From Catajapyx aquilonaris (taxonomy: Eukaryota), in NCBI GenBank assembly GCA_000934665.2, contig JYFJ02002320.1, positions 1 to 60,536 on the forward strand: 60,536 bases of DNA, read 5' to 3'. Shown piece after piece: positions 1 through 60,536 of the stretch (positions are counted from its first letter, which is position 1; every line of letters begins with the position of its first letter). The position numbers and the translations under genes are program-made. The notes below the pieces were generated by a model. The model was not told the DNA's origin, made no database searches, and saw only the letters and a list, made by a program, of their open reading frames with translations.

Positions 1-147
1 CTAGTGAAACCCCTGGGGCATATGTCGGGGCCTCCGTACGGATTTGCATAGCGAATAACAGGAGAGACAGACATACGTCTAGAAATATGTATTAGATTTA
101 TGTATAGGATCAACGTTAAAAGCAGGCTCTGTGTTATGTACTTATAG

Positions 148-639
148 CGCAAGAATAATACCGCTACTTCCCATCCAAAAAGCAGTGGGCCTGAAGACAA
201 TGATGACTCCATTTCAGACTACCTAGGTGATGATGTGATGAGCTTGTGGGCGCCAATCGTCAACTTACAAGAGGAGATTGATTCATCCTCCTCGTTAAGC
301 AAGGAAATCATTACGAGAGAGAAAGAGGAAGCAGCAGTAGCAACAAGCAACAGCGACAAGGTTCCTCATGATTTGACATACTGCGAACAACCTTCGTGTG
401 ACGCAGAAACTTGGAGCTCATTAATCCAGAACGACAACGATGTAGTTTCCACAACTTCACTCATCTTCTTCGTCTTCATTCTGTTAAATCTCCATCCCTT
501 CCACATCGTCCTACTCGCACCAGGCTTGCTCGCACTTATAGCTCCCATGCGTTGGGACATAATAATAATTGATTCCACGGACTTGCTGAGAAAATGTCTG
601 CGTGCCGTTGCAATTACCATGACCAATTACCCTTTCTAA
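148..639 (+). CDS. Exon or fragment of an upstream paralog of the orphan gene at 1419-2998 (possibly degenerate)
   Basis: After the acceptor ttatag, the frame RKNNTATSHPKSSGPEDND..DYLGDDVMSLWAPIVNL..DSSSSLSKEII..ATSNSDKVPHDLTYCEQ closely matches exon 2307-2635 (CRSNTANYQTKSSGSEDND..DYMGDDLMRLWAPVANL..ATSNSDKVQHDLTSCEQ). Similarity ends at about 460. Confidence 0.5.
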   Translation, partial: RKNNTATSHPKSSGPEDNDDSISDYLGDDVMSLWAPIVNLQEEIDSSSSLSKEIITREKEEAAVATSNSDKVPHDLTYCEQPSCDAETWSSLIQNDNDVVSTTSLIFFVFILLNLHPFHIVLLAPGLLALIAPMRWDIIIIDSTDLLRKCLRAVAITMTNYPF

Positions 640-852
640 TGTTCACGGCAAACGTGTCCATTCAAACTGTGCTCAACTGTGGAAAATGCATCAAGAAGTG
701 TAATAATTTCATGACATAAAATAAAGTTTGGTGAGTACAAACGTATATAGCAGGCCATTTACTTAGTTCACAATGGTGAGGGAATATTCCTCAAGTGCAG
801 AAAATGCTGGGCTACAATCTAGAACCAGAAAACCGCATTAGACGTCCATATT

Positions 853-1246
853 AATTAATTAATTAAATTAATAAGGGAGCCAAAGACATAATTTACTTGT
901 CGTTGATGTCATGTGGCGACAACACGTGCGAAGCGGACTAAAATCGAAATAAAAGATGGGGAGCGTTCGGGTGGCTGTGCACCGTTCAAAATGTTTTTTT
1001 AAAAATCGGATAATTGTAATTACAATATAATGTAATTTAAGTTGTTTTCAGATTAATTAATTAAATTAATAAGAGAGCCAAACATATTTACCTGTCGTTG
1101 ATGTCAAGTGGCGACAACACGTACGAAGCGGACTACAATCGAAACAAAATTGGGGAGCGTTCTGGTGGCTGTCCACTGTTCAAACTGGTTTTTTAACAAT
1201 CGGATAATTGTAATTACAATATAATGTCATTTAAGTTGTTTTCAAA
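853..1246. repeat. Direct tandem duplication, two units of about 195-200 bp
   Basis: Both units begin ttaattaattaaattaataag, contain gtcgttgatgtca(t/a)gtggcgacaacacgt and ggggagcgttc(g/t)ggtggctgt, and end ttaagttgttttca. Confidence 0.9.
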
Positions 1247-1418
1247 TTATTTCTTCACAGACATGTGTCGGTTGAATTCATCTGTGTCTTAAGAACTACT
1301 TTAGGAGAAAAACCGTTGGAGGAAAAAAAAACCCTGGAGGCTTTTTGATGGCCATTGTCGCGTGTACTTATTCTAGTTGCTTACTTAAAACACACATTAT
1401 TTTGTGGTGTACCTACAG

Positions 1419-2998
1419 GCAACAAGCAGTACCCTTTTCAACAATTCATCATGAACCGTAGTATTGTTGGAATAAGCCAGAGAAGACTTGAGGTGGACGT
1501 CAGTGGCCATGAGGAGGCCACGTGGTATTTCACGAGCAATGATGTCTTCCTTCATGAAGTTTCCATGAGTGGATTTAACCTGAAGGAATTTTTCCGACAA
1601 GGTAATAATTATGTCCAATTATTATTAAGCGAAATTGTGATGATGATAGTGTGTATTATTCTAAATCAGTTAATTTCAACAGGACAAGTCGTAAGGATTG
1701 TGGGTGTAGGTGAAGATTGTCAAGTACATTTTGGGGAAGTAATTGGAAATAAATATCAGCTGATGAAATCCATTGACAACTACTGCAGAAGATATTTTGT
1801 GACAAGTTACGGGAGAGAAACGCTGGTAATGATTCTAAACAAAAATTGTGCATGACTTCATTTTATAGTATGCGTATTTTTAAAAAAAATTGTCGTACAC
1901 ATTTTCCAATTAATTTTCACGCAGAAAAATAGAGCTGAAACGCTATTTCCTGATTATGAGAACATTTCATCGTCTGAGGAAGAAAATGTTTCATGGTACG
2001 ATGAAGAAAATATTCATCCCCATGATGCTTCCCGGCAGGTAGAATTGCAAGTGAGACATATTCCATTGTACTTAATATCATTGAAAATGTGGCATATGCG
2101 TAACTCATGATATTTTTATTATTTCTGCAGAAGGAAGAACTTCGACAGGAAATGCTCCGGTTGATTCCCGGCATTGTCGACACCTGCATGGCAAAGATCA
2201 GGGAAGAACTGAATAAGGTATAACACATGCAGTGAACAGCACAAAACTTTCTGCGCAATACATTATTTTTCTTGAACCTCACTGCACATATGTTGTGTAC
2301 TTACAGTGCAGGAGTAATACCGCTAACTACCAAACAAAAAGCAGTGGGTCTGAAGACAATGATTGGGATTCAGACTACATGGGTGACGATCTGATGCGCT
2401 TGTGGGCTCCAGTCGCCAACTTAGAAGATGTGAAAACAGTGGTGATTGATTCATCATCCTCGTTAAACAAGGATATCATTAAGGGAGGAAAACAGAATGA
2501 TTTTACAGAGCATCCAGCCGCAACAAGCAATAGCGACAAGGTTCAGCATGATTTGACAAGCTGCGAACAATATTCGTACGACGCAGAATCTTACAACGGC
2601 ACAGTGTCCACAACTTCCCATGATGTATCCCCACAGGTAGACTTTCAATCTGTTGTACCTATAATTTCACGGAAATATGGCATGTACGTAACTCACGAGA
2701 TTTTTATTATTTTCCGCAGAAGGAAGAACTTCGACAGGAAATGTTGCAGTTGATCCCCGGCATTGTAGACACCTGCATGGCAAAGATAAGGGAAGAACTG
2801 AGGGTGAGGTCAACAGCTTGAATCTTTTTGTGCAATACATTTTTTTTTTTTTCATTAACCTTACTGCATGTTGAGTACGAAACTATGTATACATAAAGTA
2901 ATGCTCTATTTCCACAGAATGAGATGGATGAGAAAAAAATGATCAGGCAAAGAGACAAATTCGTCAAGTGGTGGAATTCTAGTAGGAATGATTTTTGA
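1419..2998 (+). CDS. Multi-exon orphan protein gene with a duplicated exon module (start uncertain)
   Basis: Phase-consistent GT-AG exons at about 1419-1601, 1683-1825, 1925-2038, 2131-2217, 2307-2635, 2720-2803 and 2918-2998 (stop TGA). The exon KEELRQEML(R/Q)LIPGIVDTCMAKIREEL occurs twice. No recognisable domain. Confidence 0.6.
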
Positions 2999-3149
2999 TG
3001 ATTGATGTAAGAATGTGATTTTTGTTTATTTTGTGTAGTGTCAGCCCGGTAAAAAGCAAGCTACATGTTGTGTAATTACAGCGCAAGAGTAATGCCATTG
3101 TGCTCAACTGTGTAATTATTTCGGCTGCAAAAATAAACAAGATTTTATT

Positions 3150-3400
3150 CATATGAACCGCCATTTTTAAACAGCGTTGCCAACCTCAAGGCCATTTCCA
3201 CATTTTTGTTGTCAAAATTTAAATAGCTTTAAAGGAGATATAGAAAGCTAAATAGATTTAAACCTGCAGTTAATTGTGATGTAATAATAAACGTGATTAA
3301 ATATTAAATTGGGTTCAGATTGGAAACGACAGTTCATTCACATGGCAGTGGCAGCAATGCACCCCCCTGAATGGACAAGATGGCCGCCGTTTGTTCGTTC
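3150..3400. promoter_or_regulatory. Putative promoter of the zinc-finger gene at 3521 (YY1-like and Motif-1-like sites)
   Basis: CAAGATGGCCGCC at about 3376 and CCGCCATTTT at about 3159 (YY1/Pho consensus). CAGCGTTGCCAA at about 3171 (reverse TTGGCAACGCTG). Confidence 0.5.
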
Positions 3401-3520
3401 CTGATGTGATTTTGGCAACTTAAACTTTAATTTTCTCAACGTCAACTACAGATCTGTCCTTCATTTTTGCATCTAACAGAAGCCCAGATTGTACGTCCGT
3501 GTACTCAGTGAGTTTCAGCC

Positions 3521-5930
3521 ATGGATTCGGAAGGGGACGGAATTGCAAAGTTCAACAAGATCCTTCTGGACAAGCTAATGGAGCAAGGATCTGAGCTCAA
3601 TTCGAACTTGGCGTCCAGGATGGACATGGTGATGGCCAAGCTGGACGAGGCTGAAGAGAGACTGGTGACCAAGATGGAGGAGATGGAAGAGAGGCTGTTG
3701 GGCCACATGAAACGCCACGTGGCCGTGACCGAGGCAAGCATCGTCTGCAGGATTGATCAAGTGGAGAGACGCATGGCCAACATGATTGAGGAGGTGGAGA
3801 AGAGGGTCATCGACACGCTCGAGCGGATCAGGCCTCATCAGGGAAAAGGTGACTCCTGTCGTTACATGTACGAGTAGTAATTAACACCAGATAATGCCTT
3901 CGACTGTCTTAACATGCGTTGAAAGAAAAATAAGCTTATACGTAGCAGGGTATATAAACAAACAAACACATACGTACCAAGCCTTATTGCCCCATGGACC
4001 TATGATGAATTTGTTGCAGAACGAACATTATTGTGGCTTTGTCAACCGTGTACCTTAGCTATACTTAGGTGGCCCAAGGTAAGACTGCATGGCCAAGTGG
4101 GTCTTTAAAATTTATTGGCAAAACCTCAATAACGCTCGTTGGCCTGCAGCGCCACAATAATGCTCGTTGGCCTGCAGCGCCACACTAATGTCCGTTGGCC
4201 TGCAGCGCCACACTAATGTCCGTTGACCTGCAGCGCCACAATAATGTTCGTTGGCCTGCAGCGCCACACCAATGCTCGTTGGCCTGCAGCGCCACACTAA
4301 TGCTCGTTGGCCTGCAGCGCCACACTAATGTCATTTGGCCTGCAGTGCCACACTAATGTTCATTGGCCTGCAGCGCCACAATAACGTTCGTTGGCCTGCA
4401 GCGCCACAATAAGACTTAATCTTTTATTGTCATTTCAGCTTGTTACATTGTTGGCGAAGCCATTCCTGGAAATGCGGATCAGCAAAATGGAGCAGAGATG
4501 CCAAGAAAGGTCAGACGTACGGATGATGATCCCAGAGAAGTGAAAGTAAAACAACGGCTGAATACGAAGGGTAAGAAAATGTTCCTGCAACCTGAAACAA
4601 AATGGAAATTATGCTACATATTTTGATCTCAAGCCACTTATTCTTTACGAAATCGTGGTTCATTTCTCAGAAACTGAAGGTCAGGAAGTGCTGTTAGTAC
4701 AAGAGACCAATGAAGATCAGTCGACAGCAGGAACAGATCCAATTGTTGCTGAAATTACTGTGGATGAGCAAAAGGAAGTAGTTGAAGAGGGAATGGTCGT
4801 AGATGAGGATGGACAATGGAATCAGCAGACGTGCGAAGAAATAACGTTGTTTGTGGATTCATCAGGTGATTTGCACGTACCTAACCGACCTAAACAGGAC
4901 CTTAGTTTGTTCTTTAACGGCCATACTTTTCTGCAGCGAAACCAGAAGCCATCTCACCTGATCGGGAAACCATCACAGTGAAGGCGGAAGCTGAAGACGA
5001 AGCGGAAATTGATATTGAAGAAACCTGGATGCTACCGATCAAGGAAGAATCGCATTTGAATTCAACAGGCGATGACTTGGATCACGAGTATTCAGCCAGA
5101 GGTTTGCATACGCTTCCTTTATTCCCTAAAATTTAAACGTGTTGTCGTAACAACACTTACTATGCCAAGTAATTATTCGTTTTAATTTACCTTTTCTTAA
5201 ACCAGTAACGGACAGTATGAAGACAGCCGTTAAAACCTATGCGGCTGCATCGTCAAAGAGTATCCGACAAATAATTTTTCCAGTGTCTGCTGATAGTGGA
5301 TTTAATGAGGAGAAACTGGTGAATACGGGAGTTGACGAGTCTGCTCGTGACGTACAACCTTGGAAAATATTGTTGAAGGAAGAGACGCCAGATGTGGATT
5401 CAGATGACTTGAACGTGCAACAAGATGCTGCGGAAGAGGAGGAGATTCTATCGCTGCCATCGGATGTCACCAGAGCGGCTCAACGTAACTCTGGCGGTTC
5501 AACCAGTGAAAAGTCAGCCGTGGAAAACAAGAGTTTGTATATGCCTTCCGGTGGGAAACTTTTTATGTGCAATATTTGCAGTGTGTCCTTCGCCCGTTTG
5601 GTGGACCTATCGAATCACAGAGTGACGCATACTTCTAGTGATCTGTTTAAATGCACGAGGTGCAACAAGACATTTCAACGGAAGCACCAATTAGCCGTGC
5701 ACGTCAAGCAGATGCACGCAAAGGACAAGCCGTTCGCGTGCGGACACTGTGGATTGCACTATTCTCACCGCGAGAGTTTCCAGGTCCACATGATGACCCA
5801 CACTTGGCAGAAACCGTTCACTTGCAGACTCTGCTTGGAAGCCTTCCCTAATCACAAGGCGGTTCAAACCCACATGAAGACTCACGCGTCCGGCAAATCG
5901 GGTAAAATCCATCATAAAAAGAGGGTTTGA
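3521..5930 (+). CDS. C2H2 zinc-finger protein (4 fingers) with an N-terminal hendecad coiled coil and acidic linker
   Basis: Exons at about 3521-3848, 4439-4570, 4671-4866, 4937-5101 and 5284 (or 5206)-5930, all joined in phase 1. Fingers CNIC, CTRC, CGHC and CRLC with HxxxH(x) and KPF-type linkers. Confidence 0.85.
4015..4412. repeat. 28-bp tandem array (about 10 copies) with an inverted partial unit on the left
   Basis: Unit ggcctgcagcgccaca(a/c)taatgctcgtt from about 4130-4412. The stretch aacgaacattattgtggc at about 4020 is its reverse complement. Related gccacaataacgttcgttgg copies lie at 38595-38900. Confidence 0.9.
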
Positions 5931-6189
5931 TTGATCCGTATGACAATAATAATTGTCAAAAAAAAAAAAAGCCGACACCATGAGCACATTTCATTCCATA
6001 CAAAGTGCAATTTACATTATTTTGCTGTATGCATTTGTGTAAATAAATACTGCTCAGAAATAATGATCATTGTGCATACGTCATTACCTGCAATGCAAAT
6101 CTTAATGATAATTAGTATTGAAGTGCTTTCTACTGTCGTATTAACATTAAGAAATATATTAATTGTTTTTATTGTGTTTGTTTTATTTA

Positions 6190-6660
6190 TCCTTTTTAAT
6201 TATTTTTGTATGTGTTTAATTTATCCTTAATTATCCTATTTAATTATTTTGTATTTGTTTAATTTGTCCGTATTTATCCTATTTAATTATTTTTATTGTA
6301 TTTGTTTAATTTATCCTTATTTATCATATTTAATTATTTTTATTGTATTTGTTTAATTTATCCTTATTTATCCTATTTAATTATTTTTATTGTATTTGTT
6401 TAATTTATCCTTATTTATTTTATTTTATTATTTTTATTGTACCGGTATTTGTTTAATTTATCCTACTTAATTATTTTTATTGTATTTGTTTAATTCATCC
6501 TCATTTATCCTTTTAAATTATTTTTATTGTATTTGTTTAATTCATCCTCATTTATCCTTTTAAATTATTTTTATTGTAATTATTGTTTTATCCTTATTTT
6601 TCCAATTGATTTTATTGTATTTGTTTTATTTATCCTATTTAATTACTTTTATTTCATTTT
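6190..6660. repeat. AT-rich minisatellite, about 47-bp unit
   Basis: Repeated ttatccttatttatcctatttaattatttttattgtatttgtttaat. Confidence 0.9.
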
Positions 6661-6958
6661 ATCATTGTGACATTATTGATATGTACTTATTAGTTAATCA
6701 TTATTAACATTAAGTGCATAAGGCAAACTGTAAAATCCGATACGGTATCCTCCGAACAGATCTGATGCAGCCAACGGAATGCGGCCAGAGCTTCTAATTT
6801 CCGCCACCGCATCATTTTGATGTCGCCAGCTACCCACTCTTTTCCGCCTGAAATGTCATCAGTCTGTTGTTGCCCTCTCCAGGGGTCAAAGGTCACGTCT
6901 AGGACCCAAATTTGGATCAAAAAACCATCCAGAGCGTTCCCTTCGATCCCCTGCACAG

Positions 6959-8030
6959 ATGTCTGCTGCCCAGGAGACACCTCCAGCTGATGAAGGTAAC
7001 GGGATGACATGAAAGAGACGCAACCAATTTTGTGGAGAGAGAACAATCAATATTAATTAATTATAATTAAATTAATGTTATAATTAGAAGAAGAAAAAAT
7101 AATGTAGGTTGTGTTTCAGCTGTGAAGGAGGCTTCAAAGCGGATGAAGAACGAATCGGTGGGACTGGAGGAGAAACGAGAAGCAACGTTACGAGAGGCAG
7201 AAGCTCAGATGGAAATTGAAGTACAATGCCGTACTGAGAAACACGGTACGGAGCAAGACTGTACAAAGCAAGTATGTACGAAGCAAGACTGTACAAAGCA
7301 AGTATGTACGAAGCAAGACTGTACAGAGTACGACCGTACTGAGCAACAACATACTGAGTATGACCGTACTGAGCAAGATAGGACGAAGCAACAACATACT
7401 GAACAAGACAGTACGGAGCAAGACCATCCTGCAACAAGTGCTGATGGTTGCATGATATGTCTCTTTTGCTGCAAGACTTTTACGACCCTGGATAGCCTGG
7501 CGCACCATCAAAAAATCCACACGGGACCCAGACCTTTCAGTTGCGAGTACTGCAACAGAGCGTTTGCGCACAGCTGCTCGATGCTGAGCCACAGACGTAC
7601 GCACACCAGAGAAAAGCAGTACAAATGCAGGTATTGCACGCAGTCGTTTCGGTGCGAGACGGACTTGAACGATCATGCCAAGTCGCACAGTGTGGATAAG
7701 CCCTTCACGTGCGAGTTTTGCGAGAAGACTTTTGCGCACAACTCTCACTTGGTGCGACACACCAAGACGCACACGGGGGAGAAGCCTTTTGTCTGCAGGG
7801 TGTGCCAGAAGTCCTTTCCCGAGCAAGGCAACCTGGTTTCGCATATGAGGACGCACACTGGGGAGAGGCCCTTTGCATGCGAGTTTTGCAACAAGTCGTT
7901 TTCGCAGAGCTCGCACCTCGCGAAACACAAGAGGACGCACACTGGCGAAAGACCTTTCACCTGCGATGCGTGTAACAAGTCGTTTTCTACTCGCACCACC
8001 TGGAAATCCCACGCCGCAACGCATAAGTAG
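6959..8030 (+). CDS. C2H2 zinc-finger protein (7 fingers) with pentapeptide repeats
   Basis: Exon 1 at 6959-6995 (MSAAQETPPADE, phase 1) splices to 7120-8030. Seven CxxC..HxxxH fingers with TGE(K/R)PF linkers; TKQDC/TKQVC/TEQDR repeats precede them. Confidence 0.9.
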
Positions 8031-8198
8031 CAATTAATCGAACCATTACGTACACGGCAAGCGTATTTTTAATTGTTGGTTTAATCTGTACATATACCGA
8101 CACAGTAATGGCACCATTGGAAAGCTAATTTTGTGGACTTTCCAAATTCAGTAATAGATTCTCAAATAAAATGTATGTGTATTTTTTATTTTTAACTA

Positions 8199-8989
8199 TT
8201 AAAGAACGTGCAGTTGCATCGTAGTCTCGACTTCCAATTTTCCAACCGGAACCAGCTGGCAAGTCCAGATTCCGCCGTCCTTTTCCTCGACAGCTTCGAT
8301 CCGAACTCCGCAGTATCCCTCCCTGTTCGACCCAACTTGTGCGAATCCCTCAGGAGATCCGACTATCGCATCGTCTTGTATCCGAACTAGTTGGCCGTCA
8401 GGTCCGGTTAAAGTGCAGAGAAACAGTGGCGACGTTATGCGGCATAGGATTGTGGCTGAGGAACCCGCCGTGGAGAACACGTGATCCGTCACGTCGTACC
8501 ATTCTCCTGGACGGTCGACAGGTGCTGCGGATACTAATTATTAGGATCTGAAGGCGATACGTACAAAACGTACTTACTGTAGACATGCAGTTGAATCGTA
8601 GTTTCGATGCGGAGTTTGCCTAACGGTGTAGCCATACACGACCAGTTTCCATTGTCCTTTTCCGACACTTGTTCAATCTGGACTCCGCATTTCCCCTGGT
8701 TCATCCGGCCGACTTGTCTGTATCCTTCAGGCGGTGCGATTGGCACGTCTTGTTGAACTTCGAAGGCCTGTCCATGCGGTCCGTGTACGCTGCACACTAA
8801 CAGCGGCTCATCCACGTCACATGATATCGTAGCTGACTGGTGAGTCTCCACATGGAGTTCAGTCGTGGCTTGTCCTGCGGATATGAACACATCAGTTGGT
8901 CATACGGAAAGTACAACGACATACGTACCTGGACAAACTCTAAGTACAAGTACGGCCGTACAAATTGCTGCGAACGAAAAGGTCGACAT
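8199..8989 (-). CDS. Secreted protein with two tandem Ig-like domains
   Basis: Exons 8989-8929 (signal peptide MSTFSFAAICTAVLVLRVCP), 8874-8578 and 8524-8199. Each Ig exon has SATIxC..C.(V/L).GP.G..G.CGV.IE.V.EKD.G.W.C and ends ETT(I/M)QLHV. No transmembrane segment. Confidence 0.85.
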
Positions 8990-9501
8990 TGCTTTGTCTA
9001 AGGTACGTCAGTGTCTGATTACTTTCTTGGCTTAACCTGCCGTTATCAGTAACACGTCAAAAGCTCAGCGCGCTTATCAAATTTTAGCATAATGATAACG
9101 AACGGGTTCAGGACGGAAGTTATGACTCAGGGCAAATGTCTATCCGTACACGTCCGGTGTGTCATGTCACATATTTTATTACGTCAATTTACATTTAATT
9201 ATAATAAATAGATAATTGCAGTTCAGAGTGTCCACAGTTCAAGTAACTGGACCAGTTGTTGGTGAAATTAAGATTGTCTCATTATCTGTGCACAATTAAA
9301 AATTTTAACGACATTGCGGAGCAATGCGTCATGCCTTTTCCGATTTGTTGGTTCATCCTCCGAGAACTGATTAGTTCTGATAGCAATGAGATAGCAATAC
9401 TGATAAAAGGGACGCAAATTCTGATAAATATCGGCAGGTGCAAACACGACGGATAAATGAGCCTTTTTAAATTTGCAGTGTTACGCACTCGGTACAAATT
9501 T

Positions 9502-11033
9502 TCAATCCGTTGCCTTGTGCGATCTCACGTGATATGCCAAGTGGCATCGCTGCGTGAATGATTTCCCGCACTGGTTACATTCGAAGGGCTTTTCCCCAGT
9601 GTGCGTCCGCATGTGAATCACCAAATAGCTTCGTTCGGAAAATAGTCGTCCGCACTGTTCACACGTATGCGGCTTCTCCCGAGTGTGTGTCCGCATGTGC
9701 CGCGACATGTTGCTCTGATCAGTGTAAGCCTTCCCGCAGTGTTTGCATTCAAACGGCCTTTCCCCGGTATGCCGCCGGATATGAGCCGCCAAATCATGGC
9801 TCCTCCCAAATGACTTCCCGCACTGATTGCAACTTAGCATCTTCCCGCCAATGTGTGTCCACATGTGAGCCGCCAAGTTCCCGTTTGTCGCCGACGCTTT
9901 CCCGCATACAACGCACTTAAACGGTCTTTCCCCCGTGTGGATCCGCTTGTGCTTTATAATCTGGCTGGGTTTGTCGAATGACTTTGCGCATATATCGCAC
10001 TTGAACGGCTTTTCCCCATTGTGAACAGCGGATATGTGGCCAGCCAGTTCGGTCGACACGAATGAAACGTTGCATATCTTACACTTTCGCTTGAACAATC
10101 GCGGCTTACGGATAGGAGCAAGCGGATCTTGCACGTTATCCATGAGCGGATCTCGCACGTTATCCATGAGCGGATCTCGCACGTTATCCATGAGCGGATC
10201 TCGCACGTTATCCATGAGCGGATCTCGCACGTTATCCATGAGCGGATCTCGCACGTTATCCATGAGCGGATCTCGCACGTTATCCATGAGCGGATCTCGC
10301 ACGTTATCCATGAGCGGATCTCGCACGTTATCCATGAGCGGCGCTGACACTAACGGCTCCTCCGTCTTCACATCTATGTCGCAGTCTTGAATCGCAGCGT
10401 CGTCCGAATATCCCGACGCCTCAACTTCAACTTTGCAAAAGACAGCTTCCTGCCCATCGGACATGACTCCTGTCGTACATGAAGGTCCAGCTGTTGTGAC
10501 GGCATCAGGCGCTGTTTCCGTGGTGGTTACTGATGAGTCGCTCTTGATGGCGAGACACCGAAGCGCAGGAGGCTTCCGCTTTTGCTGGAAATGTCGAATA
10601 TGTACGTTATGAACGGTATTGCCACTTTGACTTTTATTACATGCCTGCGGAAAGACTGTGGGTACGGCATCTTCTCTGAGTCGGACGGTGGCCAATCCCG
10701 TCCGGTCGAAGCAATCCTCCGTGAAGTGCTCGCAGCAGATGTGTATCACCTTAGGCGGACCCGGCGGGCCCTTCCAATCCTCCCTCCGGACGGCACGTAT
10801 CCACAGGTTCCTCCTCTCAGGATTCTTGGGGAACCTGTGCCCATCATTAGTCGCAACATCAGTCACGACATGCCAAAAATAATTAAATCATGCTCATACC
10901 AACTGTAGTAAGTCAAATGGTAGGTACTACAACATACTGTACATCATAATGGTACTCACAAGTGGTACGTAATTTTCTTGGCATACTTTTTGTTCGATCT
11001 GTTTGTGCAACCCACTGCTGCACACAGAACCAT
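9502..11033 (-). CDS. THAP-domain plus 7 C2H2 zinc-finger transcription factor
   Basis: Exon 1 at 11033-10960 (MVLCAAVGCTN..) splices to 10834 (FPKNPERRNLWI..CCEHF..AVPTVF), giving the THAP signature C2CH, P, W and AVPTxF. Seven C-terminal C2H2 fingers. Confidence 0.92.
10121..10341 (-). repeat. Coding 24-bp minisatellite (PLMDNVRD x9)
   Basis: Near-perfect repeats of gagcggatctcgcacgttatccat, in frame within the THAP-ZnF linker. Confidence 0.95.
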
Positions 11034-11223
11034 GGCGTCCCCAATCCTCTCCAAAGGACCAAAAATCGCATTCGGATGGCTGCCTTTGGAACCATTCAAA
11101 AAAAATGATCAAAATCCGCATTCTGACGCCTGCCTGAAGAAAACCGTTCAAAAACCGTATCAGACATACGGTATCTACATGTCAAATATAAAAACCAACG
11201 ATGAAAATTGCAATGTAAAAATT

Positions 11224-11339
11224 TTTAATTATTAAAATAATACGTACGATCTCAGTACAGTCCATAATATTACACAATATGTACACATTTGAGCAAGAAG
11301 GTATATTCGTGGCTGTCGACAACAATAATAAAATAAAAA
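11224..11339 (-). promoter_or_regulatory. Cyclin B 3'UTR translational control elements (CPE, Pumilio element, hexamer)
   Basis: On the minus strand: UUUUUAU (11339-11333), UGUACAUA (11285-11278), and UUUUAAU (11237-11231) next to AUUAAA (11229-11224). Confidence 0.45.
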
Positions 11340-11564
11340 GAGGGCCAGGCTGTTAATTGCAATTGATTAATTGGTAATGAAAACATTGCATGTGCACAGG
11401 ACAGGAAACAATCCCTGCAACTGCAGGACGGACTATTAACCTGTAGAAAACAAGCCGTAAACTGCTGGTTTAATAACATCAGGACAGCGCAATATATGAA
11501 AACTTTGGGTTCAGCTCACCAAGTCGCATTAAAGACTAATTAACGAAAGAGGGAATAACGGTCT

Positions 11565-13871
11565 TCAGAGGACGACGAATCCTGTGTGGGCCAGAGCGAC
11601 CAGCCAGGCCTGCTGGAGCTCCCTGAGGCAGGCCACGTTCAGCAGGTCGTCCCTGGAGAACTTCTTCCGGACGGACTTGGTCCTGTGCGGGGGCCAGAAC
11701 AGGGGCCGCACCAAGGGCCGCAGCAGGGGCCGCAGCTGGTCCACGCCGTATCGGGAGTGGTGGGCCAAGGTCGGGGTCCACAGCTGGGCCGAGGGGGCAG
11801 CAGTCTCCTTCAGAACCCTGCAAACATTTCGTGTCAACACAAGCTGGAACATGTGGCTATTTATTTACCAATTATGTTGCTGTTACTTATTACGTAACTG
11901 ATTTATTTCTTATGTGTCACATGTTATTTATTTAACAATTATTTATTTTGTATGTAGCTGTTATTTACTTATCTATTATTTATTTATTATGTAGCTGTTA
12001 CTTAATTAACTATTATTTATTTCTTATGTAGCTGTTACTTAATTAACTATTATTTATTTCTTATGTAACTGTTACTTAATTAACTATTATTTATTTCTTA
12101 TGTAACTGTTACTTAATTAACTATTATTTATTTCTTATGTAACTGTTACTTAATTAACTATTATTTATTTTTCATGCAGCTGTTACTGATTTAACTATTA
12201 TTTTTTATGCAGCTGTATTTACCTGTAAATTTGTTTATTACCTATTACTTATTCCAGCTATTATGAAGTTAGCTATTACTTATTCCAGCTATTAATTTAG
12301 CTATTACTTATTCCAGCTATTAATTTAGCCATTACTTATTTCAGCCATTATTAATTTAGCTATTACTTATTTAAGCTATTATTAATTTACCTATTATTTA
12401 TTAAGTTGTTTAATTATGTCATTATGTGATGGCAAATTATTTATTTCGTAATTACTTTTTACAGCTGTAATTAATTTAGCTATTATTTATTTCAGCTATA
12501 ATATTTATTTAGCCATTACTTATTTCAGCTATTATTTATTTAGTTGTTTATGTCTATGTGATGGCTAATTATTTATTACTTAGCTATTATTTATTTCAGC
12601 TATATTTATTTAGCCATTACTTATTTCAGCTGGAAGTAATGAAGCCATTACTTACGTCAGCTATTATTAATTTGGTTGGTTATTATTCGTCTTCATTTGA
12701 TTGCTAATTATCATTTAGCTATCATTTGCTTTTATCTGTTATTTATTTTAACCATTTGAATTTATTCCCAACTGATACTTACATCATGGAGAGGAAGAGA
12801 GCAGCCGCGGCCAGAAGCGACGGCTTGACGCTGCTGAGGTTGTGGTCCAGCATTCCCATCTCGATTAGGTACTTGGCCAGGGTGTGCTGAAGCGTGCTGA
12901 CCTGCAAAAAAAATCCATCGTTAAACATGGGCATCGCGTATGTGGAAAATGTGGCGTACTTTTCCGGCCTTGGAGAACCGGCGGAGGAAGTCAAGAGGGA
13001 CGGGTTGGGCCACTTCGAACCGGATGACGTGCAGGAGGTTTATCTCCATGGATTGAAGCATGTCTGGGGTGCATGCCCCGCCGGTTATGTAGGTGAAGTC
13101 GGCCAATTCGGGTGCGTAGATCTCCTCGAACTTGGACGCAAGCCACAAGCAGGAGCAGCCAAGCACCTGCAGCCGGTCCGTGGTAAGAGGCGTGGTGCAT
13201 CGCATTATGAAGCGGTCCAGAAGCGCAACTGACAAGTACAACGACTCCTGAAAAAGACACATACGTTAATTCGGTTGCTTCAGATGCACGGAAGCGATGT
13301 CTACCTGAACCAGCTTGAACTCCGTATGCACTGTGACCATCCACTCGACCAGGATCCGCCTCGTCCTGTCCGTGATCCCTTTTCCTTCGATGAAGTTGGT
13401 GGGTACGGGCGACTTGCACTCCAAGTGTCGCAGGTGCGCGTATATGTCCTCGACGTACTCAGTCACCTTCAGGGGATCGGACGTATCCTGAGCGTCTATG
13501 TCATCCACAGCTGCGGACGCTTCCTTCTTGGCCGGACACGGAACAACTCTGAAGGGAAGGAGAAGCCCATAAGGCAAGGTATGCCCTGTGGGTACGAAAT
13601 GAGTCTTACGTCGGCTTCTTGATGGCAACGACTTCCGACTTGAGCCGCTTGCAGTTCAGCGGCTGGCTGGCCAACTTGTTCCCGACTTCAGACAGGACGG
13701 AACGCTTCAGAATGTTGCTCTTGCCCACGTCGGGCTTCTGCAGCCTCGGGTCGTTCTCCGTGTCCACCAGTCTCTGCATGAACGAAATGTATTATTATAT
13801 AAATTATGATTATTAATTATTAATTATTATGTCCTGCTCTCTGCTAAACGTACCATTTTCTTGGAAGCCAT
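11565..13871 (-). CDS. CycB: G2/mitotic-specific cyclin B (divergent)
   Basis: Six exons at about 13871-13854, 13774-13609, 13548-13305, 13248-12960, 12901-12783 and 11817-11565. D-box RSVLSEVGN. Cyclin box EYVEDIYAHLR..RRILVEWMVTVH..ESLYLSVALLDRF..LQVLGCSCLWLASKFEEIYAP..FLRRFSKA..HTLAKYLIE. Confidence 0.92.
11860..12775. repeat. AT-rich intronic minisatellite (37-bp core unit and derivatives)
   Basis: Repeated cttaattaactattatttatttcttatgtaactgtta and ttagctattacttattccagctatt in the last cyclin B intron. Confidence 0.9.
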
Positions 13872-14528
13872 TGTTTTGAGGCACAGGCGTCGGGAGGAAG
13901 TTGAGGCCGACGCCAGACGTCGAGGGAATGAAGACTCGAACGTGTGAATCGAACACGAAACCGGCGTCGCCAGGCAACGTGGCAACACCGGACGTCCAAA
14001 TGGGATTTAAAACAGAAATCGAGTTGGCAACACTGCTTTCAAAGCTGAAAAGAACTGAGCGGCTATTAGCACGAATGTTAGTAGCAAGTTGTGATTAACA
14101 TTATGTGCCGTGTAATTGTTCATGATTTGTATGATCGTATGTACATGTACAGAATGCTGTACTAATTGAACGTACACGAGTAATACCTTAATTTCGGATC
14201 ACTTAATTGCACATGCACAGGGAAAGTCGATAAAACTAATGTGTGGTAACTAATATGGCGATCAGAAACCTGTTATTTTTAACGTCTGCTTCCACATTTA
14301 TTACGAAGTTTTAAGGGTAAATTTTTAATTCGAATGATCGGAATTTGCGATAAATGTTATTATCTGGCCTTTGCTTCATTATAATTTGTTAATTTGTTAA
14401 TTAAAAGGCAGTGGGGATTGGATCCATTGATTTCAAAGATGGCGGCGCCTTATTGACAACATATTTTCGCGTGTGTTTTTTTGTTGGACTAATTAAAACC
14501 AATTAACCGGCGGATAATTACTGTCGCA
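13872..14528. promoter_or_regulatory. Bidirectional promoter CycB / FOCAD
   Basis: Divergent ATGs about 660 bp apart. TGGCAACACCG (about 13980), TTGGCAACACTG (about 14024) and CAAAGATGGCGGCG (about 14434). Confidence 0.6.
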
Positions 14529-14815
14529 ATGGAAGAAATCGCGTCTGGAGTGCAGAGCGGTAATGTGTGCTCAATTGCTGCGGTAAGTGCGCTTCATTTA
14601 ATTTAATCCGTACTCCTCATCTCATTAAGCTTTTTTTTGTGTGTGTGTGTGTGCATTAGATAATTAATTGACATTGCAATTAATTAGACGAACATAATGA
14701 GAGAGGTAATAATAATATGTCAAATTTCACAGGCGGTTGGTAAGCTCATCGAAATTCTGAAGAAGGAAGATCTCAAGGCTGCCAAGAAGGTCAGTTTCCT
14801 CTATAGTTTTTAAGC

Positions 14816-14871
<56 letters not shown>

Positions 14872-14958
14872 TGAATAACAATTACAGAAATAATATTATA
14901 ATATAATAAAAATTACCTGTGATGAAATAGTAGCAATGAAATTTATAAACAATAACGC

Positions 14959-15012
<54 letters not shown>

Positions 15013-18000
15013 GTAATAAACGAATAATTGAGTAAAAAGTCATAAGGAATTAAATCATGATAAACAAATAATGAAGAAACTACCGGTAAATAAATGATTA
15101 CTTAAAATGAAACTAGCCGAATAAGAAATAAATAATAGGAGTTACACAATAAATAGTAGCTACATAGTAAATAAATAATAGTGACACATTAAGTAGCTGC
15201 AGAGTAAATAATAGTTACACATTTAATAATTTTACATAATGAATAATAGTTACACAATAAATAATAGTTACAAAATAACAGTTACACACTAAAATAATAG
15301 TTACCGTACGTCATAAATAACAGTTACACAATAAAGTAATAGTTACATCATAAATAACAGTTACACACTAAAATAATAGTTACCATACATCATAAATAAC
15401 AGTTACACAATAAAATAATAGTTACCGTACATTATAAATAACAGTTACGTAATAAAGTAATAGTTACATCATAAATAAGTTACGTAATAAAATAATAGTT
15501 ACCGTACATTATAAATAACAGTTACGTAATAAAGTAATAGTTACATCATAAATAACAGTTACACAATAAAATAATAGTTACCGTACATTATAAATAACAG
15601 TTACGTAATAAAGTAATAGTTACATCATAAATAAGTTACGTAATAAAATAATAGTTACATAAATTACGCCAACATCATAAATTTTGATTTTTATTAATTT
15701 TACCCTATTGAATGATCTTAATCACATAATAAGTAAGTTACATAATAATTACATAATAAATGACAGCTACATAATAATAGCTGCATGCTTAAATATAAGT
15801 AACAGCTAAATAATATTAGGCTACAATATGTTCAGAATGTTTCTTTTGCAATATTTTTATCCTGTTGCTAATATATTACGACTTGAATGGTTAAACATTT
15901 AAATGCGGATTCCTTGCTTTGTTTTGATTTCAGAGCGAGGGACTGAGCTACCTCCTGAAGCAAACCTTCAGCCCAGATCCTTCAGTGAGTTTGACATGCG
16001 GCGAGGCCTTGGCCGGACTGATGATCTCCGGACGACTGGACGTCCCGTCGACCATGATAGAGCTGTACTCTTCCATCACAGGGACCTGGCAAGTATAGTC
16101 CATCCGCAGCCAACATCATCAAAGAGTCTCGGAGAGGGAGGGAGACAGACACCTATAGAGTACCCGTCCTCCCATTTCAGCAACACCAGTGGCGTCGTCC
16201 GATGTTTGTCCAGCCTGGTGTCCCAGGGCCTCAGGTCAACGAGTGACGATCTGTTGTCCTTCAGGAAGAGCCAGCAGCCTCTGGTCGTGGTTCTGAAGCA
16301 GAAGCCTGACAGTTGGCCGCACATACTCGCATTTACCAACCAAATGTTATTTCACGAAACGCAATTGTAAGTACGACCATCTCTCGACCCTAAACATGCC
16401 GCAATAGTACGAGTTAAGTGAGCGCAATTTCAGTAAGAAAAAAAATTCATGTAGTTGCTCAGTTGCTGAGAATTTTTGCATATTTAATATCAGAGGAAGA
16501 AAGTTTAATTACATTGTTCAGTGGCACCATGGAATTTTGCTTAAATTAATTTCTATTTAATTACATTTATTTAACTACTATTTTCCTTGCAGAGATCAGC
16601 GTCAAGTACTCGACGTTTTACACCCAATTTTTCATCACGTCCTGTGTAGTCCGTCAGCGTCCGATCTCGTAGCTATGCGATACCAGCTATGGTCATCGCT
16701 CATTACTCTCATCGGTAGCGATTGCATCGCTCTGAGCGTATTCCGATTTGCAAGTCAAATGCAAGTAAGTTCGGATTCGTTTGGTTCGAATCGTCCCGCT
16801 AATTCTTTACAAACGCAGGACGATACGACCGACAGAGATTTCGTCTTATCCAGTCTGTTAAACTGCGCTTTGGCCGACAACAACTCGACGATGACAGTCG
16901 CATTGCTTCCATCGCTCTCATCGTTGCTGTTACGACAAGTGCAAACGGGAGCGAACATCGCACCCACGTTAGGCTACCTGCAAAGAGCGCTGTTCGCAAG
17001 TACTCTAACTGCAGACGAAACGGCAACAATGGGCAGCGTTGTCATTGCGACGATGCTTGATGTCGTTCCGAAGTGTCCGCCCATCCATTTCTCAAGTCTA
17101 ATAACGCTGTGTAAGTCAGCTTCATGTTTATCAGAATCGATCGGAATCATATTAAAGAACATGTACTGTCCACAGGCGATGCGATACTCGAACACAACTT
17201 GTGCGGCGATGTGCTACACGCTTCGTTTCTATCCTGCGTCTTTCCGTGGATGGCCCAACCGAGCCTGTTAACCCAACCGGGTTTGCACATCGCTTCGGGA
17301 ATGATAAACCGTTTCCGGCATAAGCAGCGTCCGAGTCCGCCGTTTAAACTGCCGGATAACGAGTACTTAACGGCTCTAATTGCGACCGATTTGCAATCTC
17401 GTTTGAGCTTGGAAACGGCGCGATTGGGACATGATCTACGGGATTTCGACGCAGCGTTGGATTGGCTAAGTCGTCTTCAGGACGGAAGCGGGGTTCCTCT
17501 TGTTCTCGGATTGTTTTTAACGCCGACGGACACACGGGTTAGCCTCAGCGCACTTCAGATGCTTAAAAAAGCTGCGGACGACGACATGTCCGTCATTTTA
17601 ATGTCCGTACTGTACCGGCTGTCTGGTGAAGACAACCCGGTACTGAACCTGGAGCTCATGCATTTCCTGCCGTCGTTCGCGAAGAACAAGGCAAGTCGAA
17701 CATACCGTACGTTGCACACAATGACATAACATATTTGCACAGGATTTTCTGCCCGTCGTCCTGAAAGTCACCGAAGAAATGGGACAGTCGACGTTTCTAA
17801 AGCCGATGCGACTCCGGCTGCTGTGCGAGATTTGGAAGGTCAATCCCCGTGCATATCCGTACCTCAAGACGCAACTAGACACATCCGAATCCGACTGGGA
17901 GTTTGACGTCGCAAGAGCCGCAGTCATTAAAGAAGTGTGCGAAGCCAGGTTCGTACTTTTGTTACTCATGTACGTTTAATATGACGCCAAAATTTTGCAG

Positions 18001-20181
18001 ACCTCACCAGTGCGGACCTGAGATGCTATCTTATTTATCTCGTATCCTGACTGAAAGCGAGGGCGACAAAGGACGAGTACAAGCCTCGTTAGCGATCAAA
18101 GGAATCGCATGTTTGCTTCGAGAAGGAATTTTCACGGCTCACAGCATGTGGAAAGTACTTGGCCGCAACTTGACGGGCGAGCGGAGACCATTTGTTTTTA
18201 AAAGGTACGACTTGTAATTAAAATCCGCAATCGCACTAATTATTCTGCGCAGTGTATGTCATTTGCTAGCGTTAATCCCGAAGTCATCGCCTTCTAACGA
18301 GCATACGGCGTGTCAAAAGGAGGTTCTGCAGTACTTATGGACAATCGCGGCTGATCCGTGCGCCGAACTTTCCTCCGCTGCGATTAGGTACTCGCGGATT
18401 AATACCTACAATTTTGCGTACCTAATTAACGGATTAATTGCAGGGCACTTGCGTCGTTTCCGATGTCGGACTTTACAATGCAGATGCTTCCGGGAAAATG
18501 TTTGGAAGACGTCAAATTGCCAGTGGATTTTTCCCGAGGTCCTGCGGCCGCCACGGATAATCCGCAAGACATCTTAGATTACATACCAGGTCTGTACGTT
18601 GCATCGTTACATGTTCTGTGCCAACTGAACGGCTGACTTTCAGGTCAATGTTGGATTAAGCTGCTGGACGTCCTGCCTCGTGAGGTTCGACCGGATGCGG
18701 TACACTTGTTAGCGGGTTTGATAGGCGAAGAGCTGGAGGGTTTACCTCGTGCCGCGTTTAATCTGCAGCCGGGTCGCCGTATCGAGCCGGCTCTGTACAC
18801 GCAATTGAAGCCGAACAGCGTACTGAAAGCAATTACGAGCACCGTGTACGACATCGCTGAATGCCGAACGACGTTTGAAGCCGACATATTGCTGCAGGTT
18901 CTGTGCGCTGTCGAAACGGATTTGCCGCCATTCGACTGGAGCCTTCTGGAGCGACTGCAGCAGACGGACGACATATGGGAAATGTGCGTTCGGATTACGG
19001 CTAAGCAATGCCGGAAGTCGGATTCGGCGAGGCGAGTCGCCGAGAAGAAACTTGGCAGCGCTGGAAATGTAAGCGCACTTGTTTTGTTAACCGAGCGATT
19101 GTTCATATGATTTCGTCTGTAGGTCAGCCGCATCGAGGTTGTGTTCAGGTGTCTCCCGCACTTATGCAGCGGTATGCCAGCGAGTATCATCGGCCCGTTC
19201 TTGGACACACATGTGCAGGACGCCGCAGTTAGAGCGATCGCCGGAGACACGCAATTGCTGCGATTAATGCTGACTTGTATGTCCGAAGCGTTACGGTCGG
19301 ACGATTCCGACGATAAAAACAAGGCGGAAGTTAACTCCGTGATCGTTAAACTGATCGACGTTTCCTGGAATAATCCGGCCGTCTGGGACATGTGTATGTC
19401 ATGCATAAGCTCGCTGTCGGCAGACGCAATGGAAAAGCTAACCGCAATGTCGATGTGGTGGGAAAGTACGCCTGAAAAAGTGGAAAAGGCTGTTCGGATA
19501 AGATGCAAACGAGCTATGGACGACGAGAACGATCCGTTTTCATGGCTGCCCGAATGTATTAACGCTATTGCCGTCCAGCCCAGGTTCGTTTGCGCTCTTT
19601 AATATTGTAATGATCCGGCATATCCCGTTTGGTGTTCCAGCGAAAATGCAGCGGCTTTACGGCAGATCAACGAGGTACTTAGAAAGCACTGCAATCACGA
19701 CACGAATCGGCAGTGGTTAACGAAGATAATGGGCGACATCAGCTCGGTGATTGAAAGCAGATCGAAACTGGAGCTTCCTTCAGCCGACGACGTTGCCCGA
19801 GTGAGTCGCTAACATTTAAAAACTGTCGTACACATCATTACCATTCACTTAATTTTCAGGCGCTCACTTTCCTATGCGACGTATTTGCATTGAGCGTCGC
19901 TTCGATGTCCAGATTAAATTATCTGAACATCACTGTGGCCACTTTTAACGAGCCGAACCGATTAGTTGTGGCCATATGCACTTTGGATTTAATTCCTGAC
20001 GAACAGGTGAGTTTGCACTTTGACCTTTTCGGATTGTTAATTAATGGCATGTCCTGTTTTCCAGATGCGGAACTTCTGCCGGCAAGTCGGATCGGCCGGA
20101 AATCTTCCTGAAGCGTACTCGTCAACGTTCAGGCAGAGCTTCCTTCTAATTAGCCATCGAAACGGACTAGAAGAATCGTAG
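14529..20181 (+). CDS. FOCAD: Focadhesin (KIAA1797) homolog, ARM/HEAT-like
   Basis: About 16 exons. Motifs QPLVVVLKQKPDSWPHIL, LRLLCEIWKVNPRAYPYL, WEFDVARAAVIKEVCEARPHQCGPEMLSYLSRIL and LPPFDWSLL resemble focadhesin. Two GC-AG introns (16089-16180, 17691-17742). Confidence 0.85.
14817..15830. repeat. (AAT)n microsatellites plus an AT-rich minisatellite in FOCAD intron 2
   Basis: (aat)n at about 14817-14870 and 14959-15012, followed by taaataacagttacacaataaaataatagttac-type units. Confidence 0.9.
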
Positions 20182-20453
20182 CATGTACGTCGACCCATTT
20201 ACATAAAAGAAGGCAGTTTTAATAACGATATGACACATTAACCTTAACCTTAACAGCACAACAAATATTCCAAGCCCACTTTTTGTACACATATAAAAAT
20301 GGTCCAATGTACGTCGATCCGCAACAATGATTTCCATCCGCACCATTACGAGTCATGACTACATGTAAAGTACGTGCAATGAGATTGGGCGCTACTCGCA
20401 AATTAATTACTATCCGGCGGATCATGACTGCGCAATTGTTCGTGGGGAAATGT

Positions 20454-21668
20454 TCACACTGTCGTCTCGTGTTTGGAGTCCGGATCCGCATCCTTCTGCG
20501 CGTGATCCTCGACGCAGAGGGCCGTCTCGTCCTCGGCCGATCCTCGCTGCGACATCTTGGGGCTTCCGCACTTCTTCTTCGGCTTCGGCTTCTTCACTGG
20601 GGTCCGGCAGGGGCTCGTCTTCTTGCCCGCTCCGAAATACTGGGAGGTTCTAACGCTGGATACGAAAAGGAAAAAAATATGTGTTACGCACGCTCACAAT
20701 TAATTTTCTTATTAAAAATTATTTTTCTTATTAAAAATTATTTTTCTTATTAAAAATGATTTTTCTTATAAATAATTATTATAAGAAACAATAAGTGATT
20801 GGACAATTATAAAAAAATTCTTATTGGAAACAATCAGTGATTGGACAATTATTTAAAAATATATTATAAGAAACAATAAGTGATTGGAAAATCATGAAAA
20901 TTATACCGTAATGATTTTTATATATTTTCTTAACAATGTTTCATAATATTGTCCTATCGATTTGTCTTAATACCTATTTTTCTTTAGGAAAATTATATTT
21001 AGTAAGTTATTAGTTGTCATCATTTATTCTCTTTTCCTTATATTACGTAATTCAGCCTGAACAATTATTTACATTTCGACCAGCTTCCCTTGCAGCTTGC
21101 AGAAGGCCTCGTAGTCCCTGGCGCCGAACTCCTGAGGGTCGTACCGGGCGAGCTCGTACAGATCGCAGTACTCGTTAACGACCCGTTGCTCCTGCCCGCT
21201 CAGCAGTCCTCCGAAGACGTAGTTGACCAGGAAGGACCGGAGAGGCTCGTACGAATGCCGGATCATGGTTTGGTCCATCTCTGATATCTCCCGCTCTGTT
21301 GGGAACGCACAGTGTGAGTACCTACCAAATTACGGGGAATGTGCAGAGAGAGTACCTAGCAATTTGCTGCTGTCCACGGCCTTCATCTTGTAGTGATGGA
21401 CGTGCACGGCCTCGTTCATCTCCTCGTTGGTGCGGATGAGTGTGGGCTCGTACTGTATCTTGGGCACGGCCTCGATCATCTTGTCTATCTCCCGTCGCAT
21501 CGACCTTCTGCAGTCGTGTCCGATGGGCACGTGAGGACCTCTTCTAGATCCCCTCAGGGCGAATCGCATGATCTGTCGCTTGGCGAACACGAACAGGAGG
21601 ATGAAGGTGAGGACCCCGCCGCCTATGAACAGCACCACGGTCACACCGGACAGCTGCTCGGCCATCAT
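20454..21668 (-). CDS. C1orf43: NICE-3 / C1orf43 family protein
   Basis: MAEQLSGVTVVLFIGGGVLTFILLFVFAKRQIMRFAL..RRGPHVPIGH is characteristic of NICE-3. Exons about 21668-21357, 21295-21073 and 20656-20454. The C-terminus ETTV* is PDZ-ligand-like. Confidence 0.9.
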
Positions 21669-22304
21669 CTGAGTCCTAATTGAGCCCCCTTAGGCCCACT
21701 AATTAGCACGGGAATTAATTAAATAAGTTGGGAGAAGACATTTTAGGTTAATTAAAGGTGGGAGCCGCCATCTTGGGATCAGGGTTGCCAGACCGTGGCA
21801 TATGTACGGGGTTGCCAGATGACAAATAAATGCTACAAAATGGAACGTTAAGTGTGGATATAATTACTGTAATTACACTAAATATAATTACTAATTATAT
21901 GTAATATTATAATTTTAAAAGAACCGCAGATGAAATACTGGCGGCGTTCGAATAGCCGAACATGACGATTGCGTCATCAGAATTACTTGATTGCTCACTA
22001 CTTATTAATTAGTTTTAAAAAATAATTAATTAACACCCTGTAATTTGTATGTACCGGTTTGTACGTTAATTGCTTTTAAAATTGACATGATTGCGGCCGA
22101 TTTCGGACGCGCCTCGGATAATCCAACATGGCCGCCGAATTGTGATTGAGAAATCGTTCGATTTTTATTTCTGATCGCTTCCCCCTATTGGGAAATAATA
22201 TTGTATTGATACGCGGCTGTCGTCTTGGCCCCTCTCAAAAAATGTGTGGACGTTTGCCCCCAGTGAGGACGTAAAAAGAAGGACAGCCTCGGAACAGTGC
22301 AAGG
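21669..22304. promoter_or_regulatory. Bidirectional promoter NICE-3 / JAK, with a probable non-coding first JAK exon
   Basis: GCCGCCATCTTG (about 21764), two GGGTTGCCAGA (about 21782, 21809) and AACATGGCCGCC (about 22125). Donor AAGG|gtgagt at 22304/22305. Confidence 0.55.
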
Positions 22305-22559
22305 GTGAGTCCAGTGTTAAATATATTGAGAGTATATTGATCGACATCTGAATAAATTATTGATTGATTATTCATAAGGACGATAAGGTCATTACGATAG
22401 TATGTCCCCCTACCCAAAAAAAGAAGAAAAAGAAATGTCGCAGTCCGAAATACGACGGAATATAAAAATGCATGGGTTCCCATGCCACCTAAAGTACTTA
22501 TTGGGTCTTATCATTAATACACATTATTAATAAATAGGCCTACCTGGAATTATAATTAA

Positions 22560-23700
22560 TATGAATAACTGATAAATTACACAAAAACTAATAATTTGAA
22601 TAGCTGATATTAGTTAATAAATCACCATTGACATTATGCCTAATATACTTATATAACCAATATGATGGCAATTAATAACTAACCAATAAAATGATTACGT
22701 AATTATATCATAACTAATAACTAACCAATATGACAACTAATACCTTACTAATATAACTAATAACTAACCAATGAAATGATTACATAATTATAATATTATA
22801 ACTAATAACTAACCAATGAAATGATTACATAATTATAATATTATAACTAATAAATAACCATTATGACAACTAATAAATAACCATTATGACAACTAATAAA
22901 TAACCAATGACAACTAATAAATAACCAATGACAACTAATAAATAACCATTGTGACAACTAATAAATAACCATTATGACAACTAATACCTAATAACCATTA
23001 TGACAACTAATACCTAATAACCTAATAACTAACCAATAAAAATTGATAACTTATAGTTATTCGTTACAATTAATATCTAATAAATTGATAACTTATCATT
23101 ACAATTAATAACTAATAAATTGATAACTTATCGTTACAATTAATAACTAATAAATTGATAGCTTATCATTTCAATTAATAACTAATAAGTTGATAGCTTA
23201 TCATTACAATTAGTAACTAATAAATTAATAACTTATCGTTACAATTAATATTTTTTTTATTTTATTATGTACCCCGTTGTGGGCCCTAAGCCCTATAGGG
23301 GGGTGGCTCACCACCATCAGTTTTCTATGTGTATACACGCTTTTCTTCATACACCGGTGCAAGGAGTCAAGGATGTAGGGTAGGAGTAGGGATTTTTTGG
23401 GGAGGGAACATAGGGTGCAAGTGCAGTGTCTACAACATGGGTCATGTGCTGTTCCCCAGGAGGTTAGGTTGCCAGACACCTCCTTGGTGCAGGTCAGAGA
23501 CCCTCCCGACGCAGGCGAAAGGAAAGTTCCCCAGGCGGGGATCGAACCTGGGGCCTTTCACTCAGCAAGCCGAAACGTTACCATCACGGCCACCACACCT
23601 CCCCTCGTTACAATTAATAACTAATAAGTTGATAACAGAATGGTAGCTAATGGGATGATAACTAGCAGGTAAATAAATAATAGCAAGTTAACATTTAATA
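22560..23700. repeat. AT-rich minisatellites in JAK intron 1
   Basis: Repeated caactaataaataaccattatga and taataaattgataacttatcgttacaattaataac units. Confidence 0.9.
23251..23605 (-). mobile_element. tRNA-derived SINE (copy A) with a 14-bp target-site duplication
   Basis: Minus-strand head AGGGGAGG..TGGCCGTGATGG (A box)..GGTTCGATCCC (B box) and an A-rich tail. Flanking direct repeat cgttacaattaata at 23237-23250 and 23606-23619. Confidence 0.8.
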
Positions 23701-23803
23701 AATTAAAGAACGGCTCCAGTTTCTTCAAATCGCATCATAATTATGGTTGTGGGTAGGCAGCTTTACTGATCATGGGTCTGATTGCCCTGTAATGATAATG
23801 ATG

Positions 23804-23874
<71 letters not shown>

Positions 23875-23911
23875 TTATATAAATGTGATTCCAGCAGTGG
23901 GGCATGTGGCG

Positions 23912-26900
23912 ATGGACCGCAGCAGATGCCTCCGAGTGCACCTCTGCAAGGACGGGAGCGAGTTCAGCTTCCCCCTGGACGCGGCAGGGGACGTGCGGAG
24001 CGTGACGTGCGAGGACGTCTGCACGGCCGCGGCCAGGTCGCTGCAGATAGGCAATGCGGCCAGGCACCTGTACGGGCTCAGGGACCGCAAGTCGCACCTG
24101 TGGCTGGCTCCCAACCATTCCTTTCAAGGTGAGCTTGCTTGCATCGAGTGTGGCAATCGCACACTCATCGCAACACTTGCAGAGTACAAAGACGAGTCTC
24201 CGAGTGCCTCCCCGTCGTTCGAGTTCCGCCAACGCTTCCGAGTCCCATCGGTTGCCAAGCTGAAGCGTGCGGACTCATTCGCATTTGACTACTACTTCCA
24301 CCAAGTGCGAGAGGACTTTCTGCAAGGATCGATCGCCGGCGTATCAGACGACAAATCGCACGCGCTCGGTCTAGTCACAGCGGACATGTACAGGTAAATT
24401 ACCCACCGAATACCACTGAACTCCGCCTAATTAGACCTATTTCAGAGCGATGCTTGAACGAGGCTTGAAGCGCGAAGAAGTCGAGTCGGACTACAAGCGG
24501 TTTGTACCCCGCGACATCCTCCGTAAAGAGATGATGTTCGTCAACTGGATGGTGCGGAAGAAGCTGGAGACAAGTCTGGCCGAAGTGGAGAAGCACTGCA
24601 AGCGAGATGCATCGTACGTGAAGGCCCAGTACCTGGAGAAAATGGAGGAGATATGTCCCGGGTATCTATCCGAGGAATACAGAGCGCAGGAAGATAAAGG
24701 CAGCGGATGTGCCTGGGTCAAGGTCAAAGTTGAACCCCGAATAGGGCAGGAGCCGGGGATCAAATTAATGCAGCATGGAACAAGTGTCGTAAGTACGACC
24801 AGATTACGAATCATAACGAAGCTAACGAGCTAATTTGCAGTGGGACGAACTCTGCGCTATCGAAGACCTGTGCTCGATATCGATGCGTAACGACTGTACG
24901 GTCGAGATCTCACGTAAGAACGGCATCCCATCGTACCTGAAGTTCAGCTCAACCCCGCAAGTGTACTCGTTCGTCAGCTTATTAGACGGATACTACCGAC
25001 TCATCGAAAAATGGACGTTCAATCTGTGTCGCGAACTTCCGACTCCGTCGCTTCAGAGGCTCAGAGCGCTAAAGAGCCATGGACCAATTAGGTGAGTACC
25101 GCCAGCTCGTTAACGGCCGTTAATAATGCGGACCATTTGCAGCGGCGAGTTTTCCTATACGAAGCTGAAAGAGAAGCGAGACTACCGTTTGGGCTCCTTC
25201 ATATTGCGAGAGAGCAACAATTACGACGAGTACTTTATCGACGTATGCCATCGAGACAGGTACGGCTTGGAAGCGCCGATCGAAGCGCCAGATGTAAATC
25301 GCATTGTTCGCAGGCACAAGCCGATAACGCACTGCATCCGGCTGAATCCGGACGGACGCTACTACTTCACAGACGGCGAGAGCGTGACGTACACTTCAAT
25401 CGCCGAGTTGTTACTATCGCATCGGAACGTGGACGAAGATAAGCAATTCGCCGAGTGCCTTCCGCCGTCAGAATATGGTATGACTCGTAACTTCGATGTC
25501 GATGCGATAATGCCAGTTACTTTTCAGACAAATCGTCGCTGCTTTTGTGTCTTCCCGAGTCGAAAGAGGTCCAACCGGGTATTGTCGGAGTTGCTCGGGA
25601 CAGTCAAGCGCCACAGTGCGTGTCGACACGTAGCCTTCAAATCTACAGAGGGAAAGGCTTGGAACTGAGCGGACGGATGTGTACGGTACACCGAGCAATG
25701 TGGAAGCCTCCTAATGGGACAGTCCGACGTGAAGTTGCGTTAAAGGTTCGCACTTTTTATTTGGTTATGAAGCGTGGAAATGTACCGATGCGATTTTTTC
25801 AGGTGCTGAAGTCGGAGCATCGTCAGAAGCACGGGAAGGAATTTCTCGAGCTTCTAAACCGTGCGGTTTTCTGGAATGGCAACGGGCTTGTTTGTTCATT
25901 CGGCGTGGTTTTAGCCTCGCCGTTAGCTCTAGTCAGCGAGTTTCTACCGTTAGGGCGGCTTGATTTGTATCTCCAAGGGCAGAGACGGACACATGGGCCG
26001 ACCCAGGGGCAGAACATGGAGCCGGACCAGGTCGAGCTGGTGGATTTAGTCGAAGCGGCCGCACATTTATCCAGAGCATTACGGTAAATTTACATGCGAC
26101 TATGAAAACGTGTGTCTAACCGCACATTAATGTAGGTATCTACATGAAGATCAGATGATGTCGCATGGGAAGATCCGATGCCAGAAAGTCCTAGTTGCGG
26201 CCCATACCGACTCGGAATTTAGGGTCAAACTGGCCGACCCCGGATTGTCCCCGTTTGATATTACGGAAGCGTAAGTTTAAAACGGACGTCAAATTGTGCC
26301 GATTTAATCACCTGATTTTTCCATAGAGTTCATTGGATTCCGCCTGAGCTTCACGCCTCTCCGAGTCTCGCTCGCTACTCGACGTCCTCTGACATTTGGG
26401 CGTACGGTACGCTCCTTTGGGAGATGTTCTCGTACGGACGGAAGCCGTGGGAAGCCTGGACAGATTCGGCCGGAAGCAGCGATGACGCGAAGAAATTTGT
26501 GGCGTTTTACGCTCGAGGCGGTCGCCTCCTTTGTCCCGAGTCATGCCCGCAGGAGATTTACCAGCTGATGCGCGAATGCTGGGTGCATGAACCGCAAGCG
26601 CGGAAGCAACCGCAGGCGATCATGCGGGACGTTAACCAAATGCTATACTCTGGTAAGACCATCGCATTATGTCGACTGCCACGATTTTAATCATTGCGAT
26701 TGCAGTGTTCAACTCGAGACAGAAGCATTCGTATGCGACGGTGTATCCGCAAGTGAGCGACTCGGATACGACCGAGGACGTGCAGGAAGTGGACGACCAG
26801 CTTTTCAGCACAGCAACCGCGTCCAGTTTCCTAACTGACGACACATGTACGCTCGATTTTAAAACAAATCCGATTGCGCTGTTACGATCAGGCATTTTCA

Positions 26901-28222
26901 GATGCGGAAAATGCGGCTAGTCAGGATTTGCTGGGGAGTCTCGGATCCAGCGCGGCTCCGTGGATGGACTTTTATGGCGAGCAATTGAAGAACGGGACGA
27001 CGACGCCATCGGGCGTGTCGTCCATCTTGTCGCATATGAACTTTAATGGAAGTTCGCTCTCGTTGGACTCGATGGCTTCGATGCAAGAGATTTTCCTGCT
27101 TGAGAACTCGCAGGTTGAGGTCTACAGCAATCAGACGTTAGGCGAGGTTAGTCGCGAGGTCAAGCGCGAGGTCAAGCGTGGTGAGTCGGAATTGAACTTC
27201 CCCGATATTTTCAGGGCTTTTACGGCAAAGTGTATCGCGGCGTTCTGAAGCAAAATGACGAGCTGGTGGCGGTTGCCGTGAAGAAACTGAAGGATCACGG
27301 AATGAGCTCCGGACTTCAGGACCTTCAGCGCGAGATAGCGATCATGAAGGTACGCCCCTCCGAAGTTATTCAATCGCATTTTTTAAATGACTCCCTCGAT
27401 TTTGCAGTCTCTGCGTCATCCGAACATTGTCGAGATCAAAGGAATGGTGGAGGATCCGGAGACGCTTCTGGTGATGGAGTTTGTCCCGCAAGGTTCGCTT
27501 CTGGCGTATCTGCGGATCAACCGGGATTCGCTGACGAACCAGCAGCTTCTCAAGTTTGCACTGGACGTTTCCGAGGTGCTTAACGTACTCGCATATTTAG
27601 TGGACATGTAGATATCCATAGGGTGTTTCGTGCAGCTAATTAAGTTCAATGGATTTTAATGAACACGTCGCATTGGCAGGGCATGGAGTACCTCGGAAAG
27701 CGGAACATAGTCCATCGCGACTTGGCCGCTCGGAACATACTAGTCGTGAGCGAGGACCAAGTGAAGATATCGGACTTCGGCTTGGCGCAATTTGTCGGAA
27801 GCAACCACTACTATGTCATGAAGACCGAACGAGACCTTCCGCTACGGTGCGTACATACATGTTTAATTGATAGCCTCAATCCCGTCATGATGTAACGAGA
27901 TTACTTTCCATGCAGATGGTACGCCCCCGAGAGCATCCGTTTCGGCCGGTTTTCAACCCAATCGGACGTGTGGTCATACGGCGTTACGCTGTACGAAATG
28001 TTCAGTCGCGGTGAAGAGCCCAGCTTGCCTCGAGGCGGAGACAGTGCCAAAGATGAGACGGAAGTGGATATGCTGGAACGAGGAGTACGCCTCGGATGCC
28101 ACAGGCGATGTCCGGGCGAAGTGTACGCCAAAATTATGCTTCCGTGTTGGGAAGCCGATTCGCATGCGAGACCCACGTTCACTCGACTGAAGGCTCTCGT
28201 ACAAGAGGTGAACGATATGTGA
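23912..28222 (+). CDS. JAK: Janus kinase (hopscotch/JAK): FERM, SH2-like, pseudokinase and tyrosine kinase
   Basis: [38 protein letters not shown]2: GSFILRES. Pseudokinase: [18 protein letters not shown]. Kinase: [37 protein letters not shown] activation loop, [14 protein letters not shown]. About 16 GT-AG exons. Confidence 0.95.
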
Positions 28223-28513
28223 CAGTACGACTGAAAGCGTAGCGCGAAAAGTCCTGCGGACATCCTACGGATATCTCCAGTGGATATTTCGATATCCATA
28301 GGACGTTGCTGTGCTATTGTTGGACGGACCCATTTTATTTGGTTATGGAATAAATTTGTACGTATTCGGGTTCGTTAAAAGAGAAGGTACATAATGAGCT
28401 GATTTATTACACCCAATACAATGAGTATTACCCTGAACGGTCTCGGATAAAACGGTGCAACATACTTTTCATGATGAAACGCCCCCCACATTAAATTAAC
28501 ATCCTGAACATAA

Positions 28514-30693
28514 TTACGGACTTTCCGGCTTCATTAACTGCACGGTGATTACTAGTGCGGGTTCGGTGCTGTCCATCGTCTGCCTGCAAACCTGCGCGTG
28601 TTGCCAGGCCACAGCGCCCTTGCCCTTTGACATGATGGCCTTGACCTCAATCGACTCGGACCCCTTAACGTCATCCAAATTGTGCGTTCCTGATGTCGCA
28701 AGTCTCGTGCAGAATTCCCCGCAGCAGACGATCCAACTGACCATTCCGTCTTCGAACACCGTGTGGCTTAAGGTCAGCTGGACGGAAGAAATGACCACTC
28801 CGGTGCCCTCGCAGCTGACCTTCCAGCAGACCATACCGCGCTTGCTTCCCTCTGTAAATTAACCCCGGGTTGTAATTAATCGGTACGTAAATCGCAAGTC
28901 GTACGTACCTGTCCTTGCTAAGTACGCGACGCCCCAATCGTGCTCCTCTTTTCGGAACACATTGTCCAACTCGTACACGCCGTTGACCCAACCCTGCACC
29001 GCTTGGTTCCCGTGCACATACTTGTCCGTAGCCGCACAGTACTCTAGTTTAAACTGTAGCGACTGTAGTTCGCCCAGCGTCGGACGCCAGGTGTACGGCT
29101 GTAGCGTACTAGTTGGAGTCCCGCCTAATAGTCCACGAGGAACGCCGGCTTCTCCACGTGCTTGTCGCCATTGAAGCGAACCTGTCGTGCGTCCCTGGTA
29201 CTCCAAACGTGGCTTTCCGGAAGGAGACAGGAACTCTGCAAGTTCACGAGCGGTGCGATCCAACACCTGCGTACGCCTGAAAAAACTGCCGTTAAATTGT
29301 GACCAGTTCATGTACGGTGTCAGTACCTCTCGGTCGAAGCGCCTTCGATGTACACATTCCGGCGTCTCGTAATCTCATCAAGTAGCCACTCTTCCGGTAC
29401 CACGTTACGTCGCTCCCTAGCCGCATTGTAGTCCGACACGTACCGCCAAGTAACATCCTGTACGTCGTCATGCGCAAATGCGATTACGTACGACAGCTTC
29501 TTGCCCCAACCTTGCTCGTACAATAGCGGCTGGTCATACACACATTCGCACGGATCAAGATGTACCCATCGGCCTAACGATGCGGAGTACACCTCGGTCC
29601 AAACGTGATCATTCCAGTCGTACACATACCTGGGAAGAAACGGAATTTAGTCAACCGTTGTTGTACAATGTACGGCGCTTACCTAACGTCATATCCAATC
29701 GCTCGACACATTAGCGTGAAGCAATTAGCCCACTCGCCGCATCGTCCTTTTCTAGTCTCCAAAAGCTTCACCGGATCGTTAAACCTCGGGAACCGCTGCG
29801 TGTCTCCGCATGTTCCGCATACATATCGTTCAACACGTGTGGCTCCGTACTGAAGTTCCTCCGAAGTCGGCGGCACCATTCCGACGTCGCCCGCTCCGGA
29901 AGCTGCGTCTCCTTGCCCTTTACATTTGGGACAAGCCGGACGGTCCACCCAGGCGAAGAACTCGCGCTTGAACCAGCCGAGAAGCGACTTCAGGACGGCA
30001 TCATTCTCATGTGTCGCGTTGAGCACGTTCGGCGGGATATGTCGCAAGGCAAGTTCCTGCAGGGTTTTTAACTCGTAACGGCGAACGAGCGATTCGGAGA
30101 CGTCCATGTGGTGCAGAAACTGCGCCTTTGCGTCCTGCAATTAGCGGATTATTAATACAATTACGGTGACAGTCCGGTTGAAGCGTCACCTCTTCTTTGG
30201 ACAGAGCCGAAGCCATAACCGGTGGCGGAGACGTCACCAGCGGCGTCGACATGGCAGGAGTCTCCACAGTGGCCGATGCCGTCACGACCGGCGATTCCTG
30301 CGTGACTTCCCCAACCGTTTCCGTCCTACAAACGAGACGGTTAGCATCCGGTACACCGGTAATGACAAGCGATTATCCATTTACCTACCCCTGCGCCTTG
30401 TCCCTCTTCTCCTGTATCTGCTGATACACAACCTTGACCTTATCCAGCGGCGCGTCCGACGGCAGCACCAGCGAGTCCTCCCCCTCGTGGAACCCCATCT
30501 CGAACAGGCAATCCAGTCCGCCCATTGCAGGCATCAGCTTGGCCTCCACCGTCGGGTTGGCCAGACGCACCGAGCGGTACCGCTGGTTGGAAGGGTCCCG
30601 CAGGATGTTGCCGGAGAGGCGCAGGAGGACGGAGCTGGCCTCCAGGAACACGTCCAGGGGGTTCTCGCAAAGGTCCAGGACGCACTGGAGCAT
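28514..30693 (-). CDS. NGLY1: Peptide:N-glycanase (PNGase) with PUB, transglutaminase-like core and PAW domain
   Basis: PUB domain [19 protein letters not shown]. Zinc sites CPKC and CGTC. Catalytic triad in [19 protein letters not shown] and HLDPCE. Also [14 protein letters not shown] and [27 protein letters not shown]. Confidence 0.95.
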
Positions 30694-31817
30694 CTTTCCC
30701 TCTCGATTCAGGACGCACAGGGAAGAGCCTGATGAAGCGGACACGAAGAAGGAATTTGTCAGAAATACATAGAATAATAAATACCCAAGTAGCACGAATA
30801 GCCCTGGAATATCCCATGGATATCCACTGAATCGCCACTGGATATTTGGATATCCATGGGATATTCCAGGGTGATTCGTGCTACTTGGGTAAGAAGTACT
30901 TAAATAGTTATTTAGTTTTTATCAGTTTTATTACAGTTATTATATCATTAGTTTATTATGGTTATTAGTTCACTGATTATCTATTAATTGTTATTATTAG
31001 GTATTAATCATAATTAATAACTTCACTGTAAGGCTGAGGGACGTTCCATTCACATTCTGATAGTCTTAAGCCCGTTCCTGTTGACATGAACTTACACGGT
31101 TTTTTCTTTTTGACGTGGAGACGTTCACGTCAGTTGCGTCAACTATGTGGAATTATTTTTCTTCGTTTTGAGCTCTATTAATTATTAAATTAATTTTTCT
31201 TTTTCCTCTCCAAATTTTTCACAGCGTCACGGACGCCGCCATCTTGGAAATCGAACGTCAGCATTAAATTTTTTTTCCAGTGAAAGTTCAACCAATTGTA
31301 TTTTAATCGTTCATAATTATGATATAGTAATGTTACTAAAAGTAATTAAATAAATTTTTAGTGTTTAAATGTCATTAGTTGTAAAAATGTGCTGATTAAT
31401 GATTCGGCCCTAAAATGTAGCTATGCACGTAACGGCTACATTAGCTATTGATGCTGTCCCAGTTAATTTTTTTAAAACACAAAGCTTCTGTATGTAATTT
31501 CATAATTTAAATAATGTAATTTTTTTGGAGCTTCCAACCGTTTCTTATGGCGTGTGTTTTTGCGCACTTATGGCGAGTCAATTACTTTTAGAGTATTAAT
31601 CCAGCGGACATGTTTGCTGTGTTTGCTACATGTAACTAATACTCGCAGTGTGATAGCCAGTTACTCTTTTCTTAATCTGGCAACCCTTGAACCCGGCCCC
31701 TCTCTCTCCTTCACCTGGCCACCCTGTCCGGCCATTACACAGCTTCTTTTTCTCCGAGTGTCGTTCCAAGCCGAAGAAAGTTTTCCTCTCCAGACAAAAG
31801 CCACAGGAAGAACAACA
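30694..31817. promoter_or_regulatory. Divergent promoter region NGLY1 / PSMA4
   Basis: Head-to-head ATGs about 1.1 kb apart. GCCGCCATCTTGG (YY1-like) at about 31235. Confidence 0.5.
30784..30889. mobile_element. Palindromic MITE (106 bp, CCC/GGG termini, TA flanks)
   Basis: cccaagtagcacgaat..ccctggaatatcccatggatatcca is inverted against tggatatccatgggatattccaggg..attcgtgctacttggg. Degenerate relatives lie at about 27600-27640 and 28258-28310. Confidence 0.8.
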
Positions 31818-32072
31818 ATGGTGAGGGTTCCATTCGGTGGTCTGAAGTTCACGCTCAAACAATACTCGAAAACATCTAACTAGAGCACTTTGAACCAACT
31901 TGTAATAATTATATTGTTGTAATGACATTTTTTACGTGCTATTATTGTAATGGTCGCAATGACTTTATGGACTGTTCATAATTGCTATGTATATTTTTTT
32001 TACACTCTCCAGGCTCGACGATATGACACTCGAACTACCATCTTCTCCCCAGAAGGTAATACAAAACACAGG

Positions 32073-32104
<32 letters not shown>

Positions 32105-32414
32105 CAATAATAATTGGGTATAGGCGTACCCCTATTGAGGTCTTGCCGGACCTTTATTAATCGTCAGATACAATGGGATCCTATTTATACAGCGCCCGGG
32201 CCCACGGGCAGGAAGGGGATGTGCAAGTGCAGTGCCTTGTCCGCATGTGGTCGTTTTGTGAGCTCCCCCGGGTGGATTAGTCTGTGGATATTCCACCCGA
32301 GACGAAGTCAGAGACGACATTTTACTCTGCACGAGATGAAGGGGGTGTCCCCGGGCCGGGATCGAACCCAGGACCTTAACATCTGTGGGCGCCGTTGCGC
32401 CACTTCGCCTCCCC

Positions 32415-32446
<32 letters not shown>

Positions 32447-34131
32447 GTTCGGTATGTATATGTACTTGATGAAACGGGAAGTTTGTTTCCCTGACCATGG
32501 CAACAGGCAAAACTTGTGTGTCCATTGCAACGGACATAGAAGCAGGCAAAGTTTGTGTGTCCATTGCAACGGGCATGGCAACAGGGAAAGTTTGTGTGTC
32601 CATTGCAACGGACATGGCAACAGGCGAGGTTTGTGTGTCCATTGCAACGGACATGGCAGCAGGCAATGTTTGTGTGTCCATTGCAACGGACATGGCATCA
32701 GGCAAAGTTTGTGTGTCCATTGCAACGGACATGGCATCAGGCAAAGTTTGTGTGTCCATTGCAACGGACATGGCAGCAGGCAAGGTTTGTGTGTCCATTG
32801 CAACGGACATGGCAGCAGGCAAGGTTTGTGTGTCTATGGCAACGGACATGGCAACAAGCAGTTTTTTTTTGCATGTCCATGGCAACAGGCAGTTGTTTGT
32901 CCACGTCATAGGACATGGCAACATGCCTCTGTGCCATCGAACCGAGAAAACTGGCTCCGAATAATGGGCTCTGCTGCTAGTAGCTAATAATTATAGCCAG
33001 AATAATGATAAATAATAAGCAAACGGGATTAAAAATAATGGTGATTAATAAAAACGTGTGGGGTTGACGATTGCAAAGTGTTACGATGCAAATTGGTCAT
33101 ACAGAAAGTGACTGCAGAATTATTCCAAACCGGATTTTACATGGGTAATTGCTACTTTGTGCTATCCGAGCGTCATGTCTTTGTTAATTAGTGATTAATT
33201 TTTTCGGCTTCAGGACGTTTGTACCAAGTTGAGTATGCGATGGAGGCGATAGGACACGCCGGCACTTGCCTCGGCATCCTTGCAAAGGACGGTATCGTCC
33301 TTGCTGCTGAGAAGAGGAACACCAACATCTTGTTGGATGATGTCTTCTTTTCCGAGAAGATCTACAAGCTTAACGAGTACGGTTTTTTTCATTCATGGGA
33401 TCCTAGAGTGCGTTTAATCTGACATTTTATTTTTTTTGTTCGATTAGGGACATGGTGTGTAGCGTCGCTGGAATAACTTCAGATGCGAACGTGCTGACCA
33501 ACGAGCTTCGTCTGATTGCCCAACGCTACCTGCTCCAGTACGGCGAATCCATCCCATGCGAACAGCTGGTCAGTTGGCTCTGCGACATCAAACAGGCTTA
33601 CACGCAGTACGGCGGGAAGAGGCCGTTCGGCGTCTCCATCCTATACATGGGTTGGGACAAGCACTACGGGTACCAGCTGTACCAGAGTGACCCAAGTGGA
33701 AATTACGGCGGATGGAAGGCCACTTGCATCGGAAACAACAGCGCCGTAAGTCAACCCGCAAGAAATCATCCATCCAATATTTGACATGTTTCCATTCCAG
33801 GCTGCAGTCTCGCAGCTTAAGCAGGAATACAAGGAGGATACAATTACCTTGAAGGAGGCACAGGGATTAGCCATCAAGGTTCTCAGCAAGACGCTGGACA
33901 TGACCAAAGTCTCGCCGGATAAAGGTACTCGCATTGCCGTTCGCAATGCGGCGCACAGAACGTAATCGTTACAACTTTTCTCTCGCAGTTGAGATGGCGA
34001 CGCTCGTTCGCGAGAACAACAAGACCGTCATCAAAATCCTGCCGTCTAGCGAAGTGGCCTCTCTAATTGGCGAGCATGAAAAGGCCGAGGCGGAGTTGGA
34101 GGCCAGTAAGCGGGATGAGAAAAGCCAATAG
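31818..34131 (+). CDS. PSMA4: Proteasome subunit alpha type-4 (20S alpha3)
   Basis: ATG|gtgagg at 31818, then [15 protein letters not shown] (32013-32055), [23 protein letters not shown].., [38 protein letters not shown], and SQLKQEYK. Stop at 34131. Confidence 0.96.
32114..32415 (-). mobile_element. tRNA-derived SINE (copy B) inserted in an (AAT)n tract
   Basis: Minus-strand head AGGGGAGG..TGGCGCAACGG (A box)..GGTTCGATCCC (B box). Shares GTGCAAGTGCAGTG and GTCAGAGAC with copy A. Flanked by (aat)n on both sides. Confidence 0.75.
32490..32925. repeat. 39-bp tandem array (about 9-10 copies) in a PSMA4 intron
   Basis: Unit catggca(a/g/t)caggcaaagtttgtgtgtccattgcaacgga. Confidence 0.95.
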
Positions 34132-34763
34132 ATGTCAATTTCCACTTTGAAGTTATTTTTTTTGGAGGGTGTGGGCAGATTGTGTGAGTTTTTTTTTTTT
34201 TAAGAATAAAAAGTAATGAGTACAACTGTTTTTTTTTTTTTGTGTGTACGACATCTTGCGCTTGGTTGTGGTAGTTAACGAGGCCTGAATCGATATTTTT
34301 ATTGCCTGCGAAACCTTTATTAAACCATTTACAACAAGGGTTTAATGCGCACTGTAACAAAACAACTTCACGCAGCAGTCATTCTAGTGCATCACGAAAC
34401 ATTGCAATAACTATCACTCGGGCTATTACGCAAGTGCTGCAATTAAAAACGTGAGCTGGACGGACTTAAGAGACTCGATTAATTTTCTAATACTTGCCAA
34501 ACATGCTAAACACAGTACGTAACTTGAGCGTAATTTTGTGCTACACTACTAGAGCTGTAAATACAAATACTTGTAATTAACTGGTGCAATGCAATTTTTT
34601 TGGCCCATCAGTTCATACCATTATAACTCATCAGGCTTTTGAGTCAATTGGCTCGTACGTCAGCATGAAATTGTAGAAACGCTTACGATGTCATTACCTG
34701 TTAAAACGTGTGCGTTGTGTTAAAAATCTGCCGTCAGCTTTTTGGAAGTGTTTGTTGAGTTAA

Positions 34764-37700
34764 TTACATGGGATCTGGTGTCCCGGGAATGTAAGCAGAC
34801 TTTGGATGCGGATTTCCGAGTCTCGCACTTGGCGGAGGGCTTTGAGATAGTTCGTGACTTGGTTTGAATGGGTTGTACTGCGGTGGAGTTCTGGGCTTCG
34901 GTGTTTCCTTAGGAGGTGGCGGAGGTATTACGGGCTTCGGTCGTGTCCTTTTCGGCTTCTCAGGCTCGTTCTCTGTCTCTCGCACTTGTTTGGTGCTTTT
35001 CTTTATGGGAACTTCGTCTTCGCTTTTACTGAGCCCCAAAGACTTGGCCATCCCCCGACACTTTTCGATCAGCTGCTCTTGCATCAGGTTCAAGCACATG
35101 GATACCAGTGCCATTCCTGTATTGAACGTAACTCGTTATAAAAAGCTTCGGATTTTAAAAGCGCAGTGTATCATACCCAGCAGTACGTAGATGACAGTTC
35201 CCAGCATCTGCATAGCCGCAGATATAGACGCCTTGTCCTCCATAAAGCTGCAACAAATGTCCAATCATGAAACGGACATTATCAAGCCATTATAACTGAC
35301 CTCTTTCTTCCTGGAACCAAGTCTCCGAGTCCTATCGTGGACAGGGTGATGTAAGTGAAGTACACGGCTGTTGTCATGGTCCAGCCTTCGGTCCAGGTGA
35401 AAATTGCCCCTCCGAGCATTATGTAGAAGAAGATTAGGACCAGGTTGAGCATGATCGGTACAGAGACGTCCTTGGTGGGCATGTACGCTTCTTCCCCGAT
35501 CTCTTCCTCGCTCAGCTTTGGAAGACCTGCCTTCCCTCCGGACATCTCCGTCAGTCGACGTTTCGCTCGACACCACCGGCAACACAGGCGGCTGGAAGAG
35601 TCAAACTGTGCTTTGGTCTCTTTTTTAACGCAACTTGTATGATCTCTGTTCATAGTAAACATTTGCAAGAAGTTGTTGCAAGCGGTTATACTAAGTAAGT
35701 ACAGTATACATATCCAATTGAAATTATTCGTTTTAAAATCTTTGGTGCAACCCAGTGAAACAATTTTTGGAAACAAGTTGCTTTCGAGCGCTACTTTTGC
35801 AAGAAATTAAATGAACAGTTATATTTAAATTTATTTATTATTTTGTTTATTCATTAATGAATTTTTTTTCATTTTTTATATATTTGTTTACATATTTTTC
35901 ATGTATTAATTTATTTGTTTACATATTTTTCATGTATTAATTTATTTGTTTACATGTTTTTCATGTATTAATTTATTCGTTTACATATTTTTCATTTATT
36001 AATTTATTCGTTTACATATTTTTCATTTATTAATTTATTAATTTATTTCTGTTTCTATATTTATTTATTTTAATATTCATTTCTCAATATAATTTTCTAT
36101 ATTCAGAATGAATTTATTTGTTCATTCGTTTGTTTGTTCAATACGCTGATTTGTTTACTGTTCTATTTATGTGTTTATTTATAATTTATTTTATACATTT
36201 TTTTGTTGCTATATATTAATAAATAAAGTGATTTCCCTGCATGGCTTTCCCCACTCTCTGTAACTGACCGTTAAAGAGCGTGCCGCTGTTTATACTGTGT
36301 GTGTGTGCCTGTTATAATATATTAATAATAAACTCTGGTCGAACTTCCCTGTTAAATAATTGAAGTTGTCGACATGGCTTGCGCACGTGAGAATGTAACC
36401 ATTTTTCGTAACGACTTTGTATATCCATCATATGTAATACTCGAGAGAGGCAAAATGTGCAGACGAAAGCAAGATTCGCGGAAGATAAGACGCACGTAAC
36501 CTCGCATTGATTTTGAGCTCCAAACTTAATGACGCCAATAGTATGTATTACCAAGGCATGCGAAAGAAACATTCGTCATCGTAGTGCTGCTTGGTCACGA
36601 TATTTTTTTGGTTGCATGTGACCAATCACACGAGTGCAAACTTTGGCTAATTTGCACACTCTCATTTTATGCAAAGATATAATAAATTATGCAATTCGAT
36701 TTTGATTTTTTTAAAAATCTGGCTGACCGGCAGTCATACCATGCCGCTGACATAGATGGCGCTCTGCACGATACTGCCACTCTCAGGGTCGTGCGGAGGA
36801 TAGTGGCACTATACATGCATATATCTATCAGAGCGATGGTGACTCGCCGCACCTAGCAGTATTGGTGCGGTCACCCAAAAGCCATATACAGATGACACTA
36901 TACCTATACCCCGGTACTGACGATGATGACTCTCTCTCTCTCTCCCCGGACAAACAAACAGACATTCGCGGATACTCTTGCATCATCCCCGCCTGCTTCC
37001 TACACCTGCTGATCGTCGTATCAACGTGAAAATAATGAAAGTGTCGTAATATACCTGTACGAGTAGGTGAATGTGCTGGCCATGCTGTCGCCAATGTTGG
37101 CCAGGAAGACCAGAAGTAGAGGAATCCCAACCATGGAGTAGATGATGCAGAACAGCCGACCGTACAGCGTTACCGGGTAGATATGACCGTATCCTGCAGA
37201 AGAGACGACGAGGTACGAAATATTAAGTTGCCCAACCCGTTCTCGTCTCAACAGTCATAAATTGGAACTAATATATATATATATATCCGATGAAATTATA
37301 CCTAATAAATAGCAGATAAATTATAACTAATATATTGCCGATGAATGTCCTTTCGATGAATGGATGAATGGCCTAATGGGGGGGGGGAAACTAATAAATA
37401 GCAGATAAATTATAACTAATATCTTGCTGATGAAATTATAACTAATATTATTGCTGATGAAATTATAACTAATATGCTGTATAGATAATAAAATTACAGC
37501 TACTAAAGAAACTGATAAACAGCTGATGAAATTATACTTAATAAATAGCCGATAAAATTCTACCTCATAAATAGCTGATAAAGTATAACTAATATTTAGT
37601 CAATGAAATTGTAACTAATATTTAGCCAATGAAATTATAACTACTAAATAACCGATCTGATAAAGTACTAAATAACCCCTATGGTCATTGACAAATAGCC

Positions 37701-39245
37701 AATAAAATTATAACTAATAAATAGCCAATGAAATGATAACTAATAAATTATAACTAATAAATAGCTAATGAAATGATAACTAATAAATAGCCAATAAAAT
37801 TATAACTGATAAAATAGCCGACATGATAACTAATAGATAGCTGATAAAATTATATCTAATAAAATAACCGACATGATAAATAATAAGTAGCTAATAAAAT
37901 TACAACCAATAAAATAACCAATGTGATGATAACTAATACACCGTATATATGTACAGTCGGCACGGAAAAGGTAAGGACACATTGAGGATTCCGGAACCGT
38001 CAATGTGTCCTTTTTTTTCCCGTGCCGACTGTACATTATTGCGCTGAGATGGTGCGCAGTAGCCTTTAGCTGCGCGAATGTAGGTGCGCATTCGCCCGAG
38101 GAGGCCAGCATCAGCGGAATTTGAACTTGAGGTCTGCTCGTCGTCGTCGTCGTCTCCTTTTGACCTACCCGGACCTACCTATGGTGGACATGAGGGTGAT
38201 TGTGAAGAGCAGAGTGCTGGTGAAGGTCCAGCTGGTGCTGAAGTCGCTGGACCTCCCGGTGTAGGAGTTCTGGGTGGCCGCAGTCACGATCTGGTCCCTC
38301 AGCAACTCCAGCTGGCTCTGGACTTTTGAAGCCCAGAAAGGGTAGGAGTTGTTGCTCGAGTTAATCGGCATCAACAGCAGGTCCTTGTGGAGGAGGTACG
38401 TCTGGTTCACCAAGTAGGTCATGGACAGGTTGACCTTGTCGCCCTCCAGGCGGTCATTCAGGTCCTGAGCTTGCTCGTTTGGAAGTTCCAGCGCAATAAA
38501 TGCGTACGCTCCTGGTTTATACATATAACCAGAAAAATTGCGGGGGAAAAAATGATTTAAAAAAATCAACCAGTTACAATGGCGAATTGGCAAAGCCACA
38601 ATAACGTTCGTTGGGCAATAAAATGGCGTGTGCTCCTGTTTAAAAATAAACAGAAGATTTGTGCAAATTTGCAAAAAAAAGTGATGCATTTTGGTAAAAA
38701 TGGCAACCAGCAGAGTCACGATGGCAAGTTGGCATAGCCACAATAACGTTCGTTGGGGAATCAATGCGCATTACGCTTATATGTTTTTAAAAAAATATAT
38801 ATAGCAAAAACGTATGAAAATTGGCTGGATAAATTTGGTACTGTAAAAATGGCAACGAGTTACGATGACAAATTGGCATAGCCACAATAACGTTCGTTGG
38901 CTTGCGGCGCACAATTCGGGCGGAATTGTTGGCGTATACACAACCCGCAATAAAGAGCCCGAAATGAACTAAAAATCATGCAGGGCGACGTACTGTGCCT
39001 GGCATGGCCAACATGACGGACAGTACTGGTGCGGTCACCCAAAAGCCATACAGATACGCCAACGCGCATCCTTCTTTTTTTATTTAGTTGTGCCATTTGT
39101 TTTTAAACGGTGCACCACACTTTGGCTTACCTCCGACAGCATATGCTGCAACGACGAAGAAGAGTCCTACATGAGAGAACATGTACTTTAAGAACCTGGA
39201 TCCTATAGACTTCTTCGCCTGCAAACTTGGATCCTGACTCGTCAT
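34764..39245 (-). CDS. Two-pore-domain (K2P/TWK-type) potassium channel
   Basis: Exons about 39245-39131 (MFSHVGLFFVVAAYAVG), 38511-38180, 37193-37055, 35591-35302, 35248-35177 and 35116-34764. P1 WTFTSTLLFTITLMSTIGYGH; M2 GRLFCIIYSMVGIPLLL; P2 YFTYITLSTIGLGDLVPG. Confidence 0.92.
37260..37940. repeat. AT-rich minisatellite in a K2P intron
   Basis: Repeated aaattataactaataaatagccaatg / gctgatgaaattataactaat units. Confidence 0.85.
37954..38031. mobile_element. 78-bp Tc1/mariner-type MITE (TA target-site duplication)
   Basis: TA|cagtcggcacgg..aaggacacattga..tcaatgtgtcctt..ccgtgccgactg|TA, a near-perfect inverted repeat. Confidence 0.8.
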
Positions 39246-40040
39246 GATGTCTTTTGCAGCATCACACCCAGCACACTACTAAACCAGTAGCACTGTACTG
39301 TTTCTATGATCGTATCTATCATATAGAGAGAGCTAGCTGCCAACCACAAACGTCACTGGGAAAAGGGGGGGTCTTGATGACTAATCGGAACTGGCCCCAC
39401 TCTACCCACTTCATCAATGATTCCTACGCTCATATTATTGGATCGAAGAGTCTGCTTCATACTCGGAAGAAACTACAGGGTGTCACAGGTAGTGATGAAA
39501 AGTGATGAAAGATATCACATCCATAGGTCATTTTTGTAATACTGTTAACTTCAAGCAAAATGTGCTTTCTAATAAATCCGATCGATCAAAATTAGTCTCT
39601 TTAATTCCCATCTATGTACATAAAAGTTTGTTAGCGTAATGGATAATAGCAAGAGTTGATAATATCTTTAATTATTTTGACCTTGAAATGATGCAATTGG
39701 AGGATCAGAGGTCACCTATTTCTTCCTTCTTTTTTTTCTCTCGGATTGATGTCGAGCAAAAGTGTCTGTCATTAAATATGGATGCCTTGGTGCCAATAAC
39801 TGGTAATGTAGGTATTTTTACTTGCAGGGTTTGTTGTATGTGACGAGTGCCGCGGTTGTCAGGGTTTGACCTTCCGGATGGGGGAGTTCATTTCTAATTC
39901 ATGTGTTGGCCCTTATGGAGGGCAGTTTCTACCAACACTCTTGACACCATTGCATGCAAGCCACTGTAATATTGGCGGTCCCTTCTAAATAAAAACATGC
40001 AATTAGGAGCTGATCAAACTAATGGCTTATGAATAAAAAT

Positions 40041-41130
40041 AATTGCATTTTCCACATTTTGTTGATTTGTACAGGGAGCAACATAAGAGGCGCAAACTTC
40101 TGTCGGCGCCTTTGATGTCCGCGTCTCTCTGTTTGGGGCCGTTGCCAAGGCTGGCGGCCATTTTGAAATGTGGGCAACGTCAACGAGGTATAAATATAGG
40201 GTACAGGCAAAAATAGGGTCCGCCATCTTTGATATGGTTTTGGCGGCCATGGCAACTACGCGGCAAAGAACACGCGCGAATCAAAGATGGCGGACCCTAT
40301 TTTTGCCTGTACCCTATTTATACCTCGTTGGCGTTGCCCCCACTTCAAAATGGGTGGCAACGCCCCAAACAGAGAGACGCGAAAATCGAATGTTTGCGCC
40401 TCTTATGTGTGGCAACGCCCCAAACAGAGAGACGCGGAAATCGAATGTTTACGCCTCTTATGTTTTGGCGGCCACGGCAACTACACGGCGAAGAACACGC
40501 GCGAATCAAAGATGGCGGACCCTATTTTTGCCTGTACCCCTATTTATACCTCGTTGATGGCGTTGCCCCCACTTCAAAATGTGTGGCGTCGCCCCAAACA
40601 GAGAGACGCGGAAATCGAATGTTTACGCCTCTTATGTTTTGGCGGCCATGGCAACTACATGGCAAAGAACACGCGCGAATCAAAGATGGCGGACCCTATT
40701 TTTGCCTGTACCCTATTTATACCTCGTCGTTGGCGTTGCCCCCACTTCAAAATGGGTGGCAACGCCCCCAAACAGAGAGACGCGGAAATCGAATGTTTGC
40801 GCCTCTTATGTGTGGCAACGCCCCAAACAGAGAGACGCGGAAATCGAATGTTTGTGCCTCGTCTTATGTTTTGGCGGCCTTGACAACTACACGGCAAAGA
40901 ACACGCGCGAATCAAAGATGGCGGACCCCATTTTTGCCTGTACCCTATTTATACCTCGTCGTTGGCGTTGCCCCCACTTCAAAATGGGTGGCAACGCCCC
41001 CAAACAGAGAGACGCGGAAATCGAATGCTTGCGCCTCTTATGTAGTATATATTTTTGTTGATGTGTATGAGCAACGTCAAATTTTGACGTTGCTCATACA
41101 AATCAACAAAAATGTGGAACATGCAATATT
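40041..41130. mobile_element. Foldback-like element: one inverted unit plus four direct units of about 175-230 bp, with terminal inverted repeats
   Basis: 40041-40233 is the reverse complement of the unit atcaaagatggcggaccctatttttgcctgtaccc..tggcaacgccccaaacagagagacgcgg (direct copies at about 40280, 40505, 40679 and 40911). Ends ttccacatttttgttgatttgta / tacaaatcaacaaaaatgtggaa. Confidence 0.85.
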
Positions 41131-41472
41131 TAAAAAAAAAAATTCATCAATAATCCTGCTAATATCTGGCTGTACTGTACGGTAATTACCATGTAGTACA
41201 TAAGATCAGTGCAATTAGTCAACACTCTAAATTAAATAATTAAATCGTTCAAATTTTTTTTCTCCCGCCTTGTTATTAATAAATTCAGAACAGTTCCTGA
41301 GAACAGCGGCAGGAACGCGCCCTTGATAAAATTTTCAAGATGGCCGTCGATTCATCTCGTTTTGGTCATGTCAACCACATTTTAACTTGATTTAATCCCA
41401 ATTAAAATAAATAGTGGAAGGTTTTAACAGCAGGGGTTTGTACTGACAGTGAGTGTGTACTGAGGGAAAAGG

Positions 41473-42558
41473 ATGGATTCGGGTGAGGTGACCCTAGGGA
41501 AGATGATGGAGACGTTTGCAGGGAGCAAGAGTCTCCTGGAGAGGATAGTCCTTCAAGGGGAGAAGATGGAGGAGAGGATGGTGGCCAGGATGGAAGCCTT
41601 CGAGGGACGGATGGTGGCCAGGATGGAGGCCGTCGAGGAGAGGATGGTGGCCAGGATGGAGGCCATCGAGAAGAGGATGGTGGCCGCCATGGAGGAGCTC
41701 ATGGGGAGACAAGAAGGCAAGCCGTGGGTCGCTGAAGGAAATCAGGAAATCAATCAAATCGTAACATGCAATTACAGGTACATCGCAAGTACAGAAGGTG
41801 CAGGATAAGAAGGCGCTACGGTGCGGCGTATGCAACGCGACGTTTCGACGAGCGTCCGCGATGGAAGCTTGTATGAAGAGCCATGCGGTTAAAGACAACG
41901 AGGACAAGAGCAATGAAGTCGCAGGTACGTACATGCGCAATTGCGTACTTGTTAACTGCACGTTTTTCATACACTAGGAGCGGCGGCGTCTCCGCAAGAA
42001 ACACCGCCGGTACGTGACGATCCCCCGCAATTGCACGCCGGCGACGAAGAGATGCTGGTGACGACCCCCGACATCGCGACGGACCAATCCGAACCGTTAG
42101 ACGAAGAGTACCACAGGTACTGGGCCAAAAAGCGGGGTCCGTTCATATGCGACTTTTGCAACAAAGTGTTCAAGTTCAACTGCGATCTCGTCCGGCACCG
42201 CAAGTACCACACGGGCGAGAAGACTCATCAGTGCAAAGTTTGCGGGAAGTTCTTTGTGCGTCCGTCCGATTTGACCAGCCACTTTAAGATTCACACTGGC
42301 GAGAAGCCATTTAGATGTCAGATATGCCATAGATGTTTTTCGCATCACAACAGCTTGAAGATTCATACTCGAGCGCATACGGGGGAGAAGCCGTACACGT
42401 GCGAGACATGCGGGAAGTCGGTCGCTTCCATGAACTCGTTAAAGACGCATCGGCTGATACACACTGGGGAGAAACCTTTCATTTGCGAAGTGTGCGGAAA
42501 GTCGTTTACTAAAAAGAATACTTGGAAAGTTCATATGAAGAGGCATACTGCGGAGTAA
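41473..42558 (+). CDS. C2H2 zinc-finger protein (5 fingers plus 1 degenerate) with an N-terminal hendecad coiled coil
   Basis: Exons 41473-41716 (GC donor), 41778-41925 and 41979-42558. Four EERMVARMEA(F/V/I)-type repeats; fingers with TGEKP(F/Y) linkers. Confidence 0.88.
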
Positions 42559-44084
42559 TCGCTCGCATGTACGGCTGGAAGAAGTTATTTGCGAGTGATT
42601 TTCATTGGATTGCTGTACAACCCCATATAAACCATGACGAAACAAGTATGACATGTCATTAATCCCTTGCGATTCATTGTCGACTCGCAGTTAATTAACA
42701 ATCATCTAAGAGTATGTTAAATAATTGCGACGGTTTCCAAACTGTGCAAAAAAAATTTATTGCTGCTCTTTGGCATACAAATTTATACGTCGTACATTAA
42801 TTTTGCTTTTTAACTCACAGGTAACGGTTTCGAAAGACTCATTGGAAGAACAATTTTTTGCATAGTCGTGATAAATACTATCGAACACATTGGCACACAT
42901 ACTCTGAACACATCGCTACAATAATAAGTGAGCAGATCGGTGAGCAATTGAGAGAACAAAACAAGAGATCATTGTTTTTTAACACAACAAAAAAATAGTA
43001 CGGAAAAACAATTTTCCAAACACTCTTAAGAACACATGTGAAAATACCAAACCTGGTAAATCGACTCTTTATAATTAATTAATGGAACATGTTAATCGTT
43101 GATAATTATCAGTCCGTTTTACAAAGGAATGCCTCGTTATAAATGCAAGAGTGGCATTAAAAATTGAATGTACGTAAAGTGGCAGTAAAGATGGCAGTGA
43201 ACGTTATAAACTGCGGACGGAGCTGTATTTGTTATCCACCGATTTGTGTACTGCACGTTTTTTAAAAACTTTAAACACAGCACATGATCCTTCTCATTTT
43301 AAATTGTAAAACAAATCGCAACATGCAGACTTTCGATTGTACATTGTATATTGCTAGTGGAAAAAACTGCTAAAAAAGTTGCATTTAAATCAGACTGTTT
43401 AATTAGGCCATCGTGTTGAAATTTACGTTCTCATTATTGCGTGTAAGGAAAAAAGAGTCTTAAAATCAGCATGTTTCCACCTCATGCAAATAAAGAAGTG
43501 AGAAAGACAAACCAAGTAATACAGCGTACCGGTATACACTCCTAGATACGATCACAAAACTTTTGACTAAAAAATTGAGTACATAAACGGAAAAAAAAAG
43601 GACTTGCTTACTTCCGTATAACTTGTACAATCCTGTCGTTAAGGAGAACAAAAATAGGACTTAACGACCGGTAATCTCGTCTCAAGAATAATCATTTTTT
43701 CCATTTAAATACTATACACATTTAACATTGACATAAAGCGAGGGAGGCTGCAAAGGACACCACGTAACAAGCTGCCTCCGTAGGCAATCACATTTATCAC
43801 ACATTATTTTCTTTAAATAAATCAGTCAACTTTGTGGACGTCACCGGTAGCGAAATCACGTCATAACAAGAATAGGTTGTGGTCACTAGACTCGTCAAAC
43901 TTGAGCTTAAATAGTGTTTTTTAAAGTGGTTTAATTCCACGTGAAACTTCAACTAACGTCAAGATAAGGCCACTTGTTGCTATTACTTTTTCAGGTTGAT
44001 TAGTGCAGCGAAATTTCATGATGTCTTTTGCAGAGTAGACAAAATAAATATCCCTCGCAGTATTTCAGCCCTTTCACGTTGTGG

Positions 44085-46027
44085 CTACCAATTCTTTCTA
44101 ATGTAAACCACGGCTGCGAATGAGCAGGCAATGCAGAATGTGGCGATGGCCAACTTGTATGCGAAATCAACCGAGCCTTTCAGGACGGTTATCCAGCCGC
44201 CATGCTCTTGGACCCACTTGCAAACGTGGTCCAGGATGTACTTGAGCGACCAGGTTATCATCTGGTGGAAGAAGCTCAGACCCCGCTGCCTGAAGGCCAC
44301 GACTGCAAGGTCGGCGCAGAAGAACAGCAGGACCAGGACCCTCTCCCTTGTGATCTCGCCACCTTCGAACATGGCTTGCAGGAGGCACAAGAAGTCCTCG
44401 AACGACAGTGTACCGGGATCCAGTCCTTCAGCCTTCTGACGGACCATCCGGCGCTCGTTCGAGGCCTCGAAGCGATCCGCTAACTGTCGGAGGTCATGCC
44501 CAACTGGACCCAGCCGATGGTTCAGCCCAGCAATCAGCCACTCGCTGCAATAAGGAACAAGTGTAACAAAAGCAATGGCACAACCTCGTTCGTACTCACA
44601 TCTCGGTGTTGATTGACGCGTCTCCTCCCGCTCCCTGCATGCTCAGCTGCTCCTCGTGAAGTCTCTCCTCCAGACCCTGCAGCCGCATCTCTTCGTCCAC
44701 CAGGTCAAAGTACAGCTGCGCACCTTCTTCTGCCGTCCCGCGGTAGTCCGACGGCACCTCCTCCAGCAGAGTGGAGCCGTGAGGTCGTGATCCTGAAATG
44801 TTAATCAGTACGTCTTATATGTTTGGGTGTAATGCATATAATGCACATAAAATTAACGTAATGCATGTAATATATGCAACATTCATGTGATGCATGCAAT
44901 GTACGTAATGTACGTAACATGAATGTAATGTATGTAATGTACGTAACATGAATGTAATGTATGTAATATATGCAACATTCATATGTGATGCATGCAATGT
45001 ACGTAACATGAATGTAATGTATGTAATATACTCAACAGTAATGTAATGCATGTAATATACTCAACATTAATGCAATGTATGTAATATACTCAACATTAAT
45101 GCAATGTATGTAATATATGTAACATTAACAACGTAATGCATGCAATGTATGTAATATATGTAACATTAACAACGTAATGCATGCAATGTATGTAATATAT
45201 GCAACATTAACAACGTAATGCATGCAATGTATGTGACATTAATGTAATGCACATAAAATTAATGTAACGCATGTAATATACTAAACACGAAAGTAATGTA
45301 TGTAATATTATATGCAACATTAACGTAATGTAATGCATGAAATGTACATATTAATCTAATGTAACATTATGGAAATGCATGTAATGTACGTAACATTATG
45401 GAAATGCATATAATGCACGTAATGTACATAACATTAATGTAATGCATGCAATGTATGTAACATACATAACATTAATGTACTGCATCCCATGTACGTAATG
45501 TACGTAACATTAATGTAATGCATGCTATGTACGTAATGTACATAACATTATTAATGTAATGTATGTAATGCACTCAACATTACCAAGCTGCCTTTTGTAT
45601 TTATTTATTTACATTCTGCAAGGTCGTTGACCTCCGTTGTTGACACCAGTGCGTGTTAGAACATGTTGCCCTAATTGCAGGTCATGCTACGCCTGACTGT
45701 ACAGTGCAATTGTTGCAGTGTTGCCAACATTATTTTCAGTGTTTATTTACATTTTGCCAAATTATGTTCCAAGAGGTCAGTGACCTTTCAGGTACAGGTA
45801 CATTTCAGATGTACTGTGCATTGTGTCTTACCCCTCCGTCGTTGGCAGTGCGATGTCGTCCTTGGTCGCGCTCCATTCCCGGCTACTCCCTGCTCCGTAC
45901 CTCCTGGCTGCTGTTGAGTTTGAGGCTGTGCCCCGGGGCCGGCACCAGGGGCCGCCTCTGGAAGGGCTGTTGCCCCCTGAATTTCCTCCTCCTCGTCATC
46001 CGTGCCGTCGGGGATGATCTTGGCCAT
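44085..46027 (-). CDS. Bcl-2 family multidomain protein, Bax-like
   Basis: Exons about 46027-45832, 44793-44600 and 44545-44085. BH3 VGHDLRQLADRF; BH1-position FEGGEITRERVLVLLFF; BH2 WVQEHGGW; C-terminal TM LAIATFCIACSFAAVVYI followed by RKNW*. Confidence 0.88.
44815..45580. repeat. AT-rich minisatellite in Bax-like intron 1
   Basis: Repeated aatgcatgcaatgtatgtaatatatgtaacattaac-type units. Confidence 0.9.
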
Positions 46028-46982
46028 TTTCGAAGCAGGTACGACGGTGAGGTATACACGAACGACGACAACGATGTTTTCCCTTCCCGGGATGTTCAAC
46101 TCTTTAGTTGTTCGAAGACCATGATGTCATCATCCAAAGTATCGATATCCCCCCACGATTAATCGACATATCATTATCGACCTAGCCTTTGTAGCAAACC
46201 ACTGACACACATTAATATTGGTGCTCATTTAAAAAGAGTGGGCTGACCTTTCACCTGTGGGGGTCATCAGTTTAACCTGGTTTAACCCTTGTGTAACGCA
46301 GGGTATGAATCCAATTATCGATACATTGCGAAGAAAAAAAACAATCGAAATGGATGACTCATACACTGTTGCCATATGTACATGCGGCAGGTGTAATTCA
46401 GCAATGTGGCAACGCAGCATGTGTTTACAACCCAAATTTTGTACTCGCACCTAGTTTATAATTAACGGCTAATTACACCCATAATTGTTTAACCGCTAAT
46501 TACGCCAATTGCGACAATTCGAACGCGCAGAAAAAGTCGACGCAAGTTACGCACTCGACATAAATGGAGTTAACATCCACGTTAAAATTGCAGCCCTGAT
46601 TTTACATATTTGGTAATTGCAGTATGCCTGGATTAATTATAGTGCAATTGTCATAAGTAGTTGCGTTGACTTGTGCAACTTCCGGTCCTGATGCTTTCCG
46701 CAGTAAAAAAAAAAAAGAACAAGGAAAAAAAAAAAAAAGAAGGATTTTTGTTCTTCAGTGTCCTTTTCTTTTTTTGTCCTCCCTACATTTGTTGTTCCCC
46801 GAACACGATCACCAAATGTTCGGCCGTGTTGGATCCTCCTCGGCCATCAGGTTCGTGCCCAGCTAGTCCCTCTCTCGAAGACACCACCACACTGAACTAT
46901 AGAAGAGGGGAAGGGGGGTCGTGCTGCTGCGAACCCTTTTATCAGTTCAGTAGATGACCAGAGAAGAAGAAGAAGGAAAAGG
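46028..46982. promoter_or_regulatory. Divergent promoter region Bax-like / Nedd4
   Basis: Head-to-head ATGs about 950 bp apart. ETS-like ACTTCCGGT at about 46678. Confidence 0.45.
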
Positions 46983-54096
<7,114 letters not shown>

Positions 54097-56839
54097 ATGT
54101 GCCACCAAAACATCAGCTGCTAATGATCAAAAAAAAATTTATTATTAATGTATATCCTCCAAACTTTGCTGCTCATTCCATCGCAAGAGCGAGAGAAACG
54201 CATTGTTGAAATATTACTTTGCATCATAATACGTGAGAGGGTTTGGGATGGGGACGGGGGGAAGGGGGGGAAAAAAAATGAAAAGCACAATTTTAAACAT
54301 AAAAAGAAAATATTATCATGTATAGCCGAGAGACTATCTAAAAGAGTTTATTTTATACCTGTATTTTTCATTGTAAATTATACTGTACAAATATTTCGCT
54401 TTTGTGGCACAATCTTTCGAGAGAGAAGAGAAAGGTTTGCAACGACGTGGTGCGGAAATAAGCCGAGTGCGATTTTTTTAAAAAATTGCAACGCGGTGAG
54501 GAGGAAAAAAAATGGTGCTTTTTTGCCATCTGTACAAAAAAAAAAAAAATCTAACTAACTAACGTTACAATCCTTTCTGTCACGTTAACTTTTTTAAGTG
54601 TTGTGGGTGCCACTCAGCCATGTAAAACTTCATCGCTGTCGCTTTAAAAAAAAAATAAGCAAATTGCACTTTATTAGATGTCGTCCTACTTTTTTTTTGG
54701 CATAGTGGGAGGAAAAAAAAAAGTTTAAAAAAAATCAAGCAAAAAAAAAAGAGAGGTTAATAACTATTTAAAAAAAAAAAAGCCGAAAAAAATGTGTAGC
54801 AAGCAATAGTTTGTATATCATCCGCCAATTGTAAAATAATTATGTACAGTTTTTTCCTGGACAAAAGATTTAAAATAGTGGTGTTGTTTCATCCAATTCT
54901 TGATTATAGACGTGTTGGGCGTTAGTTGAACACACAAATCCTAAATCTTCCCAATTAAAAAAAAAACAAAAACTTATCGCAACAAATCGTTTGTGGGGAT
55001 CGTAATTAAATATATCTTGCGTTTCGTTTTGGTGCCAAAAGTCGCCGAAAATTGTCGCAGGATTGTTGTCGAAAATATTGCTGAGCGACGTTGTTACTAA
55101 CGACACTCAGCGATGGTTAATACGGATTTTCCTAATGACTTCGCAGCAATGTTGAAGTGTAGCAAATCAATAATTAGGGATCTAAATCACTTTTTCGTCT
55201 TTCATAAATTATTATACAAGTATTATGAGCCGACAACAATCAGACGAGACTTTTCGGTGTGTTGATAGGCATCGATATTTTTTTTCAAAGTATTTCAACA
55301 ATGCTGCCTTATTATTTGTTTTAAGGTTATGTGTATTACTCCCGAGCGCAATTGTTCCAATTAGTATTAACGTAACATTTGGCCATCAGAAACTTAAATA
55401 TAAATGTTGATTCCATTAGTTTCGTTCCATACAAAAAAAAAAAGAAGTGTATTGTGATATATATATGTTTTTTCTTCTCCCCCGACCTTCGCTGTCACTA
55501 CTTTTTTCCTTGAATCAAATTCTTACGAGTCTCTGTGAGATTCAGAAACCGTTTTTTCTACACGAAAGATGTATAATGTTATAACGTAATAATTATAAGT
55601 AACCACCATGCCATGTTTCTAATCCTGGTAATTTACATGAAGGGTGCTAATCGGAATGAGTTAGCCGTTGATTGCGAGAGTGAAAGTACGAGCGAGACGA
55701 TATTTCAAATGGGTTATATATCGATTTTTTTTTCTAAGGTGCTTAACTGTCATCGCTTAGTTTCGATTAAGTACTATACGGTAATTAACCCTCATTTAAC
55801 CGCATTTGGCCCAACCTATTAAAATTGGGTTTGATGTGAACTCGATGGACTGAATTTCAACAATAGTATATATCACGGCTGCACTTGTTGCCAAAATGAC
55901 GTCGGAGGCACGTTGTTACGTACAGTTGTTTTCTCCTTCCTAAACCAGTTTTTTCCCCTTCCAACTGTTTTTTTTTTTTTTTAATTGTCGGATTATTTTG
56001 TAACGGAGAGAGTTTTGACCATCTTTCGCACAATGTTTAACCGTGTACCATTGTGATCGAGAGGGTGGAAAATTAAAGCTGCGTCTAGTCAACATGTTGC
56101 GGGGGGGGGAAAATATAAGAAGCGGACGGACATGTTTTTTCCCTCCCGACACTAAAAATTTAGCCACTGTACGATTTGCGATGAAACTTTTACTTTTTGG
56201 GTTGTTGTTTTTTTTTAAGCATGAAAGAACCAAACAATATTGTGTATAAAAAACTATATTAACATATATGCTTAGAACATGCAGGATTATGGAAACAATA
56301 AATTATCCTCTCAAAACATATTTAAGATGTGCATCACTTTTGAACAAAATGTTGACATGAGACTGATCATACTGCGAATTTTATTTCATTTTTCATATTT
56401 CAATATTTTGGTACTTTTCGTTTATTTTTCCATATTTCAATGGCGCACATTTTCTGTCACGTTTTGCAAATTTTTGTATTTCACAATTTATTATTTTATT
56501 GCAACAAAATTTTCATCTGAATATTGCATAATTTTCCACATTTCAATGAGCTTGCACCGCTTTTTCGCATTTCGCTATTGTGCGAAATATTCATATTTCA
56601 ATATTGCCAACAATTTTAGCATGGCAAAATCTTCACTTCAATATTGAAAAGTTTCAATTTTGGCAAGTTTTCATACAGTGCTGCAATATTGAAAATTATA
56701 TCGTCACATATAATTTTGCAATAGTTTCATTCGACTATGTTTCAATTTTGACTATTTTATGTGTCTTATGTTGCAAATTACACTTTCATATTTAAATTTT
56801 GCAAACAATAATTTCATATTTTTTTTACTATTGTAATTT

Positions 56840-57275
56840 TTAATCCCATATTTCAACGCAGCAAATATTATTTCTCATATTTCAAAGCTGCAAATATAAT
56901 ATTTCAATGCTGCAATTTTTAATCCCATATTTCAATACTGCAAATATTATTTCTCATATTTCAAAGCTGCAAATATTATTTTTCATAGTTCAACGCTGCA
57001 AATATTATTTCTCGTATGTCAATGATGCAAATATTATTTTTCATAGTTCAACGCTGCAAATATTATTTCTCGTATGTCAATGATGCAAATATTATTTTTC
57101 ATAGTTCAACGCTGCAAATATTATTTCTCGTATGTCAATGATGCAAATATTATTTCTCATATTTCAATGATGCAAATATTATTTCTCATATTTCAATGGT
57201 GCAAATATTATTTCTCATATTTCAACGCTGCAAATATTATTTTTCATAGTTCAACGCTGCAAATATTATTTCTAA
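56840..57275. repeat. 29-bp AT-rich minisatellite
   Basis: Alternating gcaaatattatttttcatagttcaacgct / gcaaatattatttctcgtatgtcaatgat units. Confidence 0.9.
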
Positions 57276-58494
57276 TGTCAGTTTTCGCATGTTATTTTCG
57301 CATTTCAATGTTGCCAATTTTATTCATACTCGATTGACATTACGGTACTTTCAGAAAGTACAGACAGTACCTGCAATGGCGCTGACGTCTCTCCGAGCAG
57401 AAGCGATCCTCTCGTCGGATCGCAAAACTACTAGAGTAACTATAGAGAGCAATATGCCAATATTTTTCGCGGATTATCATTCATAATTAATATTTAAAAT
57501 ACTTGCAGCTAATTAACTTGCACAAATCTTTAAATAGTCGATCATCTCATGGATTTTTTTTATTACTTATTGAAATATTTTTTTGCACTTTTTTTTTGCA
57601 AAGTGATGTGGTTGGGATGAGTGCATTTCCCTTAACCTCCTTTCCCTGAGTGAAAGCAGAGTTTGCGAAAACAAAAGTGGGGGAGGGGATGAGGAAGGAA
57701 AGATGGTGAGATGGGAACCAACCCACCTGCTTTGGCTCAAAACTTTCCTTCAAAAACACTTTTTCGCAAAAACTTTTCCCACTTCACTTCTCACATGTTT
57801 CTGCCAACTCTCTTCCCCCCCCCCCCTCCGCCCGCATTTCTTTCACACACTTTGCCAAATGCTCAAATGTGGTTTAGCCTCAAGGTGAAGCAGAGGGGGG
57901 GAAAAAATATAGAATTTTTCTCGCAAACGTCAGGTTCGCAACACAGGAGTGATGTACCACTCTGTACAGCAATTAATTGCAATTAGTGCAATTACTTTTC
58001 AGAGAGCGAAGAAGGCTTCTTTTGCACACAAAAAAACCCCCACTCTGATTAAGCGAATCTTTCCTCTTTTTTATTATCGACACCGCAGAAAACTTTGGGC
58101 GAAAGGGGTCTTTTTTTTTTGCGAATTTTCTCCCAGAGGCCCTACCCTTTTAAAATTTTATTCTCATCTTACTATGGACAAAAGAGATGGTTTTATTTCT
58201 GCAATTTTCTGCAGACGAGTTGAAGGCTCCATTTTCAGATGAGGATAATTGCTGTGATTGGAGTTAAGTAAGGGACGTAATCATAATTCGCACAAAAAAA
58301 ATTGGCGGATGAAAATTTTCACACTTCTCGGGCTATTCCAGCAGACGACTTAATCATCTTTAATATCTTAGTTAATCTCCAAGGGGTTACTCACTTCGGT
58401 ACTCCGGTGTACACAGTCCTGCAGTGGTACTCCTTGGTACTCTCAAGTACTCCCACACTCTTAACCATTTACCTTCTCTAGAAAAGGCAAAAAA

Positions 58495-59070
58495 TGTCCT
58501 TTTTTACCCTCTATTTTATAAGGTAATACATGCAAAAGTTACCCTCTAATCGAGTTACCCTATAATGTAAGGTAAAAAAATGGCCACTTTCTTACCCTGT
58601 ATTTTTTTACCTTCCACATTTATACCTTATAATATAAGGTACAAATGTGGAAGGTGAAAAATACAGGGCAAGAAAGTGGCCATTTTTACCTTACATTAGA
58701 GGGTATATCAGAGGGTATACGGGTATCAGAGGGTATTTTTACCTTCCACATTTATACCTTATAAGGTATAAATGTGGAAGGTAAAAAATACAGGGTAAGA
58801 AAGTGGCCATTTTTACCTTACATTAGAGGATAAATTATTATAGGGTAACTCGATTAGAAGGTGACTTTTGCATGTATTACCTTATAATATAATATAAGGT
58901 ATAAATGTGGAAGGTAAAAAATACGGGGTATCCTCTAATATACCCTCTAATGCAAGGTAAAAAATGGACACTTTTTTACTATACATTACAGGGTAAATTA
59001 TTATAGGGTAACTCGATTAGAAGGTAACTTTTGCATGTATTATCTTATAAAATAGAGGGTAAAAACGACA
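58495..59070. mobile_element. Foldback/MITE-like element with long inverted arms and internal duplications
   Basis: ttttaccctctattttataaggtaatacatgcaaaagttaccctctaatcgagttaccctata (about 58502) is inverted at about 59002-59065. Internal palindrome taccttccacatttatacctta..taaggtataaatgtggaaggta. Confidence 0.8.
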
Positions 59071-59249
59071 TCTTATCATATAGGTCTGATTACCCTACAA
59101 TACAGTATTATATTGTAGGGTAATCAGGACCCATATTGTACTTTATATTTTCTTACTCTTTATACCTGTAATTGCCCCCCCCCCNAATTGCCCCCCCCCC
59201 CCTTCCCCTCGTCGTTTGTTAATCTCAGTAAGCTTATTATTAACTATAT

Positions 59250-59251
<2 letters not shown>

Positions 59252-59345
<94 letters not shown>
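59252..59345. repeat. Compound (CAT)n(AAT)n microsatellite
   Basis: Directly visible in the sequence. Confidence 0.95.
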
Positions 59346-59346
<1 letters not shown>

Positions 59347-60039
59347 TGGCTACATCAGACCTTATAAACTAATATAAAAATGCCTGGAACTGTGTTGTTT
59401 ACAGGATTTGGCCATAATAATTATTGCATATAATTTATGTTGTACGTACTCGTGTCGCTGTAAATGCACTCCCGATGAATTATTTCCGCGGGTTAATAAT
59501 TAGGGATCAATGTCAACCCCCCCACCCCCCAATATAAACAAAAAAAAAATGCAAATACATTAATCATTTGCCTGACAGAGCGAAACCGCTTATCCTATGT
59601 AAAATTGATTTTAAAAAAATCATTGGAAAATTTAGGTGGGTTTTAAAGCAGATATCGCATGAAAATAATTCGACATAATTATAATAATTGAGGGGCTCGG
59701 AATAAAAACATGTTAACCGCCAGTGGAGTATTGCAATGATGAGCTTTAAGATTGATTATTATCTTACTTTTTTGGTTCAATGTTCCGCCAAGTGAACTTC
59801 AATCACAAAAATGTTTTACCAACGATTTACAGGGGGGGCGCAAACAAGTATTTTTCCCTCTCTCCCCCCCGGATTTCGCCCCCTTGATCCGCCCCCCCCC
59901 CCCTCTCTCCCGATCCTAACAAAAATCTAGGCGTTGAAACGGTCCGGATGCGCATAGATTACTGGGGTGGAAAAGCATGAAGAGGGTTTTATCGAAGCTC
60001 CCGGAGCAACATTTTTAGAGATAGGAACCCAACCCAGCA

Positions 60040-60290
60040 GCTGTACACAGGGTGAGTCAGAAATTCTGCCAAAAAAAAATAGGTGTGTGTCTAAGGTACG
60101 GCCACTTTAATCGTTATTATAACCTCATTATATTATACACAGCAGAAAATTGCAGAGAAATTTTGTGCCAAGTTTCAGCACCCTCAGTAGTCTGAAAGTG
60201 GGTTAGGTAGCCGTGACATATGTCACGGATACCTATTAGTATACAGGGTGTATCTGAACTCAGTGCCCCGACGTATATGACTGCCTTCCT
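60040..60290. mobile_element. Probable Tc1/mariner-type non-autonomous remnants
   Basis: Mariner-like ends CAGGGTGAGTC (about 60048) and TACAGGGTG (about 60242), plus tgtgccaagtttcagc. Partner inverted repeats are not seen in the window. Confidence 0.35.
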
Positions 60291-60536
60291 AGCCACCAGA
60301 GGATCGATTTAAGTATAGGAGTCATATGTCTGGGCAGCCTCATTACGGAGATAATTGGCCGCAAACATGTAGTACAAAATATCCTGTCGGTTAGGCCACC
60401 CGTCGAACCCTCCCCCAGTCAGAAGGCTCTGGAAGGTCGGGGGGCGGGACTTTGTTGGTTTGTTGCCCACAGGTGGTAAGGCCTCTTTGGCTAGTTACAC
60501 CAGAAAATTCTATTTAAAAGTCAGAAGGAGCGATTA

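What the first reader, a model, noticed from the sequence alone, without database searches (positions are those of the whole stretch)
3521..3848. Candidate new zinc-finger-associated N-terminal module: an 11-residue (hendecad) coiled coil shared by two distant C2H2 genes
Seen: this exon reads MDS..KILLDKLMEQG..EERLVTKMEEM-EERLLGHMKRH..EASIVCRIDQV-ERRMANMIEEV-EKRVIDTLERI. Exon 1 at 41473 reads MDS..KSLLERIVLQG..EERMVARMEAF-EGRMVARMEAV-EERMVARMEAI-EKRMVAAMEEL. Both are single phase-1 first exons downstream of a CAAGATGGCCG site, and both are joined to different finger arrays. Known: lineage-specific ZnF expansions carry dedicated N-terminal effector or dimerisation domains (KRAB, SCAN, ZAD, BTB). 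This module resembles none of them. Inference: a lineage-specific oligomerisation or effector domain defining an expanded ZnF family, possibly one that targets repeats.
Basis: partly seen in the sequence, partly recalled or inferred. Interest (0 to 1): 0.7.

Follow-up and report, generated by a model that had tools for sequence, protein, structure and literature searches.

The report
Shared helical N-terminus on two zinc-finger genes
Two zinc-finger genes 38 kb apart in a compact animal genome both begin with one long helix built on an 11-residue repeat that matches no described domain, but only these two copies could be found, so a new gene family remains unproven.

Summary
Exon A (3521-3848) and exon B (from 41473) both start MDS. 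Both carry an [N/S]K-x-LL-[D/E]-[K/R] unit followed by hendecads with hydrophobic residues at positions 4, 5, 8 and 11. Both are predicted as one long helix (pLDDT 93.4 and 92.0). Open GT-AG gene models join both to C2H2 finger exons.

No Pfam family reaches its cutoff, and KRAB, SCAN, ZAD and BTB are absent.

Three points weaken the interpretation:
- Exon B's regularity is a young 33-bp DNA tandem repeat.
- A and B resemble each other in the repeat part no more than each resembles bacterial-type hendecad proteins, so that similarity is generic.
- The CAAGATGGCCG site also occurs, with one mismatch, upstream of two unrelated ORFs.

I found no third copy in the window (2 of 4 C2H2 genes carry the module) or in the public protein and metagenome searches. 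No genome is held for this organism, and its lineage appears to be missing from those libraries. Family size is therefore untested.

Best reading: a real, lineage-restricted amphipathic helical N-terminal module of common origin. It probably acts as a self-association helix. Moderate to low interest until the genome is scanned.

The parts
3376..3386 (+). CAAGATGGCCG promoter-type motif, 145 nt upstream of the gene A ATG
   Evidence: Exact match. Across the window there are 7 sites with at most 1 mismatch against 0.8 expected. Two of them (21765 and 31236, minus strand) lie upstream of unrelated minus-strand ORFs, so the motif is probably a general promoter element.
3521..3848 (+). Gene A exon 1: MDS start, then 8 hendecad units with a 4-residue skip (VAVT); ends in phase 1 at G|GTGACT
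   Evidence: AF2 predicts one helix over residues 3-106 with pLDDT 93.4. No DNA tandem repeat lies in the exon.
4136..4412 (+). 28-bp minisatellite (9.9 copies) inside intron 1 of gene A
4439..4570 (+). Gene A exon 2 (model), basic stretch, phase 1-1
   Evidence: Open frame and GT-AG ends. No Pfam hit.
4671..4865 (+). Gene A exon 3 (model), acidic, phase 1-1
4937..5101 (+). Gene A exon 4 (model), acidic, phase 1-1
5206..5930 (+). Gene A last exon with the C2H2 fingers and the stop codon
   Evidence: zf-C2H2 at 53.6 bits against a cutoff of 25.2. RNA contig record 2 covers 5204-5694.
41336..41346 (+). CAAGATGGCCG motif, 137 nt upstream of the gene B ATG
41473..41727 (+). Gene B exon 1: MDS start, then 5 hendecad units with a 4-residue skip (GEKM). 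It ends at 41727 (GT donor, phase 0) or at 41716 (GC donor, phase 1).
   Evidence: AF2 predicts one helix over residues 3-82 with pLDDT 92.0.
41569..41685 (+). 33-bp coding tandem repeat (3.5 copies, 90% matches) that makes up B's regular hendecads
41795..41924 (+). Gene B exon 2 (model; starts at 41778 in the GC-donor model), with one degenerate finger-like stretch
   Evidence: Open frame. Only a sub-threshold ZNF451-type hit at 17 bits.
41978..42558 (+). Gene B last exon with the C2H2 array and the stop codon
   Evidence: zf-C2H2 at 80.4 bits and zf-H2C2_2 at 100.4 bits.

Best explanation
Both first exons are real coding exons. They encode the same kind of N-terminal module: an MDS start followed by one uninterrupted amphipathic alpha-helix of about 80-105 residues. 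The helix has a hydrophobic stripe that is rich in Met, Leu and Val and recurs every 11 residues (3.67 per turn).

The two modules most likely share an origin, through gene duplication or transfer of the 5' end, within a lineage-restricted group of C2H2 zinc-finger genes. In gene A the repeats are old and diverged. In gene B four units were regenerated recently by tandem duplication of a 33-bp unit.

Inferred and not shown: the helix lets the finger proteins pair with themselves or with each other along a straight, non-supercoiled hydrophobic seam. This is the role that ZAD, SCAN or BTB play in other lineages. Whether more than two genes carry the module is unknown.
For: Periodicity and helix:
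- Lag-11 autocorrelation was reached by 0 of 2000 shuffles in both exons.
- A's hydrophobicity spectrum peaks at 3.67 residues, reached by 0 of 500 shuffles.
- The hydrophobic positions are conserved across units.
- AF2 predicts single helices over residues 3-106 (pLDDT 93.4) and 3-82 (pLDDT 92.0).

Shared features outside the repeat:
- The same ATGGATTCGG start.
- A first unit NKILLDKLMEQ in A against SKSLLERIVLQ in B.
- A 4-residue skip in each helix.
- A Q-(E)-G-K end just before the donor.
- The motif 145 and 137 nt upstream of the ATG.

Scores and rarity:
- The whole-exon Smith-Waterman score is 100, against 35 +/- 6 for composition shuffles (0 of 2000 reach it).
- Only 55 of 1,835,955,588 library proteins match the profile at E <= 0.001.
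- In the window, 2 of 1207 ORFs match it, and both are first exons of C2H2 genes. This comparison is partly circular, because the profile was built from these two exons.

Coding status:
- The spliced models are open, at 514 and 321 aa, with GT-AG introns of 53-590 nt. The RNA joints listed elsewhere in the window skip 53-965 nt.
- RNA contig record 2 (1102 nt) places its last 491 nt on 5204-5694. If the rest lies on exons 4, 3, 2 and the last ~121 nt of exon 1, the predicted bin depths are 0.86 and 3.53. The observed depths are 0.85 and 3.52.
Against: - The repeat-part similarity is generic. A and B score up to 117 and 145 against unrelated bacterial-type hendecad proteins, but only 100 against each other.
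- The non-repeat N-termini alone are only marginally alike: 257 of 5000 shuffles reach the observed score.
- Upstream DNA similarity is confined to a 17-nt block. It was reached by 20 of 1000 shuffles and by 3 of 264 real-sequence controls.
- The motif also sits upstream of unrelated ORFs.
- B's regularity is a young minisatellite. Coding minisatellites also occur in the two other finger genes of the window (7231-7424 and 10121-10341).
- B's hydrophobicity spectrum is not significant (227 of 500 shuffles).
- No third copy was found anywhere.
- The exon 1 to exon 2 joint of A was not displayed. Depth in bin 4003-4669 is 2.91 against a predicted 0.94, so other contigs also lie there.
- Nothing was laid on gene B.
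Confidence: 0.55

Rival explanations
1. Convergence through repeat expansion. The two exons are unrelated. In each, a short E/R/M-rich coding minisatellite expanded, as happens elsewhere in this genome. The 11-residue amphipathic pattern is simply what such repeats settle into. On this reading there is no domain and no dedicated function.
For: - B's units are a 33-bp DNA tandem repeat at 90% identity.
- A non-coding-looking 33-bp satellite lies at 47251-47462.
- Coding minisatellites of 15/30 bp and 24 bp sit in the two other finger genes.
- The same hendecad pattern recurs in 55 unrelated, mostly bacterial-type proteins, at scores equal to or above the A-B score.
Against: - Exon A has no DNA-level repeat, yet it keeps the pattern over 8 diverged units.
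- Shared features lie outside the repeat: the MDS start, the first unit, the Q-G-K end and the spacing of the motif.
- The class is very rare in the library, yet the window holds two, both at the same place in the same kind of gene.
Confidence: 0.2
2. The helix is a binding surface rather than a pairing device. It could be a flexible Met-rich amphipathic helix that docks a co-factor, or an apolipoprotein- or perilipin-like helix that binds a lipid or membrane surface.
For: - The only Pfam and PDB resemblances are to exchangeable apolipoproteins: PF01442 at 24.1 and 18.8 bits, and ApoA-I at E 0.5.
- Met makes up 10 of 109 residues in A and 13 of 85 in B.
Against: - Both scores are far under threshold (cutoff 90 bits; E 0.5).
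- The same sub-threshold apolipoprotein hit appears on most generic hendecad proteins, so it reflects periodicity and not kinship.
- The downstream context is C2H2 arrays and a basic stretch, which suggests a nuclear protein. This last point is inference.
Confidence: 0.12
3. Gene-model artefact. One or both MDS ORFs are not translated as part of the finger protein. They could be an upstream ORF, a separate small gene, or an alternative first exon.
For: - The joints for gene A were not displayed, and gene B has no RNA evidence at all.
- B's best GT donor (GTCGCT) is weak, and an alternative GC donor exists.
Against: - Frames stay open through 5 and 3 exons with canonical sites.
- The depth arithmetic for A fits to within 0.01 in two bins.
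- The predicted helices are highly confident.
Confidence: 0.08

Closest known systems
ZAD, SCAN, BTB/POZ and KRAB: the known N-terminal domains attached to C2H2 arrays
   Same: Position at the very N-terminus, encoded by the first exon. Sits upstream of a C2H2 array. Restricted taxonomic range. Its likely role is inferred to be pairing or effector recruitment.
   Different: No sequence match to any of them, even at E <= 10. The predicted fold is a single helix, not a globular domain. The four zinc-binding cysteines of ZAD (a feature recalled, not from a call) cannot be present, because A has 1 Cys and B has none (sequences). Only two genes are known to carry the module.
Prokaryote-type hendecad-repeat proteins (Pfam KID repeat PF02524; stalks of CCDC90-like PF07798)
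   Same: An 11-residue unit with an acidic residue at position 1, a basic residue at 3 and 7, and hydrophobic residues at 4/5, 8 and 11. These are the best matches in 1.84 billion proteins. Their pairwise scores to A and B are as high as the A-B score.
   Different: They are small proteins, often membrane-anchored, and 0 of 55 have zinc fingers. A and B match neither PF02524 nor PF07798 at E <= 10. They also lack the MDS...LL..QG start (0 of 55).
Exchangeable apolipoproteins A-I/A-IV/E (PF01442), with 11/22-residue amphipathic helices
   Same: An 11-residue amphipathic periodicity. This is the top Pfam and PDB resemblance.
   Different: 24.1 and 18.8 bits against a cutoff of 90, and a best PDB E-value of 0.5. 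There is no proline within the helix of A (its only Pro is at residue 105). The protein context is a DNA-binding one.

Membership tests
C2H2 zinc-finger genes | zf-C2H2 (PF00096) above the gathering score in the same gene | tested here: met
   A's last exon scores 53.6 bits and B's last exon 80.4 bits, against a cutoff of 25.2. The link between exon 1 and the fingers is model-based. For A it also has indirect RNA support.
ZAD (PF07776), SCAN, BTB, KRAB | A Pfam match in the N-terminal exon | tested here: not met
   None of these is listed for either exon at E <= 10.
Apolipoprotein A1/A4/E (PF01442) | Score at or above the gathering cutoff of 90 bits | tested here: not met
   24.1 and 18.8 bits. 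PDB ApoA-I reaches only E 0.5.
KID repeat (PF02524) / CCDC90-like (PF07798) | A Pfam match; for CCDC90-like, also a head domain and a C-terminal membrane anchor | tested here: not met
   Neither is listed at E <= 10. The exon holds nothing but one predicted helix.
Hendecad (11/3) helical repeat, as a structural class | A hydrophobic pattern recurring every 11 residues on a continuous helix | tested here: met
   Lag-11 autocorrelation was reached by 0 of 2000 shuffles in both exons. A's spectrum peaks at 3.67 residues. Single helices are predicted.
Hendecad coiled coil (an oligomer) | Two or more helices packed along the stripe | not testable with these tools
   No usable result was obtained here. 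It needs SEC-MALS, AUC or a solved structure.
A new zinc-finger-associated domain family | Many C2H2 genes carrying the module | tested here: inconclusive
   2 of 4 C2H2 genes in the window carry it, and none was found elsewhere. However, no genome is held, and A's finger exon finds only 25-42% identical proteins. The lineage is therefore not sampled.

The most novel reading that the evidence does not exclude
The two genes are the visible tip of a lineage-specific family of C2H2 transcription factors. On this reading the family is defined by a Met-rich hendecad helix that forms straight or right-handed coiled coils and allows combinatorial homo- and hetero-oligomers. It would be a functional counterpart of ZAD, SCAN or KRAB that arose independently from a repeat, with helix length tuned by gain and loss of 33-bp units.
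Probability: 0.2. Interest if true: 0.6.

Novelty: new variant of a known kind. Interest (0 to 1): 0.3.

Why it matters
Large zinc-finger families in different animal lineages each recruited their own N-terminal pairing or effector domain. A further, independently evolved one, built from a simple 11-residue repeat, would show how such domains can arise from coding minisatellites. It would also give a handle on an unannotated set of transcription factors. With only two copies seen and no functional data, the finding is for now a modest annotation: an undescribed helical N-terminus on two finger genes.

Tried and rejected
- Earlier notes of this scan, by place, by sequence and by words: nothing relevant. 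The 'hendecad' notes all concern archaeal or bacterial rods.
- Word-indexed protein search, 'longer' lengths only, with exon A and with exon B: no hit at E <= 0.01. The HMMER library search has no length limit.
- ESM Atlas: the best scores were 0.85 for both exons, which is under the 0.9 lead level. One 93-aa unnamed cluster ranked first for A and second for B. One 85-aa arthropod cluster ranked first for B. These are leads only and could not be fetched.
- Metagenome contigs, searched with peptide patterns and with a degenerate DNA pattern: 480 pattern matches but 0 confirmed, and 0 matches respectively.
- PDB by sequence: nothing below E 0.5.
- Complex prediction with 2 copies of exon A: no verdict, score 0.06 against a mark of 0.32, and the controls were not run. 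This is not evidence either way.
- The look-up of sequencing runs: no RNA holder is listed. The one run, X1, is of unrecorded kind, but its contigs carry GT..AG joints.
- Read laying: the tables were truncated (19 joints and 66 pieces not shown), so the gene A joints were not seen.
- Extended promoter homology between A and B: rejected, because only a 17-nt block is shared.
- Literature, from search listings and abstract starts only, with no paper opened: four searches found no hendecad or 11-residue N-terminal module of zinc-finger proteins. A fifth search on CCDC90B/MCUR1 gave nothing that I used.
- The fold search was not run, because a single helix gives no informative match.

Full report
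What is there

The window is a gene-dense animal-type sequence of about 43% G+C. Pfam places these families on its ORFs:
- tyrosine kinase
- HECT
- proteasome subunit
- Bcl-2
- cyclin
- transglutaminase-like
- ion channel
- THAP

Contigs of the one public run that holds the stretch (X1) carry GT..AG or CT..AC joints that skip 53-965 nt. X1 is therefore RNA-derived, and introns here are short.

Each starts at the first in-frame ATG after a stop.

Is the pattern real?

Yes.
- Lag-11 autocorrelation of strong hydrophobic residues is 0.31 in A and 0.49 in B. It was reached by 0 of 2000 shuffles in each.
- A's hydrophobicity spectrum (residues 12-104) peaks at 3.67 residues per turn, reached by 0 of 500 shuffles.
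- B's peak lies at 3.65 but is not significant on that scale, since 227 of 500 shuffles reach it.
- Set in register, A has 8 units and B has 5, and each helix has one 4-residue skip. Positions 4 and 8 are hydrophobic in 13 of 13 units, position 5 in 12 of 13, and position 11 in 9 of 13. Position 1 is acidic in 9 of 13, and positions 3 and 7 are basic in 8 of 13 each.
- AlphaFold2 models each exon as one continuous helix: residues 3-106 with pLDDT 93.4, and residues 3-82 with pLDDT 92.0.

Two different histories

B's regular units are a 33-bp DNA tandem repeat at 41569-41685, with 3.5 copies at 90% matches. They are therefore young. A has no DNA-level repeat in its exon, so its periodicity is kept at the protein level.

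Coding minisatellites are common in this window. There is a 15/30-bp repeat in the finger gene at 7071-8030 and a 24-bp repeat in the THAP-finger gene. A 33-bp satellite also lies at 47251-47462.

Gene models

Model A has five exons: 3521-3848, 4439-4570, 4671-4865, 4937-5101 and 5206-5930. It is open, encodes 514 aa, and all of its introns are GT-AG and phase 1. The joints over A were among the rows not shown. Indirect support comes from contig record 2 (1102 nt), which ends on 5204-5694. Placing the rest of it on exons 4, 3, 2 and the last ~121 nt of exon 1 predicts bin depths of 0.86 and 3.53, against observed depths of 0.85 and 3.52. In bin 4003-4669 the observed depth (2.91) exceeds the prediction (0.94), so other contigs also lie there.

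Model B has three exons: 41473-41727, 41795-41924 and 41978-42558. It is open and encodes 321 aa. An alternative with a GC donor at 41717 and an acceptor at 41777 is also open (323 aa) and would make every intron phase 1, as in A. No RNA was laid on B.

C2H2 domains are above cutoff in the last exon of both genes. The two finger regions are about 30% identical.

Are A and B related, or just alike?

Evidence that they are related:
- The whole-exon Smith-Waterman score is 100, against 35 +/- 6 for shuffles, and 0 of 2000 shuffles reach it.
- They share the ATGGATTCGG start.
- The first hendecad unit, the Q-(E)-G-K end and the motif spacing (145 and 137 nt) are alike.
- In the window, the profile of the two exons hits only these two of 1207 ORFs; the next best has E 0.62.

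Evidence that weakens this:
- The non-repeat N-termini alone are only marginal, with 257 of 5000 shuffles reaching the score.
- Upstream DNA shares only a 17-nt block, reached by 20 of 1000 shuffles and by 3 of 264 real-sequence controls.
- A and B score up to 117 and 145 against unrelated hendecad proteins from the library. The repeat similarity is therefore at the level of the class.

I weigh the rarity of that class (55 of 1.84 billion proteins at E <= 0.001) against two occurrences at the same place in the same kind of gene within 38 kb. On that basis I favour common origin. The argument is partly circular, because the profile was built from these two exons.

The promoter motif

CAAGATGGCCG with at most 1 mismatch occurs 7 times in the window, against 0.8 expected. 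Two of these sites, at 21765 and 31236 on the minus strand, lie upstream of minus-strand ORFs that are not finger genes. The motif is probably a general promoter element. From recall, and not tested here, it resembles a YY1-type site. It is not a mark of this gene pair.

Search for a family

- Pfam: nothing reaches its cutoff, and KRAB, SCAN, ZAD and BTB are absent.
- Library of 1.84 billion representatives: 55 hits, of which 0 carry C2H2. By sequence they are small hendecad proteins, many with membrane anchors. Some match KID repeat or CCDC90-like, and most match Apolipoprotein below its threshold.
- Word-indexed searches ('longer' lengths only), two metagenome scans, the Atlas and the PDB: no relatives.

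These negatives are weak. No genome is held for this organism. A's finger exon finds only generic finger proteins at 25-42% identity, so this organism and its close kin are not in the protein library. In the window itself, 2 of 4 C2H2 genes carry the module.

Mechanism

Shown: an amphipathic helix with a straight 11/3 hydrophobic stripe sits ahead of an acidic and basic linker and the fingers.

Inferred: the stripe is buried by pairing with another copy or with a paralogue. That would make the module a dimerisation or oligomerisation device, as ZAD, SCAN and BTB are. The one complex job gave no verdict and is recorded only under Tried and rejected.

The alternatives are a docking or lipid-type amphipathic helix, independent repeat expansion without function, and a gene-model artefact.

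Verdict

This is a real, undescribed helical N-terminus shared by two finger genes. It belongs to no known zinc-finger-associated domain. Its repeat is of a generic, recurrent type, and the claim of an expanded family is untested. The decisive step is a scan of this organism's genome.

Noticed in passing
window 10121-10341 (minus-strand THAP + C2H2 gene, ORF 9502-10887): A 24-bp coding minisatellite (9.2 copies, 99% matches) encodes nine PLMDNVRD units between the THAP domain and the finger array.
   Followed up: partly
window 7231-7424 (C2H2 gene in ORF 7071-8030): A 15/30-bp coding repeat gives TEQD/CTKQ-type units ahead of seven or more fingers. This gene has no hendecad module.
   Followed up: partly
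window 40087-41185: Tandem repeats of 174 and 232 bp lie directly upstream of gene B. Each unit holds a near-copy of the promoter-type motif (AAAGATGGCGG). Long ORFs in several frames here are repeat artefacts.
   Followed up: no
window 21765-21775 (-) and 31236-31246 (-): One-mismatch copies of CAAGATGGCCG lie upstream of minus-strand ORFs that are not finger genes (the ORF at 21330-21689, and the transglutaminase-like gene ending near 30918). This suggests a general promoter element.
   Followed up: partly
window 46850-48600: A block of 33-bp and 108-bp tandem repeats is open in up to six frames. It also shows 11-residue periodicity purely because of the DNA repeat.
   Followed up: no
window 4380-4409: Two X1 contigs end in the intron 1 minisatellite and continue with 24 letters that partly resemble the start of gene A's last exon. 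This may be a paralogous transcript or a repeat-driven misjoin (table 7).
   Followed up: no
window 7296-8873: One X1 contig runs from the 3' part of the plus-strand finger gene into the spliced minus-strand gene at 8199-8899. The two genes therefore abut or overlap at their 3' ends (record 3).
   Followed up: no
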